This document shows, piece after piece, positions 1-64,000 of a stretch of DNA of 64,000 nucleotides. The notes beneath the pieces were generated by a model. The model was not told the DNA's origin. It made no database searches and saw only the letters and a list, made by a program, of their open reading frames with translations. Position 1 is the first letter of the stretch. Every line of letters starts with the position of its first letter. Source of the DNA: Ignavibacteria bacterium (lineage in GTDB: Bacteria; Bacteroidota; Ignavibacteria; Tepidaquicellales; OLB5). The position numbers and the translations under genes are program-made. The stretch is taken from the NCBI GenBank assembly GCA_020852705.1, contig JADZAP010000030.1, positions 3,991 through 67,990 on the forward strand, written 5' to 3'.

Positions 1-801
1 TATTTCCTCAGCAAAATGCTTTGCATTTTTATGATCATCTTTTAATCTTTCTACATTATGTTCAAGTGCATAAATAGCACCGGCTGCAAGTATGCCTGCT
101 TGTCTCATTCCCCCGCCAAGGATTTTACGAAATTTGTGAGCTTTAGTAATAAACTCTGTTTCACCGCATAAAATTGAGCCAACCGGGGCACCAAGCCCTT
201 TGCTGAAACAGAATGAAATTGAATCGGCATGTGACGCATATTCCATAATGCTGATTCTAGTTTCTACGGAGGCATTAAAAATCCTTGCCCCATCCAAATG
301 CAGTTTAAGGTTATTTTCTTTGCAAACAATACTAATTTGTTTAATATCTTCAATCGGATAAATAGAACCGCCGGCACGGTTGTGTGTATTTTCAATACAC
401 ACAAGAGAAGTTTTGGGGAAGTGATACCAATCAGGTCTGATATGTTCTTTTACATCATCTGCGTTTAACACACCGTTTACACCTGCAACAGGCATAACCT
501 GCACACCTGAAATAAATGCAGGACCTGCAATTTCATATTTTACAATGTGAGAGTTAAGTTCAGCAATTATTTCTTCTGCGGGATTTGTATGGCATTTAAC
601 AGCAAGCTGGTTAGCCATGCATCCGGAAGAAACAAAAAGAGCTGCAGGTTTGCCTGTCAGCTCTTTACAAATATCCTGCAATTTATTTACGGTTGGGTCA
701 TCACCCCAAACATCATCACCAACCTCAGCGTTAGCAATTGCCTGACGCATTGCTTTGGAGGGCTTGGTAACAGTATCACTGCGTAGATCAATGATTTTCA
801 T
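1..801 (-). CDS. ltaE: low-specificity L-threonine aldolase (N-terminus at 801; C-terminal end runs off the window)
   Basis: Absent from the ORF track because there is no stop in the window. My own minus-strand translation from the ATG at 801-799 reads MKIIDLRSDTVTKPSKAMRQAIANAEVGDDVWGDDPTVNKLQ...HLDGARIFNAS...FCFSKGLGAPVGS. This is the threonine aldolase / beta-eliminating lyase pattern, including the PLP-lysine SKGLG. Confidence 0.85.
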   Translation of the reverse strand, partial: MKIIDLRSDTVTKPSKAMRQAIANAEVGDDVWGDDPTVNKLQDICKELTGKPAALFVSSGCMANQLAVKCHTNPAEEIIAELNSHIVKYEIAGPAFISGVQVMPVAGVNGVLNADDVKEHIRPDWYHFPKTSLVCIENTHNRAGGSIYPIEDIKQISIVCKENNLKLHLDGARIFNASVETRISIMEYASHADSISFCFSKGLGAPVGSILCGETEFITKAHKFRKILGGGMRQAGILAAGAIYALEHNVERLKDDHKNAKHFAEEI

Positions 802-1008
802 AGTACATAATTAATAAGGATTTGAGGAAAATTTTCTTTTAATACCTGAATTAATTGCTCTATTTTCATTAACAAATTTTTTTAAGCTGTATTAATTACA
901 GCAGCATATTTTCCAAATATACTGAATCATCATTTTTCATTGAAAAAGAATAAAATATTCTTTTGAAGCATATTTTTCGATTAAAGGATTCATTCCGGCA
1001 TCCATAAT

Positions 1009-3456
1009 TTATTCAGCTTCATCATCATCGCCAACAACACTGGCTACCGCTGAAATTGTATCGCCTTCATGCAGTTTTATAAGTCTAACCCCCTGTGTAT
1101 TTCTTCCCATAACACGAATTTCGCCGACATTTTGTCTTATCATTATACCTTTGGTAGTAATAATCATCAGGTCGTCATTATCAACAACTTCGCGGATTGA
1201 AATCAGCGAGCCGTTCTTATCGCTGGATTTCATGGTAATAACACCTTTGCCTCCGCGTCTTGTCATTCTGTAATCCTGCAGTTCGCTTCGTTTACCAAAT
1301 CCCTTATCAGTAACAACTAATATAGAAGTTCCAGGTCTTTTAACAGCAACCAAACCAACAACAAAATCCTTTTTATCAAGTTTTATGGCTCTAACTCCGG
1401 CAGCGGTTCTTCCCATAGAACGAATATCGCTTTCGTTGAATCTGATAGCCATTCCGCCGCTGGTACCTATCAGAATTTCCTGCTTGCCATTAGTATGCTG
1501 TACATCAATTAACTTATCTTCTTTGCGGAGACTTATTGCAATAATTCCGCCCTTTCTGGTATTTTCAAAATTACTTAGGTCTGTTTTTTTCATTACACCA
1601 TGTTTTGTAACCATAGTTATATACATATCTTCGGCAAAATCTTTAATGTTTAGTATAGCGGTAATTTCCTCATCTTTTGATTTGCCGATGTAATTTGCAA
1701 TGGAATACCCTTTTGCGGTACGTGATGCTTCCTGAATTTCGTGGACCTTAAGCATATAACATTTGCCGCGGTCTGTAAAGAACATTATGTGATTGTGAGT
1801 AGAAGCCACAAACATGTGTTCAATAAAATCATCTTCACGAGTAGTTGCTCCAATAATGCCTTTACCGCCTCTTGACTGTCTGCGGTACCCGCTAACGGGA
1901 GTGCGTTTAATATATCCGGAGTGGCTAATTGTTATAACAACATCTTCTTCTTTAATAAATTCTTTAATAAACTCTTCATCGCTAATTTTCCTTGCATTCA
2001 TAACAATTTCCGTTCTTCTTTCATCGCCGTAGGTTTCTTTTAATTTCTTAAGCTCATCAATTAAAATCTCTCTTCTTAAAGCATCGCTTGCAAGAATTCT
2101 TTTGAGCTTTTCAATAGTTTTTAACAGTTCTCTGAATTCTTCTTCAATTTTCTTTCGTTCAAGACCGGTAAGCCGCTGAAGCCGCATTTCCAAAATTGCC
2201 TTTGCCTGAATTTCTGAAAGCTTGAACTTTTTCATCAATCTTTCCTGAGCAGTCGGAACATCTTTAGATTTTTTGATTACCTCAATTACGGCATCAATAT
2301 TATCAAGAGCAATCATGTAGCCCTCAAGAATATGCGCACGTCTTTCGGCAGCATCAAGGTCAAACTTTGTTCTGCGGATAATTACATTAAGTCTGTGGCT
2401 TATAAAATTATCCATCATATCCTTAAGGGTTAAAACTCTGGGTATTCCATCAACTAAAGCAAGAAGTATCACACCAAAGGTAACCTGCATTTGCGTATGT
2501 TTAAACAGATTATTTAATATTACATTGGCAGAACCTCCTCGTTTAACTTCAATAACAACTCTTAAGCCGTCTTTATCAGATTCATCTCTTACATCACTGA
2601 TATCTTCAATTTTTTTATCTCTGACTAAATGTGCAATGTTTTCAATCAGGTTAGCTTTATTAACCTGATAAGGTAATTCAGTTACAATTATACTTTCTCT
2701 ATCGCCCTTGCCAACTTCAATACTTGCTTTAGCACGAAGAATAATTTTACCTCTGCCGGTAGTGTAAGCATCTTTTACACCATCAAACCCCCATATAATA
2801 CCTCCTGTTGGAAAATCGGGTGCTTTTACATACTTCATAATTTTATCAACAGGAAGTTTTGTATCTTTAATAAGAGCAATTAACCCATCAATAATTTCAG
2901 TGAGATTATGCGGTGGAATATTAGTTGCCATACCAACTGCAATACCGCTTGAACCATTTACCAGCAGATTTGGCAGAATTGTTGGCAGAACTGAAGGTTC
3001 TTTAGAGGTATCATCGTAGTTAGGAATAAAATCAACAGTATTTTTTTCGAGATCAGCAAGGATATTATTTGAAATATGAGCAAGTCTAACTTCTGTGTAA
3101 CGCATAGCTGCAGGAGAGTCGCCATCAACTGAGCCAAAGTTGCCCTGCCCGTCAACTAACGGGTAGCGAAGAGAAAAATCCTGAACCATTCTGACAATTG
3201 TATCGTAAACAGCTTTATCGCCATGCGGATGATATTTACCAAGCACATCACCAACTACCCTTGCTGATTTTTTGTAAGGTCTGTTAGGCTGAAGTCCAAG
3301 TTCATTCATACCATAAAGTACTCTTCTGTGAACGGGTTTTAACCCGTCACGAACATCGGGCAGTGCTCTTGAAACTATAACACTCATTGAGTAATCTAAG
3401 TAAGAGTTCTGCATTTCCTGTTCAATATTAACAGGTATTATTTTTTCGTTTGCCAT
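1009..3456 (-). CDS. gyrA: DNA gyrase subunit A
   Basis: 815 aa. The N-terminus reads [31 protein letters not shown], the active-site region is [10 protein letters not shown], and C-terminal beta-pinwheel repeats are present. Confidence 0.97.
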
Positions 3457-3627
3457 TTATTGAAAATTATTATAAAAATTTTATTAACAAAATTGAAACG
3501 GATTAAAGATACCGGAGAATTTTACTGCAATTACAAAGCAGTACATTTAATAAAAGTGTGAAATGAAAATAGTATATTTTATGCCTGAATTTATTGTAAT
3601 ATCCTCAAAATTAAGCAAATAATAGCA

Positions 3628-4344
3628 TTAATTCAATTCAGAAATGAAGCATGGAAGGATAATATTCAGATTTTGAGAAGCAGCTGAAGCTGTTGAGAGC
3701 ACTTCATTGTGAGAAATATGTGCTATTTCATTTTCTTTTAGCAAATTGGTAATAATTGAAACAGCTACAACCCTTAAACCTTTATCAGAAGCATAAAGAA
3801 CTTCAGGAACAGTTGACATACCGGCAGCATCAAGCATAAAATTTTTCTGAAATCTAATTTCAGCTTTTGTTTCATAAGTCGGACCGCTGTAACAGCCGTA
3901 AGTTCCTTCATGGAGTTTAATTTTATTCTTTATACAGCACTTTCTTAAAATATTCATTAAATTTTCATCATAAAAATGTGATACCGGTTTATTAACAATT
4001 TTTGTAAGGAAATTAATGTGAGAGGTTATAAGCATTAAATCACCCGCATTGAAGTTTTCATTTAATCCGCCTGCGGCATTTGTGATAAAAATTTTATCAA
4101 TCCCCATTTCTGCTGCAAATTTAATATTGCCGGAAATTTCATCTTTTTTAAATCCTTCATAAAAATGTTTTCTTCCTTTAAATACCAATATATTATCACT
4201 GCCGCATTTACAGATATATACCTGTTTCAGGTGAACACCCTCGTTTTCTTCTTTAATAATTTGCTTATTTAAAAACACATTTTTGTTAAGCTCAACCCCT
4301 GAACCAAGGATAATTGCAAGTTTTAATTTATTATTAAATTTCAA
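3628..4344 (-). CDS. purine nucleoside phosphorylase / MTAP-family (trimeric PNP family) phosphorylase
   Basis: 238 aa. Contains the family motifs NAAGGLN, YETKAE and DAAGMSTVPEV. Confidence 0.75.
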   Translation of the reverse strand: MKFNNKLKLAIILGSGVELNKNVFLNKQIIKEENEGVHLKQVYICKCGSDNILVFKGRKHFYEGFKKDEISGNIKFAAEMGIDKIFITNAAGGLNENFNAGDLMLITSHINFLTKIVNKPVSHFYDENLMNILRKCCIKNKIKLHEGTYGCYSGPTYETKAEIRFQKNFMLDAAGMSTVPEVLYASDKGLRVVAVSIITNLLKENEIAHISHNEVLSTASAASQNLNIILPCFISELN

Positions 4345-4564
4345 ATTTTTATATTACAATACTTTATAATACCAATGCTTTTTATCTTTTAAAATAATTT
4401 TATTTTTTGCAAATTTACAGTGAAAATATAGTATATTTATTTTAGATATAAATATATTAAACAGTTTATTATATTTCACTTTGAAACATTAGAGGTTACA
4501 TTTTGGTTTAATTAATTAAGTGTATATTAATAAATTCTTTTTTTACAAATTATATTATTAACTA

Positions 4565-5047
4565 TTGACTGAACCCAGTATATCAAAAGCCCAGGAATAC
4601 CTGGAAAAAGCATATAAATTACAAATGGATGGCAACTACGAAGATGCTATCAGAAATTATAAACTATCAATAGAGTTCTTTCCAACAGCAGAAGCACACA
4701 CATTTTTAGGGTGGGCATACAGTTTTTTAGATGATTTGGACAGAGCAATTGAAGAGTGCAAAACTGCAATAGATATTGACCCGGAATACGGCAATCCATA
4801 TAATGATATAGGTTCATACTTAATACAGCGCGGTGCGTATGATGAAGCCATTACATGGCTTGAATTGGCATTAAAAGCCAAAAGATATGAATCGTATCAT
4901 TTTGCACATTTAAATTTAGGCAGAGCATACGAACTTAAAGGACTTTGGTTTGAGGCACTTGAAGAGTATAAAACAGCAATGGGGCTAGCCCCAAAATATG
5001 AGCTTGCAAAAAAGCTTTATTATACTTTACAAGGCAAGCTGAATTAA
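4565..5047 (+). CDS. tetratricopeptide (TPR) repeat protein
   Basis: 160 aa with repeated A-x-x-x-Y/F...A...P TPR-like helices (YEDAIRNYKLSIEFFP, LDRAIEECKTAIDIDP, WFEALEEYKTAMGLAP). The track start is TTG, so the true start is uncertain. Confidence 0.6.
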   Translation: MTEPSISKAQEYLEKAYKLQMDGNYEDAIRNYKLSIEFFPTAEAHTFLGWAYSFLDDLDRAIEECKTAIDIDPEYGNPYNDIGSYLIQRGAYDEAITWLELALKAKRYESYHFAHLNLGRAYELKGLWFEALEEYKTAMGLAPKYELAKKLYYTLQGKLN

Positions 5048-5148
5048 ATGCATTGGATTTTGATGTGTTAATATAATGGTTTAATAACCATATCTTACTT
5101 AAGATAAATTTAGAATTTAAAAATTTCATTCAATAAAACAGTGCAACT

Positions 5149-6006
5149 ATGAAATTTCTGAAAAATGAAGTTAGATATAAGGGATTTTATCCGTTCATAT
5201 TTTTAATAACATTGCTCATAATTTCAGCATTAATTCAAAGCTGCGAACAATCAAATATTTTTTCAGATAAAGATGATGTTGAGCTTGGGCAGGAATTTGA
5301 TAAGGAAATTAAAGCTAACCCAAAGCAGTTTCCGATGCTTGAAGGTCATCAGGATATAAAAGATTATGTTACAGGAATGGGGAAGGAAATTTTAAACTCA
5401 CCAAAAATTATTAAACGAAATATTTATCCTTACAACTTTCAGATTATTAATGATACTATAATAAATGCATTCTGTACACCCGGCGGATTTGTTTATGTAT
5501 ATACCGGTTTAATGAAGTTTGTAGATAACGAAGCAACGCTTGCAGGAGTAGTTGGACACGAAATTGCACATGCTGAGAGAAGGCATGTTACACAGCGTTT
5601 AACAGCTTATTACGGAGTTAGCGTATTGCTTAGTTTTATATTAGGCGGAAATCCAAGTTTGCTTGCAGAAATAGCTGCTAACCTGTTTGTTGGTCTGGCA
5701 TTTCTTAAAAATTCACGTGATGATGAAACAGAAGCTGATTACTACTCAATACAGTATTTAAAATCCACAAAATGGTACCCGGGAGGTATAACTTTCTTTT
5801 TTGATAAAATAAAAGAAGAACAAAGGTTAAAAGGCAACACACCTGGAGACCTTGACAGGCTGCTTTCAACTCATCCCCTGCCAAATGACAGAATAAAGTT
5901 TGTAAATAAAGAGCTTAGCAAAATAAAACCAAAACCTGACCCCACAAAAGGACTTTTTACGGATGAATATCAGGCAATGAAGCAAAAACTGCCAAAAGCC
6001 AGATAG
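5149..6006 (+). CDS. M48-family zinc metalloprotease, secreted/lipoprotein
   Basis: 285 aa. Has an N-terminal hydrophobic signal ending in a Cys (LIQSC) and the HExxH motif HEIAHAERRH, followed by a downstream E/D ligand region. Confidence 0.75.
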   Translation: MKFLKNEVRYKGFYPFIFLITLLIISALIQSCEQSNIFSDKDDVELGQEFDKEIKANPKQFPMLEGHQDIKDYVTGMGKEILNSPKIIKRNIYPYNFQIINDTIINAFCTPGGFVYVYTGLMKFVDNEATLAGVVGHEIAHAERRHVTQRLTAYYGVSVLLSFILGGNPSLLAEIAANLFVGLAFLKNSRDDETEADYYSIQYLKSTKWYPGGITFFFDKIKEEQRLKGNTPGDLDRLLSTHPLPNDRIKFVNKELSKIKPKPDPTKGLFTDEYQAMKQKLPKAR

Positions 6007-6069
6007 TAAGAAAGCCCCATAAACTTAAGAAGTTAATTTTTTAATTTAACAGAATTACAAAAGAAGCTT

Positions 6070-6603
6070 ATGTTCAGAAAAACAGAACTATTTTTATTTA
6101 TATTATTAATTCTTTCTTTATTCAGCAACACTTTCGCTCAGGATAATAAAACAATAAATGATGTTACGTATAAATTTACATTAAAACTTCCTTCGGGATG
6201 GCAAATGAAAGATTTAAAAGAAACGACTGATAAAGATGCAATTTCTTATTCTTTTGAAAGCGCTGATAAAAAAATGACTATAATGCTGCTTGCATTTAAA
6301 CTTAACAGTGTAAAAAACATTGATGATTTTATTTATAATATGGAAAAAGATATCAGTCTGAATATACCAGCCAAAACCGGAGATTATACTGAAACAGATT
6401 CCGTTAGGTACGATATGAAAAGCGCCCAATACAAGGATAAAAGGTTTGATGAATCAATATATTATTTCAGGACAAAGCTTCCTGATGCACCAAATAATTT
6501 TGTATATATGCTTAGGTTCATAACTGAGTCAAAAGATTTAAATGCAGATAAAGAAAACGAAATAAAAAGTATATCTGCATCATTTACACCAACTGCTGAA
6601 TAG
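6070..6603 (+). CDS. hypothetical secreted protein
   Basis: 177 aa with a clear signal peptide (LFLFILLILSLFSNTFAQ). No motif recognised. Confidence 0.5.
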   Translation: MFRKTELFLFILLILSLFSNTFAQDNKTINDVTYKFTLKLPSGWQMKDLKETTDKDAISYSFESADKKMTIMLLAFKLNSVKNIDDFIYNMEKDISLNIPAKTGDYTETDSVRYDMKSAQYKDKRFDESIYYFRTKLPDAPNNFVYMLRFITESKDLNADKENEIKSISASFTPTAE

Positions 6604-6679
6604 TATTTAAAATGTGACTTTGCCGCTCTGCTAAATGGGGAATGTTTATGATCTCTCCTTTACATGGCAGGCAACTGTC

Positions 6680-6850
6680 ACCTCTTTTAAAAGAAAAATA
6701 ATTATAACCTCTCCCCTAGCCCCTCTCCTAAAAGGAGAGGGGAATGAAATCAAAAGCAATTAACCACAAATTACACTAATTGCGCGAATTGTATAAAATT
6801 GATTTTAAAAATCAAAAGAATTTATAAGCAAAGTCGCTAGTGGTACAAAG
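6680..6850. repeat. intergenic repeat unit 1 (~170 nt) with a 9-bp/5-nt-loop hairpin cccctctcc-taaaa-ggagagggg (6720-6742) and a ttgatttt/aaaatcaa palindrome
   Basis: Aligns by eye to unit 2 at an offset of 228 bp. A 51-nt block (6707-6757) is identical to 6935-6985. Confidence 0.85.
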
Positions 6851-6908
6851 GTTCATGAACCTCTTCTTAACAAGGAAGGCTCCCCCAATAGGAGTCCTAC
6901 GGACTAGC

Positions 6909-7078
6909 ACCTCTGCAAAAGAAAAATGAATATGACCTCTCCCCTAGCCCCTCTCCTAAAAGGAGAGGGGAATGAAATCAAAAGCGTTTAACCACGAATT
7001 ACACAAATTACGCAAATTACATAAGATTGATTTTATAAATCAAAAACATTTACACGCAAAGTTGCTAAAGTATAGAAA
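6909..7078. repeat. intergenic repeat unit 2 (~170 nt), tandem copy of unit 1
   Basis: Carries the same hairpin (6948-6970) and a palindrome that keeps its pairing despite substitutions (ttgatttt-a-taaatcaa). I estimate roughly 85 percent identity to unit 1 by eye. Confidence 0.85.
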
Positions 7079-7236
7079 CATAGACGCAAAACTTTTATAA
7101 GGCAAAAGTCAGGGGGATGAAACTGAAAACTTTGGCTCTCAAATCAATTTAACCTTAATTCCTATTCCATATTAAAAAAAATTTTGTTAATTTATATAAT
7201 TCATATTTATTTCAGAAAATATTTTCACTGAAAACC

Positions 7237-7767
7237 GTGGTGGATACAACAATAGTTTCCGGATGCCTTAACGAATTAAAACAACAGATAATTTACAGAA
7301 TAGAGCTTAACTATCCGAGAATTCATAAATGTCTTTTGAACTTAAACGATAATGAAATATGCAGCAGGGTCAATGAGAACTCTAATTCAATAGCTAATTT
7401 GATACTTCATCTTTGCGGAAATATTACTCAGTACATAATTTCAGGGCTGGGCGGCAATGAAGATAAACGGTTCCGAGAAGGTGAATTTGCAGAGAAAAAA
7501 GATATAAAAATTGCTGAACTTGACAAAATGATAAAGGAAACTGCGGAAAATGCAGTTGGGATAATTAGTGCCCTTGGAGTAAATGACTTGCTGAAAATTT
7601 ATCCCGTTCAGGGTTATAAATTAAGCGGTATTGCAATACTTATTCATGTTACTGAACATTTTTCATATCACACCGGTCAGATAGTTTCAACAACAAAAGC
7701 ATTAAAAAATATTGATACCGGATTTTACAAAGGAATGAATCTGAATAAAAAAAACAACAGTATTTAA
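7237..7767 (+). CDS. DinB-superfamily (DUF1572-like) metal-dependent protein
   Basis: 176 aa with a GTG start. The His triad spacing typical of DinB four-helix bundles is present: HLCGNITQYI ... HVTEHFSYHTGQI. Confidence 0.65.
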   Translation: MVDTTIVSGCLNELKQQIIYRIELNYPRIHKCLLNLNDNEICSRVNENSNSIANLILHLCGNITQYIISGLGGNEDKRFREGEFAEKKDIKIAELDKMIKETAENAVGIISALGVNDLLKIYPVQGYKLSGIAILIHVTEHFSYHTGQIVSTTKALKNIDTGFYKGMNLNKKNNSI

Positions 7768-7770
7768 TTG

Positions 7771-8352
7771 ATGAATTTTGTATATAAAAACTGGGCTAAG
7801 GCAGGAATTGGAATTGCTGTAATTATACTGATATTTATTTTTTTTATTCAGAAAAATAAATTACCTCTTTTAGAAAAGTTTATTTTACTTAACATAGCTT
7901 TTTTAATGCTTCATCAGGCAGAAGAATATGTGTATCACGGTGGATTTAAAGATTATTTTAATCAAAAACTGTACAACCCTTTCGGTTTTTTAAAGAACAA
8001 GCTGACCGATGCGGGAATAATTTGGGTTAACGTAGTTCTGGGATGGGGAATGAATATTTTTGTATATATATTTCTGAAGAATAACCCCATTGCAGTTATG
8101 ATAATGATAGTTATCCTTTTTTACAACGGAATTCTGCACTTTTTTTTAGCTTTTAAAACACAGGAATATAATCCGGGATTAATTACAGGTGCAATTCTTT
8201 TTCTGCCTTTTGGGTTTTATTCATATTATAAAGTGAACCTTAATCAAATGATATCAACAACTGATTTAGCGGCAATTTTGGTATTTTCAATTTTTGTTAC
8301 TCTTGTTATACCCGTTATTATTTTTTTAACAAGAGAAAAAAGACATAAATAA
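7771..8352 (+). CDS. HXXEE-domain integral membrane protein
   Basis: Multi-pass hydrophobic protein with the HQAEEY (HXXEE) motif in the second helix. I chose the ATG at 7771, one codon inside the track's TTG. Confidence 0.6.
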   Translation: MNFVYKNWAKAGIGIAVIILIFIFFIQKNKLPLLEKFILLNIAFLMLHQAEEYVYHGGFKDYFNQKLYNPFGFLKNKLTDAGIIWVNVVLGWGMNIFVYIFLKNNPIAVMIMIVILFYNGILHFFLAFKTQEYNPGLITGAILFLPFGFYSYYKVNLNQMISTTDLAAILVFSIFVTLVIPVIIFLTREKRHK

Positions 8353-8440
8353 TTTATATAATTACTTTATGTAAATTTTTATAAATAAAGAAATATATTT
8401 TAAAGTTTAGCAATAAAACAACCTAAATAAATTATTAAGA

Positions 8441-9235
8441 ATGAAATTTATGATAAAGTTTATCCCTGTTTTATTTATTTATTTATCCAACTGCATTACA
8501 TTACTAGCTCAGGAAAGCAAAGTTACTAATGACCCTTGGCTGGAAAAAAGAACAGAAGGAATTGATTTTATTGCCTCAGGCAATGAACCGCCTTGGAAAT
8601 TAAATATTGATATAGACGGGAAAATACTGTTTTTAAAATTTACACATCAGCTTTCCGGCATTGCGGACTCCGTTGAATTTACAAATCTTTCTGAATCACA
8701 GATTATGGGTTCCGCAGTTACAATGTATAATGCTTCTAATGAGGAACATGAAATTACAATAGAAGTAACTAAGGAGGAATGCAGAGATAATATATCAGGT
8801 GAGGTATCACCGTATTATATTAAAGTCAGAAAGAAAACAGGCAAGAACAGTTATGTATATGTAGGGTGCGGCAGATATTTAGCTGATTACAGATTGAACG
8901 GTAAATGGTCAATTGAAAAAGTAAATAACAAAACTGCAGCTGATTATCACCTTTTGGCAGATAAATCTCCATTTATTGAATTCAGTATAGCAGATGAGCG
9001 TTTTTCGGGATATGCGGGCTGCAACCGATTCTTTGGCTCATTTGAAGCAAAGGGCTCGCGGCTTACCTTTGGGAAAACTGCATCCACATTAATGATGTGC
9101 CAGGATATTGCAATGGAAAAAGATGTATTTGATTTAATTAACGATAAGACATACGAATTTAAAACAGATGGAAACAGCCTTACTTTACAGGATAAAAAAG
9201 GTACCGTTTACCTTGAACTGAGGAAAGCTGAATAA
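8441..9235 (+). CDS. secreted protein with C-terminal META (HslJ-like) domain
   Basis: 264 aa with a signal peptide. The C-terminal half reads FSGYAGCNRFFGSFEAKGSRLTFGKTASTLMMC...MEKDVF, which matches the META/HslJ pattern. Confidence 0.65.
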   Translation: MKFMIKFIPVLFIYLSNCITLLAQESKVTNDPWLEKRTEGIDFIASGNEPPWKLNIDIDGKILFLKFTHQLSGIADSVEFTNLSESQIMGSAVTMYNASNEEHEITIEVTKEECRDNISGEVSPYYIKVRKKTGKNSYVYVGCGRYLADYRLNGKWSIEKVNNKTAADYHLLADKSPFIEFSIADERFSGYAGCNRFFGSFEAKGSRLTFGKTASTLMMCQDIAMEKDVFDLINDKTYEFKTDGNSLTLQDKKGTVYLELRKAE

Positions 9236-9287
9236 ATTTTAGATTAATAATATAAAAATGGCCGAAAACATATCAGCAATTTTTTGT

Positions 9288-9947
9288 TTAAACAAACCTG
9301 TCGTACTCACCATTTAAAAAGGGATTGTTCTTTTTTTCGAAACCAACAGTAGTTTCACCCATGTGCCCGGGATATATAATATATTCATCAGGAAGTGTCA
9401 TGATTTTTGAATTAATTGAATTCAAAAGCAGATCAATATCGCCTTTCCAAAGGTCTGTTCTTCCAATTGATCCCTGAAACACAGTATCACCCCCAAAAAT
9501 TACCTTATTATTTGCATCAACAAAACAAATACTGCCCGGTGAGTGTCCGGGTGTATGTAATAGTTTAAATTCAGTTTTACCGAATTTTATTAAATCACCT
9601 TCATTAATATATTTATCAGGAATTGGCGGCTGTGGAAAACTGACACCAAACATTTCCCCTTGCTCTAATGCCCTTTCTATTAACGGCAAATCTTCCTTAT
9701 TCATATAAACTGGTACATTAAAATTTTCTTTAGCCCATTTATTTCCCATAATGTGGTCAATATGTCCGTGAGTAAGTAAAATAAATATAATATCAATTTT
9801 GTTTGAACTTATGTATTGCAAAATATTTTGTTTTTCAAAACTTTCATAAGCCCCGGGATCGATTAAAACACCTTCATGGGTATTGTTATCCCAATAAACA
9901 TAGCAGTTCATGCTGAACGGATTAACTGTAAACGTTTTTGTTATCAT
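9288..9947 (-). CDS. MBL-fold metallo-hydrolase (glyoxalase II-like)
   Basis: 219 aa. Has the THGHIDH metal-binding motif, with the downstream HTPGHSPGS and D/H ligands. Confidence 0.8.
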   Translation of the reverse strand: MITKTFTVNPFSMNCYVYWDNNTHEGVLIDPGAYESFEKQNILQYISSNKIDIIFILLTHGHIDHIMGNKWAKENFNVPVYMNKEDLPLIERALEQGEMFGVSFPQPPIPDKYINEGDLIKFGKTEFKLLHTPGHSPGSICFVDANNKVIFGGDTVFQGSIGRTDLWKGDIDLLLNSINSKIMTLPDEYIIYPGHMGETTVGFEKKNNPFLNGEYDRFV

Positions 9948-10053
9948 AATAAAATTTATTGCACAGTAAAGAATAAATTAATAAGGTTATTTGCTTCGTT
10001 AATAATTTGTGTATAGTTTTTACATACTTTTTTAAATATTTTTGCAATTTACA

Positions 10054-10572
10054 ATGAACAAAAAGGAAAAAACAGTCAAAGGTGAAAACTCCAAAGGCAA
10101 TATTTCCGCACCCGTGCAGCAAAAACAGCGGAAAGAGACATTAATTGCCTTAAACAAAAAAGCATATCATGATTATGCGATTTTAGATAAATATGAAACC
10201 GGAATTGTTTTACATGGTACAGAGGTAAAGTCCCTGCGTGAACACAAGGCAAGCTTAGTTGATTCATACGCTCGCATAAAAAACGCAGAAATTTGGCTGC
10301 TGAATGCAAATATTGCAGTTTACAAGCATGGTACTTTTACCAATCATAAACCAACTTCCAGCCGAAAACTGCTTATGAAGCGAAGCGAAATAAGAAAAAT
10401 AGGCAATAAACTAAAAGATAAAAGTTTAACGTTAATTCCATTAAAACTTTACTTTTCAGGACCGTTTGTAAAAGTAGAACTTGGACTTGCAAAAGGTAAA
10501 AAACTTTATGATAAACGTGAGTCAATTAAAAGAGCAGATATTCAAAGACAATTAAAGAGAGTAAAAGTATAG
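10054..10572 (+). CDS. smpB: SsrA-binding protein SmpB
   Basis: Contains NKKAYHDYAILDKYETGIVLHGTEVKSLR...LLNANIAVYKHG...RKLLMKRSEI and a basic C-terminal tail. I trimmed the start to the ATG at 10054, four codons inside the track's TTG. Confidence 0.92.
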   Translation: MNKKEKTVKGENSKGNISAPVQQKQRKETLIALNKKAYHDYAILDKYETGIVLHGTEVKSLREHKASLVDSYARIKNAEIWLLNANIAVYKHGTFTNHKPTSSRKLLMKRSEIRKIGNKLKDKSLTLIPLKLYFSGPFVKVELGLAKGKKLYDKRESIKRADIQRQLKRVKV

Positions 10573-10610
10573 TAAATTAAAATTCCAGTTTTAAAGGAAA
10601 TAAAATTCAA

Positions 10611-11828
10611 ATGTCATTTCCACCGATAAAAGAACAGATTGATCTCATAAAAAGAAATACAGTTGAGATACTGCCCGAAGAAGAGCTTGTTAAAAAACTT
10701 GAGAAATCATTATTAGAAAACAAACAGCTCAGGATAAAGCTGGGGTGCGACCCATCACGACCTGACCTTCATATAGGGCATGGAGTAGTACTTCAGAAAC
10801 TTCGGGATTTTCAGGACCTTGGACATAAGGCAATACTTATTGTCGGAGATTTTACAGCAATGATAGGTGACCCTTCGGGGAAGAGTAAAACCCGTCCGGC
10901 TCTTTCACTGGAAGAAACCCGTATAAACGGAAAAACATATTTTGAGCAAGCATCAAAAATTCTGCTTGAAAAAGATCTTGAGATAAGGTACAATTCAGAG
11001 TGGCTTGATAAAATGACATTCAGCGAGGTAATTAAATTAGCAAGTAATTACACAGTGGCTCAAATACTTGAGCGGGATGATTTTACTAAACGAATGACAT
11101 CCAAAACTCCGATAAGTCTGCATGAACTTTTATACCCTTTAACGCAGGCAATGGATTCAGTTGCTATTAAAAGTGATGTTGAACTCGGCGGAACTGACCA
11201 GACATTTAATCTTCTTGTTGGCAGAGCTATACAGGAAGCTTACAAAATGGAATCACAATGTATAATAACCTGTGAGCTGTTAGAAGGCACAGATGGTGTG
11301 GAGAAGATGAGCAAATCTCTTAACAATGCTATTTGCTTTACAGATTCACCCCGGGATATTTTTGGAAAAACAATGTCAATACCCGATAAGCTGATATATA
11401 AATACTTTGCATTGTGCACAATGCTTAAAGATAATGAGCTTGCTGAAATTAAGAAGCAGATTGATAATCCATCAACAAATCCCAGAAACTTAAAAGTTAG
11501 ATTGGCATTTGAGCTTGTTAAAAAATATTACGATGAAGAATCAGCAAAATCAGCACAAGAGGAATTTGAAAACATTTTTGTAAAAAAGGAAGTACCTGAT
11601 GATATACCGGAAATTGAACTTGATTTGAGTGTGATAAAACTAGTAACACTTATTAAATCAAATAACCTTGCACCATCTTCAAGCGAAGCTATAAGGTTAA
11701 TAAAGCATGGCGGTGTTTCGATTGACGGAGAAAAAATAACAGATGATAAACACATTATAAAAGCAGATAAAAATTTTATTCTGAAGGTTGGAAAAAGAAA
11801 ATTTCTGAAAGTATTGATTAAAAAGTAA
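10611..11828 (+). CDS. tyrS: tyrosine--tRNA ligase (short type with C-terminal S4 domain)
   Basis: 405 aa. The class I signatures are present: HIGH as DLHIGHG and KMSKS as KMSKSLNN. An S4-like C-terminus follows (AIRLIKHGGVSIDGEKI). Confidence 0.9.
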   Translation: MSFPPIKEQIDLIKRNTVEILPEEELVKKLEKSLLENKQLRIKLGCDPSRPDLHIGHGVVLQKLRDFQDLGHKAILIVGDFTAMIGDPSGKSKTRPALSLEETRINGKTYFEQASKILLEKDLEIRYNSEWLDKMTFSEVIKLASNYTVAQILERDDFTKRMTSKTPISLHELLYPLTQAMDSVAIKSDVELGGTDQTFNLLVGRAIQEAYKMESQCIITCELLEGTDGVEKMSKSLNNAICFTDSPRDIFGKTMSIPDKLIYKYFALCTMLKDNELAEIKKQIDNPSTNPRNLKVRLAFELVKKYYDEESAKSAQEEFENIFVKKEVPDDIPEIELDLSVIKLVTLIKSNNLAPSSSEAIRLIKHGGVSIDGEKITDDKHIIKADKNFILKVGKRKFLKVLIKK

Positions 11829-12001
11829 TTATTTTTTTAAAAAAAACTGTATCCATCCTTATCAATACCCCCCAAATTAATTAAGAAAATAAATACCATA
11901 TTTAACAAAATTTATATTATTGATTTAGTTTTATTTTATTATATTTGTTTAGAAATAGTTTCTATATTTTAAAATCATAAATAAAGCGGAGAAAGTTAGA
12001 A

Positions 12002-12550
12002 TTGTTTAAACCTACTAAAATCTTTTTCACCAAGGGTGTTGGGAGGCATAAGGATTATTTGCAATCATTTGAGCTTGCTTTAAGGATGGCGGGAATAGAA
12101 AAATGCAATCTGGTATCTGTTTCAAGCATATTTCCTGCGGGCTGCAAAAGAATTTCAAAAGAAGAAGGCGTAAAACTGCTTGAACCTGGGCAGATAACAT
12201 TTTGCGTAATGGCAAGAAACTGTACAAATGAAGCAAACCGCTTGATTGCTTCATCAATTGGGGTTGCACTTCCAAGTGCAAGTGCGCAACAATACGGATA
12301 TATTTCAGAGCATCATCCTTTTGGAGAATCAGAGAAAGTTTCGGGTGATTATGCAGAAGATATTGCTGCCCAAATGCTTGCAACAACATTAGGAATTGAA
12401 TTTGACCCTGAACAAGCATGGGATGAAAGAGAACAGGTGTATAAAGCCAGCGGACAGATATATAAAACATTTAATATAACACAATCTGCCGAAGGCGATA
12501 AGGCGGGAATTTGGACTACAGTTATTGCAGCAGCAGTAATGCTTCCTTAA
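12002..12550 (+). CDS. pdaD: pyruvoyl-dependent arginine decarboxylase
   Basis: 182 aa with a TTG start preceded by aagcggagaaag. Contains [38 protein letters not shown], with the self-cleavage Ser-Ser. Confidence 0.85.
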
Positions 12551-12571
12551 AGTTAAAATGTATTTGTTAAA

Positions 12572-13243
12572 ATGTCAGACGCAAAACGTCAAACCGGAAT
12601 TAAAGACTGCCTTATTGTTTGTAACGGCAAAATTTACAAAAAGGACCTTGCAAAATTTCTAAACAGGAAAAATTATAAAAAGCCCCGCAATGCAATTAAC
12701 ATTATTGCATGTGACGGGGCTTCTGATTATTTGCTCAGGGATATAATTGTTCCAGATGTGATAATTGGCGATCTTGATTCTATTTCATCTAAAGCAAAAA
12801 AGTTTTTTTTGCGAAAAAAAGTAAAACTAATATATCGCCCTGACCAGAATTTAAATGATCTTGAAAAAGCATTAAAGTATGCGGATTCAAAAAAATATAA
12901 TTTAATTAATATTACCGGACTTACAGGAAAAAGATTTGACCACACACTGAATAATTTGAGTGTCGTACTTAAGTATTATAAAAAAATGAATATTGTTATT
13001 CATGAAAACGGTTTTACGGGAAGCATAATTAATAAAAGCAGAAAGATTAACTGTAAAGAGGGAAATATAATTTCTCTTATACCTCTGCCTAAGGTAACAG
13101 GAATAACAACAAACGGATTAAAATATCCAATAAATAACGAAACATTTGAATTTGGAGTGCGGGAGGGGGCTTTGAATGAAGCATTAAGCAGCAATATCAG
13201 CATTAATTTCAGAAAAGGTGTTTTATTGGTTTTAATAAAGTAA
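12572..13243 (+). CDS. thiN: thiamine diphosphokinase
   Basis: 223 aa. Has ACDGASDYL ... IGDLDS ... DQNLNDLEKAL ... TGLTGKRFDHTL and a C-terminal thiamine-binding-like beta domain. Confidence 0.7.
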   Translation: MSDAKRQTGIKDCLIVCNGKIYKKDLAKFLNRKNYKKPRNAINIIACDGASDYLLRDIIVPDVIIGDLDSISSKAKKFFLRKKVKLIYRPDQNLNDLEKALKYADSKKYNLINITGLTGKRFDHTLNNLSVVLKYYKKMNIVIHENGFTGSIINKSRKINCKEGNIISLIPLPKVTGITTNGLKYPINNETFEFGVREGALNEALSSNISINFRKGVLLVLIK

Positions 13244-13269
13244 AATATTCTTCACATTCCAAATTAACA

Positions 13270-15684
13270 TTACTTCCACAATATTCTTCTTGTCAATTCA
13301 CCATTAGTTCTAAGTATAACTGCTCCATCTTTTGACACATTAAATAAGTTATAATTAAAATTATTTAACACAGCATCAAATATTTCTGAATAAATTTTTT
13401 TTCTTGAGGTTAATGTTTCACCTACTATTACATATTCAGGTTCATATTCAGCTAAAAGCATAGGCGGTGCGGAATAAAATGAGCCGGAACCAGCAACACG
13501 CAATGCCTGCAAATTTAGTCCATTATTGCTGAGTGCAGCAATATTAAAGATATTTTCTTCGGGTTCCTGAGCATCATTAAATACAAAAGACTGATCACCA
13601 TAGATAAATTGTGTCATCATGCTTTTGCCTGCATTAAAGCTGTCATAATACAGAAACAATCTGAAATTCCCGTTTTTATTTATAATTTTTGAAATTGTAA
13701 TAAATTCAATTTCAGTACTTCTAAAATTCCCTGCAATACTTTTATCGCTAAAAATCACATTATAATACTTGGGGACTATAATCTTTTTAACAGGAAAACT
13801 GCTTACAAAATACAGCAGATTACGAAATTCATTTTTATCAAGCGAATTTAAAACAAGCAAATCGATCTCATTTATTCCTTTTGATCTTAAATATGGTATT
13901 ATATTTCTTTGTGCTGAATTGTTCTTATCACTTGAACCGCCGCAGTTTATTAACACAGATGTACCTTGCGGCATTTTTATCAGTGTACTGTTGTAATTAC
14001 CGCTGTAAAGAAAGGTTAGTTCTGCTTCATTTGTGATTGCAGAAGCATCTTTCCATATCCAATAATTCAGAAATATAAGTATAACAAATACAACCCTGTT
14101 AAAAATATTTTTAACAGACATTGTGAGCAGCAATATTAACACAATGTAGTAAGTTATAAATAACATTGCATCAACAAAATAGGTCTGCACAAAGGCAAAA
14201 TCAAAGTTTGCACATATTTCAATCAGTTTTATTTGATAATACAACATTATATTATTCAAAGAAGCAAATACAGATGCCAGCCAATGTGATACAGGAGAGA
14301 GCAGAACCATAATAAATCCAAGAGCAAGAGAAATATTGGAGAGAGGAATTGCAAAAAGGTTGGCGGCAAGCGAGACAATTGAAATTTTTTTAAACATTAT
14401 TGCGGTAATTGGTAAAGTACCCAATTGAGCAGCCAGAGTTCCTGTAAAAAGAGAGATTATTGCTTTTAATACTTTTACAGAATATTTGCTGTTATTTAAA
14501 TTTTTATACCAACGCAATTTTTTTATCCACCTATCCAAAATCGGATAAATAATGATTAGGGATAAAAGTGCTGAAAATGATAGAATGAAACCGGAGTCAA
14601 ACAATTGCTTGGGGTCAATAGCCAAAATTACAAGAGCAGCAAAAGCCAAAATATTATAGCTGTTTGGTTTTCGCTCAGCAAGCTGAGCAATAAAGAAAAT
14701 TGATGCCATAATCACCGCTCTTACAATAGAAGGAGAGCTTCCGGTAAGTACCATATAGAACAAAAGAAAAGCTATAGTGATAAATATTTTATATTGATGC
14801 TTTATTGGGAAAAAAAGGAGTATTCCCCAGATTATTAGAGAGACATAAGCAACATTTAAACCTGAAACTGCAACAATATGAGCAACACCGGCATTTACAA
14901 AATCTTCTTTCATACTTTGCGGTATGTTTGACCTTTCACCAAGCAGAAGTCCTTTAAGATACTCGCCTTCCTTTGAGCCAATAAGACTATCTATAGTTTT
15001 AACAGAATAATCTTTAATTGGGTAGATAATCCATTCCATAAAAACATTCTGATCTTCATAACCCGAAATGGTTAAATTTTCATAACCAAACGCGGATGCA
15101 GAAGCATCTATGCCGTGCAGGCGTAAATATTCGCCGTAATTAAATTCACCCGGATTCCGCTGCGATGGTAATTCTTGCAGTTTACATTTTAATTCAATTA
15201 CATCACCATAAAATAATTCTCTTCTAAATTCATCCTTAAATTTATTTTTATAAATTGAAGCAAAAACTGTTCCGTTATAAAGTGAATCATTTACAGAATG
15301 AACATCCAGCAAAAGTCTAATTCTATCATCTTTTACTTCAGGTTTCTCGGTTATTGTTCCTTTAAGAATAATGTTTTGCGGGGATTGTTTGACTTTATGC
15401 GAAATATTATTAATGCTTTTTTTATAAAAGCTGTATTGAAAACTGAATATCCCGAAAAATATAATAACAAGCAGATAAGGGAAAAGATAAAGCTCACTTT
15501 TAGCTTTTTTATTATACAAAAGGAATATAAAAGAAGCCAGAATAATTAATATTACTATAAAAATCCAATCAGGGAACAGAGAAAGATTAATCCCCGTTAA
15601 ATAACTGACAGTAATTCCAACAACAAGCGGAATTACAGTAATAATTGCTGGATATTTTTTACTTAAATTAATTAGCACAGGCAA
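13270..15684 (-). CDS. comEC: ComEC/Rec2-family DNA internalization protein
   Basis: 804 aa. The N-terminal region is followed by a polytopic competence domain (AHIVAVSGLNVAYV, SPSIVRAVIMA) and a C-terminal MBL-like domain. Track start is TTG. Confidence 0.85.
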   Translation of the reverse strand: MPVLINLSKKYPAIITVIPLVVGITVSYLTGINLSLFPDWIFIVILIILASFIFLLYNKKAKSELYLFPYLLVIIFFGIFSFQYSFYKKSINNISHKVKQSPQNIILKGTITEKPEVKDDRIRLLLDVHSVNDSLYNGTVFASIYKNKFKDEFRRELFYGDVIELKCKLQELPSQRNPGEFNYGEYLRLHGIDASASAFGYENLTISGYEDQNVFMEWIIYPIKDYSVKTIDSLIGSKEGEYLKGLLLGERSNIPQSMKEDFVNAGVAHIVAVSGLNVAYVSLIIWGILLFFPIKHQYKIFITIAFLLFYMVLTGSSPSIVRAVIMASIFFIAQLAERKPNSYNILAFAALVILAIDPKQLFDSGFILSFSALLSLIIIYPILDRWIKKLRWYKNLNNSKYSVKVLKAIISLFTGTLAAQLGTLPITAIMFKKISIVSLAANLFAIPLSNISLALGFIMVLLSPVSHWLASVFASLNNIMLYYQIKLIEICANFDFAFVQTYFVDAMLFITYYIVLILLLTMSVKNIFNRVVFVILIFLNYWIWKDASAITNEAELTFLYSGNYNSTLIKMPQGTSVLINCGGSSDKNNSAQRNIIPYLRSKGINEIDLLVLNSLDKNEFRNLLYFVSSFPVKKIIVPKYYNVIFSDKSIAGNFRSTEIEFITISKIINKNGNFRLFLYYDSFNAGKSMMTQFIYGDQSFVFNDAQEPEENIFNIAALSNNGLNLQALRVAGSGSFYSAPPMLLAEYEPEYVIVGETLTSRKKIYSEIFDAVLNNFNYNLFNVSKDGAVILRTNGELTRRILWK

Positions 15685-15758
15685 AGTTAAGGAAAAATGA
15701 TACTTATTTTTATGAAATAATTTTAAATAAATTTTTGTAATTTACATAAAACTTTAGA

Positions 15759-16367
15759 ATGAAACCAATTATTACAGAAAGATTAACTATCAGGGAGTTC
15801 CGTCCAAACGATTTAGGTGAAATATACAGAATTCTGGATGTTGAATTAAAATTTAAAGATTCCAATCAGCAGGATTCTTCAATAGGACAAAGAAAAAAGT
15901 GGCTTGACTGGACTATTCAGGGATATGAGCAAAACCGCCTGCTCTTAAATCCGCCATACGGAGATAATGCAATAATACTTAAGGATTCACTACAGCTTAT
16001 AGGGACTTGTGGTTTTGCACCTGTGCTGGCACCACTTGGACTTATACCCTATTACCGCTATATTGCTGATGTTAGTGATATTGAAAGAAACTATCCGGAA
16101 GTTGGTTTATTTTTCGCAATATCACCGCACTATCAATGTAGAGGCTTTGCATACGAAGCGGCAATGGCTTTAATGAATTATGGATTTGAAAAGCTGAAAC
16201 TGCAAAGAATTGTGGGAATTACACATATACAAAATAATCCATCAATTGCCGTTTTAAAGCGGCTTGGAATGAGAGTTGAAACTCTGCCGAACCAAAAATT
16301 AATGCAAGTAGTTGGCATTGCTGAAAACAACGATGAATGGAAAAATATAATAAAAAAAGCTGGATAA
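15759..16367 (+). CDS. GNAT-family N-acetyltransferase (RimJ/RimL-like)
   Basis: 202 aa. The typical start is ITERLTIREFRPND, and the acetyl-CoA motif region is QCRGFAYEAAMALMNYGFEKLKLQRI. Confidence 0.75.
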   Translation: MKPIITERLTIREFRPNDLGEIYRILDVELKFKDSNQQDSSIGQRKKWLDWTIQGYEQNRLLLNPPYGDNAIILKDSLQLIGTCGFAPVLAPLGLIPYYRYIADVSDIERNYPEVGLFFAISPHYQCRGFAYEAAMALMNYGFEKLKLQRIVGITHIQNNPSIAVLKRLGMRVETLPNQKLMQVVGIAENNDEWKNIIKKAG

Positions 16368-16382
16368 ATTTGTAATATATCA

Positions 16383-16859
16383 ATGAACAGTAAAATAAAT
16401 TTTAACGGAAAAGAATATAATAGTTTTAATGAAATACCGGATGAATTTAAAGTTATGTTTAAGGATGAAAACAATAACGGAATTCCCGATTTTGTAGAAG
16501 GTCTTTTAAATTCAGGTAATAAAAACAATATTAAACCGATAACTGCAAATTTTAGTACATTTTTTTATAAAGGGAAACAATACAGTTCTATTGATGAGCT
16601 GCCATCAGAAGCAAGACAAATTGTTCAGAGTAAATTAAAAAACCTTGAAAGTAAAGGAGTGGGGATAAATTTCCCAAATTCTGAAAGCAAAATAAATATA
16701 ATAAATCAAAATACAGAGCAAGCTAACACAATACCAAACGACCTTAAAAAGGAAGCACAGCATGAACTTAATCCAAATTTTAAGTTCCGTTTAATATTAA
16801 CAGCAATTTTATTTATCCTGACTGTACTTTATTTATTCTGGTTTTTCAGAATGTTCTAA
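16383..16859 (+). CDS. hypothetical protein with C-terminal membrane anchor
   Basis: 158 aa. An internal duplicated motif is present (FNGKEYNSFNEIPDEF / YKGKQYSSIDELPSEA), and there is one C-terminal TM helix. Confidence 0.45.
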   Translation: MNSKINFNGKEYNSFNEIPDEFKVMFKDENNNGIPDFVEGLLNSGNKNNIKPITANFSTFFYKGKQYSSIDELPSEARQIVQSKLKNLESKGVGINFPNSESKINIINQNTEQANTIPNDLKKEAQHELNPNFKFRLILTAILFILTVLYLFWFFRMF

Positions 16860-16874
16860 ATTTTAATTAATAAC

Positions 16875-17318
16875 ATGAAATACATTACAACCCAATTTTC
16901 AAAATACCTTGATCATTTAAAGAATGAAATTACAATGTACACTAATCAAAGCAGCCTTTGGGTGATTAAAGGAGAAATTAAAAATTCACCGGGAAACCTT
17001 GCACTGCATATATGCGGGAATTTAAGGCATAATATTGGAGCTGTGATTGGCAAAACCGGTTACAAAAGAAACAGAGATAAGGAGTTTTCCGAAAATAACA
17101 TTTCAACAGAAGAATTGCTGAGAGAAATACAGAAAACTACCGATGAAATTATTCCGATAATTGAGAATCTGGAAGCAGAAAGATTGTCAGAAACATTCCC
17201 CGATTCATCACATGGTGAAAAGCAAACAATAAACGATGCACTTGTTAGACTGGCATTCCACATGGCATATCATATCGGACAAATAAATTATCATAGAAGA
17301 ATACTTACAGCAGATTGA
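16875..17318 (+). CDS. DinB-superfamily (DUF1572-like) protein
   Basis: 147 aa. Contains HICGNLRHNIG ... AFHMAYHIGQI. Paralogous to 7237-7767. Confidence 0.65.
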   Translation: MKYITTQFSKYLDHLKNEITMYTNQSSLWVIKGEIKNSPGNLALHICGNLRHNIGAVIGKTGYKRNRDKEFSENNISTEELLREIQKTTDEIIPIIENLEAERLSETFPDSSHGEKQTINDALVRLAFHMAYHIGQINYHRRILTAD

Positions 17319-17414
17319 AATATTAAGTAAAGATAGGTAGTACTAAAAAACTATAATTAAATCCCTGACAAACATTATTATTTTAACTGATATTTTATAT
17401 AAATAATTTTTATT

Positions 17415-17894
17415 ATGAACCTAATAATGAGTTTAACCAACAGAATAGATTTCCTAATAAGGCAAGGCGAAGAAATACTCTCAGGTGAAGATGATTCAGT
17501 ACTTTCAATGAAATCTTCAGAAAACAAATGGTCAAAAAAAGAAATAATAGGACATTTATGTGATAGTGCAGTTAATAATTTAAGCAGATTTATAAGAGCA
17601 CAAATTGAGATACAGCCGTTTGCTGTAATTCCATATTCGCAAAATAAATGGGTGGAGCTTAATTATTATAACGAAATGAAAATGAATGAAATAATTTCTT
17701 ACTGGCAGGCACTTAACAGACAGATAATTCATGTTATTCGGAACATGCCTGAAGATAAGTTAGCAATAATATGTTCAATAGGCAGCGAAGCTGCATTCAG
17801 AGAAAATACAGATAACAATAAAACATTATTTTGGTTAATAGAAGATTATGTTTTTCACATGGAGCATCACTTGAGGCAGATTTTAGAATTGTAA
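17415..17894 (+). CDS. DinB-family protein
   Basis: 159 aa. Contains IIGHLCDSAVNN ... DYVFHMEHHLRQI. Confidence 0.6.
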   Translation: MNLIMSLTNRIDFLIRQGEEILSGEDDSVLSMKSSENKWSKKEIIGHLCDSAVNNLSRFIRAQIEIQPFAVIPYSQNKWVELNYYNEMKMNEIISYWQALNRQIIHVIRNMPEDKLAIICSIGSEAAFRENTDNNKTLFWLIEDYVFHMEHHLRQILEL

Positions 17895-17925
17895 TATAGA
17901 GTGATTAAATTTCATAAAAAAGTAA

Positions 17926-19143
17926 TTACTTTTTTGCAAATTTTAATGACGATAAGAAAATAATAACAACACCAGCAAGCATTAATAAAGTAAAAGCAAA
18001 GAGCAAATAAATATATTCCGGTATAACAGGAAACTTAATCCACATCATTAAAGCAGGATAGAAAAGAAGAATTTCTGTTAAAACAAACCCGCTGATGAAT
18101 AAATAGCATCCTGCAGTAAAGATGCGGTTTTGTTCTAATATTCCCATAACACTCAGCCATCCAATTAACCCTGTAGAAATAACACCAAGCACAACAAGAT
18201 GAATAAAGCCAATGGTAATTTCCCTGCTTATAAATGCGGCATCGCCGATTTTTGGCAATGCGGAAATTAGCTGTAAAATAAATTTTACAAAAAGTGCTAA
18301 TAAACTGAATCTGAAAAGTAAATTTGCGGTTTTGTTTACATTATTAGTTGTTAAATCATTATTAATTATATTTATGCTGTTAAATACTTTATTTTCTTCA
18401 GCAAAAAACATTTTATAAAGATATCTAATAGCTGCTAACTGCAGAAAAGCTGATACAACTCCAATATATCTTAGCAATTCAGGAATTTTAAATCCAAGCA
18501 ATGAAAGAAAATATGCTCCAATAGTTGCAATAAATAGCAGATAGAATGATATTTTTGCAGATTGTTCATTATACTTTGTACCATTATCTTCAAAATACTT
18601 CAGCCACAAACCAATTAAACCAAATACAAACCAGCCGTTATACTGAAAATGCAGGTAAAAATAAATTGCCTGTTTATACAAATCAGTTGCAGCCAAACCA
18701 TTAAGCACAACTGCAACAATTCCCCAGGGACCAAATGAAGAAAGAAATAAAAAGAATAGACTGCTATAGAAAAATTTTAAAGCATACGAACCGTTATTTT
18801 TATTATTAGCAAGATCTTTAACCATAAAAATAATAAATACATAAGAGCAGAAAATATGCAAAGTAGAAAATGCAATTGAAAAAGCTGCATAACCCTGCCA
18901 GGCAAAAGTAAAGAGCATTCCAACAATTGATACCTGAGTTACCCAGAATAGAAAATTATATTTTTTCAGCTTTTTCTCATCTTTTACAAAAAGGTGAACC
19001 ATTGCAATATAAAGTATATTGTATATCCATCCAAGTATTGCAAAATGAGAGTGAGAGTGCAGAAAATTCTGGTAAACTACGGGAATATCTAAAGGGAAAG
19101 TGAACATTAAGCGAAGAAAGGTACCAATTAAAGCAACAATCAC
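17926..19143 (-). CDS. hypothetical polytopic membrane protein (about 12 predicted helices)
   Basis: 405 aa, strongly hydrophobic, with an HSHSHFAILGW motif near the N-terminus. GTG start. Family not recognised. Confidence 0.5.
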   Translation of the reverse strand: MIVALIGTFLRLMFTFPLDIPVVYQNFLHSHSHFAILGWIYNILYIAMVHLFVKDEKKLKKYNFLFWVTQVSIVGMLFTFAWQGYAAFSIAFSTLHIFCSYVFIIFMVKDLANNKNNGSYALKFFYSSLFFLFLSSFGPWGIVAVVLNGLAATDLYKQAIYFYLHFQYNGWFVFGLIGLWLKYFEDNGTKYNEQSAKISFYLLFIATIGAYFLSLLGFKIPELLRYIGVVSAFLQLAAIRYLYKMFFAEENKVFNSINIINNDLTTNNVNKTANLLFRFSLLALFVKFILQLISALPKIGDAAFISREITIGFIHLVVLGVISTGLIGWLSVMGILEQNRIFTAGCYLFISGFVLTEILLFYPALMMWIKFPVIPEYIYLLFAFTLLMLAGVVIIFLSSLKFAKK

Positions 19144-19342
19144 AAAATATAAAAGAGATAACCGGATTTTAGAATTAATTTTTATAGATCTGTTTTTTTA
19201 ATTTTAAAAATTTAAATTTAATTTATACAAAAATAATATTTAAAATAACAGATATTCTAAATGATAAATACACAAAAATTTTTATAGTAGAACAATTAAT
19301 AGTAATGAAAAAAATAATTAAATATCATACAATCAAACATTT

Positions 19343-21112
19343 CTATTGTAATACTTTCATTTCAACACGCCTGTTTTTTGCTGCACCTTGCTCTGTGCTG
19401 TTATCAGCAACCGGCATCTGCTCGCCATATCCTTTTGCAAAAAGCCGTTCAGGAGAAATACCTTTCTGAACTAGATAATTTACAACACTTTCAGCACGCT
19501 TTTGCGAAAGCGTTAGATTATAATCTTCACTTCCCTTATTATCAGTATGAGCAGCAATTTCTATTTTTACGCCGGGATTATCTTTAAGAAACTTAACTAC
19601 CCTATCTAGCTCTGTAAATGATTCAGGTTTAAGCTCAAATCTATCAAAATCAAAATAAATATTATTCAGCACAACCGGTACATTTTTAATTGATTCCAAT
19701 GATTGTAAGACAATATCAACATTAAGCTCACCAAATTCATTTTTATTGCTAAGATCAATATTATTTGAAACTGAATAATACCCCTCGCGTTCAGCAAAAT
19801 AGCTGTAATTAATGCCAACAGGCAAAGTAATTATATAATTTCCGCTTACAGGGTCACTTGTTAATGAACCTGCATTTTTATTTGTACCAAGCTCATACCA
19901 AAGCAGTTTTGCGTCAAGAGGTTTCATGTTTTCATCGGTTACTTTACCCATAACGGTTAAAACATTTTTTTCAGGCATAGCCGTTTTGGGCAAACTTATG
20001 CGGTAAATATCATATCCTCCTTTGCCGCCTTCCCTATCGCTTGAAAAGTAAGCATATTTACCATCAGTAGTGATTTTATAAGCCACATCGTATCCTGAGG
20101 TATTTACTTCTTTTCCAAGGTTAACAGGTTCGCTCCAATCATTCCACCCTGTATCACTTAGTCTAACAGATTTAAATACATCCAAGCTTCCCAAACCATA
20201 ATGCCCGTCACTGGAAAAATACAGAGTCTTACCGTCAGGGTGCAAAAACGGCGAGCGTTCTGAAAAAGGAGTATTAATTGTGCTGCCAATATTAATAGGT
20301 TCTCCCCAGCCTGAATCATTTTTAACTGAAATATAAATATCGGTATTACCTTCATACTCACCGTGGAAAAACTGCCCGCCTCTAACAAACTCACCTACTC
20401 CGCCGGGTCTATCACTTGTAAAAAATAACGCTTTGCCATCAGCAGTAAGAAAACCATCACATTCCCAATATTTGGTATTTAACGGTTTTGGAAAAGATTT
20501 TATTTCAGACCAGCCGCTTGAAGTTTTTTCCGCATAAAAATTATCTCCGCCGCCAATAAATCCTTTATAGCTTCCAAACAAAACTATTGTATTGCCATCA
20601 GCAGAAATGCTGTTGATTGCATCATTTTCTTTGGTACTGAAAGGCCTGCCCATATTTTTAGGTTTAATCCAGGTATCAGCATTCAGTATAGAGTAATAAA
20701 TATCCTCTCCGCCTTTAGATCCATCAGCAAAAGTAAAATACATTATTTTTCCGTCAATAGTAATTACAGGAAAATATTCACTTTTTTTAGTATTAATTGA
20801 TTCAATATTTTCTACAGACATCCCTTCTTCGTATGCACCAATAAGCCCGATTATTTTATCACTCCTGTTATACTGTTCAATAAACAGGTCGCGGTATTCC
20901 ATATATATCTTCATAGCACCATTCCAGTCTTTTTTATCAATAAAAGGTTTAGCTAATCTTTGAAGAGCAACAAATGCGTCCTCGGAAGGAGCTGCTGCAT
21001 GTATATATTGGATGAGTTCTTCAGGCGATGTAATGGTTTCAAGATCTCTTTGCGCAAAATTTATTTGTGCAATAAATATCAAAGAGGCGATTATTATAAA
21101 ACTATAATTCAT
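19343..21112 (-). CDS. OmpA-domain outer-membrane/periplasmic protein with TolB-like (PD40/WD40-like) repeats
   Basis: Signal peptide starts at the ATG at 21112. PD40-like repeats are present (SERSPFLHPDGKTLYFSSD). The C-terminal OmpA peptidoglycan-binding domain reads HTDNKGSEDYNLTLSQKRAESV...NRRVEMKV. Confidence 0.8.
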   Translation of the reverse strand: MNYSFIIIASLIFIAQINFAQRDLETITSPEELIQYIHAAAPSEDAFVALQRLAKPFIDKKDWNGAMKIYMEYRDLFIEQYNRSDKIIGLIGAYEEGMSVENIESINTKKSEYFPVITIDGKIMYFTFADGSKGGEDIYYSILNADTWIKPKNMGRPFSTKENDAINSISADGNTIVLFGSYKGFIGGGDNFYAEKTSSGWSEIKSFPKPLNTKYWECDGFLTADGKALFFTSDRPGGVGEFVRGGQFFHGEYEGNTDIYISVKNDSGWGEPINIGSTINTPFSERSPFLHPDGKTLYFSSDGHYGLGSLDVFKSVRLSDTGWNDWSEPVNLGKEVNTSGYDVAYKITTDGKYAYFSSDREGGKGGYDIYRISLPKTAMPEKNVLTVMGKVTDENMKPLDAKLLWYELGTNKNAGSLTSDPVSGNYIITLPVGINYSYFAEREGYYSVSNNIDLSNKNEFGELNVDIVLQSLESIKNVPVVLNNIYFDFDRFELKPESFTELDRVVKFLKDNPGVKIEIAAHTDNKGSEDYNLTLSQKRAESVVNYLVQKGISPERLFAKGYGEQMPVADNSTEQGAAKNRRVEMKVLQ

Positions 21113-21166
21113 ATCATAGTATAACAAAAATAATTGATAAAGGTTTTAGTGAATTTCAATAAATAA

Positions 21167-22963
21167 TTATTTTACCAAGCGGAATTCAACTCTGCGGTTA
21201 AGGGCTCTGCCCTCTTCAGTATTGTTTGGGGCTACAGGCATTGACTCACCATAACCCTTGCTAATTATTCTATTGGGTTCAATCCCAATACTAAGAAGAT
21301 AATTTACAACAGAAGCAGCTCTTTTTTCAGAAAGTTCCATATTAAAATGATCACTACCCACATCATCGGTATGTGCACTAATTTCTACCATAACTTCCGG
21401 GTTAGCGTGCATAAACCTGTATAACAGGTTTAATGCTTCGTGTGATTCATCTTTAAGATCAAATTTACCTGAATCAAAGAAAATATTTTCGAGCTTAATG
21501 GCTTTACCGGAGTTTTTAAGTTCTTCAACAGAAATCACACTCATATTTGTTTTTATCTCTTCAAAAGCTTTAGCAGCAGTAAGATCAAGATAATTTACAA
21601 TGGAATAAAATCCTTTTACATCAGCATAATACGCATAATATCTGCCGGTAGGCAGTGCTATAAAATACTCACCTGTAACAGGATCAGTTTTTGCAACACC
21701 AACTTCTTTTTTAAGTTCAACATCCTCCCATTTAATTTGGGCATCAACAGGGTTTCCGTTTTCATCCAGAACTTTTCCGTTTATAGTTACTACATTGCTA
21801 ACCGGTTTCACTTCCTCAGGCAAATCGGCATAATAAATATCTTCTTCCCCAAAGCCTGCATCATTAACAGTGGAAAAGTATGCCCGTTTTCCGTCTGTTG
21901 AAATTTTATAACCCCAGTCTTCATTTGGAGTATTGATTTCTTTTCCAAGATTCACAGGTTTGCTCCACTCAACCCATGAGGTATCACTTAATCTGACAGA
22001 TTTGAAAACATCAGATTTGCCCAAGCCGGGATGACCATCACTTGAAAAGTATAGAGTTTTACCATCGGGGTGAAGAAAGGGAGTACGCTCTGTATAAGGA
22101 GTATTTACAGCAGGTCCAAGATTAATGGCAGTTTTACTCCAAGTTCCATCGGGCATTTTAAGAACAACATACAGATCAGTATTACCCCAAAACATTCCGT
22201 GGAAATAATCACCCTTTTGATGATAATCACCAATACCTCCAGGGCGTTCACTTGAAAAAATAATTGCTTTGCCATCTGCAGTCAGATAAGCATCAGCATC
22301 CCACCATCTTGAATTAATAGGTTCAGGGTACTGCACAACTTCACTGAATCCGGATTTGGTTCTTTCTGAAAAAAATATATCTCCCCTGCCAAGTGCATTC
22401 AGGTAATTGCCAAAGAGAACAAGAGTACTTCCATCTGCAGAAATACTTGAAATATATTCATTACTTTCAGTGTTAATCTTGCCAATAAGGGGCTTAGAAA
22501 TTATCCATCTGTTATTAACATATTGTGAAATAAATATATCTTCACCGCCAATATTATCTTCTCTATCTCTTCCTGTAAAGTATAACCTGCTGCCATCGGG
22601 AGAAATAACAGGGCTGTACTCACGACCAAGTGAATTTATATTGCCGCCCATATTTACAAGTTTAATATTTTTAACCGGAGCATTTAATATTGCAATTATT
22701 TCATCAAACCGTGATTCACTGCCGGGAAACTTTGATTTATTATCTTCATAAATCTTAATTGCCTTAGCCCAATCGTGTTTATAAATAGAAGGGGCTGCAA
22801 GATACTGAAGAGCAATAAATGCATCTTCATCCGGGGCATAAAGTTTTATTAAATTAGAATAATACTCAGGAGTTTCACCTTCATCCACCTGAATTTTTTG
22901 AGAAATAATATTTTGATAAGGAAAAATTAAAAGAGTTAATATAAAAAGAATTAGTTTTTGCAT
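21167..22963 (-). CDS. OmpA-domain protein with TolB-like repeats (tandem paralog of 19343-21112)
   Basis: 598 aa and colinear with its neighbour. Long identical stretches include LHPDGKTLYFSSDGH.GLG..DVFKSVRLSDT.W..WS.PVNLGKE.NT. Ends in NRRVEFRLVK. Confidence 0.8.
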   Translation of the reverse strand: MQKLILFILTLLIFPYQNIISQKIQVDEGETPEYYSNLIKLYAPDEDAFIALQYLAAPSIYKHDWAKAIKIYEDNKSKFPGSESRFDEIIAILNAPVKNIKLVNMGGNINSLGREYSPVISPDGSRLYFTGRDREDNIGGEDIFISQYVNNRWIISKPLIGKINTESNEYISSISADGSTLVLFGNYLNALGRGDIFFSERTKSGFSEVVQYPEPINSRWWDADAYLTADGKAIIFSSERPGGIGDYHQKGDYFHGMFWGNTDLYVVLKMPDGTWSKTAINLGPAVNTPYTERTPFLHPDGKTLYFSSDGHPGLGKSDVFKSVRLSDTSWVEWSKPVNLGKEINTPNEDWGYKISTDGKRAYFSTVNDAGFGEEDIYYADLPEEVKPVSNVVTINGKVLDENGNPVDAQIKWEDVELKKEVGVAKTDPVTGEYFIALPTGRYYAYYADVKGFYSIVNYLDLTAAKAFEEIKTNMSVISVEELKNSGKAIKLENIFFDSGKFDLKDESHEALNLLYRFMHANPEVMVEISAHTDDVGSDHFNMELSEKRAASVVNYLLSIGIEPNRIISKGYGESMPVAPNNTEEGRALNRRVEFRLVK

Positions 22964-23275
22964 ACCTTTAAAAAAGGCATTAGTTATAAAAAAGCAATTA
23001 TTATAATTAATAAGTGCATAGGTTTTTATTAATTTCAGCTTACTTAATGTAAATTATCTAATTTTTTTAATATTAGCAAGATTAATGTAACGTATGTAGT
23101 TAACTAAATTTATAGATTAATACAAATTCAGGGTTTTAACCTAAAACAAATTAAATTTATGTGAAATTTATAAGTTTTTTTTAAATAAATACAAGCATTT
23201 TTAAATAAAATTGAAATATTAAATTAATACAGGATAAATTTTTTGTAATAATTTATAGTTAAAACATTAGAATAT

Positions 23276-24037
23276 TTATCTTGTAAATTGATACATTGCA
23301 ATTGCTGAAGATACCGCAACATTAAGAGATTCAGCATTTGAGTATCCTTCTATTTTGACATTTTGAAATCCTGCATTAAGTATATTTTCATTTATTCCGT
23401 GAGCTTCGCTTCCAAAAACCAGAACTGATTTACCTGTATCTTTCAATTGAGATAATTTTTTATCACAGTTAAGAGTAAACAAAAATATTTTATAACCATG
23501 TGAATATAGACTTTGAAGTTCGGTTAAAAGGTCACAATTTTCAGCAAAATTAATGTTAAAAATACCTCCTTGAGTTGCCCGAATTACTTTAGGGTTATAT
23601 ATATCAGCACAATCATCGCTCAGCAGAATATCCTTAATCCCAAACCACCAAGCAGTCCGTATTATTGTTCCCAAATTTCCGGGATCATTAATTCTATCTA
23701 AAGCCAGAATAATTTTACCTTCAGCTTTTGGTGATTTAACCACGGGAATTTTTACAACACCAATTATACCCTGAGATGATTCAGTTTCGCTTAGCAAATT
23801 AAACTGCTTTTCAGGCAGGGGTTCAACAATAGTTTTATTATTTGAAATTTTTTTTAGAATTGAAGTATGCCCCTGCAAATCTATATCATTACGAAGAATA
23901 ATATATTCCAATTCAAAATTGGATTTTAAGCATTCATCAATGAGATGAAAACCTTCTATAAGGAAGAGTTTATGCTGATGCCTGTATTTTTTATTTTTAA
24001 GCGAAGCAAAAAGCTTTAATTGATTTGCAGAAAGCAC
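23276..24037 (-). CDS. TrmH/SpoU-family RNA 2'-O-methyltransferase
   Basis: 253 aa with a GTG start. The SpoU motifs are present: LDRINDPGNLGTIIRTA, LVFGSEAHGI and SLNVAVSSAIAMY. Confidence 0.8.
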   Translation of the reverse strand: MLSANQLKLFASLKNKKYRHQHKLFLIEGFHLIDECLKSNFELEYIILRNDIDLQGHTSILKKISNNKTIVEPLPEKQFNLLSETESSQGIIGVVKIPVVKSPKAEGKIILALDRINDPGNLGTIIRTAWWFGIKDILLSDDCADIYNPKVIRATQGGIFNINFAENCDLLTELQSLYSHGYKIFLFTLNCDKKLSQLKDTGKSVLVFGSEAHGINENILNAGFQNVKIEGYSNAESLNVAVSSAIAMYQFTR

Positions 24038-24048
24038 TTGCAGGATAA

Positions 24049-24576
24049 TTAATTTTTATAGATGTAAACTTTATTATAATCAGGGATAAAAAATCCATTC
24101 CCTTTAAAGCCATTTTCTCTTAACTTTTTCTGCAGAAATGTCATAACAAACCCATGACTTATAACAAGCACATCACAATTATTTTCTGAAAGCATTTTAT
24201 CCAGAAAAGCTGAAAGTTTCTTTTCGAACTCATGTGTGATATGGTTTTTTTTCGTAGATTTAATTTTCAGCATCAATCCCCACAACAGGAACGGTTTGGG
24301 GCTAGTTCCCTTTAATACGGGAAGTACATCCAGCTCCTTAAGGTCATCTAGAACTGTAATTTCACCTTTATAAACAGACTTAGCAGTAATTTCAGAACGC
24401 AGTAAAGGGCTTGCATAGCATTTATTCCAGTCACCGCCGCTTAAATCAATTTTTTTTACAACAACATCAGCAGTTCCGTATTTTACATACCATTCAAACA
24501 CCTCATTATAGCTTAAAAGCAGCTTTTTAGGATATTTGAGATTAACTTTAAAATGTCTAATTAATCCTATTTTCAA
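24049..24576 (-). CDS. histidine phosphatase (phosphoglycerate mutase) family protein
   Basis: 175 aa. The N-terminal IGLIRHF is an RHG-type motif, and a later VISHGFV histidine is present. TTG start. Confidence 0.6.
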   Translation of the reverse strand: MKIGLIRHFKVNLKYPKKLLLSYNEVFEWYVKYGTADVVVKKIDLSGGDWNKCYASPLLRSEITAKSVYKGEITVLDDLKELDVLPVLKGTSPKPFLLWGLMLKIKSTKKNHITHEFEKKLSAFLDKMLSENNCDVLVISHGFVMTFLQKKLRENGFKGNGFFIPDYNKVYIYKN

Positions 24577-24587
24577 ATGAGCTAATA

Positions 24588-25217
24588 TTACTTTCCAATA
24601 AGCTTCAGAAATTCAGTCCTTGTTTTTTCATCACTTTTAAAACGTCCAAGCATTGCACTTGCAGTAGCAATTGAGTTCTGTTTTTCTACACCGCGCATCA
24701 TCATGCAAAGGTGTGAAGCTTCGGTTACAACGCCAACACCTTTTGGTTCAAGAACTTTATTTATCATATCGCCAATCTCTCTTGTCATACGCTCCTGCAC
24801 CTGCAGCCTTCGGCTGAACATTTCTACCATTCTGGGAAGTTTGCTTAACCCGACAATTTTACCATTTGGAATATAAGCAATATGGCATTTGCCAAAAAAA
24901 GGCAAAAGGTGATGCTCGCATAAGCTGTAAAAATCTATATCCTTAACAATTACCATTTCATCATAATGCTCATTGAATACTGCATTGTTAAGAATTTTTT
25001 CAATATCTTCACCATATCCTTTTGTTAAGAATTTATATGCTTTGGCAACTCTTTTTGGGGTACTCAAAAGTCCTTCACGGTTAGGGTCTTCACCAATTTC
25101 AGAAAGAATAGTAACAATGCTCTTTTCAATCTTTTTTAAAGATTCACCGTTATAGCTTACGCTTATGATATTGTTATCAGAATCTTCATTTATTTTAACT
25201 TTTTTAGTATCCGTCAT
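24588..25217 (-). CDS. folE: GTP cyclohydrolase I
   Basis: 209 aa. Contains [18 protein letters not shown] ... [20 protein letters not shown] ... [11 protein letters not shown]. Confidence 0.93.
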
Positions 25218-25219
25218 AA

Positions 25220-25636
25220 TTAATCTTCCCCCGTGTATTCAACGGAATTATTAATTGTTTCCCTGATTTTTATTGAATGCAATTTTCTGTTTTTATTATT
25301 GATCAGACTTTCCAATTCATCCCATATTGCCTTTGCAATATTTTCAGTTGAAGGCAAAATACCCGACATAAAGTCAACATCAAGATTAAGGTTCTTATGG
25401 TCAACCTTGCTTATTACGCTGCTTTCGACAATATTTTTAAGCTCGCTTAGGTCCATAACGTAGCCGGTTTCATTATTAATTTTTCCGGCTACAGTAATTT
25501 CCATTTCGTAATTGTGTCCGTGCCCGTTTGGGTTTGAACATTTGCCGTAGAGTTTAAAATTTTCATCATCACTTAATGCAGGATTGTAAACTCTGTGTGA
25601 AGCGCTGAAATGGAATTTTCTGGTAATATATAGCAA
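25220..25636 (-). CDS. queD: 6-carboxy-5,6,7,8-tetrahydropterin synthase / 6-pyruvoyl-tetrahydropterin synthase family
   Basis: 138 aa. Contains FSASHR ... [17 protein letters not shown] ... LDHKNLN-like (VDHKNLNLD). TTG start. Confidence 0.85.
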
Positions 25637-25638
25637 AC

Positions 25639-26532
25639 TTATGTTTTTAATAGATTTAAAACTGACCTATAATGATAAAATATATATAATATTAATAATA
25701 AGTTCATCAATATTAAATTCACAAAAAAATAATAATAAAATGTGCCCGCTAAGGCAGAAATACAAATTAAAAATATATGCGTACCAATTGAAAGTGAGCT
25801 TGCCATAGTTAAAAATGGCTTATTAGTGTACCATATAGTTTCTAAGTTTTGCTTAGCAAGTATTGAATTAGATGGGGTTTTAGGACTTATTTTTTTTAAC
25901 AGGTATTTATCAATTTTATAAAATAATTTATCCTGCCAGCCATATATTACAAGAAAAATCCTTTGCAGAAATGTTGTCCATTTATCCTGAATTAATAAAT
26001 CATCATCAGTAATTTTTTCATTTAATCGGTTCACGGTAGACTTGCCTGAAATAATAATAAATGATACCTGATAATAAATAAAGAAAGAACACTGAAGCAT
26101 GGAAATAATCATTGCTGAATAACCGATTATAAATGCTAAAGGGCTAAGCAATTTAATATAAAGCCAGTAAGAAATTGCAGAAAAACTTGTAAAGGTAACA
26201 ATAAAATCACTAATTGAATCATAAAACCTTCCTCTTCTTGAATCAAGAGCTTTGGCTCTTGCAAGTGAACCATCAACTTTATCAAGTACATTTTTATAGA
26301 AAAGCAGAATTGCTCCGCATATAACAATTATGTAATTTGAATTTATTATCATAAATGAAGCAGCAATCCCTAATATCATTGAAAGCAGAATAACCTGATG
26401 AGGTGTAACCTTTGTATAATAAAAAAATCTTGTAATAGGTTTTGAAGTTATAAATAAGTATTGCTGAAGGTTTAAGAATGAGTTTTCGGGTTTAGTTTTA
26501 AGAGTTGATTCAAATTTAAAATCTTCAGCCAT
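25639..26532 (-). CDS. CDP-alcohol phosphatidyltransferase-family membrane protein
   Basis: 297 aa and polytopic. The D-x2-D-G-x2-A-R...D-x3-D-like motif is present as LDKVDGSLARA...FYDSISD. Confidence 0.65.
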   Translation of the reverse strand: MAEDFKFESTLKTKPENSFLNLQQYLFITSKPITRFFYYTKVTPHQVILLSMILGIAASFMIINSNYIIVICGAILLFYKNVLDKVDGSLARAKALDSRRGRFYDSISDFIVTFTSFSAISYWLYIKLLSPLAFIIGYSAMIISMLQCSFFIYYQVSFIIISGKSTVNRLNEKITDDDLLIQDKWTTFLQRIFLVIYGWQDKLFYKIDKYLLKKISPKTPSNSILAKQNLETIWYTNKPFLTMASSLSIGTHIFLICISALAGTFYYYFFVNLILMNLLLILYIFYHYRSVLNLLKT

Positions 26533-26535
26533 AAA

Positions 26536-27153
26536 TTAAAATTTAAGCTGAATATTATACTTAATAGAAATAACCCTGAGAATAAATGCTGTTGCAATAC
26601 ACCCTGAAACCGGAATAACAGATGTTGATGAAGAAAATTCAGCCAATAATACAAACACTAAAGAGCCAACAAATGAACAGGTTGCATAAAGCTGAGACTG
26701 CTTGAAAAATACAGGAACTTCATTGCAGATAATATCTCTTAGAACCCCGCCAAAAACACCTGTTACAACTCCAATAAGAACAGCATTAAACCAAAACACT
26801 CCGGAATTTAAAGCATAGCTTGTGCCTGCGGCACTAAAAAGTCCCAACCCCATTGCGTCAAGCACTCCAAGCACTATAATTAACTTATTTGAAATTTGTA
26901 AAGATCGGCGCAAAATAAAAATAGAAAATACCGAAAGTATTAAAATGAGCACGGGGTAAATGTAATTCTTAATCCAAAACATGGGATAATTATCAAGCAA
27001 AATATCTCTAATTGTACCTCCTCCAAAGGCAGTAACCATAGCTACAGAATATGTGCCTATAATATCCATTTGTTTCCTGCGTGCCTCTATTATTCCGGTG
27101 ATAGCAAATGCAAATATCCCAAGTATTTCTATGGTTTTTAATAATGCATCCAT
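26536..27153 (-). CDS. TRIC / UPF0126 (YadS-like) cation-channel family membrane protein
   Basis: 205 aa with two internal repeats, each carrying GGG(T/V)(I/L)RD (FGGGTIRDIL, FGGVLRDII). Confidence 0.75.
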   Translation of the reverse strand: MDALLKTIEILGIFAFAITGIIEARRKQMDIIGTYSVAMVTAFGGGTIRDILLDNYPMFWIKNYIYPVLILILSVFSIFILRRSLQISNKLIIVLGVLDAMGLGLFSAAGTSYALNSGVFWFNAVLIGVVTGVFGGVLRDIICNEVPVFFKQSQLYATCSFVGSLVFVLLAEFSSSTSVIPVSGCIATAFILRVISIKYNIQLKF

Positions 27154-27295
27154 TCAGCTAATATTGAGTAATGATAAATAAGTTTAAAAGTACTTAATTG
27201 ATGTTGGTATTTACTTTAAGTTGACAGGTATTTTATACTGATTTAACAAAGGAATTAATAATTATTAAATGAAGAAATTTAAAAATTAACAGTTG

Positions 27296-27367
27296 TACTC
27301 CCGGAAGGACTCGAACCCTCACCGGCAGGACCGGAACCTGACGTGCTATCCATTACACTACGGGAGC
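27296..27367 (-). tRNA. tRNA-Arg (anticodon CCG), 72 nt, no encoded CCA
   Basis: Folded by hand as GCTCCCG-TA-GTGT-AATGGATA-GCAC-G-TCAGG-TTCCGGT-CCTGC-CGGT-GAGGG-TTCGAGT-CCTTC-CGGGAGT-A. The 1:72 pair is G-U. Confidence 0.85.
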
Positions 27368-27570
27368 ATTAACAACAAATACAAATTTAATGAAAAGTTT
27401 GCGATTAATTAATTGCATTATAAATGGATGAAATTTTAATTTTAAGTTCATCTGCATTATAATCTTTATATAATTATGAAATTTTGGTATATACTTATTT
27501 CATTGTAATAAATTTTTACTGAAATTATCTTTACTTATTCTGAAATTTTATTTTGAGTTAAAACAACACC

Positions 27571-28440
27571 ATGAAGGGAATAATTTTAGCAGGCGGTGCA
27601 GGTTCAAGAATGTACCCCATAAGCCAGCTTTACAGCAAACAATTAACCTTAATATATGATAAACCACTAATTTACTATCCGCTTTCTATTTTAATGCTTG
27701 GGGGGATTCAGGATATACTAATTATTTCAAATGAAGAAACCATACCTTTTTACAAGAAATTATTCAGAGACGGAAAACATTTAGGGCTTAATATTGAATA
27801 TACCTTACAGTCAGCACCAAACGGCATAGCAGAATCATTTATATTAGGCGATAAGTTTATTGGTAATGACAGCGTTACATTAATATTAGGTGATAATATT
27901 TTTTACGGCACATTAGATTTTTTTCAGCGTGCACTTGAACGCAAAAAGGGTGCAACAGTGTTTGGATATCGGGTTACAGATCCCGAGCGTTACGGAATTG
28001 TTGAGTTTGATGAAAACGGAAAAGCAATTTCTATTGAAGAAAAACCGCAGAAACCTAAATCTGATTTTGCGGTACCCGGTTTATATGTTTACGATAACAA
28101 TGTTGTTGAAATTTCTAAAAACCTTAAACCATCACCAAGGGGAGAACTTGAAATAACAGATGTGAATATGGAATATTTAAAAAGAGGTGAACTGAATGTT
28201 GAAAAAATAAGCCGCGGTGTAGCATGGCTTGATACAGGAACACCGGAGTCATTATTGCAGGCATCAAACTTTTTTGGTGCAATTGAAGACAGGCAGGGAT
28301 TAAAGGTAGCATGTCTTGAAGAAATTGCCTTACACATGGAATTTATAAATTTAACTGAGTTTGAAACAGTAACTAACAATATGCCTAAATGTGCATATAA
28401 AGAATATCTTAATAAGATATTACAAGACAGGATTAAATAA
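27571..28440 (+). CDS. rfbA: glucose-1-phosphate thymidylyltransferase
   Basis: 289 aa. Contains MKGIILAGGAGSRMYPI...KQL..IYDKPLIYYPLS and the C-terminal VAWLDTGT. Confidence 0.93.
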   Translation: MKGIILAGGAGSRMYPISQLYSKQLTLIYDKPLIYYPLSILMLGGIQDILIISNEETIPFYKKLFRDGKHLGLNIEYTLQSAPNGIAESFILGDKFIGNDSVTLILGDNIFYGTLDFFQRALERKKGATVFGYRVTDPERYGIVEFDENGKAISIEEKPQKPKSDFAVPGLYVYDNNVVEISKNLKPSPRGELEITDVNMEYLKRGELNVEKISRGVAWLDTGTPESLLQASNFFGAIEDRQGLKVACLEEIALHMEFINLTEFETVTNNMPKCAYKEYLNKILQDRIK

Positions 28441-28446
28441 GCTTTT

Positions 28447-28995
28447 ATGAAAGTTCAGGAAACTAAGGTAAAGGATGTTTTAATTATTACCCCTGCAGTT
28501 TTTAGTGATGACCGCGGATATTTTTTTGAATCTTTTAAACTAAAATTATTTGCTGAGCGCGGATTAAATTTTGAGTTTGTACAGGATAATATCTCCAGCT
28601 CAAAAAAAAATACAATCAGAGGGTTACATTACCAGATTGGTGAATACGCACAGGGTAAACTTTGCCAGGTTGTGTACGGCAGGGTTTTAGATGTAGCAGT
28701 TGATATAAGATTTGGCTCACCAACATTTGGAAAATATATAGCCACTGAGCTTTCAGAAATAAATCATGAGCAGCTTTGGATACCGCCGGGATTTGCTCAT
28801 GGCTTTTCAGTGCTTTCTGAAACAGCAATTTTTCATTACAAATGTACAAACTATTATAACAAAGCAAGCGAGCGTGCTATAATTTATAATGATAGTGAAC
28901 TGAATATAGACTGGAATGTTAAAGATCCATTGGTTTCAGCTAAGGATTTAGAGGCATGCTGTTTTAAAGATATTGAGAAGGATTTTAAATATTAA
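28447..28995 (+). CDS. rfbC: dTDP-4-dehydrorhamnose 3,5-epimerase
   Basis: 182 aa. Contains FSDDRGYFFESF ... QDNISSSKKNTIRGLHYQ ... KLCQVVYGRVLDVAVDIR ... IPPGFAHGF. Confidence 0.93.
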   Translation: MKVQETKVKDVLIITPAVFSDDRGYFFESFKLKLFAERGLNFEFVQDNISSSKKNTIRGLHYQIGEYAQGKLCQVVYGRVLDVAVDIRFGSPTFGKYIATELSEINHEQLWIPPGFAHGFSVLSETAIFHYKCTNYYNKASERAIIYNDSELNIDWNVKDPLVSAKDLEACCFKDIEKDFKY

Positions 28996-29089
28996 ATTAT
29001 ATTTTTGATTTTTTAATATTTAGGTTAATACATAAATATTTAATTTAGATAAAAATAATTAACCCTTATTAATTAAGATATTTTAAAAT

Positions 29090-31570
29090 ATGAAAGAAAA
29101 TAACAAATCAATTTTTTTTACAGATGGAGCTAAAGTAAAACAAAGCTCATTAATTACACAATTTGCCGAAAGACTTGAGTACGACCTGGTTAAAGACAGA
29201 AAAACTGTTACAAATCATGATATACTCGAGGCAATTGCATTGGCAGTAAGAGAACGGCTGACAAGAAACTGGTTAAGAACTCAAAATGAATATAATGCTA
29301 ATAATGTAAAAAGAGTGAATTATCTTTCATTGGAGTTCCTTATGGGAAGCCTGCTTGGAAATTCATTGATCAATTTGGGATTGTATGAAGATGTAAGTAA
29401 ACTGTTAGAGGGATTTGGATATAACCTTGATAAAATTATGCGGGAAGAACCTGATATGGGACTTGGCAACGGAGGACTTGGCAGACTTGCTGCCTGCTAT
29501 ATGGAATCACTTGCAACATTAGAACTTCCTGCATACGGATACGGTATTCTTTATGAATACGGAATTTTTGAGCAGGATATAGAGAACGGATACCAGATAG
29601 AAAAGCCCGATCATTGGCTTAGATACGGTAATCCATGGAAAATACTAAGACCAGAATTTACATATACTGTTAAATTCAATGGTAACGTTTCAACATATTT
29701 TGATGAAAGAGGGAATACCCGTTATAAATGGGAAAATACTGATGATGTACTGGCAATTGCAAATGATGTACCAATACCCGGTTTTCAGAACAGAACAGTA
29801 AATACCTTGCGGCTTTGGCAGGCAAAATCAACCAACGAGTTTAATCTCAGTAATTTTAATCAGGGAAACTATTTAAGTGCAGTTGAAAATAAAAATCTTT
29901 CAGAAACTATTTCAAAGGTTTTATATCCAAATGATTCAATACCTCAAGGCAAAATATTAAGACTGCGTCAGCAGTATTTTTTTGTTTCTGCAACACTGCA
30001 GGATATACTGTATAATTTTAAACTTCACAACACTGATTTTAAACTGCTGCCTGAAAAATCTGCTATTCAGCTGAATGATACTCACCCTGCTATTGCAATA
30101 CCTGATCTGATGCGGATTTTAATGGATGAAGAAGACCTTGAATGGGATGAAGCATGGGATATTACCACTAAGGTATTTGGATATACAAATCATACAATTG
30201 TGCCGGAGGCACTGGAAGTATGGTCAGAAAGTCTTATGGGTTCACTTTTACCAAGGCATTTGCAGATTATTGAAGAAATAAACCGTAGGTTTATAAATGA
30301 AGTAAAAGAAAAAAATATTACAGATGACACAGTAATTTCAAGAATGTCAATTATAAGCGACAGCTCACAGGGTAAAAATATAAAAATGGCAAATCTTGCA
30401 ATAATAGGAAGCCATTCAACAAACGGAGTTGCAGAACTGCATACAGAGATTTTAAAAAAATATATTTTCCCAAATCTGAATAATTATTACCCGGGCAAGT
30501 TCAATAATAAGACCAACGGAATTTCAATAAGAAGATTCATTTTGCAGGCAAATCCTGAGCTAAGTGAGCTTATTACTTCAAAAATTGGCAGCAAATGGAT
30601 TACAGACCTTAGTGAATTAAGAAAAATTGAGGAATTTGCTGAAGATGAAAAATTCCGCCATAAATGGCGTCATATAAAAAACAATAATAAATTAAGACTT
30701 ATTGAATACATCACAAACAAACATGATCTTGGTATAAATCCGGATTCAATATTTGACTCACAGGTAAAAAGATTCCACGAGTATAAAAGACAGTTATTAA
30801 ATATTATGCATATAATTTCACTTTATAACAGGATAAAGAATGAACCAGGTGAAATTACTATACCCCGAACAGCTATATTTGGCGGCAAAGCCGCACCAAG
30901 TTATGCAATGGCAAAACTTATAATTAAGCTGATAAATTCTGTTGCTGAGCATGTAAACAACGACCCGGAAATTGGCAACAAACTAAAAATTTTGTTTATA
31001 AAGAATTATGGTGTAACATTAGCCGAAAAAATAATACCCGCAAGTGATCTTTCGGAACAGATTTCAACTGCTGGTTTTGAAGCTTCCGGTACGGGCAACA
31101 TGAAATTTGCACTTAACGGTGCAGTAACAATTGGAACACTTGACGGAGCTAATGTTGAAATTAAAAATGAGGTAGGCGATGATAATATTTTTATATTTGG
31201 TATGACTGCTGATGAAATAATGGATGCCCGCAGGAACGGTTATACCCCAATGAAATATTATGAATCTAACCCTGAGCTAAAACTGATAATTGATATGCTG
31301 AATTCAAATTATTTTAATAAACATGAACCGGGTATATTTGATCAGATTGTAAATGAGCTGCTTTACCGTGACTATTATTTTGTGATGAAGGATTATGAAG
31401 CTTATTCAACAGCTCAAAAAAGGGTTGAACTTGCTTATATGAATACTGAGATGTGGACTAAAATGTCTATTATTAACACAGCACGAATGGAAAAATTTTC
31501 GGGTGACCGCGCTATAATGGAATACTCAAAAGATATATGGCATATAGAACCTGTTAAAATTAATAAATAA
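29090..31570 (+). CDS. glgP: glycogen/alpha-glucan phosphorylase
   Basis: 826 aa. Contains GLGNGGLGRLAAC, NDTHPA, and the PLP-lysine region EASGTGNMKFALNGA. Confidence 0.95.
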   Translation: MKENNKSIFFTDGAKVKQSSLITQFAERLEYDLVKDRKTVTNHDILEAIALAVRERLTRNWLRTQNEYNANNVKRVNYLSLEFLMGSLLGNSLINLGLYEDVSKLLEGFGYNLDKIMREEPDMGLGNGGLGRLAACYMESLATLELPAYGYGILYEYGIFEQDIENGYQIEKPDHWLRYGNPWKILRPEFTYTVKFNGNVSTYFDERGNTRYKWENTDDVLAIANDVPIPGFQNRTVNTLRLWQAKSTNEFNLSNFNQGNYLSAVENKNLSETISKVLYPNDSIPQGKILRLRQQYFFVSATLQDILYNFKLHNTDFKLLPEKSAIQLNDTHPAIAIPDLMRILMDEEDLEWDEAWDITTKVFGYTNHTIVPEALEVWSESLMGSLLPRHLQIIEEINRRFINEVKEKNITDDTVISRMSIISDSSQGKNIKMANLAIIGSHSTNGVAELHTEILKKYIFPNLNNYYPGKFNNKTNGISIRRFILQANPELSELITSKIGSKWITDLSELRKIEEFAEDEKFRHKWRHIKNNNKLRLIEYITNKHDLGINPDSIFDSQVKRFHEYKRQLLNIMHIISLYNRIKNEPGEITIPRTAIFGGKAAPSYAMAKLIIKLINSVAEHVNNDPEIGNKLKILFIKNYGVTLAEKIIPASDLSEQISTAGFEASGTGNMKFALNGAVTIGTLDGANVEIKNEVGDDNIFIFGMTADEIMDARRNGYTPMKYYESNPELKLIIDMLNSNYFNKHEPGIFDQIVNELLYRDYYFVMKDYEAYSTAQKRVELAYMNTEMWTKMSIINTARMEKFSGDRAIMEYSKDIWHIEPVKINK

Positions 31571-31785
31571 TTTTACTTCTTCATTCATTTTATTACAAAT
31601 CAAAATTTAAGCAGTTCTTATTTAAGATATTTACAAATTTAAAATTCATATTTTTTTATTCACTTATATCATTGTATTATCAGATATTTGAAATAGTTTA
31701 TTTTTTACATTGTGAATTTAACGGTTAAAAATCTTGTTATTAATTATGTAATAAGGAATTTCACATAACAGAAAGGGTTTATAAA

Positions 31786-32691
31786 ATGAAAATAGGATTT
31801 ATAGGACTTGGCAGAATGGGCGGCAATATGGTTGAGCGACTTCTGAAAGATGGTCATGAAACTGTGGTTTACAATCTAACACAAAAAGAAATTGATGAAG
31901 CGGTAAAAAAAGGTGCAATAGCAGCTAAAAGCGCAGAGGATATACTGAATCATCTGCCTGAAAGGAAGGCTGTTTGGCTTATGGTTCCAAACGGTGAACC
32001 GGTTGAGCAGAATATCAATTTGCTTAGCAAGCACATGAAAAAAGGTGATATTATAATTGATGGCGGAAATTCAAACTGGAAACAATCAAAATCACGGGCA
32101 GAAGAGCTTTGGAAAAAAGGAATTAATTATATTGATTGCGGAACTTCAGGAGGGATTTGGGGACTTAAAAACGGTTACAGTTTAATGACCGGAGGCAATA
32201 AAGAAGCTGTGGAATATATGTATCCAATATTTAAAACATTGGCTCCGGCTGATGGCGGTTACACATATTGCGGTAATAGCGGAGCAGGACATTTTGTTAA
32301 AATGGTACACAACGGAATTGAATACGGCATGATGCAGTCTTATGCAGAAGGATTTGAGATAATGAAAAGCTCGCAGTTTAATATTGAAATTGAAAAAGTT
32401 GCAGAAGGATGGATGTACGGCAGTGTAGTAAGGTCTTGGCTGCTTGAGCTTGCTGTAAATGCTTTTAAAGAAGATCCGAATCTTGAAAATGTTAAAGGTT
32501 ACGTTGATGACTCAGGTGAAGGCAGGTGGACAGTTGAAGCAGCAATTGAGCAGGGTGTTCCGGCACATGTTATTTCTGCATCGCTTTATGCAAGGTTTCA
32601 GTCACGTCAGCAGGATTCTTTTGCAATGAAAATGCTTGCATCATTAAGAAAACAATTTGGCGGACATCCGATTGTTTTGGAGAAAAAATAA
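31786..32691 (+). CDS. gnd: 6-phosphogluconate dehydrogenase (decarboxylating), ~300-aa short form
   Basis: Contains MKIGFIGLGRMGGNM (Rossmann fold) and GAGHFVKMVHNGIEYGMMQ. It lies directly upstream of zwf and pgl. Confidence 0.88.
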   Translation: MKIGFIGLGRMGGNMVERLLKDGHETVVYNLTQKEIDEAVKKGAIAAKSAEDILNHLPERKAVWLMVPNGEPVEQNINLLSKHMKKGDIIIDGGNSNWKQSKSRAEELWKKGINYIDCGTSGGIWGLKNGYSLMTGGNKEAVEYMYPIFKTLAPADGGYTYCGNSGAGHFVKMVHNGIEYGMMQSYAEGFEIMKSSQFNIEIEKVAEGWMYGSVVRSWLLELAVNAFKEDPNLENVKGYVDDSGEGRWTVEAAIEQGVPAHVISASLYARFQSRQQDSFAMKMLASLRKQFGGHPIVLEKK

Positions 32692-32696
32692 AAAAG

Positions 32697-34223
32697 ATGA
32701 ACTTAAAAAAAACTGATAACTGCGTAATTATAATATTTGGTGCTTCTGGAGACCTGACAAAAAGGAAGCTGATTCCTGCAATATTTGAGCTGTATAAACA
32801 AGGCAGCTTGCCTGAGAAGTTTGAAGTAATAGGCACAGCGAGCTCTTCATTTACAAATGAGCAATTCAGAACAAATATGCATGAAGCACTTTTAGCTGCT
32901 GATAATGATGCCGATGACAAAGTAAAACAAAGTTTTATCCAAAAGCTGCATTATTTTGTAATGGATTTTAAAAATGCTGAATTATTCAAACAGCTTGCAG
33001 AAAAAATTAAAGAACTTGATGTAACCTGCGGTGATAAAGGCAACAGAATATTTTATTTAGCAACAATTCCCACATTATTTGGAGATATAGCTGAAAATCT
33101 TGCTTCTGCGGGATTGAATGACAGTTCACCCGGATTTACAAGAATAGTTGTTGAAAAACCATTTGGGTATGACCTTAATTCAGCAATTGAGCTGAATGAG
33201 AGAATGCATAAATTTTTCACTGAAAGCCAGATATACAGAATAGACCATTACCTTGGGAAAGAAACAGTGCAGAATGTTCTTGTAACAAGGTTTGCCAACG
33301 GAATATTTGAACCAATATGGAACAGAAATTATATTCATCATATTGAAATTACATCTGCGGAGAAAATAGGGATAGAAAACCGCGGTGCATTTTACGAAAC
33401 ATCGGGTGCTTTGCGTGATATGGTACAAAGCCATTTATTAAGACTTGTTGCATTAATTGCGATGGAGCCCCCTTCATCATTTGAAAGCAATGCAGTAAGA
33501 AATGAACAGATAAAACTACTGCAGTCATTACGGCGTTTAAGACCGGAAGATATAAGCAAACAGGTCATTCGCGGGCAATATATATCCTCTACTATACGAG
33601 GAGAGGCAGTTAAAGGATACAGAGAAGAAAAAGGTGTTGCAGCGGACTCCAGAACAGAAACTTATGCCGCAATAAAATTTTATATAGATAACTGGCGCTG
33701 GGGCGGAGTTCCATTTTATATCAGAACCGGAAAAATGCTGCCAACCAGAGTTACTGAGGCAGTTATTCACTTTAAAAAAACACCGCATATTTTATTCAGA
33801 GAAAGTAACGACCAGTCAGATAATCAGCTAATATTAAGAATTCAGCCGGATGAAGGAATATTACTTAAAATTGGGATGAAAGAACCCGGAAAAGGCTTTA
33901 AAGTACATACTGTTAATATGGATTTTCATTATACTGATATTTCATCTGAACATTTATTTGAAGCTTATGAAAGATTAATATATGATTGTCTAGCTGGTGA
34001 TAATACATTATTTCTGCGTGCAGATGCAGTTGAAGAAGCATGGCGGTTTATTGATCCAATTCAGAATGCCTGGAAGCAAAATAAAAATATTAAAATATAC
34101 GGCTACCCGGCAGGAACTTGGGGACCGGATATTGCAGATAGTTTATTTGACGGCAGAGAAAAAATAACATGGCGTTACCCGTGTAAAAATCTGACTGATG
34201 ACGGTATTTATTGCGAACTATAA
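32697..34223 (+). CDS. zwf: glucose-6-phosphate 1-dehydrogenase
   Basis: 508 aa. Contains IFGASGDLTKRKL, RIDHYLGKE and EKPxG-like VVEKPFG. Confidence 0.95.
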   Translation: MNLKKTDNCVIIIFGASGDLTKRKLIPAIFELYKQGSLPEKFEVIGTASSSFTNEQFRTNMHEALLAADNDADDKVKQSFIQKLHYFVMDFKNAELFKQLAEKIKELDVTCGDKGNRIFYLATIPTLFGDIAENLASAGLNDSSPGFTRIVVEKPFGYDLNSAIELNERMHKFFTESQIYRIDHYLGKETVQNVLVTRFANGIFEPIWNRNYIHHIEITSAEKIGIENRGAFYETSGALRDMVQSHLLRLVALIAMEPPSSFESNAVRNEQIKLLQSLRRLRPEDISKQVIRGQYISSTIRGEAVKGYREEKGVAADSRTETYAAIKFYIDNWRWGGVPFYIRTGKMLPTRVTEAVIHFKKTPHILFRESNDQSDNQLILRIQPDEGILLKIGMKEPGKGFKVHTVNMDFHYTDISSEHLFEAYERLIYDCLAGDNTLFLRADAVEEAWRFIDPIQNAWKQNKNIKIYGYPAGTWGPDIADSLFDGREKITWRYPCKNLTDDGIYCEL

Positions 34224-34231
34224 ATTTATAT

Positions 34232-34960
34232 ATGCCAATTTCAAATCTGAACATATACAAAACTCCCGAAGAGCTTACAAAAATTTTTGCAGAGGTATTA
34301 AAGAATAAGTTTGATGAATTGCTGAAGAACAATCAGAACATTTCTATTGCAATTTCAGGAGGCAATACACCAAAGGCATTATTTGAAATTCTTGCTTCAG
34401 AATACAAATATAGTATAAACTGGAATCAGATAAATTTTTATTGGGTTGATGAAAGATGTGCGGAACCAGATGATGAACAAAGCAATTTTGGCAACGCGTA
34501 TAATCTTTTGTTCAGTAAAATTGATATATCACCTTCATCTATAAACAGAATTAAAGGTGAAGCATCAGCAAAAGCGGAAGCAAAAAGATATTCTGAGCTA
34601 GTTAAGATGAAGGTTAAGCAAAAAAACTCACTCCCCTGTTTTGATATTATACTGCTTGGTATGGGCAATGACGGTCATACAGCTTCAATTTTTCCAAATC
34701 AAATGAAACTGCTTGAATCACCAGAAATTTATACTGTTTCAACAGCACCTAAGGGCGGACTAAAGAGAATAACAATGACAGGTAAAATAATAAATAATTC
34801 AGATACAGTATATTTTTTAGTAAGCGGTTCTGATAAAGCAAGTGTTTTTAACACAATCCAAAATAATGAAGCTGATGCCAATAAATATCCGGCTGCATAT
34901 ATAAAACCTGAGGGCGGTGAGCTATATTGGTATGTTGATTCAAAAGCAGCGGGTGGATGA
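34232..34960 (+). CDS. pgl: 6-phosphogluconolactonase
   Basis: Contains ISGGNTPK, WVDERC, LLGMGNDGHTASIFP. I chose the ATG at 34232 rather than the track's TTG at 34211, which overlaps the zwf stop. Confidence 0.88.
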   Translation: MPISNLNIYKTPEELTKIFAEVLKNKFDELLKNNQNISIAISGGNTPKALFEILASEYKYSINWNQINFYWVDERCAEPDDEQSNFGNAYNLLFSKIDISPSSINRIKGEASAKAEAKRYSELVKMKVKQKNSLPCFDIILLGMGNDGHTASIFPNQMKLLESPEIYTVSTAPKGGLKRITMTGKIINNSDTVYFLVSGSDKASVFNTIQNNEADANKYPAAYIKPEGGELYWYVDSKAAGG

Positions 34961-35005
34961 GCGATATTTTATAAAATTCCGTTTAAAAAAGAAACCGAAA
35001 TACAG

Positions 35006-35031
35006 AAGCAGGTTAATTACCTGCTTTTTTT
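35006..35031 (+). terminator. rho-independent terminator of the gnd-zwf-pgl operon
   Basis: An 8-bp stem aagcaggt/acctgctt with a 5-nt loop is followed by a run of 7 T. Confidence 0.75.
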
Positions 35032-35069
35032 GTACACCCGGAAGGAGTCGAACCCTCAACCTTCTGATC
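35028..35069. repeat. 42-bp direct repeat, copy A (3' half of tRNA-Arg(ACG) plus 5 nt of 3' flank)
   Basis: ttttgtacacccggaaggagtcgaaccctcaaccttctgatc is identical at all 42 positions to 35406-35447. Confidence 0.95.
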
Positions 35070-35133
35070 TCCGCCTTCGGCGGATAAACTCCGTCAGATG
35101 CTCCCTGCCTGCCGAAGGCAGGTATCCGGTTGC
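35033..35133 (-). other. tRNA-like structure / rearranged second tRNA-Arg copy (101 nt)
   Basis: Minus strand reads GCAACCG-GATA-[CCTGCC-TTCG-GGCAGG]-CAGG-GAGC-A-TCTGA-CGGAGTTTA[TCCGCC-GAA-GGCGGA]GA-TCAGA-AGGTT-GAGGG-TTCGACT-CCTTC-CGGGTGT-A. The acceptor stem pairs at 6 of 7 positions, the anticodon stem and T arm are intact, the D arm is replaced by a UUCG hairpin, and the anticodon loop is 26 nt. Confidence 0.55.
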
Positions 35134-35405
35134 GCTAATCGATAATTTTTTTTAGAAACTCCCGTCCTTCACCGGATTTTAAATAAAGCTCGCGTTTTCT
35201 AGCAGCCTCAAAAGTATCAAACTCTTCTATTTGAACTAATTTCCATGGAATATAAGCTTTCGTTGACTTGGTTTTACCGGCATTATGTTCCGTCAATCGC
35301 CGTTTGATGTTATCCGTAACTCCTTTATACAACCTTCCATCAATTGTACTTTTAATGACATAAGTATAAAATTTTTTCAAACGTTGTATGGATTTTCTGT
35401 GATTG
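35070..35405 (-). mobile_element. candidate 336-bp mini-cassette (GIY-YIG ORF plus structured 3' region) inserted in the anticodon loop of tRNA-Arg(ACG)
   Basis: It is bounded by the perfect 42-bp repeats and carries a single nuclease ORF. No integrase or transposase is present. See findings. Confidence 0.5.
35135..35380 (-). CDS. stand-alone GIY-YIG nuclease-domain protein (81 aa, YhbQ/COG2827-like)
   Basis: (M)KKFYTYVIKSTIDGRLYKGVTDNIKRRLTEHNAGKTKSTKAYIPWKLVQIEEFDTFEAARKRELYLKSGEGREFLKKIID carries the GIY (YTYVI), YIG (LYKGVT), Arg (RRLTEH) and Glu (RE) elements. I placed the start at the TTG at 35380, because the track's upstream extension (35381-35437) is tRNA sequence. Confidence 0.8.
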   Translation of the reverse strand: MKKFYTYVIKSTIDGRLYKGVTDNIKRRLTEHNAGKTKSTKAYIPWKLVQIEEFDTFEAARKRELYLKSGEGREFLKKIID

Positions 35406-35484
<79 letters not shown>

Positions 35485-35827
35485 ATAAAATATATTATTA
35501 AATTAAAATAAATTACCAAATATTATATTATTTTAGTAATTTTGTGCAATTTACCAATATTTTATTAGTTATTCAATTGAAAATAATTGGATAAATTCTG
35601 ATAAATAAATTGTTATATAATTTGCCGTAAAAATTTAAAATTTTGAAAAATGAAAAATTATGGTCCCCGAGATCTTATGAAAAAAATATGCGTCGTAAAT
35701 ATAATGCTAATTTTTTAAATTTTGATTAATAAATATTTTAGAATAAAAAATGCTGTAAATACAAATATTGGTATTGAAAAAATTATTTTGATAATAACTA
35801 CGCATTACATTTATTTTATCCTTAAAA

Positions 35828-38800
35828 TCATTTTACTAGCACCATCTTTTTGCTCTGAACAAAGTTACCTGCTTCAATCCGATAGAAGTATACACCACTT
35901 GCTAAATTACCTGCATTCCATTTAACATGGTGAGTACCTGACTTTTTCATCTCATTCTTTACCAAATTAGCTACTTCTCTGCCTAGTAAGTCGTATATTT
36001 TTATGGTTACCTGCGCATCTTTTGGTAAATCAAATTTAATATTAGTTATCGGGTTAAACGGATTTGGATAATTTTGATACAGTTCAAATTTCCTTGGAAT
36101 TTCATTATTAACTAACTTACTTCCTTTATTTAACCCAAGCAGTACCTTCAAATCTTCCTGTATCTTATTTGTTAATTCAGGCTTGTTTTGAGGAATGCTG
36201 CTGCATTCTGGCTTCTATGAACGATTTCAGTTCTCCAAATAACATATTTGTAGTGTTTTGGTTACGTATACTGTCAGAGAACTTATAGTTAATAAACAGT
36301 TCATCCAAGGCTGGCAATAGCAGCTTGCTTGAATCTTGTGTAGATAACAGGTTTTTCAGGTCAGTTATTGCTCCGGCATAGTTTCTTGCGCTCTTTTTAG
36401 TCAACGCATTGGCATATAATACTTTATCTTCATTTCCTGAGGCATACCCGCTACCGCCAGGGGTTGAAGTTATGATGACAGTATCATACACGCCATTACC
36501 TAAGTCTGTAACCTGATAGCCTGTAGTGATATTATCAAACTCTTCTTCAAGAGGGCAGTAATTAGTTGGAGAGTAATCTATTGTCATAGGAGATCCTCCG
36601 CAAAGAATACTTACAAGAGGTACGCTTGTATTCCAATAATTATTTCTAACATAATAAGGTTCAAATCCTGTACACTGTACTGTGCCGGCAATGTGAAAGT
36701 TTTCCTGAGTGTATTGAAGTGTGAAGCAGTTTCTTCCTCTGTCTCCCAGTAAAGTACAGCCCTCGGTAAATGTTACGTTTCCGGCAGTTGTGAAGTTGGG
36801 GTTTGCCATCTCAAGCTGGTTACCACCACCATACCAAACATAACTGCCGTCAGGTGTAATCACCGGGGCAAGCTGCGCTGTAGAATTGACATTCATATCC
36901 ATATTTACATTTGCATCGCCTTTAAGTTTATTTCCATATACCTTCAGGTTACAATTTAGCAGTTCCAGGTTTTTATCAAAAGTATTATATGTAAATATGT
37001 TTTGTTTAAAGTTACCCGCAATAGTATTAGCAATCATTCCAACCGTAGTTGTGCTGCCGTTTGTTTTATTGAAAGTATTACCATTTATCTGAAAATTAGT
37101 TAAGCCTGCAGATAAGCAGTTAATGGATATCTGCGTGCCGCCGTTTGAAAATGAGTTGTACTGGATAGCAAGCGCAGGAGGAGCTCCACCTGGTCCAGCT
37201 CCCGGTGAGCCAACAGTGTTTTCAATGTAAATGCCGTTTACGCTTTCGTTATCAGGAAGCGAAAATGTATTACTATGAATATTTAAATTAGCCACTTCAT
37301 ACGCAGAAACGCAAGTCGCTCCATTCAGATTTGGCAAAGTAAAAATACAGTTGGTTATGGCTTTTTGATAGACACTATATGCTGAATTACAATGATTATC
37401 TATGACTATTGGAGTAGCTGCATTATTAAAAGTGCAGTTGGTAAATGAGCAGGCTAACGTATTGCTTAACTGTATACCATACCAGTTGCCTAACGGGCCG
37501 CCAAAAGTTACATTTTCACACACTATTCTGCCGCCTTCTTCAACGGTAATAGTACGATTTGGTCCCATTTCAAAAAAAATAGTTCCGCCTGCGCTGCCAT
37601 CTATAGTTAATGTTGCACCATTTTGAACAATGATATCTCTATCGTGATACACATGATAGTTTACCGTAGTATTTTCAGAAACAATCCATGGTTCAGGATT
37701 ATCAGCGGTTCCTAACCTATCAAAAGTTACAACACCTTGTCCTGATGTTGCGAGCCATACTTTGCTATTTTGTTGCGGGTCTATTTTAATTGAACGTATT
37801 CCTATTGTAAAATAAAACAATGGAGTCCAGGTTGTTCCTCCATTTATTGAATAATATGTCCTTTGTAAATATTCATTACCAATCTTACCAGAGACTACTA
37901 TTTTATTAGGATTACCTTCAGCAACATCTATTTGAGTTGCTCCGGAAAATCCCCATAATGTAAATGTCCAGCTGACATTACCATTCGATTGAATTGTTCC
38001 TTGATATACTCCATTATTTTTCATTGCGAGATACAAGAAACCTGCACGGTATTTTAAACACCCTTCATTTTTATATGAACCCCCCGGTGTACTTCCGTTC
38101 AAAGATGTCCAGTTTTGTCCATTATCATTGGAAAGAAACAGACCTCCGGATCCGTTTACCCCGGGAACTGATTCAAGATATAAATAAACTCTTGTTGTAC
38201 CCGGCACAACTGCAAAATTTGTTTGAGCATCATATAGGCTTCCGATAGAACCATCTGGCGGTGGAGGAGCATCACCCTCATACAAAGCCGGAAATTATGA
38301 ATTATCATACGCATCTTGAGTAGAAAGAATCGCATTGTCTAAAGGCTCATCAGCAAATGTAGTCGGAAGAAAACTATTGCCACCATTATCTGAATAGTAA
38401 ACTCCCATATAATTTTCATTGGGGCGACTTTTACCATATGATTTTCCTACCAATAAGAGCATTCTATTTGCACCACCAGGAGTATGGTACATAACAGCAT
38501 CAGAAATAAACCTGTTTGAAGTCGTAAATATTCCATGATTTCCCCCGGTCTTTCTTGTATATGTGTTGTTATTTAAAGTTCTTTCGTACATCGCTGCATT
38601 AACATTTCCAAATTGATCTCCGCCTACACCATAAACATAAACAGGAAATTCAGGATTTGAAAGCATTCTTGAAACAACTGGGATATAAGATGGTCCGGAA
38701 GAACCATTGACCCTTGTTTGCCTGTTATCATAACTCATCTCGCTAAAACCTAAACCTCCGTTTGTCGACCACGCAGCAGCCCAATCTGCTAGTGGGAAAA

Positions 38801-40263
38801 AGGTGTATCTGGTATTATTGTAAATCTGCCACGATACATCGTTTACAACTGTCATCATAGAACCATAAAAAGTATATTGCCACGTTGAACCATAAAAAAT
38901 ATTTCCTCCGGAAGGCACAACATTAGTGGATTTTCTAACTCCGGCACCTCCGGTTACATACCAATGCTGGCTTAACCCGGCATTGGGATTTCTAACGACT
39001 TGATATATGCCTGTGTATATATAAGAAGTTCTCTCGTCTTCAAATTGATGGTTTGGATAGTCCTGTTGGGATTGATTATATATGAATAAAATTCCCGGAG
39101 CTGTATGATTTGGCACATTTGGTTCGCTCTGCCAACTCGTAGTATTGTAAACAAGTTTTTTTATGGGTCTGTCCCAGCGTCCTGCGAGTAATATAGTTTC
39201 TGACGCGTCAGCCCAGTTTAAAACACAAAAATAATTACCCGAAGTCTGATTTTCATTGCCAAATGCCGAAGTCAGGTTTTGCCATGAACCACTCATGTAG
39301 CGTTTGATACCACCACCTACTACACCGTCTTCACCCTTGCCGTAAGCAACAAAAGCTGTAACACCACTGCCATCAGGTTTAAACAATATTCTTCTGACAC
39401 TTGGCAAAGGCTCTGAAAATTTTGTGAAAGCACTTACTGTTCCGCCTGCATCAACAGTTGCCCAATAAACAGCTCCTTGTCCATTCGAATTGCTTCCATA
39501 TCGCCTGCCGGTTCCGACCCAAATTTGATTACTGCCCGGATGCATATAGATACATTGAATATATTCTTCCTGATGTGCCATACCGTTAAATGTCGGCACT
39601 ATGTTCCAAGTAACACCATTATTTTCACTGATATATAATCTTGCCCCAAAATTGGTGCTTTTTGAAATCCCACCCATAAACATTCTCTGGTTTCCATTAT
39701 TTTGCCCGGGTCTAGGATCATAAATTATACATGAGCCGCCAATCTTCTTATCAAAATCATCACTTTTGAACCAAGGCCTTTCATTATCAGATGGAGCGTT
39801 TATTGTAGAACGAACCCATGTACCTTTAGTTCTAACATCAACATTGGTCCAAAGGCAATGATATTGAGGATTGTTAAATAAATTTACTGGTTCTTCACAA
39901 TCGGTACTATCCTGACCCCAGCATACTGTTAAGTTATAGGGGTTTTTCAGGATTTACTGTCATACCGGCAATTATCAATTCAGACCTTGATGACCTGCCC
40001 GGCGGCGATGGCTGTCTTCCAAAACATATAATTTCGTGCCAGCTCAAACCATTATTGTCACTCCAATACACTCCTCCTATATCAGTTCTTACGTATAATA
40101 TTTGGTTTGCAATATTTCCAGTGATATTTTTTGCAACAATCACTTCAACAAAGTTCCCTCCGCCTTCAAAGTTCAGCCAATCATAGCCATTTGGGTCCGA
40201 ATAAATGATTGAAGGCGCTGTTAGAAACAGAAAGGCATAAAATAAAAACCTCAAATTTTTCAT
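35828..40263 (-). pseudogene. disrupted gene for a ~1470-aa T9SS-secreted protein: signal peptide, BNR/Asp-box beta-propeller (GH74/sialidase-like), right-handed beta-helix, T9SS C-terminal domain
   Basis: Four colinear ORFs cover the region: 39934-40263, 38295-39683 (this frame is open up to 39953), 36177-38285, and 35828-36151 (this frame is open up to 36214). They are joined by a +1 shift inside 39937-39953, an in-frame TAA at 38295-38297, and a +1 shift inside 36180-36214. Motifs include YVRTDIGGVYWSDNNGLSW, SENNGVTW, SINGGTTW, SNDNGQNW, and the CTD YQNYPNPFNP...SGVYFYRIEAGNFVQSKKMVLVK. Confidence 0.75.
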
Positions 40264-40368
40264 AGATTTATTTTTTTAGTTTATGGAATATTTTACAATA
40301 ATTTTTTGAGAAATATACAGTATTCTGGTTTTTATCAGAAAAATTAATTGTTTAATTTTGTATTAAAC

Positions 40369-40457
40369 AAAAAGGAAAGCGGCTGTAAAATTTATAAAAT
40401 TTTACAACTACTAAAAATACCAGGTCGGGTAAATATGTAGAGCCGCTTCCTTTTTTT
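40369..40457 (-). terminator. terminator-like long inverted repeat directly after the stop of 40456-42066
   Basis: The arms aaaaaggaaagcggct and agccgcttccttttttt are separated by about 56 nt. That spacer holds a nested palindrome tgtaaaattt-ataaaattttaca. On the minus strand the structure ends in UUUUUGUUU. Confidence 0.4.
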
Positions 40458-42066
40458 ATTTAACCAGTATCATCTTCCTTGTATCTACAATATTTCCGTT
40501 TACAGTTAACCTGTAAAAATATACTCCACTTGAAAATGAATTGGCATTAAACTTTATCTCATAAACTCCATTATTCTGTTTTTCATCTACTAAAACTGTA
40601 AGACCTCTACCGGTTATATCAAATACACTTAAGTTTACCTGTGAATTATTTTTAATTATTTCATACTTAATAATTGTATTCGGATTAAAAGGGTTTGGAT
40701 AATTTTGATGTAATTTATATTCAGTTGCAATTGTTGTACCAATAGGCTCAATGCCAATAAGCTGTGAATATTTGATTGTGACCATGTCAAAATAGGATGC
40801 AGTTAGACTACCTCTTCCTAAAACATACACATTCTTATTAAAATCGATTGTCATGCTCACTCCAAAAACATCATTTGAATCAGCAGGACCATTCCAGTAT
40901 TTTATCCATTTCTGGATGCCGGCTTGATCATATTTTACAGTACCCATACTATTTACCGGATGTCCATTATTAACATAATAAGCAGCACCAGAAACATATA
41001 TGTTATTTTCACCATCAAGCTTCATATCAGCAGGAAAACCAGGTAAATGATTAACCCAAAGCAGATTTCCGATTTGATCATACTTTATAGTACCGTATGA
41101 ATCTCTTTCCATAAATCTGCTTCTACCCATAACAATAGCATTGCCCAAATTATCCGCAGCAATCTTAAATGGATGATCTAAGCTGTTATCAGAAATGCTT
41201 GTATAGCTACTTGTCCAAAGTGTGTCTCCTAGAGACGAATATTTAATTGTAAAATAGTTATAACCCTGTGTAGGATGAGAAAGAACTCCAGTTGCAAAAC
41301 AATTTCCATTAAAGTCAGAAGTTACAGATATAGGCAATGTACTATTGTTATATGGAGAAATATATCTGTTTGACCATTTCAGAGTACCAGTCGAATCGAA
41401 TTTAACTGTCAGAAAATCCTGGTTATTTTGACTGTTTGCGCTCTCACCAGTAACGTATATATTTTTATTTTTATCCATATACATCGAAGCCGGGTAATCA
41501 TATCTGCCGCTATCATAATAAGCCAGCCATTGCTGAACACCCTGAGGGTTATATTTTATTACAACAAAATCCGTTGAACTGCCTGAACCGCTCCCGCTGC
41601 CACATACATATATATTGCTTGAATCATCTATTGCGAGGCTGTTTACCAAACCATACTGGTATCTTTGCTGCCACAGTAAGTTGCCGCTTGGATCATACTT
41701 GAATATTCTCCATTCAATATCATCACCTGCAACAATTACATTTTGCTGTCTATCTATGCCGACTCTTTTTGCCACTGGAAGCGTAGTAGGCGGCGTAATT
41801 GTTTGTACCTTTGCCCAGAGCTGCTGGCCAGCAGGATTATATTTTATTATCAGGAACCCATATATAGGTGAATTAGAGTTGTATCCCACAGAATATACAT
41901 TACCTGATGAGTCCACAGCTATCGCTGATGGTCTATCGTCGCTGCTCCCCGGGCCGCTGTACCATGATACCCATTCCTGCTGGACTTGGGCAAAAGAATT
42001 TTGCGAAATCACATGTATTGTGAATACTGATAGTAAAAAAGCTAATATTTTATGCTTCAAGGGCAT
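40456..42066 (-). CDS. T9SS C-terminal-target protein with SBBP-type beta-propeller repeats
   Basis: 536 aa with a signal peptide. It has about 8 repeats of the form D..GN.YVTG......DF.T.KY...G...W and the CTD YKLHQNYPNPFNPNT...SGVYFYRLTVNGNIVDTRKMILVK. Confidence 0.8.
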   Translation of the reverse strand: MPLKHKILAFLLSVFTIHVISQNSFAQVQQEWVSWYSGPGSSDDRPSAIAVDSSGNVYSVGYNSNSPIYGFLIIKYNPAGQQLWAKVQTITPPTTLPVAKRVGIDRQQNVIVAGDDIEWRIFKYDPSGNLLWQQRYQYGLVNSLAIDDSSNIYVCGSGSGSGSSTDFVVIKYNPQGVQQWLAYYDSGRYDYPASMYMDKNKNIYVTGESANSQNNQDFLTVKFDSTGTLKWSNRYISPYNNSTLPISVTSDFNGNCFATGVLSHPTQGYNYFTIKYSSLGDTLWTSSYTSISDNSLDHPFKIAADNLGNAIVMGRSRFMERDSYGTIKYDQIGNLLWVNHLPGFPADMKLDGENNIYVSGAAYYVNNGHPVNSMGTVKYDQAGIQKWIKYWNGPADSNDVFGVSMTIDFNKNVYVLGRGSLTASYFDMVTIKYSQLIGIEPIGTTIATEYKLHQNYPNPFNPNTIIKYEIIKNNSQVNLSVFDITGRGLTVLVDEKQNNGVYEIKFNANSFSSGVYFYRLTVNGNIVDTRKMILVK

Positions 42067-42556
42067 AATTTATTTATTTAGTTTTATAAAATTAATGATA
42101 GTTATACTCTTAGTCAATATCAGGGTATGATACTTTTCCTTAGCCAAATAGTTTACATCCCTCCTAAGTCATAGTATTTATTAAAACTTAGATACATAAT
42201 CATATAAAAAAACAATTTATCAGGTAATTAACATCTACCTAAAATTATTGAAGAATTATTTTTGTAAAACAAATAAAATATCTTTATTTACTCACACAAA
42301 GGCAACTGCGGGTAACCTATGGAAAGAATAGTTAATGTGCTCATTTTCTTAGTTAGTTAGATATAAAAACTAATGTTAATATTTACTTAAAACAACCATA
42401 AAATAATCAATAATTGATTATTTCAATATTTTTAAAGAAATTCCCCAAAAAATCACATGCAGACGAATATATTATGAGTTTTTCAATTCTAAATTATTGG
42501 ATAAATTTAGAATTAATTATTGTTATTTCAAATACTGTTAAATAATATAATAATTT

Positions 42557-43024
42557 ATGAAAAACTTATATCAGATATTATACGGAGTTGCAGCTTTGCT
42601 GCTATTGATAGTATTGCTTGGAGGTACTTTAACTAAACCGGTATTCAACAGTTATTCGGTTAAAACACTTGAAACTGCAGGGGTAAAACGATCATCAATT
42701 GATTCAATTGACTCAAGTATAGATGATATGGTTTATGGTGTAAAAAAAATGGAGTTTCAGATAGAGAGGATTAAAAATATTTTCTCTGATAAAGAAATTG
42801 ATGAAGCAAAATACAGGCGTGTTAAAAATGAGGTTTTTGCAAAGAATATTTATACACCAATAAATGAACTGCTGATAGTTGGTTACAGAATTGGTTTTTT
42901 GTTTGTAAGTTTGATCTTATTTTTATCAGCGGTTATAATTCAACTGATATACAGGAGCAGAAGTTTACGTAAAAGGGTAGAAAAACTTGAAGAAATTTAC
43001 AATTCTTCTTTAAGTAAGAATTAA
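42557..43024 (+). CDS. hypothetical membrane protein (2 TM helices)
   Basis: 155 aa with one N-terminal and one C-proximal hydrophobic helix. No motif recognised. Confidence 0.45.
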   Translation: MKNLYQILYGVAALLLLIVLLGGTLTKPVFNSYSVKTLETAGVKRSSIDSIDSSIDDMVYGVKKMEFQIERIKNIFSDKEIDEAKYRRVKNEVFAKNIYTPINELLIVGYRIGFLFVSLILFLSAVIIQLIYRSRSLRKRVEKLEEIYNSSLSKN

Positions 43025-43104
43025 AAAATTATTTTATTAAAATTAGAAACAGCTTAATGATTTATTAATGAAGCTAATAATTAATGTAATAAAAATTAAT
43101 GCTT

Positions 43105-43137
43105 AAAAAAAAGCAATGTATAGGAAAATACATTGCT
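43105..43137 (-). terminator. rho-independent terminator after 43160-43717
   Basis: A 9-bp stem agcaatgta/tacattgct with an 8-nt loop is followed, on the minus strand, by U8. Confidence 0.7.
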
Positions 43138-43159
43138 ATTAGTATATTGTTAAAAAAAT

Positions 43160-43717
43160 TTATTTACTGTTTTTCTTCTTCCAAACATCAAGCAGACTTT
43201 CATTTTTCTTATCATTTTGTGAAATTGAAGTTTTGAACTTAAATTCCTTTTCATTTCCATCCCAGAAAATTACATTCATATTTTCACCTCCAAAAGTACC
43301 GTTAGAAGTGAAAAAGGTTTCAGTAGTTCCAAATATATTAGCACTGCCTAATGAATAACACCAAACTTTATTATTAAAATTAAAGAATTTTAGTGCGGAA
43401 ATATCATCAAAATCAAAAGTTATTTCACCGCATAACTGATTATCTTCTTCAAAAAGTCTTTTTTTAACATTTTTAACTCCAAGCATTTCATCCTCAGGTT
43501 TGTTTCCGTTAAGGTAATTGCTGATGAGGTCATCATATTCTTTTTCAGGTGTGCTGGCTGAGTCCATAGTATGCATTATGTTGATATATTTTATCTTGCC
43601 GCTGCCCTTTTTGCCATCCTTAAGTTTAAAACTGTATTCTTTTGATTCCATAGTTAAACAGCCAACAAAGCTAAGTGAAAAACAAAAGAGGAACAAATAA
43701 ATTAATGGTTTTTTCAT
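43160..43717 (-). CDS. hypothetical lipoprotein
   Basis: 185 aa with a lipobox-like signal LSFVGC. No other motif recognised. Confidence 0.5.
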   Translation of the reverse strand: MKKPLIYLFLFCFSLSFVGCLTMESKEYSFKLKDGKKGSGKIKYINIMHTMDSASTPEKEYDDLISNYLNGNKPEDEMLGVKNVKKRLFEEDNQLCGEITFDFDDISALKFFNFNNKVWCYSLGSANIFGTTETFFTSNGTFGGENMNVIFWDGNEKEFKFKTSISQNDKKNESLLDVWKKKNSK

Positions 43718-43791
43718 AAATTAGAATTTTAAATATTAATATAAGACGTTAATGTTTTAATCAAAAAAAAAAAAAAAATCAGTTAAATATA

Positions 43792-44613
43792 TTATTTAAT
43801 TTGATGAGCTACTTTTTCACCTGAAAAGTTAATAATATCTTCGGCACCATCAACACCAATAATATTACCCGAAATCCAGAATGCATTTTCACCGCAAAGC
43901 AGACTGATTGCCTTTGCAACATCTTCGGGGCGGGTTAAACGGCTGTGCGGATTTTTAAGTTTTGTTGATTCAATCATATTCTGTGCACCGGGTATTTTTT
44001 GCAATGCAGGAGTATCGGTAACGCCTGCCATAATTGAGTTAGCTGTAACTTTCATTGGCGCTAATTCAAAGGCAAGCTGTCTTGTATGAGATTCCAATGC
44101 TGCCTTAGCAGCAGAAACGGCACCATAAAAAGGAATAACTGAGTGAGAACCTGCGCTTGTTAATGAAAAAATCCTTCCGCCTTCAGCTAAAAGGTTACGG
44201 AAAACAAGTCCCTGAGTCCAGTAAACAAGTGAATTTGCCATTACATCAAGCGTCATTTCCATTTGTGACTTTGAAATACAATTTGGCTGAGATTTAGCTA
44301 TAAAAGGCTTTAAAGTACCAAAAGCAAGTGAGTGAACCAGTACATTTACTGTTCCCTTATCATTTCCGTTAAGTCTCTCGGTAATTTCATCAAGTACTTC
44401 ATTCCTTTTAATAGCATCTGCAGCATTTATATTGAAAAAAACTGCCTGCTGTTTTGTTTGCTCAATTTGTTTGATAAGATTATTAACATCGGGTATAGTT
44501 ATGGCTCTATCCAGATGAACACCGAAAATATTGTACCCTTGCTTAGCAAGCTCAAGTGCAACAGCACCGCCAAATCCGCTGGAAGCGCCAAGTATTAAAG
44601 CCCATTGTTTCAT
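43792..44613 (-). CDS. SDR-family oxidoreductase with Tyr-x6-Lys spacing (enoyl-ACP reductase FabI/FabL-like)
   Basis: 273 aa. Has the Rossmann motif LILGASSGFGGA and the active site YGAVSAAK (Y-x6-K, not the classical Y-x3-K). The functional assignment is inferred. Confidence 0.5.
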   Translation of the reverse strand: MKQWALILGASSGFGGAVALELAKQGYNIFGVHLDRAITIPDVNNLIKQIEQTKQQAVFFNINAADAIKRNEVLDEITERLNGNDKGTVNVLVHSLAFGTLKPFIAKSQPNCISKSQMEMTLDVMANSLVYWTQGLVFRNLLAEGGRIFSLTSAGSHSVIPFYGAVSAAKAALESHTRQLAFELAPMKVTANSIMAGVTDTPALQKIPGAQNMIESTKLKNPHSRLTRPEDVAKAISLLCGENAFWISGNIIGVDGAEDIINFSGEKVAHQIK

Positions 44614-44762
44614 AGAATTCTGTAAATTCTTAAATTTAATGAATAAATATACCTGTAATTCTAATGTTTTTCAAATCAAAATTACTTACATAAATTGTAT
44701 TTAAATAATAAAATATGTATAATTTTAAATAGTTGTAAGTATTTAAAAAGCTACAGTAAAGG

Positions 44763-45473
44763 TTAAAGTTTTTGCGGTTTCCCAAGGTCTTTCCATGAAT
44801 TATTAGTAATATCAAAACCCAATATTATAAAATTCTCATTAAGTGCAGACATATATACCGGAATAATATCGTAAGGTTTATTAGCCGGGGGTAATAAAGA
44901 AAAAATCTGTGAGTTTACAATATGTATTCCGCAAAATGCTTTATAAGCAATATTATCTGATTGTTCATTATTCTTATATATTACATTTTTACCCTCTTCA
45001 ACTCTACCTGTAATTACACCGGTTGAATTACAAATAAGATACCTTGAAGTTTTACGTGATTGAACGCATAATGTGGCAAGAGGTTTGTGGAGTAAATGAA
45101 AATCAATAATTTTACATAAATCAGCATCAGTGTCAACATCAGTATTATAAACTATAAAATTATCAGAATCCTTCAGATAATTTTCAGCATTTTTTACGGC
45201 TCCGCCTGTTCCAAGCAGAATTTTTTCTTCAATTAAAGTAAATTTCTCATTACCAATTCTGCCTGTAAAATATTCCTTCATTTTATTTGCGTGATGATGA
45301 ATATTGATATATATATCATCAATTCCCGCAGATGTAATTTTAGCAATTACATTTTCAATCATTGGTTTACCGTTAAAATTAACCAATGCTTTTGGAATAT
45401 TATCAGTAACTGGTTTTAAACGGGTTCCAAAACCTGCAGCAAGAATAAATGCTTTGTTGATTTTACTTTTCAT
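44763..45473 (-). CDS. sugar-phosphate nucleotidyltransferase
   Basis: Contains AFILAAGFGTRLKPVTDNIPKALV (G-x-G-T-R-L signature). I chose the ATG at 45473, which overlaps the stop of the upstream gene by 11 nt. Confidence 0.7.
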   Translation of the reverse strand: MKSKINKAFILAAGFGTRLKPVTDNIPKALVNFNGKPMIENVIAKITSAGIDDIYINIHHHANKMKEYFTGRIGNEKFTLIEEKILLGTGGAVKNAENYLKDSDNFIVYNTDVDTDADLCKIIDFHLLHKPLATLCVQSRKTSRYLICNSTGVITGRVEEGKNVIYKNNEQSDNIAYKAFCGIHIVNSQIFSLLPPANKPYDIIPVYMSALNENFIILGFDITNNSWKDLGKPQKL

Positions 45474-46983
45474 GCGGGGGAGCAAACTTTTGATTAAATT
45501 CCGGTTTCAGCTTAAAAACTATATCTTCACATTTATATTTATCTTCGGGTGCATTAAATTTTTCATACATTTCAGATAAGTCGTCATCGGTAAAACCTGC
45601 ATAGCCAATAATATATTCCGGACGCTGAGATAATACGTATGCAATATCAAATTTTTTATGCCCTGCCTGCAGACGTTTTGAGTTGGTTTTTGCAATGTGT
45701 TCATTGTTTAAACCCCACATATCAATTGTATATAATTCACTGTAATATGGAATTTTACCAGCAGGACCTACTGCAATAACAGTGTTTGGTGCAGTATTCA
45801 TTTTAAGCCATTTGCCAAACATAGACCATTGCATTTCGTAACGGGCATTATCATCTTTTATAATAAGCTGATTGTATTCCAAAAATGCAAGTGTTAAGCT
45901 GAAAAGAAGTATAGAAATGGTTACAATTAAAATTTTTACTGTTTTAATTGCTTTAAGCTCGTCATTATAAAATCTGCTTATTTTTTTTATAAAATTAATG
46001 AAACCATACACACTTAATATATACAGCATTGGCAATATAGGAACAAAGAACCTGTTTGCAATCATCCAGTCACCGCCAACAACAATAATATACGTAATGT
46101 AAATAAACACAAACGCTATCATAAATGATAATTTAAAATCTTTTATAGCTGTTTTAAAGGGAATAAATAAAATAAACAGGAAAATGTAAAATCTGGCACC
46201 TGTACATAACGCAAGATATTTAGTGCCAAGTACAAGATTCATTTTAAAATCAGTAACACCTTTGGCATAAAATGTATTTGGTATTAACTGTCCATAGAAA
46301 AGATATTTAAAACCATAATATAGAATGCAAAATACAGCATAAGAAATAATTATTGTTAAAAATACCTTTTTAAAATTATTTATTGATTTTCTGAAAAGAA
46401 ACATATGTGCAATAGTTATAACTGCAATCATATTTCCTTCTGGTCTAGTAAGGGTGCAAAGCATTAATGAAAGGATAAGATAAATAAGATGTTTATTGCT
46501 ATTATTTATTTTATAGTAATTATAAGTGATACCCAAAATAAATAATGTATAAATGGGGAACTCCATGCCGCCAATAGCCCAAAATGCAACAGAGTCATCA
46601 AGTGCCATGAACAAAGGAGGCAATAATATTAAAAATTTAAGATAATTTGAGATATTTCCGTTGAAAGAACGTGATATTAAGGTTATAAATAAAATATTTA
46701 TTATAGAAAAAATTAAACCAAGTGAGCTTGAAAATAATGCAACATCAATAGATTTTACCTGTGTAAAAGGTGCTGTTACAACAGTCCATAAAAAATTAGT
46801 ATAACCTTCAATATATTCACCCTCGTTATAAACAAGCCCTTTGCCTTCCATTAGATTTTTGCCGTACCTGTAAGAAATGTAGGCATCATCTACATTTTGG
46901 AATAGAAAGCTCCAGCTTAAGAAAAAGCAATAAATTATAAAAAATACAATAATTAAAATGAAATACTTTTTTTCTTTAGACAA
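45463..46983 (-). CDS. polytopic membrane protein, GT-C-like glycosyltransferase candidate
   Basis: 506 aa with more than 10 TM helices and an acidic motif NVDDAYISYRYG in the first loop, plus a soluble C-terminal domain. Family is inferred only. TTG start. Confidence 0.4.
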   Translation of the reverse strand: MSKEKKYFILIIVFFIIYCFFLSWSFLFQNVDDAYISYRYGKNLMEGKGLVYNEGEYIEGYTNFLWTVVTAPFTQVKSIDVALFSSSLGLIFSIINILFITLISRSFNGNISNYLKFLILLPPLFMALDDSVAFWAIGGMEFPIYTLFILGITYNYYKINNSNKHLIYLILSLMLCTLTRPEGNMIAVITIAHMFLFRKSINNFKKVFLTIIISYAVFCILYYGFKYLFYGQLIPNTFYAKGVTDFKMNLVLGTKYLALCTGARFYIFLFILFIPFKTAIKDFKLSFMIAFVFIYITYIIVVGGDWMIANRFFVPILPMLYILSVYGFINFIKKISRFYNDELKAIKTVKILIVTISILLFSLTLAFLEYNQLIIKDDNARYEMQWSMFGKWLKMNTAPNTVIAVGPAGKIPYYSELYTIDMWGLNNEHIAKTNSKRLQAGHKKFDIAYVLSQRPEYIIGYAGFTDDDLSEMYEKFNAPEDKYKCEDIVFKLKPEFNQKFAPPHEK

Positions 46984-47123
46984 GTTATAGTGTTAATTTA
47001 ATACAAATTTACATCTATGTTTTAAAAAAAATATGCAAAATTTAAACATTTAATCATACATTGGATTTTTGTAATTTTGTATATAATAATGCATAAAATT
47101 AAAACTTACAAAAGGAATAATAT

Positions 47124-48380
47124 TTGGGTGTAAGCTGGCGCAAGAACCTGTATATAATCTGGACTGCCCAATTAATAGCTATGATAGGAATGAGCATGGT
47201 TATCCCCTTTTTGCCCCTGTATGTTAAAGATCTTGGTATAACAGAGATTTCTGAGGTTAAACGCTGGAGCGGATTAGTTGTTTCAGGGGTATTTATTACA
47301 GCTTTTATAGCAACACCTGTATGGGGCTGGCTTGGAGACCGCATAGGAAGAAAGAAAATGGTGCTCCGTGCGGTTTTTGGTTTAGCTGTATCGCAATGTT
47401 TAATTGGTCTATCACAAGATGTGGTACAGTTGTTTATTTTCAGGATGGTACAGGGTGCACTTAGCGGATTTATTGCCTCTGCGTTAGCACTAGTTTCATC
47501 TAATACCCCAAAGGAACGCTCGGGATATGCAATTGGTTTTCTTGCTAGCTCAACAGCAGCAGGAAACCTGTTAGGTCCGTTTATAGGCGGTTTGCTTGCA
47601 GATACTTTTGGTTACCGTAATGTTTTTTTTATTACCTCTGTAATGTGTGCAATAAGCGGTATTTTAATATTTCTTTTTGTCAAAGAATTTAATAAACCCA
47701 TTTACAAAAAGAGTGATATCAGAGAAAATTATAAACTGATCTTCAATAATAACCGATTGAAGTATGCCCTGCTTCTTTTAGTGATTTCTGCTGCATCAAA
47801 TTCAATGATTCAGCCATTGTTTGCATTGTTTATTGAGCGAAAGCTGACTCAAACAGAATATTTGGCAACAATTACGGGCTCTATTTTTGGTGTTGTTGGT
47901 TTATTTCAGGTAATTTCTTCATCAATATGGGGAAAGCTGAATGATAGACTTGAGATACGGAAAAATCTTGCCTGGGCAATGATTGGAGCAGGAGCGGGAT
48001 ATGCACTGCATATTGTTAGTACCGGTATATGGGAGCTTGTTCCAATCCGTGCATTACTTGGGCTATGTTTAGGCGGAGTAATGCCCTCTTTATTTTCATT
48101 CATAAATAAATGTATCCCGGATAATCGTAAAGGCGGAATAATGGGAATTGCATCAAGTTTTACAATGTTAGGAAATTTAATAGGACCTGTTACAAGCGGA
48201 TATATTTCTTCAGTTACAAGTATAGATTTTATATTTATTTTGAGCGGAGTTATACTAATATCAGGTTCAGTGCTTGCATTCAGTAAATTAAAGGAAACGC
48301 CCAAAGAGCACCATAAGATTAGGCAAAAAGATAAAGCAATGGTAAAAGAAGAAATTGCTGCCGGTACTTTAAACAATTAA
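47124..48380 (+). CDS. MFS transporter
   Basis: 418 aa with 12 TM helices. The MFS loop 2-3 motif is GWLGDRIGRKKM. TTG start. Confidence 0.8.
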   Translation: MGVSWRKNLYIIWTAQLIAMIGMSMVIPFLPLYVKDLGITEISEVKRWSGLVVSGVFITAFIATPVWGWLGDRIGRKKMVLRAVFGLAVSQCLIGLSQDVVQLFIFRMVQGALSGFIASALALVSSNTPKERSGYAIGFLASSTAAGNLLGPFIGGLLADTFGYRNVFFITSVMCAISGILIFLFVKEFNKPIYKKSDIRENYKLIFNNNRLKYALLLLVISAASNSMIQPLFALFIERKLTQTEYLATITGSIFGVVGLFQVISSSIWGKLNDRLEIRKNLAWAMIGAGAGYALHIVSTGIWELVPIRALLGLCLGGVMPSLFSFINKCIPDNRKGGIMGIASSFTMLGNLIGPVTSGYISSVTSIDFIFILSGVILISGSVLAFSKLKETPKEHHKIRQKDKAMVKEEIAAGTLNN

Positions 48381-48410
48381 TTACTAAAAATAACATTTAT
48401 AAATAATATT

Positions 48411-49124
48411 ATGAAATACATTTTAATTTGTTTTATATTTTTTTCTGCTGCTATTAATGCTCAAAGTATTTTTGAAAGATGGCATAAAACAGACCAGCTT
48501 ATACGTGACCGCAAAATTGATGAGGATGATGCTATGGATTCAATTAAAATGTATGTTAAGCTTGGAGTAAAGGAGTTCCGTTCATACGACATACCCGGCA
48601 CAAAGCGCAGCGGCTGGGTTTTCCCAATGAGTGATTTTACATGGTCTTCATACAGAACTGACGGCAAGGATTATAAAGACAGGTTTTTCAGTTATTTTCA
48701 GGGTGGTGAATTTAAAGGGCATCCTGCACATGATATATTTGTTTTAGATAAAGATACTAACACTTTTGAAGACTCAACCGGCAGGCAGGTACCTGCAATT
48801 GCTATGGTAACGGGTATTGTAATTTCTACTTATGGCACATGGTTTCGAGCTGATTTTTTAAGAAGCGGAAACTATATCAAGCTCTTTGATCCAGAAAGCA
48901 AGGCAATGTTTTACTACTCTCATTTAGATAGTGTATTTGTAAAACCGGGAGATATTGTAAAAGCCGGTGATAAAATAGGATACATTGGCAGAACCGGAAG
49001 GAAGGCAATAAGAGGTAAAACGCATATTCATATTGGGTATTATAAAATTGATGATGACGGCGAACCTATTCCTGAAGATATAATAGAAGATCTATACCTT
49101 GCGCAAAGTAAAATGAAAAAATAG
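48411..49124 (+). CDS. M23-family (LytM-type) metallopeptidase
   Basis: 237 aa with a signal peptide. Has H-x3-D (HPAHD), SHLDSVFVKPGDIVKAGDKIGYIGRTG, and H-x-H (HIHIG). Confidence 0.8.
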   Translation: MKYILICFIFFSAAINAQSIFERWHKTDQLIRDRKIDEDDAMDSIKMYVKLGVKEFRSYDIPGTKRSGWVFPMSDFTWSSYRTDGKDYKDRFFSYFQGGEFKGHPAHDIFVLDKDTNTFEDSTGRQVPAIAMVTGIVISTYGTWFRADFLRSGNYIKLFDPESKAMFYYSHLDSVFVKPGDIVKAGDKIGYIGRTGRKAIRGKTHIHIGYYKIDDDGEPIPEDIIEDLYLAQSKMKK

Positions 49125-49140
49125 ATTAATTTTTACGAGT

Positions 49141-50406
49141 TTAAAATTTAACTACTACTTTTGTACCGGAGTTTCTTTCAATTTTAAAAGTTCCGCCAAG
49201 TTTTTTGGCATACATACCAACAAGCACCATGCTGAAAGAGTGGGGCTTGCCTTTATTAGACGATAACACACCAATACCATTATCGCGTACAGCAAGGGTA
49301 AATTTACCAGATTCATCTTCATTTATATCAATTGCAATATTACCTTTTTTCTTATTGGGAAACGAATGAAGCAATGAATTGGTAATAAGCTCATTAACAA
49401 TAAGCGATAAAGTTACAGCTTTATCCAAAGGTAATTTGATATTTTTTGCATTTATGTAGGTTGATACCCTGTTTAAACTGATTTCATATTTTTCAAACAG
49501 AAACGGAACTAAAACATAAAAGAAAGATTCAATATCAATATCACCTTTCTTATCCAATGAGTACAATTTATCCTGAATTAAAGCTATTACCTGCGTCCTG
49601 ACCCGGGCAATTTTAAAATATTCATTATAAACAGGGTCCATAACATAGTCACTTTGAAACTGCAAGAGTGATGAAATTATCTTCATATTTTCTTTTACTC
49701 TGCCGGAAGCTTCTTTTGTCATCAGGTCTTTTTCGCGAGTTACTTCTTTTAATTCAAGCTCAAGTTTAAATTTTTCCTTTGCTTTAATGTTAGCTTCGCT
49801 GAAAAGGATTGCATTTTTATTAGCAATTGCTGCCTGATTAACCATAGTTTCAATCCAAGCCCTGTTTCGTTCGTCAAACTCATCTTTGTTTTTGCTCATT
49901 AATGTAATAAAACCAAGGATTTTATTGTTAAGTTTGATTGGGACAATCATAGCTGACTCAATAATGTATTCTTTCTCCGTATCCATATCAGCAAGAGTTC
50001 CTTCATTGGTAATATGATACTTAGTATTTGACTGCTCTAATCGTTTTTGGTAATCATTAATAATGATAGTATCATTTTTGCGGATAGCTTCGCTGATAAT
50101 ACCTTTACCTTCGGGGGCAAGCGGTATTTCAGGAATGCTGGATACATCAATATGACTTTCTTCCAGAACACTACGCAGGTAAATATATTTTATTACACGT
50201 TTTTTTTCTTCAAAGCGGGCAACAAACATATCCTGCAAGTCAGCAATATTTCTTAAAACATCAAAGAGCTTATTATATAATTCGCATATATCAAGTGTAG
50301 TGGAAAAAAAGCGGGAAGTTTCGTAAAGAAGTTTGAGCTCTTTGTTCTTATGGTTAAGAACTTCAATGAGCCCTTTTAAGGATTCTCTTTCGGTTATGTT
50401 TTGCAT
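49141..50406 (-). CDS. GAF-domain sensor protein with HisKA_2-like dimerization region and HATPase_c domain (H-box His replaced by Gly)
   Basis: The H-box-like region reads EASGRVKENMKIISSLLQFQ. The N box is ELITNSLLHSF, the G1 box is RDNGIGV, and the G2 region is YAKKLGG. The ATG at 50406 is preceded by tagggggac. Confidence 0.7.
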   Translation of the reverse strand: MQNITERESLKGLIEVLNHKNKELKLLYETSRFFSTTLDICELYNKLFDVLRNIADLQDMFVARFEEKKRVIKYIYLRSVLEESHIDVSSIPEIPLAPEGKGIISEAIRKNDTIIINDYQKRLEQSNTKYHITNEGTLADMDTEKEYIIESAMIVPIKLNNKILGFITLMSKNKDEFDERNRAWIETMVNQAAIANKNAILFSEANIKAKEKFKLELELKEVTREKDLMTKEASGRVKENMKIISSLLQFQSDYVMDPVYNEYFKIARVRTQVIALIQDKLYSLDKKGDIDIESFFYVLVPFLFEKYEISLNRVSTYINAKNIKLPLDKAVTLSLIVNELITNSLLHSFPNKKKGNIAIDINEDESGKFTLAVRDNGIGVLSSNKGKPHSFSMVLVGMYAKKLGGTFKIERNSGTKVVVKF

Positions 50407-50548
50407 GATAGTAGTCCCCCTATAAACATTATTTTGCAAATATAAAAAAATAAAGTGAAATAATGGTAACGTAATAGGGTTAAAAGAGATAAAAAAGTAC
50501 GGAAATTTTTAATATTTGCCGAAAATCTCGGCAGGTAAAACTATCAAA

Positions 50549-51949
50549 TTATTCATCAATTATAGCACACATAAGCTCAGCTTCTGCAGCAAGCTCTCCA
50601 TTTATACTGTTTTTAAATGCTTTTGCTTTAAGTTTAAATATATTGCGTTTTCTATCAGTAACTTCAACATCAAAAAAAAGCTGGTCACCGGGTATAACCT
50701 GTTTACGGAACTTAGCTTTATCAATTGAAGTAAAGTAAGCTAATTTTCCGTCATAACTATCAAAGAAATTAAGTATCAGCAGTCCCCCGGTTTGTGCCAT
50801 AGCTTCAACTATCAGCACACCCGGCATAACGGGCTTTTGGGGGAAATGTCCCTGAAAAAAAGGTTCATTAATAGTAACATTTTTTACGCCTACAATACGC
50901 TTACCAATTTCAAGATCTACAACTTTATCAACTAACAGGAAGGGGTATCTGTGCGGAAGCATTTTTTTTATAGCATTGATATCAAAAATAACATCTCCTG
51001 CAGATTTTGCCTGATATTTTAATTTTAGTTTGTTTTGCTTATACAAATTGCGAAGCATTTTTACAAACTCAATATTATGTTTATGTCCGGGTCTTGCTGC
51101 CATAATATGCCCTTTAATTGGAGCTCCAATTAATGCCATATCACCGATAAGATCAAGCAGTTTATGGCGAACTGGCTCATTAGGAAAGCGGAGCTGAGTA
51201 TTGTTCAGTATTCCGTTCTGCCCCAATACAACATTTTCTTCAATTCCAAGTTTGTTCATAAGTTCATTTAGCTGATCTTTTGATAAATCACGATCAACAA
51301 TTACAACAGCATTTTTAAAACTTCCACCCTGAATTAAACCCTGCTCATAAAGTGACTCAACTTCATGCAGAAAGCAAAAAGTACGAGCAGGTGCAAATTC
51401 GTTTGCAAATTCATTCATATTAAAAAGACTAGTATATTGGCTTCCAAGTGCAGGGTTGCGGTAATCAATCATAACTGTTACTTTAAAATCATCTAATGGA
51501 AAGGCAACTATATCAACAGTTCCATCCGGGGCACGGTAATGAAGTGTATTTTCAATGACAAGGTAATCTTTGGGGGCATCTTGCTCGGTAAAACCAGCTG
51601 AAATTAACAAATCAATAAACGGTTTTGCACTGCCATCAATTACAGGCGGTTCATTGGTATCAAGCTCAACAATCAGGTTATCAATTTCAGCACCCATAAT
51701 AGCTGCAAGCACATGCTCAGTGGTTTTAACTTCTGCATCACCAACAGATATAGTTGTACCGCGGGATATATCAGTAACATGGTCTATATCTGCAGGTATT
51801 TCAGGTGAACCTTCTAAATCAATCCTTTTAAAGCAAATACCATAATCTTCCGGTGCAGGAAGAAATTTCATATTTGACTTGTTGCCTGTATGCAGACCAA
51901 TGCCTGAAATTGAGACTTCTTTAGCTATTGTGCGTTGTTTTGTGAGCAT
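50549..51949 (-). CDS. lpxC/fabZ: bifunctional UDP-3-O-acyl-GlcNAc deacetylase / 3-hydroxyacyl-ACP dehydratase
   Basis: 466 aa. The N-terminal LpxC part contains GIGLHTG, TEHVLAA and HKLLDLIGD. The C-terminal FabZ part contains LPHRYPFLLVD and FFQGHFP..PVMPGVL. Confidence 0.93.
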   Translation of the reverse strand: MLTKQRTIAKEVSISGIGLHTGNKSNMKFLPAPEDYGICFKRIDLEGSPEIPADIDHVTDISRGTTISVGDAEVKTTEHVLAAIMGAEIDNLIVELDTNEPPVIDGSAKPFIDLLISAGFTEQDAPKDYLVIENTLHYRAPDGTVDIVAFPLDDFKVTVMIDYRNPALGSQYTSLFNMNEFANEFAPARTFCFLHEVESLYEQGLIQGGSFKNAVVIVDRDLSKDQLNELMNKLGIEENVVLGQNGILNNTQLRFPNEPVRHKLLDLIGDMALIGAPIKGHIMAARPGHKHNIEFVKMLRNLYKQNKLKLKYQAKSAGDVIFDINAIKKMLPHRYPFLLVDKVVDLEIGKRIVGVKNVTINEPFFQGHFPQKPVMPGVLIVEAMAQTGGLLILNFFDSYDGKLAYFTSIDKAKFRKQVIPGDQLFFDVEVTDRKRNIFKLKAKAFKNSINGELAAEAELMCAIIDE

Positions 51950-51996
51950 AGTTTACAATATTAATATTGTAAAATACTGATTTTTATAAAAAGATT

Positions 51997-52090
51997 AAAC
52001 GTAAAAGTAACAGATTCAAAACTAAGATTATTCGTGTCAGTCTGTAAGAACTGACACACATATACGTCATATCAAATGACCTGACGGCTG
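51997..52090. repeat. diverged direct repeat R1 (upstream of lpxC/fabZ), contains 8-bp hairpin gtgtcagt-ctgtaaga-actgacac at 52034-52057
   Basis: Shares the blocks aaacgtaaa, gtaa(a)cagat, agaactga and aaatgacctgac in the same order with R2. The offset is 663-677 bp. Confidence 0.6.
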
Positions 52091-52126
52091 ATGAATTTCG
52101 TAATTTAAATAGCAGGGGTATGTAAG

Positions 52127-52441
52127 TTAATCAGTAGCCATGCTTTTTGCGGTGCTGATATCCTGCTCCATTTCAAAGCAAGAACTGTGCATCCGGCTAG
52201 TAGCGATTATTTCTCCTCCGGTATATTCATTCAGGTTAAAAAACCACTTTCCATCAAGAGTTGAATTACGTTTAAAGTTTTTATCATAAGCTGCTGCCAA
52301 ACGCATCCGCAGAACACAATCTGCACAACATTTTTCATCCAAACAGCCACGGCAATTCATTATTGCAATGCCATCTGTCTTAACCAGCCGGGCAAAATAC
52401 ATTCCCGCAGGTCCCGAAAATTTAACAAATTTTATGGACAT
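52127..52441 (-). CDS. YegP-like protein (two DUF1508 repeats)
   Basis: 104 aa. The second half, WFFNLNEYTGGEIIATSRMHSSCFEMEQDISTAK, fits the DUF1508 pattern (F.F.L.A.NGE.IA.S..Y.S......GI.SV). The first half, YFARLVKTDGIAIMNCRGCLDEKCCADCVLRM, is a Cys-rich divergent copy. Confidence 0.6.
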   Translation of the reverse strand: MSIKFVKFSGPAGMYFARLVKTDGIAIMNCRGCLDEKCCADCVLRMRLAAAYDKNFKRNSTLDGKWFFNLNEYTGGEIIATSRMHSSCFEMEQDISTAKSMATD

Positions 52442-52659
52442 ATTAGTATTTAAGTTTAATTAGTTAAGTTTTATAACTTATAATCAAATAGAAAATTGAA
52501 TTGATTACCTTAATTCCATAAATAGAGAGTCAGCACGTTTTTGCAATACAAAAAAGTACAATAAATCCGGTGAACTAACCCAATTATTATAATTTTAATA
52601 TAATACCTAAATGCAGTTAATGCAAGAGATAAAAGCAGAAATATTAGTTTAAATTTTGA

Positions 52660-52767
52660 AAACGTAAATTGATAACTTAAAGGTAAACAGATATATTACA
52701 AAGTTTGCTCATGTCAATTCCTTAGAACTGATACAGATATTCCACGTGTTAAATGACCTGACTATAG
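52660..52767. repeat. diverged direct repeat R2 (downstream of lpxD, upstream of the YegP-like gene)
   Basis: Has the same ordered blocks as R1 plus a 14-nt insertion. I estimate roughly 65-70 percent identity by eye. Confidence 0.6.
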
Positions 52768-52833
52768 CAGTTTCAGCCAAAAGACCAGAGAGCAACGGTG
52801 ATTGGTTGATATAGGATAATTCTGTTTATGGTA

Positions 52834-53841
52834 TTACTTTTTTTTTGACAGGCTGCGAATGATAGCTTCTTGGCGAAGTTCACTTTGCATGGGTTGTGCG
52901 CGGTAACCTGAGTACATTCCCGGTTTTGTGATTGATTTAGAAACATTAGTTGCTGCTGTTAGAATAACATTATCACAGATAGAAATATGACCTACAATAC
53001 CAACTTTACCCCCAATCATGCAGTTTGCACCAATCTTTGTTGAGCCGGCAATTCCTGTTTGCGAAGCAATTACTGTATTTTCACCAATTTCGACATTGTG
53101 AGCAATTTGGATCATGTTATCTAATTTAACACCTTTGCGTATAATTGTTTCGCCAATTGTGGCACGATCAATTGAACAGTTTGCACCGATTTCAACATCA
53201 TCTTCAATAACAACAATTCCCTTTTGAGGAATCTTTTGATAAGTGCCATCAGGATTTTTTGCCTGTCCAAAACCATCACTGCCAATAACTGTACCGGAAT
53301 GAATAATAACACGCGAGCCAATTTTACATCCGTTGTATATAGTAACATTAGGATAAATAAGAACATCATCAGCAATTTCAGCACCTGCAAGAATCACAGT
53401 ATTTGGCAGAATAGAAACACGGTCACCAATTTTAACCAATTCACCAATAAAAGCATTTGCACCAATACGAACATCTATATTTGAAATTTCTGCAGTATCA
53501 GAAATTCGTGCAGTTTGATCTATGCCAATTTTTTGTAATTCAGTTTTAGGCGAAAGCACATCGAGCAGGGTTAAAAATGCAAGGTATGGATCTTCGACTT
53601 TTATCAGGGGAACAATACGGTCATCAAGTCTTTTATATAATAAAGCATTAAATTTTTTTGAAACTATAACACAGCCAGCAGAAGTGCCGGAGAAGAACTT
53701 TTCATATACAGGGTTGGCAATGAAAGTTATTTCATTGCTTTGAGCAGATTCAATTTTACCGATACCGGTAATTTCAAAATCTGGATTAGAGCCGGTTGAA
53801 AGTTCACCTGATAAAAGCTGTGATATTTGATGGAGTTTCAT
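52834..53841 (-). CDS. lpxD: UDP-3-O-(3-hydroxyacyl)glucosamine N-acyltransferase
   Basis: 335 aa. The N-terminal LpxD domain is followed by a long left-handed beta-helix of hexapeptide repeats (IG.N..IG...I). Confidence 0.92.
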
Positions 53842-53932
53842 TTTATATTAATTTTTCAAAAGCATCCATTATAAAAGATATTAAAGACACACATTAATAT
53901 TAAAATAGTTTTAATTATTAGTTAATAAAACT

Positions 53933-53959
53933 CAAAAAAAAGACGGCATTTAGCCGTCT
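53933..53959 (-). terminator. rho-independent terminator after skp (53980)
   Basis: A 7-bp stem agacggc/gccgtct with a 5-nt loop is followed, on the minus strand, by a U7-8 run. Confidence 0.75.
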
Positions 53960-53979
53960 AAGATAATACATACTCAAAA

Positions 53980-54495
53980 TTATTGCGATTCCAGTTTTTT
54001 AATAACTTTTTGAGTTAAATCATACTTATCATTCATATACAGCAGCATTAATTGTGTAGAGCGGTCAATAACAAAATCATATCCGCCTTCTTTAGCAACA
54101 TCCTGAATTGCTTTAAAAATGCGGTCTTGCACCGGTTTCATTAATTCAGCTTGTTTTTGGAAATATTCTCCATTTTCGCCAAATTTACCTTGTTTATAAT
54201 CATTAACCCGCTTTTCCATTAAAGTTATCTGTTCTTCGTTTTGCGAGCGTACTTTATCAGTAAGAATAAGTTTTTTCTTTTCATAATCATCTTTCATAAG
54301 TTTAAGACTGTCATTAAGCTGCTGAAGCTCAAGCTTCCATTTCTGCACCATGTTATCAAGGTTAGTTTGAGCATCACGTGCATCCTGAAGCTGCTCGAGA
54401 ATAACTTTAGAGTCAACATAACCTATTTTTTGCTGCGAAAAAGTATTCACAGTAAAAAGAATTAGAGCCGCCAAAAATGCAATATGAAGTTTCAT
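53980..54495 (-). CDS. skp: OmpH/Skp-family periplasmic chaperone
   Basis: The signal peptide MKLHIAFLAALILFTVNTFSQQ is followed by IGYVDSKVIL and a long coiled-coil. I chose the ATG at 54495. Confidence 0.85.
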   Translation of the reverse strand: MKLHIAFLAALILFTVNTFSQQKIGYVDSKVILEQLQDARDAQTNLDNMVQKWKLELQQLNDSLKLMKDDYEKKKLILTDKVRSQNEEQITLMEKRVNDYKQGKFGENGEYFQKQAELMKPVQDRIFKAIQDVAKEGGYDFVIDRSTQLMLLYMNDKYDLTQKVIKKLESQ

Positions 54496-54596
54496 TGCGT
54501 AATTGTTAATTTGCAAAAAATGAATTAATGCCTGCAGAATAAATAATGACTGTAAATAGTTTAAAAAGCATTAAAAAATATTTGAATACAGAAAAT

Positions 54597-55142
54597 TTAT
54601 TTAAGCTTATCCAGAACTTTGAATGTAATATCAATATCCTTATCTCCATAAATTAAGGCATCGCTGGCTTTATCAAGAACTAAATTATACTTTAGTTCCT
54701 TAGCAAGTATTTCTATTGTATTGGTTATTTTATCCTTAACGGGTTTGAAAAGTTCAACTTGAGCATCGTATAAAGTTTTTTGAACATTTTGTTTGTATAA
54801 AGATAGCTCCTGATCCATTGCCTGAACTTCTTCCTGCATTAAACCAAGTTCGCTTTCAAGGCTTTTTATCTGGTCAGGTGTAAGCTGCCCTGCTTCTATC
54901 TGTTTTTGAGCATCTTCATATTTTGTTTTGAATGCATCTGCTTTGGTTTTAATATCGTTTTCTTTTATGGTAATAGTATCAACATAAAGCTTCTGCATAT
55001 CTTCAAGTTTTTTCTTTACATCCTGAGCTTCGGGCAGCTGTCCTATAATTACTTCGCTATCCACAAAAGCAATTTTAACCTGTGCCCCTGCTGTTGCTGC
55101 CAAAACAGCGGTGAATAATATTGCAAATAAAATGTTTTTCAA
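54597..55142 (-). CDS. skp: OmpH/Skp-family periplasmic chaperone (second copy)
   Basis: 181 aa with a signal peptide, IAFVDSEVII and a coiled-coil. The TTG start is preceded by AAGGAG at a suitable distance. Confidence 0.85.
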   Translation of the reverse strand: MKNILFAILFTAVLAATAGAQVKIAFVDSEVIIGQLPEAQDVKKKLEDMQKLYVDTITIKENDIKTKADAFKTKYEDAQKQIEAGQLTPDQIKSLESELGLMQEEVQAMDQELSLYKQNVQKTLYDAQVELFKPVKDKITNTIEILAKELKYNLVLDKASDALIYGDKDIDITFKVLDKLK

Positions 55143-55187
55143 TTTGTTTCTCCTTTAAATATGTATATTTCGTTTAAAAATTTTATA

Positions 55188-57542
55188 TTAAAATCCCCTG
55201 CCAAACTGGAAGTGAAATAGCCACGATGGATCTTGTCCGTCAACAGCTTTTCTGTCAAACCCATATCCAAGATCAAAGCCAATAATACCAACAGCAGGCA
55301 GCATTAATCTTGCACCAAAACCAAGTGAACGTTTAAGATCAAATATATCTGCTGTTTTAAATGAAGACCACAGGTTGCCTGCTTCAGCAAAAGCAGTTAA
55401 GAAAATCGGGATTGGATCCTGTGAAAGCGAATACCTAAGCTCAACACCGGCTTTAAAAAGGAATCTGCCCCCAACAGGTGAACGCACTGAATTAATAGGT
55501 CCAACAGAGCGGTCTTCGTAACCTCTAAGTGAAACTGTATTGTATGAAAGGCCGCTGCCGCCCATAAAAATAAGTTCATTTGGCGGAACGTAATTATCTT
55601 TTGAAAGACTTGAAATACTTTCAATATCAAATAGCGAAGCAAGAACTAGCTTGCCTGAGTTATCAAGACTCTTATATGCCTCACTTTTAAAACCAAGTTT
55701 ATAGAAATTAGTAGTGCCAACCAGATTAGCCCCGGCAACTTCTGCAGAAAGAGATATCTTTGATCCAATTGAAGGAAAAATGGGACTGTTGGTAGAATTT
55801 CTTGAAATAGTCTGCCCTATGCTGATTTGAGTCCGTAACCCTGTTTCATACAAACCTGCACCGTTTATAACATTAGTACGCTGGAATTTAATAAACCAGT
55901 CTCCCCGGAAATAATCATCCGGAAATCTGAATCTTCTGCCAAGACTGAGAGTTGCTCCGGTTTCCTGAATTTCGTATGTATAATTCTGTTTAGTATCATA
56001 CAGGTTAATACCCGCAGATGTTGGAGTATTAAACAGCCATGGTTCAGTAAAACCAATGCTAAAAGTACGGTAAGTACCGGAGGTACCAAAATCCCATTGT
56101 AAAGAAAGAATTTGCCCTGCCCCGCCTGAAAGAGGGTCCAGAATATCAAAATTATTAAAAGTAAGTCCAAGACTTCCTGAAAACCCAAAAGTTTGACTGT
56201 AACCAACCGAAGCATTAAGCTGATCACTTGAACGCTCTTCTACAACATAAACAAGGTCAACGGTACTATCATTTCGCTGAACAAAATCATAGTTTAAAGA
56301 TTCTGGATTAAAATAATTAAGCTGAGAAATTTGCTGCATAGAGCGCATCATAGCAGTTTTATTAAAATACTGTCCGGGTAAAGTAAAAAGTTCTCGGCGG
56401 ATAACTTTATCCTGAGTTTTGGTATTGCCAGAAAAAGAAATTAACCCTACCCTGTACTGCCTGTTTTCGGTAATTTTTACATCAAGGTCAACATAATTAT
56501 TTGGTTCATTAACTTCTTCAACATCAGCACTAAAGCCAAGGTATCCGTTATCAAGATACAGCGAAGCTATATCAGTTTGGCTTTCGTTGCCTCTTAAATT
56601 TTGATTGAACTTTTCATAATTATACACATCACCGCGTTTCATATCAATCCGTTCGTAGAGTACAGAATCTTTATAAACGGTATTTCCTTCAAAAGTAATT
56701 TTGCCTACTTTATACCGGGCACCTTCATTTACATTAATCAATATATCAACATCTTCTTTATGGTTTTTATAAGTAAGTTTATCATCAATAATAACTGCAT
56801 CTTTATACCCGTTGCGTTTATAATAATTAATAATTAATTCTTTATCTTTTTCGTAATCTTTGCGGTTAAATCTGGCTTTATCCCAAAACTTCCACCATTT
56901 TCGTTCAGCAGTTTCTTCCATAGCACCTTTAAGGTCTGAGGAAGAAATTTTTTTGTTGCCCTGAAAACGAATATTTCTGACACTAATTTTAGAACCCTCA
57001 TTAATCTTCACACGAAGCTGAGCTTCATTATAGGAATTTACTAACTGGTCAACCTTAACCTCAGCAAGCGGGTATCCTTCTTCTTCGTATGCTTTGGTAA
57101 TATTGTATTCAATATCTTTTACAGTCTGCGGAGTTATAACCTGCCCTTTTTCAAGAGGCATTTTTTCTTCCAGGTCTTTATCACTAAACTCATCATTACC
57201 TGAAAACTTGATATTATCAAGTTTAGGAAGTTCTTTAACTTTAATCACAAGATATGCACCATCGCCTACCTTTTTATCTACCAGGATTTCTATATCAGAA
57301 AAAAGCTTCATGTTCCACAAATTCATAATTGCCTGCTGAGTAGCATCGCTTGGTATCATAATTTCATCTCCAACTTTTAAGCCTGAGTTTGAAATAATAA
57401 TTCGCGAATCATAAAACTTATTTCCATCTGTTGAAATGGCAAGAATTTTATAAGTCCATGGTCCTTCCTGTGCTGATGTATTTAAGATAGTTATAAAAAT
57501 AAGGGTAAAAAATAAAAAAAGAACTTTCTTTATATCTCTCAT
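55188..57542 (-). CDS. bamA: outer membrane protein assembly factor BamA
   Basis: 784 aa. POTRA repeats are followed by a C-terminal beta-barrel ending in FHFQFGRGF. Confidence 0.93.
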   Translation of the reverse strand: MRDIKKVLFLFFTLIFITILNTSAQEGPWTYKILAISTDGNKFYDSRIIISNSGLKVGDEIMIPSDATQQAIMNLWNMKLFSDIEILVDKKVGDGAYLVIKVKELPKLDNIKFSGNDEFSDKDLEEKMPLEKGQVITPQTVKDIEYNITKAYEEEGYPLAEVKVDQLVNSYNEAQLRVKINEGSKISVRNIRFQGNKKISSSDLKGAMEETAERKWWKFWDKARFNRKDYEKDKELIINYYKRNGYKDAVIIDDKLTYKNHKEDVDILINVNEGARYKVGKITFEGNTVYKDSVLYERIDMKRGDVYNYEKFNQNLRGNESQTDIASLYLDNGYLGFSADVEEVNEPNNYVDLDVKITENRQYRVGLISFSGNTKTQDKVIRRELFTLPGQYFNKTAMMRSMQQISQLNYFNPESLNYDFVQRNDSTVDLVYVVEERSSDQLNASVGYSQTFGFSGSLGLTFNNFDILDPLSGGAGQILSLQWDFGTSGTYRTFSIGFTEPWLFNTPTSAGINLYDTKQNYTYEIQETGATLSLGRRFRFPDDYFRGDWFIKFQRTNVINGAGLYETGLRTQISIGQTISRNSTNSPIFPSIGSKISLSAEVAGANLVGTTNFYKLGFKSEAYKSLDNSGKLVLASLFDIESISSLSKDNYVPPNELIFMGGSGLSYNTVSLRGYEDRSVGPINSVRSPVGGRFLFKAGVELRYSLSQDPIPIFLTAFAEAGNLWSSFKTADIFDLKRSLGFGARLMLPAVGIIGFDLGYGFDRKAVDGQDPSWLFHFQFGRGF

Positions 57543-58330
57543 TAAGCTTTTTTCTTTGATTGAATTTGTTTAGTAGTCATTCCAAATCTGCGCTCTCTGT
57601 TTTGGTATTCGCGAACTGCATCATAGAGTTTATTTCTCCTGAATTCAGGCCAAAATGTTTTATCAAAATACAATTCTGTATACGCTAATTCCCACAGTAA
57701 AAAATTGCTAATCCTGAAATCACCTCCGGTTCTTATCAAAAGGTCGGGGTCAGGAATATTTGCGGTTACCAGATATGATGAAAATATTTTTTCATCTATT
57801 TCAGAATTTGAAATTTTATTATGTTTAAAATCAGATGCCATATTTTTAACTGCATTAAGGATATCCCACCTTCCGCTGTAACTTAATGCTAAAACCAAAG
57901 TCATAGTCTTATTGTTCCGGGTTTTTTCTATTGATTCATTAAGCTCTTTTAACACTTTTGGAGGCATAATTGACATATCTCCAATAGCTAAAAGACGGAC
58001 ATTATTTTCGTGCAGTTTATCAGTTTCTTTTCTCAAAGAACGTATAAGCAGCTTCATTAAAATAGCAACTTCGGTTTTTGGACGCCGCCAATTTTCAGTT
58101 GAAAATGTGTATAAAGTTAAATATTTAACTCCAATTTGTCCGCAAACTTCAACAATATCACGAACTGAATGTACTCCTTCGCTGTGCCCAAAAGTACGGG
58201 GATGCTTTTTTTCCTGTGCCCATCTGCCATTTCCATCCATAATAATAGCAATATGACGCGGAATTTCTCCTGTTTCTTTTAAATGATCCTGAACTTTTTT
58301 ATCTGAACCGGTGGGTTCGTTAAAAGCCAT
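57542..58330 (-). CDS. uppS: isoprenyl transferase (undecaprenyl-diphosphate synthase)
   Basis: 262 aa. Contains HIAIIMDGNGRWA, TLYTFSTENW.RP, RTGGDFRISNFLLWELAYTELYF. Confidence 0.93.
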   Translation of the reverse strand: MAFNEPTGSDKKVQDHLKETGEIPRHIAIIMDGNGRWAQEKKHPRTFGHSEGVHSVRDIVEVCGQIGVKYLTLYTFSTENWRRPKTEVAILMKLLIRSLRKETDKLHENNVRLLAIGDMSIMPPKVLKELNESIEKTRNNKTMTLVLALSYSGRWDILNAVKNMASDFKHNKISNSEIDEKIFSSYLVTANIPDPDLLIRTGGDFRISNFLLWELAYTELYFDKTFWPEFRRNKLYDAVREYQNRERRFGMTTKQIQSKKKA

Positions 58331-58477
58331 TTAAAATGATAAATTACGGCTAGGATGCCTTTAAATTTCGTTTAGTAAATCAATAATTTAGCTTTTAAAC
58401 ACTAAAAATACAATTGAAATATTACCCCATAAAGTACATTAATTCACATCTCCCCAAAATAAAGCAACAATATTGAA

Positions 58478-58550
58478 CACAAATTACACTAATTTTATTA
58501 ATTAACCCGAAGTATTATCTAAAATTGTTATATCTTGATTAAAATAGCAA
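58478..58550. repeat. degenerate third copy of the 6680-7078 repeat family
   Basis: The 17-mer cacaaattacactaatt (58478-58494) is identical to 6765-6781. It is followed by a similar aattgt..ata..ttgatt..aaaa tract. Confidence 0.4.
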
Positions 58551-58732
58551 TGGTTTTAAATTATAAATCTAAAAATAAATAAAATTATACAGAATTCATT
58601 ATAAATTGAAATTCAAACTTTAAGCAAAAAAAATTTAAAGAACAATTATATGAAGTATTGTGTAGTATATAAAAAAAGTGATTAAATATTACCGGAATTA
58701 ACATCAATTTAAATGAAACTTAAAACAATATT

Positions 58733-59224
58733 TTATGCGGGTTTAAAAATTATTATACCATAGTAATAAGTTTCACTTGTTCTTTTATTGTAGTTTAGGC
58801 ACCATTTGCCAAGTGATTTTGGAGTTAAAAATTTTCGTACTCTTTTTTGCTCGGGGTCAATTACAGTAATATATTTATTTTCATACTCAACTGCACTTAT
58901 CCAGTGATCTTCATGGTCAGTTAGCAAAATAAGTTTATTGCCCTTTTTAAGATTATAAATTACACGCTGTTTAAATGCTGCTTCCGTTTTATTTTGGAAT
59001 GCTTTAAATTCAAATCCAAGCTGTTTTAGGGCACGAAAAATTTTCTTTTCACTTGTTCCGTTTACTCTGTTGCTGTGTGCAAGCTCTCTTATTTTCCGTT
59101 CAGAATATAAATAACCTAATGCTATTAATGAATTACGGATTGATGCAGGTCCGCAAGAAAATTTTGTTTCCTGTTTAAAATATGTCAATTTAATAAATCC
59201 TTCTCTGTACCCATAATTTTTCAA
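58733..59224 (-). CDS. stand-alone C39-like (papain-fold) cysteine peptidase domain protein
   Basis: 163 aa. The catalytic set is in the expected order: Q...SCGPAS (Gln/Cys), DHWISAV (His), VIDPEQ (Asp). TTG start. Confidence 0.6.
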   Translation of the reverse strand: MKNYGYREGFIKLTYFKQETKFSCGPASIRNSLIALGYLYSERKIRELAHSNRVNGTSEKKIFRALKQLGFEFKAFQNKTEAAFKQRVIYNLKKGNKLILLTDHEDHWISAVEYENKYITVIDPEQKRVRKFLTPKSLGKWCLNYNKRTSETYYYGIIIFKPA

Positions 59225-59491
59225 AAGGGATAGCTTGAAAAATCTAATTTATATTTCAAAAACATAATAAGCCATAACATTCTTTTATCATTGCAATAAA
59301 TTTTATAAATAATTAATTCAAAAACAATGCTTTTTACGTGATAAACACATAAATAACATAGTATTATAAAATAATACGAAATTTAATATTTTTTGAGCAT
59401 ATTGAATTAAAAACAGGAACTAAATGAAATTTTTAAATATTGATAATTAAAAGTCTAAATTTGTATTTACTATTATATAAAGTCAGCATAT

Positions 59492-62035
59492 TTGAAACAG
59501 GTATCTATTAAATTAATTATTTTACTGATTTTTAGCTCTAACTTATTGATATTTTCACAAAGTTCAGTATTAAAAGGTAAAATTACAAATCCCGATGGCA
59601 GTCCAATTGGATTAGTTAAAATAAAATTAAATTCTGAAGATATAACCAATATCACAAAAAAAACTGATAAAAAAGGGGAATTCATATTTGGAGGATTAAG
59701 TAAAGGAACATATTCAATAATAGCACAGCTTGAAGGATATAAATCTGCAGAGAGAAAAAATATTATTCTCAACGGATTTGATACGTTAAATATAGATATT
59801 CTACTAGATGCGGAAAGTTATTCTACCGAAGAAATTGATGTAGTTTCTAAGCGATTTAAACAGGCACAAAACGATATGCGGACAAGTCTGTTAAATTTGG
59901 AGCCAAAGACAACAAGGGTAATTCCGGGAGTTGGTGAAGATGTACTCCGTTCGCTTCAAACTTTGCCGGGTGTAAGTGCACCAAATGATTTTTCATCTCA
60001 ATTAATAATTCGTGGTTCAGGACCTGACCAAAACCTGATTGTAATGGATAACATTGAAATTTTTAATCCATACAGATTGTACGGTGTGTTTAGTATGTTT
60101 AACCCCGAAACACTTGAAGATATAAACTTAATAACAGGCGGGTTTCCATCAAGATACGGTGACAGACTTTCTGCAGTACTTGATGTAACAAACCGCGAGG
60201 GAAGCAAAACCAAATATTTTACCGGACAAACAAATATAAATATTGCCAATGCAAATTTAGTTTTCAGCGGTAAAATTCCATTTAAAAATATTCCGGGTTC
60301 ATGGATATTTTCAACACGGAGAAGTTATTATGATTTGATAATAGGACCGTTTGCAAAAAAATCGGGATTAATTGATGAGTCAGCATCTTTTCCTGCATTT
60401 GAGGATATTCAGGGAAAGATAACATTAGGTCCGTGGAAAGAGCATAAAATTATTTTAAACGGAATTTATTCCAAAGATGGTGTAAATATAATACCGGGTG
60501 AATCTAAAGAGATGGAAGACAGTATTTCAGTCAGAGATAATTCAACCAATGATGTAATTGGACTTGCATGGCATTATGCACCAAATAATAAATTTCTTAC
60601 CAGAACAACATTTTCGTGGTACAGAAATAAAGGAGATGCACAATTTGGAGGCGAACTGCTTGACCCCGTACTTGACCGTGAAATATATACTCCGGAGGTA
60701 CGAGACAGCTTAAGAGCACTAGGGCTTTTTTTAGGGATTGGCTTTAAATCCAAATATACCTTCAGAAAATACGCCATACAAAATAATACAATATTTATTT
60801 CCAAGCATCACAAAACTGAAATTGGCGGAGGGATTGACATAATGAAAACTGACCTTGAGTTTTCAATTCAGCTTGATGACAGACTTAGAACTCTGGCACA
60901 GAACAATCCGAATTTCAGTGCAATTTCCACAGGACAGCTTGACGGAAAAAATTACTACCGTGCAAATGTTTATTTTCAGGACAGAGCTGAAATTTCAAAA
61001 AAATTATTTACGCAGTTTGGTGCCAGGTTAGACTATTTTGCAATAAATAAAAAACTTTACCTTTCACCGCGGTTCAATTTATCTTATGCAATAGATAAAG
61101 TAACAACCATAAGGGCAGCAACAGGAATTTATTATCAATCACCCGGTTATGAAAAACTAATTGACCAGCAGACATTTTACGACCTTTCAGAAGAGAAATC
61201 AAAGAACTTAGAAGCAGAGCGCTCAATACATTACATTGCAGGAATTGAAAGATGGCTAACAAATGATATGCTGATTAAATTTGAAGGATACTACAAACAA
61301 TTCAGCAATCTGATTGTACAGGAAAAGCTTACCGGTTACAGATATGAATTTTACAGGTACGACCCAAATAACAATGACCCTGAATATTTGCGAAACCCTG
61401 TAAATTGGTACAGAAGCAGTGAAAAACTTCCATTTGATTCTCTTACAATTACTCCCGTTAATGGTGCAAGCGGAAAATCTTACGGATTTGAATTTTATTT
61501 TGAAAAGAAATCGGTAAATCCAAGTGATAAATTCAACGGTTGGCTAAGTTACTCGTTAAGTTTTGCAAACAGGCACAGAGACGGCATTATTACACCATTT
61601 AGATATGACCAAAGGCATTCAGTTAATGTAGTGGCAAATTACAGAATTTTAAAATGGTTAGAGCTTGGTGCAAGATTTAATTTTTCTTCAAACTTTCCGG
61701 TTACCCTGCCTGTTGGAATACGCCCAAGGGTTGTTGGCGACTCACTTGCAGTACTGCCAATTGTTAATACAGTTCAGTTTGATTATGATTTTGGGGGTGA
61801 AGAAAATAAGCTTTCGGGAAGAAAACCTGTTTACCACAGACTTGATATTCGTGCAACTGCATATACTAAATTCTGGGGAATTGACTGGGCATTTTATCTG
61901 GATGTTATTAATGTTTATAACAAAAAAAATGTTATTGGTTATGATTTTTATATTGATAACAATCTTCAGGTTAAAATTAAACCAATCGGGCAGTTCCCTA
62001 TTTTACCGACTATCGGTATAAATGCAAGATTTTGA
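59492..62035 (+). CDS. TonB-dependent outer-membrane receptor with N-terminal carboxypeptidase-regulatory-like domain
   Basis: 847 aa. An Ig-like domain (VLKGKITNPDGSPI) is followed by a plug (LQTLPGV, IRG) and a beta-barrel ending in NARF. TTG start. Confidence 0.85.
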   Translation: MKQVSIKLIILLIFSSNLLIFSQSSVLKGKITNPDGSPIGLVKIKLNSEDITNITKKTDKKGEFIFGGLSKGTYSIIAQLEGYKSAERKNIILNGFDTLNIDILLDAESYSTEEIDVVSKRFKQAQNDMRTSLLNLEPKTTRVIPGVGEDVLRSLQTLPGVSAPNDFSSQLIIRGSGPDQNLIVMDNIEIFNPYRLYGVFSMFNPETLEDINLITGGFPSRYGDRLSAVLDVTNREGSKTKYFTGQTNINIANANLVFSGKIPFKNIPGSWIFSTRRSYYDLIIGPFAKKSGLIDESASFPAFEDIQGKITLGPWKEHKIILNGIYSKDGVNIIPGESKEMEDSISVRDNSTNDVIGLAWHYAPNNKFLTRTTFSWYRNKGDAQFGGELLDPVLDREIYTPEVRDSLRALGLFLGIGFKSKYTFRKYAIQNNTIFISKHHKTEIGGGIDIMKTDLEFSIQLDDRLRTLAQNNPNFSAISTGQLDGKNYYRANVYFQDRAEISKKLFTQFGARLDYFAINKKLYLSPRFNLSYAIDKVTTIRAATGIYYQSPGYEKLIDQQTFYDLSEEKSKNLEAERSIHYIAGIERWLTNDMLIKFEGYYKQFSNLIVQEKLTGYRYEFYRYDPNNNDPEYLRNPVNWYRSSEKLPFDSLTITPVNGASGKSYGFEFYFEKKSVNPSDKFNGWLSYSLSFANRHRDGIITPFRYDQRHSVNVVANYRILKWLELGARFNFSSNFPVTLPVGIRPRVVGDSLAVLPIVNTVQFDYDFGGEENKLSGRKPVYHRLDIRATAYTKFWGIDWAFYLDVINVYNKKNVIGYDFYIDNNLQVKIKPIGQFPILPTIGINARF

Positions 62036-62189
62036 AAAATATAAAAATTTTTGGTCAGGTTATAGGGACTGTACAAGTGCGGCATTTATACCGGCATAAT
62101 TGGAGTATTTATTATAATTATTTTTACTTAAATAATCAGTTTTATTTTATTTAAATAATAGTAATATTTAAACAAACTAAATAGAATTT

Positions 62190-64000
62190 ATGAACTTAAT
62201 ATGTTTTTTAAACCCTGTAAAAAGTAATACTGCCTGTAAATTTGGGAAATTGTTTATAATTGCTTTTGCCTTATTATTAATTAATACAACAACATATTCA
62301 CAGTTTGGGCAAAATAAAGTTCAGTACAAATTATTTGACTGGAAATTTTTACAAACTGCTCATTTTGATATATATTTCAGTCAAGGCGGAGATTACATTG
62401 CACAGTTTACTGCCGTTGCTGCAGAAAGCTCACTTGTTTCAATTGAAAATAATATAGGATACGGTATTAAAAAAAGGATACCTATAATAGTATATAATTC
62501 ACATAATGAATTTCAGCAAACAAATGCCATAGATGAATATTTATCAGAAGGAATTGGCGGTGTTACAGAGCTTTTTAAAAACCGAGTAGTTATACCGTTT
62601 GAAGGCGATTACGATAAATTCCGCCATGTAATACATCATGAACTTCTTCATGCATATATGAATGATCTATACTACGGAGGTTCAATTCAGAATATTATTT
62701 CATCAAATATTCAGCTTCAGTTTCCCGGATGGTTTTCCGAAGGAATGGCTGAGTATCAATCACTTGGCGGTATGGATAAAGCAAACGATATGTTTATGCG
62801 TGATGCTGTGATTTATGATTATATGCCTCCGTTAGATTATGTTGACGGCTACCTTGCATACCGGGGCGGTCAAAGTTTTTTTGCGTGGCTGGCTGATGAA
62901 TACGGAAAGGAAAAAATTGGAGACCTGATGATACAAATAAAAGGGCTTGGTGATGTTGATGAAGGGTTTGTTGATGTATATAATTTAGGAATAGAAAAGC
63001 TTTCAGAAAAATGGCATAAAGCATTAAAACAAGCTTATTGGCCGGATATTAATACCAGACAGGAACTAAACGATTTTGCAGAACGTCTTACAAATGGAAA
63101 AAATGGAGACGGATTTTATAATACTGCACCCGCAATTTCTCCTAACGGTAAAAAAATAGCATTCATTTCCAACAGAGACGGATATTTTTCAGTCTATATA
63201 GCTGATGTAAAAACAAAAAAGATTGATCAGAAACTAATTGCAGGAAGCCAGACCCCAAGCTTTGAAGAGCTGCATCTATTAGCACCCGGAATTAGCTGGT
63301 CGCCAAACGGCAGGAAGATTGCAATTTCAGTTAAAAGCGGTGATAAAGATGCAATTTATATTATAGATGTTAATTCCGGTGATAAAGAAGAACTTCCAAT
63401 ACAATTTGAGGGAATATTTTCAGTTGACTGGAATCCTGTAAATAACTCACTTGTATTCAGAGGAGATAATTCAAAACAGTCAGATATATGGATATATGAC
63501 CTTACAACTAGAAAACTTCAGCAGATAACCAATGACCTGTTTACAGATATTGACCCTAAATGGTCGCGTGACGGCAGGAAAATATATTTTACAAGTGACC
63601 GGGGGAATTACACTGTTGAGAGTGAAATTCCCAAGGATTTTACAATGAGCTGGTATGATTTTAAGGATAAAGACCTATATGTATATAATCTTGATGATAA
63701 CCTAATTACACGCTTTACCGAAGATAAACATGCAAATGAATCTAATGTTGTAAGCTCGCCTGACGGCAAAAAGATACTTTATATTTCAGATAGAAACGGC
63801 ATAGATAATATATGGATGCGAAACCTTGAAACAGGCGAAGAAAAGCCAATAACAAATTCAATTGATCCAATTTCATTGCTATCGCTTTCGGCTGACGGTA
63901 AAAGAGTTGCATTTAGTTCTTTAAATCAGGGCGGATACGATATTTTTTACCTTGAAAATCCGTTTGATATAGATTTGGGTATTAAGGAACTGCCTAATAC
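62190..64000 (+). CDS. secreted protein with HExxH metalloprotease-like domain followed by TolB-like PD40 repeats (C-terminus beyond window)
   Basis: Absent from the track because there is no stop in the window. My own translation from the ATG at 62190 reads MNLICFLNPV...TTYSQFGQNKVQY...FRHVIHHELLHAY...ISPNGKKIAFISNRDG...WSPNGRKIAISV...WSRDGRKIYFTSDR... Confidence 0.75.
   Translation, partial: MNLICFLNPVKSNTACKFGKLFIIAFALLLINTTTYSQFGQNKVQYKLFDWKFLQTAHFDIYFSQGGDYIAQFTAVAAESSLVSIENNIGYGIKKRIPIIVYNSHNEFQQTNAIDEYLSEGIGGVTELFKNRVVIPFEGDYDKFRHVIHHELLHAYMNDLYYGGSIQNIISSNIQLQFPGWFSEGMAEYQSLGGMDKANDMFMRDAVIYDYMPPLDYVDGYLAYRGGQSFFAWLADEYGKEKIGDLMIQIKGLGDVDEGFVDVYNLGIEKLSEKWHKALKQAYWPDINTRQELNDFAERLTNGKNGDGFYNTAPAISPNGKKIAFISNRDGYFSVYIADVKTKKIDQKLIAGSQTPSFEELHLLAPGISWSPNGRKIAISVKSGDKDAIYIIDVNSGDKEELPIQFEGIFSVDWNPVNNSLVFRGDNSKQSDIWIYDLTTRKLQQITNDLFTDIDPKWSRDGRKIYFTSDRGNYTVESEIPKDFTMSWYDFKDKDLYVYNLDDNLITRFTEDKHANESNVVSSPDGKKILYISDRNGIDNIWMRNLETGEEKPITNSIDPISLLSLSADGKRVAFSSLNQGGYDIFYLENPFDIDLGIKELPN

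Follow-up and report, generated by a model that had tools for sequence, protein, structure and literature searches.

The 101-nt segment that lies directly 3' of a small GIY-YIG nuclease gene in an Ignavibacteria genome is best read as a disabled duplicate of the neighbouring tRNA-Arg, made by the GIY-YIG cassette. We consider it probable that this segment is the spare, disabled tRNA-Arg(ACG) copy belonging to a very small selfish cassette that resides inside tRNA genes. The same tRNA–ORF–tRNA architecture recurs at related loci in other genomes, and an empty version of one such site is found alongside filled versions of it. The segment is probably not a purpose-built tRNA mimic, and this comparative explanation supersedes the attractive but unsupported idea of an "engineered tRNA mimic". 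Throughout, the window refers to the whole 64-kb stretch of DNA that was analysed.

Layout of the tRNA-Arg locus

On the minus strand of the window, the locus reads in the order tRNA-Arg(ACG), 81-aa GIY-YIG ORF, 101-nt tRNA-derived segment, terminator. The intact tRNA (35410–35484, minus strand) is the functional copy: it is called by ARAGORN, scores 63.2 bits against the Rfam tRNA model, and has a cloverleaf as its minimum free energy (MFE) structure. A spacer (35381–35409, minus strand) follows, which on reading the sequence starts with CAAAACAA, a motif that also stands directly 5' of the ORF in the closest relative, L081; no terminator-like site lies within this spacer. The ORF itself (35135–35380, minus strand) uses a TTG start and a TAG stop. 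Directly 3' of the pseudo-tRNA, the terminator scan finds a hairpin with a T-rich tail (35006–35026, minus strand), which is the only terminator-like site in 34900–35700. On the 5' side of the intact tRNA, a consensus scan picks out a promoter-like site, TTGGTA-16-TAAAAT (35530–35557, minus strand), with no enrichment of such matches over shuffled sequence. This site could drive the tRNA, the ORF and the pseudo-tRNA as a single transcription unit.

A repeat search identified a 48-nt direct repeat whose downstream copy (35022–35069, minus strand) is 96% identical to its partner at 35400–35447, and which comprises tRNA positions ~38–76 plus 6 nt of 3' flank. The repeats are spaced 378 bp apart with the 81-aa ORF as the sole gene between them, and this unit contains no integrase or recombinase. 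Neither a second GIY-YIG ORF nor further palindromes of the two types described below are present in the window. A search of all Rfam families, run at E ≤ 10 on the region and at gathering thresholds on the whole window, matched tRNA alone, with no intron, ribozyme or known RNA motif in either. An intron-containing tRNA or group I intron was also considered and rejected, as a complete tRNA-Arg(ACG) lies 378 nt upstream and nothing intron-like scored.

The ORF matches Pfam PF01541 over residues 4–71 (58.5 bits against a cut-off of 22.6; E = 8e-16), and consists of a single catalytic GIY-YIG domain without a separate DNA-binding domain. The residues Y7, Y18, R28, H32, N33 and E64, invariant in the family alignment, are all kept, and include the catalytic Tyr, Tyr, Arg, His and Glu. 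NCBI annotates the ORF as a GIY-YIG nuclease family protein of an Ignavibacteria MAG, and no NCBIfam model matches it. Its only sequence matches in the PDB are the UPF0213 proteins 1ywl (E = 2.3e-5) and 1zg2 (E = 3.2e-4); by this similarity to solved proteins and by its single-domain size, the ORF is of the UPF0213 (EF2693/BH0048) type. At E ≤ 1e-3, 7109 cluster representatives match, and the C-terminal tails of the family's proteins are translated tRNA 5' ends.

Origin and folding of the pseudo-tRNA

Rfam, alignment to the intact copy and comparison with relatives together mark 35033–35137 (minus strand) as a crippled duplicate of tRNA-Arg(ACG). The first-pass annotation had proposed this derivation, and it is upheld by the alignment and by the same arrangement in relatives. 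As also described there, the segment begins 1 nt past the nuclease stop (TAG at 35137–35135, segment from 35133), although in an alternative reading that TAG is itself U8A9G10 of the tRNA. The motif GAGC-A-TCTGA is present in the segment, and the tRNA similarity of the 5' 59 nt is above chance, with a local score of 25.2 versus 14.0 ± 3.0 for shuffled sequence (4 of 2000 shuffles scored as high). The proposed pairing of GCAACCG with CGGGUGU is possible at 6 of 7 positions, and the stem is predicted with p = 0.7–0.99. "TAG CGCAACCGGATA" also aligns without a break to tRNA positions 8–21, "TAG CTTAACTGGATA" (12/15), and the supposed acceptor 5' strand may therefore be D-arm sequence. Each of these readings of GCAACCG has precedents in the family; if the D-loop reading is adopted, all three differences from the D-loop sequence increase pairing to the 3' acceptor strand.

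Two palindromes interrupt the copy. HP1, CCTGCCTTCGGCAGGCAGG (35104–35122, class I), was found by the palindrome scan where the earlier reading had placed a hairpin, but that version was one G too long: the hairpin reads CCUGCC-UUC-GGCAGG followed by CAGG, and is a variant of a 20-nt perfect palindrome of the relatives. It does not replace the D arm, as had been thought, and is instead inserted between tRNA positions 21 and 22. In place of the anticodon-loop TACGG, alignment to the intact tRNA reveals a 24-nt segment (35069–35092) that contains HP2, TCCGCCGAAGGCGGA (35070–35084, class III, palindrome scan). A loop of 26 nt separates UCUGA from UCAGA; it holds UCCGCC-GAA-GGCGGA, both as previously noted, and lacks an anticodon.

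The segment scores poorly as a tRNA. On 35033–35133, the Rfam tRNA model (RF00005) gives 16.8 bits (E = 1.9), below the gathering threshold of 29; ARAGORN calls no tRNA there, the D arm is split by the 19-nt palindrome, and there is no 7-nt anticodon loop. Folding does not yield the cloverleaf-like structure that the first-pass annotation had drawn, which at −32.5 kcal/mol lies 7 kcal/mol above the MFE of −39.5 kcal/mol. The T arm is intact in sequence, as claimed, but its canonical pairing has p ≤ 0.04. Both hairpins are stable when folded alone (−11.2 kcal/mol for HP1 and −9.7 kcal/mol for HP2); within the segment their pair probabilities are 0.03 and 0.24, and the dominant pairing is an 11-bp helix between HP1 and HP2 (p ~0.75). 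Thermodynamic folding, which had been suggested as a check, thus recovers neither the T arm nor either hairpin, and the folding z-score of the segment is only −1.66.

Recurrence of the cassette and its palindromes

We compared the window with 80 homologous loci, giving 81 loci in total. An intact tRNA lies within 100 nt of the ORF on the same strand at 72 of the 81 loci, downstream of it in 51 cases and upstream in 21, and at 64 of the 81 a second tRNA-derived copy sits on the other side of the ORF. GC-rich palindromic inserts occur in at least 39 of these 64 second copies, clustering at tRNA positions 21/22 (22 loci), at 26/27, in the anticodon loop and in the T loop. Across relatives the spare copy ranges from ~26 nt to full length; in many cases the 3' half is missing entirely, or a palindrome splits the T loop. 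At ~20 loci the stop codon of the ORF is the tRNA's own U8-A9-G10 TAG. The two closest proteins (~70% identity) are also located at tRNA-Arg(ACG), where tRNA positions 1–21, a palindrome and positions 22–26 precede the ORF and the intact tRNA follows it; one of these two loci carries two identical tandem units. Tandem cassette arrays are found at L034, L056, L063 and L084. At L002, the full-length tRNA copy bears a palindrome and no intact copy lies within 1.5 kb.

A direct comparison of empty and filled sites is available in Pedobacter. Strain Pedobacter sp. W3I1 (L125) has an uninterrupted tRNA-Arg(CCT) with the same promoter and neighbour genes as seven filled orthologous loci (L055, L056, L060, L063, L065, L128 and L129), which contain from 1 to 3 or more cassette units, and the cassette is therefore an insertion. 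For the window locus, a search of metagenome contigs through the neighbouring 6-phosphogluconolactonase gene returned no empty site and only two distant loci, both without a tRNA. Because no empty site was found there and the closest protein relative is 71% identical, the history of the window copy is drawn from its relatives.

A scan of the 33%-GC, 64-kb window for GC-rich palindromes that are perfect over a stem of at least 6 finds only three, two of which are HP1 and HP2. The earlier argument that these hairpins are not the product of random decay is borne out, as dozens of unrelated genomes carry specific, recurrent GC-rich palindromes in matching tRNA positions. The commonest palindrome in the spare copies is the exact 20-mer CCTGCCTGCCGGCAGGCAGG, with 23 occurrences at 19 loci within 239 kb of sequence, carried by Bacteroidota, Omnitrophota, Planctomycetia and Patescibacteria. 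Most of the 47 regex-matched sites in the related loci have the context (G)GATA|CCTGCCTGCCGGCAGGCAGG|GA, and HP1 in the window sits in GGATA|..|GAGC. The CCGCCGAAGGCGG module of the HP2 segment is also present in the anticodon loop of tRNA-Glu copies in CPR genomes (L073), with related forms at L067 and L074, and TCCGCC-N-GGCGGA occurs in L057 and L079.

The palindrome is conserved by sequence rather than by pairing. Its bases are 95.6% paired, and covariation, which the first-pass annotation had named as a check on the hairpins, is absent from the class I hairpin: a double change is seen just once, and 196 of 500 shuffles reach as high a score. Palindrome class is co-inherited with the protein clade and not with tRNA type, as protein identity is 56% within a class versus 46% between classes, and within one protein clade a single palindrome is shared by Arg, Met and Glu tRNAs. 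In its canonical form the palindrome is paired through to its centre, which fits a symmetric double-stranded DNA site or an inverted duplication better than a single-stranded DNA hairpin. Imperfect palindrome stems, in which G·U and A·C mismatches can be compared to find the functional strand, are few.

The 20-mer is also found alone in phage, at 42 sites in 35 viral-contig stretches. These solo copies mostly lack a nearby GIY-YIG gene (41 of 42), so the link between nuclease and palindrome could be indirect. Flanking direct repeats of at least 7 nt (≤1 mismatch) are present at 7 of 40 viral sites versus 0.3 expected, and absent at the other 33; at the tRNA sites there is no target-site duplication.

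A probable selfish cassette and competing explanations

We propose that the cassette consists of a gene for a ~80-aa, single-domain, UPF0213-like GIY-YIG protein with a whole or partial copy of the host tRNA on either side. One of the two would stay intact, so that the cell keeps its tRNA, and the other would be broken in its loops by short GC-rich palindromes that move together with the nuclease lineage, at D-loop position 21/22, at 26/27, in the anticodon loop or at T-loop position 56/57. In the window, the intact copy lies upstream and is followed by the ORF without an intervening terminator. Next comes the crippled copy, interrupted at 21/22 by a class I palindrome and in the anticodon loop by one of class III, and then the native terminator. 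The ORF may be transcribed from the tRNA promoter. By analogy with Ssn/NTS, the palindromes may act at the DNA level as cognate hairpins or symmetric sites of the nuclease, and cutting and insertion may occur at single-stranded loops of tRNA-gene DNA.

The idea that the segment is a functional tRNA mimic, in which the CCA enzyme, RNase P or RNase Z would recognise an acceptor/T-arm minihelix and thereby set the 3' end of the nuclease mRNA or stabilise it, is unlikely. It would account for tRNA or tRNA-derived sequence almost always lying directly 3' of the ORF, for the intact T-arm sequence, and for the predicted acceptor-like stem, to which the three D-loop differences all contribute. Yet in most loci the spare copy is upstream of the ORF and lacks a 3' half, and at the other loci with an upstream intact tRNA, a palindrome often splits the T loop of the downstream remnant (L009, L017, L026, L044, L045 and L052). 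The weak canonical T arm, the energy of the proposed fold, the sub-threshold Rfam score and the lack of covariation also count against it, and the tRNA-like structure is not conserved among the other copies of the cassette. The pseudo-tRNA thus appears to have no job as a tRNA mimic. Because its T-arm sequence is intact and an acceptor-like stem is predicted, the window copy may nonetheless have some residual role at the RNA level. We regard it as similarly improbable that the palindromes work at the RNA level, for example as stem-loops that protect the cassette transcript, as sites for RNase III or as regulators of nuclease translation, with the pseudo-tRNA as a mere carrier. They do fall within the ORF's transcribed leader or trailer, and HP1 and HP2 form stable isolated hairpins; however, the canonical form is palindromic through its centre, which an RNA hairpin does not need, and its sequence is conserved with no compensatory change. 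In addition, the palindromes vary in distance from the start codon, occur on either side of the ORF, and recur as the same solo 20-mer in unrelated phage contexts.

Two further explanations concern the origin of the gene and of the duplication. The GIY-YIG gene could be a domesticated host gene, encoding an Ssn-like single-stranded DNA nuclease that controls recombination or transformation at tRNA loci, with the duplicates as collateral of its cuts. For Neisseria Ssn, domestication and a modulating role in transformation have been proposed (PMC11893778), T4 SegB cuts at tRNA genes and reportedly promotes segmental amplification (PMC13096335), and the tandem arrays described above would agree with such an activity. 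Against this stand the presence/absence polymorphism at an orthologous locus, the occurrence of a single protein clade at many different tRNA genes across phyla, and the variable copy number of the cassette, a pattern typical of selfish spread, and we judge domestication to be slightly less probable still. An ordinary remnant, that is, a decayed tandem tRNA duplicate or the att duplicate of an integrase island with hairpins arising by chance or from local repeats, is highly improbable. The direct repeat of the tRNA 3' end is a classic signature of tRNA-gene integration, but the unit between the repeats is only 378 bp and carries no integrase. This explanation is already contradicted by the rarity of such palindromes in the window and by the dozens of genomes in which identical or near-identical ones occupy the corresponding tRNA positions.

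Returning to the selfish cassette, we tentatively extend the proposal beyond this locus, to a reading that is possible but that we hold with less than even confidence. The window may contain one member of an undescribed and very widespread group of minimal mobile elements, in which a ~80-aa GIY-YIG nuclease gene colonises tRNA genes by part-duplication. It would work with 15–20-bp GC-rich perfect palindromes that are planted in the loop positions of tRNA genes and also spread alone to the genomes of bacteria and phages. To the nuclease the palindrome would serve as a DNA address, and the conserved tRNA sequence would offer both a safe landing site and portable homology arms. If the selfish-cassette reading holds, thousands of small tRNA-adjacent genes annotated as "GIY-YIG nuclease family protein" would belong not to the host but to a compact selfish system that restores each tRNA after invading it. 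This would account for many of the odd tRNA fragments and mis-called tRNAs seen in Bacteroidota, Ignavibacteria, CPR and other genomes. The pairing of a tiny GIY-YIG protein with a DNA hairpin, known from Ssn/NTS, would then reach a new protein branch and new, extremely conserved palindromes. Such palindrome and nuclease pairs would be candidates for sequence- or structure-specific nuclease tools, and the cassette would serve as a model for how a nuclease without a DNA-binding domain finds its target. We found no description of tRNA-embedded GIY-YIG cassettes, or of the palindrome sequence, in open-access papers or bioRxiv, although one may exist elsewhere.

Relation to known systems

The closest known analogues of the element are Ssn/NTS and T4 SegB. 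Ssn is a 94-aa GIY-YIG protein that binds a hairpin in single-stranded DNA and cuts a few nucleotides upstream of it (Chenal et al. 2025, PMC11893778). Like the 81-aa window protein, it is a tiny stand-alone GIY-YIG without a DNA-binding domain; GC-rich inverted-repeat hairpins likewise stand on either side of its gene, vary in step with the protein lineage and are also found away from the gene, and the authors remarked on the IS-like architecture (PMC11893778). The ORF also resembles the Ssn family (cd10448), single-domain GIY-YIG proteins of ~90–100 aa, in its size and single domain. The palindromes of the window family differ in sequence and are often perfect and loop-free, and the published Ssn recognition motif (SRM, searched as HGTCWYN(0-2)YYVSBRHN(0-5)WNVSBRGN(0-2)RNCYNB) has 0 matches in the window and the 81 loci, compared with 0–2 in shuffles. 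They also lie at loops within tRNA-gene copies, whereas tRNA is never mentioned in PMC11893778. Finally, the window protein matches UPF0213 structures.

SegB is larger than the window protein and has a separate DNA-binding region. It is a phage protein encoded between tRNA genes, not inside a duplicated tRNA, and neither palindromes nor hairpin-split pseudo-tRNAs have been described for it. As a free-standing GIY-YIG homing endonuclease of the T4 tRNA gene cluster, with a recognition site that holds the conserved tRNA TΨC stem-loop motif (PMC2330249), it shares with the window family a GIY-YIG gene amid tRNA genes and, in its own case, drives its own inheritance. The segmental amplification reported for SegB (PMC13096335) parallels the tandem arrays of the window family. 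Homing-type presence/absence polymorphism at a conserved site is seen in the relatives only, where L125 is empty.

Genomic islands and prophages integrate into tRNA genes such that one junction rebuilds the tRNA and a partial copy remains at the opposite junction as a direct repeat. The window element similarly has an intact tRNA at one junction and a partial direct-repeat copy at the other, but it is only ~0.3 kb in size and lacks an integrase, its family often duplicates the 5' part of the tRNA, and the spare copy is systematically interrupted by palindromes specific to the element. tRNA gene fragments have been discussed previously (10.1101/2022.07.05.498093). REP/BIME-RAYT and IS200/IS605 systems also combine a small nuclease gene with short palindromes that have many solo copies, and recognise DNA hairpins (PMC11893778). 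However, they use HUH/Y1 transposase chemistry instead of GIY-YIG, and neither reside in tRNA genes nor regenerate a tRNA.

MALAT1 mascRNA and plant viral TLSs are tRNA-shaped 3' processing signals with conserved, well-folding structures. A tRNA-shaped element directly after a longer RNA could recruit RNase P or RNase Z in the same way at the window locus, but the fold of the window segment is not recovered, is not conserved and lacks covariation.

GC-rich palindromes flanking Neurospora mitochondrial tRNA genes were reportedly described by Yin et al. in 1981. That work is cited among earlier reports in a study of the palindromic GC42 clusters of yeast (PMC4478555), and the RHEs of sponge mitochondria are hairpin elements as well (PMC2800124). 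These elements are organellar, have no identified dedicated nuclease gene, and do not lie at defined cloverleaf loops of duplicated tRNA genes. They resemble the palindromes of the window family in that they are short, GC-rich and scattered through an AT-rich genome, and in that they are apparently mobile, sometimes lie by tRNA genes, and merge into double hairpins.

The locus around the GIY-YIG gene

The locus lies on the minus strand and consists, in order, of a promoter-like site (35557-35530) upstream of an intact tRNA-Arg(ACG) (35484-35410; Rfam 63.2 bits), a 29-nt terminator-free spacer, an 81-aa ORF with a TTG start and a TAG stop (35380-35135), a 101-nt tRNA-derived segment 3' of the ORF (35133-35033), and the sole terminator-like hairpin in the region (35026-35006). 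The ORF product, annotated by NCBI as a GIY-YIG nuclease family protein of an Ignavibacteria MAG, comprises no more than a GIY-YIG catalytic domain (Pfam E=8e-16) of the UPF0213 type, and the UPF0213 proteins 1ywl and 1zg2 are its sole structurally solved relatives. The 3' end of the segment repeats the 3' part of the real tRNA together with 6 nt of its flank (48-nt direct repeat, 96% identical). The window, at 33% GC, contains only three perfect GC-rich palindromes with a stem of at least 6, two of which lie in the segment: HP1 (35104-35122) and HP2 (35070-35084).

The first-pass annotation had described the segment as a tRNA-like RNA. The elements that it listed are found in the sequence, and the tRNA likeness of the 5' 59 nt exceeds chance, with only 4 of 2000 shuffles reaching the observed score. 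By the standards of Rfam and ARAGORN the segment does not qualify as a tRNA: the Rfam tRNA model gives 16.8 bits, under the 29-bit threshold, and ARAGORN makes no tRNA call. The hairpin said to replace the D arm has the sequence CCUGCC-UUC-GGCAGG(CAGG), one G fewer than proposed, and is instead inserted between tRNA positions 21 and 22.

The 5' sequence GCAACCG had been taken as an acceptor strand. An acceptor-like stem is predicted (p=0.7-0.99), and an alignment with the D arm is also possible: 'TAG CGCAACCGGATA' aligns contiguously with tRNA positions 8-21 (12/15), which would make the stop codon the U8-A9-G10 of the tRNA and GCAACCG a D-arm sequence. Both readings have precedents in relatives. 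In the stretch 35115-35137 (minus strand), GCAACCG placed at D-arm positions 12-18 differs from the intact tRNA by T12G, T13C, and T17C, each of which raises complementarity to the acceptor 3' strand; chance, descent from an acceptor strand with an 11-nt deletion, and selection are candidate origins.

A recurrent cassette inside tRNA genes

Homologues of the ORF product are numerous (7109 cluster representatives at E≤1e-3), and we compared the window with 80 fetched loci whose proteins show 39-66% identity, from Bacteroidota, Ignavibacteria/Melioribacteraceae, Chlorobiota, Patescibacteria, Omnitrophota, Elusimicrobia, Planctomycetia, and others. An intact tRNA on the same strand lies within 100 nt of the ORF at 72 of the 81 loci, directly downstream at 51 and directly upstream at 21. 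These tRNAs are mainly Arg (CCT, TCG, ACG, TCT), with Met, Asn, Glu, Asp, Ala, Pro, Thr, Leu, and Ser also represented. About 20 loci have an ORF that lacks its own stop codon and ends at the U8-A9-G10 TAG of the tRNA, and the proteins finish in C-terminal tails translated from the 5' ends of tRNAs. Across the ORF from the intact tRNA, 64 of the 81 loci hold a second tRNA-derived copy, and at least 39 of these 64 copies contain palindromic GC-rich inserts, which cluster in the D loop at 21/22 (22 loci), at 26/27, in the anticodon loop, and in the T loop at 56/57. The comparison reveals a compact cassette that resides inside tRNA genes, with one tRNA copy intact and the other split by lineage-specific palindromes at the cloverleaf loops.

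The two nearest proteins (~70% identity) are both encoded at tRNA-Arg(ACG) genes, where the layout is tRNA 1-21, the 20-mer palindrome CCTGCCTGCCGGCAGGCAGG, tRNA 22-26, a spacer, the ORF, and an intact tRNA with its terminator. The window is the mirror of this layout, with the intact copy upstream and the crippled copy downstream. As both layouts are present within the window's own protein clade, and the loop that carries the palindrome varies by locus, the spare copies seem to have acquired their palindromes repeatedly and not in one event that was then inherited. In Allomuricauda sp. CP2A (L002:1750-1840), a full-length tRNA-Arg(TCG) copy with a palindrome in its D loop follows the ORF, the upstream copy appears decayed, and the nearest 1.5 kb contain no called intact tRNA, a pattern that puts the whereabouts of the functional tRNA in question.

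An empty site is available in Pedobacter sp. W3I1 (L124/L125), which shares its neighbouring genes and promoter sequence with seven Pedobacter-type loci that bear the cassette but has an uninterrupted tRNA-Arg(CCT) with neither ORF nor palindrome. Relative to the empty allele, the filled one has gained, at 21/22, a palindrome, tRNA 22-47 with C34T, the ORF, and tRNA 1-21, in that order, and the cassette is an insertion. Copy number at the Pedobacter-type locus runs from one unit (L055/60/65), through L056, to at least three (L063). Orthologous sites differ in whether they hold the cassette, which also forms tandem arrays and is found at many tRNA species. For the window locus, a search of metagenome contigs via the neighbouring 6-phosphogluconolactonase gene found no empty site. 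In a further Pedobacter genome (sp. AK013, L126:615-1667) the orthologous SDR gene adjoins a phage-integrase-like gene, the neighbourhood is rearranged, and no tRNA-Arg(CCT) is called.

Arrays of two to at least three units were seen at L084:840-1510, where the two tandem units are identical, at L034:1136-2133, and at L056 and L063. Every non-terminal tRNA copy in these arrays carries the palindrome and the last copy alone is intact. Read-through of an ORF into the next unit can occur and accounts for two-domain proteins such as P0121 (214 aa).

Palindromes and folding of the segment

Among the inserts, the commonest is the perfect 20-mer CCTGCCTGCCGGCAGGCAGG, which sits in a constant context, (G)GATA before it and GA after it; within 239 kb it has 23 exact occurrences, spread over 19 loci. 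At the same tRNA position the window has HP1, a variant of this 20-mer, and HP2 (CCGCCGAAGGCGG) turns up again in tRNA-Glu copies of candidate-phyla-radiation genomes, in their anticodon loop. The palindromes follow protein lineage and not tRNA type: protein identity is 56% within a palindrome class versus 46% between classes, and one protein clade has a single palindrome for Arg, Met, and Glu tRNAs alike. In a distant clade (L047, L069, L070, L072, L078), copies of tRNA-Ala, tRNA-Pro, or tRNA-Asp have lost the anticodon or T arm to another hairpin, CGTCCCGA-N-TCGGGAAG, which is oriented; this hairpin loosely resembles the Neisseria NTS repeat (CGTC..CCCG..CGGGAA) and does not match the published recognition motif (SRM) pattern.

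That the segment acts as a functional tRNA mimic, as the first-pass annotation had entertained, is improbable. The T-arm sequence of the window copy is intact, an acceptor-like stem is predicted, and tRNA-derived sequence almost always lies 3' of the family's ORFs; however, the structure is not conserved, the T loop is often destroyed in comparable loci, and the segment folds poorly. Its folding z-score is -1.66, and the proposed cloverleaf-like fold, at -32.5 kcal/mol versus a minimum of -39.5, gives way to another predicted structure in which the acceptor-like stem is recovered but the canonical T arm is not (p≤0.04). HP1 and HP2 are predicted to pair with each other (p~0.75) through an 11-bp helix, CUGCCUUCGGC with GCCGAAGGCGG (35070-35122, minus strand), that beats both local hairpins in silico. 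Covariation is also absent: across relatives the compensatory changes in the palindrome amount to one double substitution, and a score as high is reached by 196 of 500 shuffles. In the palindrome alignment 95.6% of cells are paired. Conservation is by sequence rather than by compensatory change, and the centre of the canonical palindrome is self-complementary, a feature that an RNA hairpin does not need. RNA-level roles for the palindromes and domestication of the nuclease are possible too, each with weaker support.

Exact CCTGCCTGCCGGCAGGCAGG is also found at 42 sites in IMG/VR viral contigs (L089-L123; e.g. L097:8396, L091:1660, L107:3391). One site is a typical cassette (L120); at the other 41, a GIY-YIG gene is absent from the surrounding 600 nt. 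Direct repeats of at least 7 nt flank 7 of 40 solo sites, where 0.3 would be expected, and most sites have none. Viral CCTGCCTGCCGGCAGGCAGG looks like a dispersed solo mini-element. The viral sites lie mostly in GC-rich surroundings with no GIY-YIG gene or tRNA close by, and the direct repeats at the minority of sites are 7-14 nt long. In one viral tRNA-Met (L113:2239-2330) the 20-mer sits in the variable region, between 'CACGAGG' and the T stem; the ARAGORN call persists, with the palindrome taken as a long extra arm, and the 20-mer may be a tolerated insertion.

Proposed mechanism and known systems

Two known systems motivate our proposals on transcription, cognate palindromes, loop cutting, and the origin of the pseudo-tRNA. 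Ssn nucleases, 94 aa long, have a GIY-YIG domain as their single domain, and hairpin repeats flank their genes; binding to the hairpin is restricted to ssDNA, and the cut falls a few nucleotides upstream (PMC11893778). T4 SegB is a GIY-YIG homing endonuclease whose site includes the tRNA TpsiC motif (PMC2330249), and it is reported to drive segmental amplification (PMC13096335). By analogy, we infer that the ORF depends on the promoter and terminator of the tRNA, no terminator separating the tRNA from the ORF in the window. The palindromes would act at the DNA level as cognate sites of the nuclease, with cutting and insertion at the loops of tRNA-gene DNA, and the pseudo-tRNA would be a by-product. 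Candidate routes of movement are homing by double-strand-break repair using tRNA homology arms, recombination of a circular form, and a single-strand route.

The ORF product resembles Ssn nucleases in size and in its hairpin partnership and may work like Ssn, as distinct from being Ssn; the published SRM is matched nowhere in the window or the 81 loci, and the Ssn paper makes no mention of tRNA (PMC11893778). The product differs from classical homing endonucleases in lacking their DNA-binding domain, and the cassette differs from tRNA-targeting islands in lacking their integrase. In the open-access and bioRxiv literature, neither GIY-YIG cassettes embedded in duplicated tRNA genes nor the 20-mer palindrome was found to be described, and we place the cassette with two known kinds of element, hairpin-associated mini GIY-YIG nucleases and selfish elements that target tRNA genes. 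An earlier survey reported prokaryotic Slx1-like GIY-YIG domains in fusion with a TrmH-like tRNA Gm18 (D-loop) methyltransferase (PMC1564403), which also hints that small GIY-YIG domains and tRNA D loops are linked.
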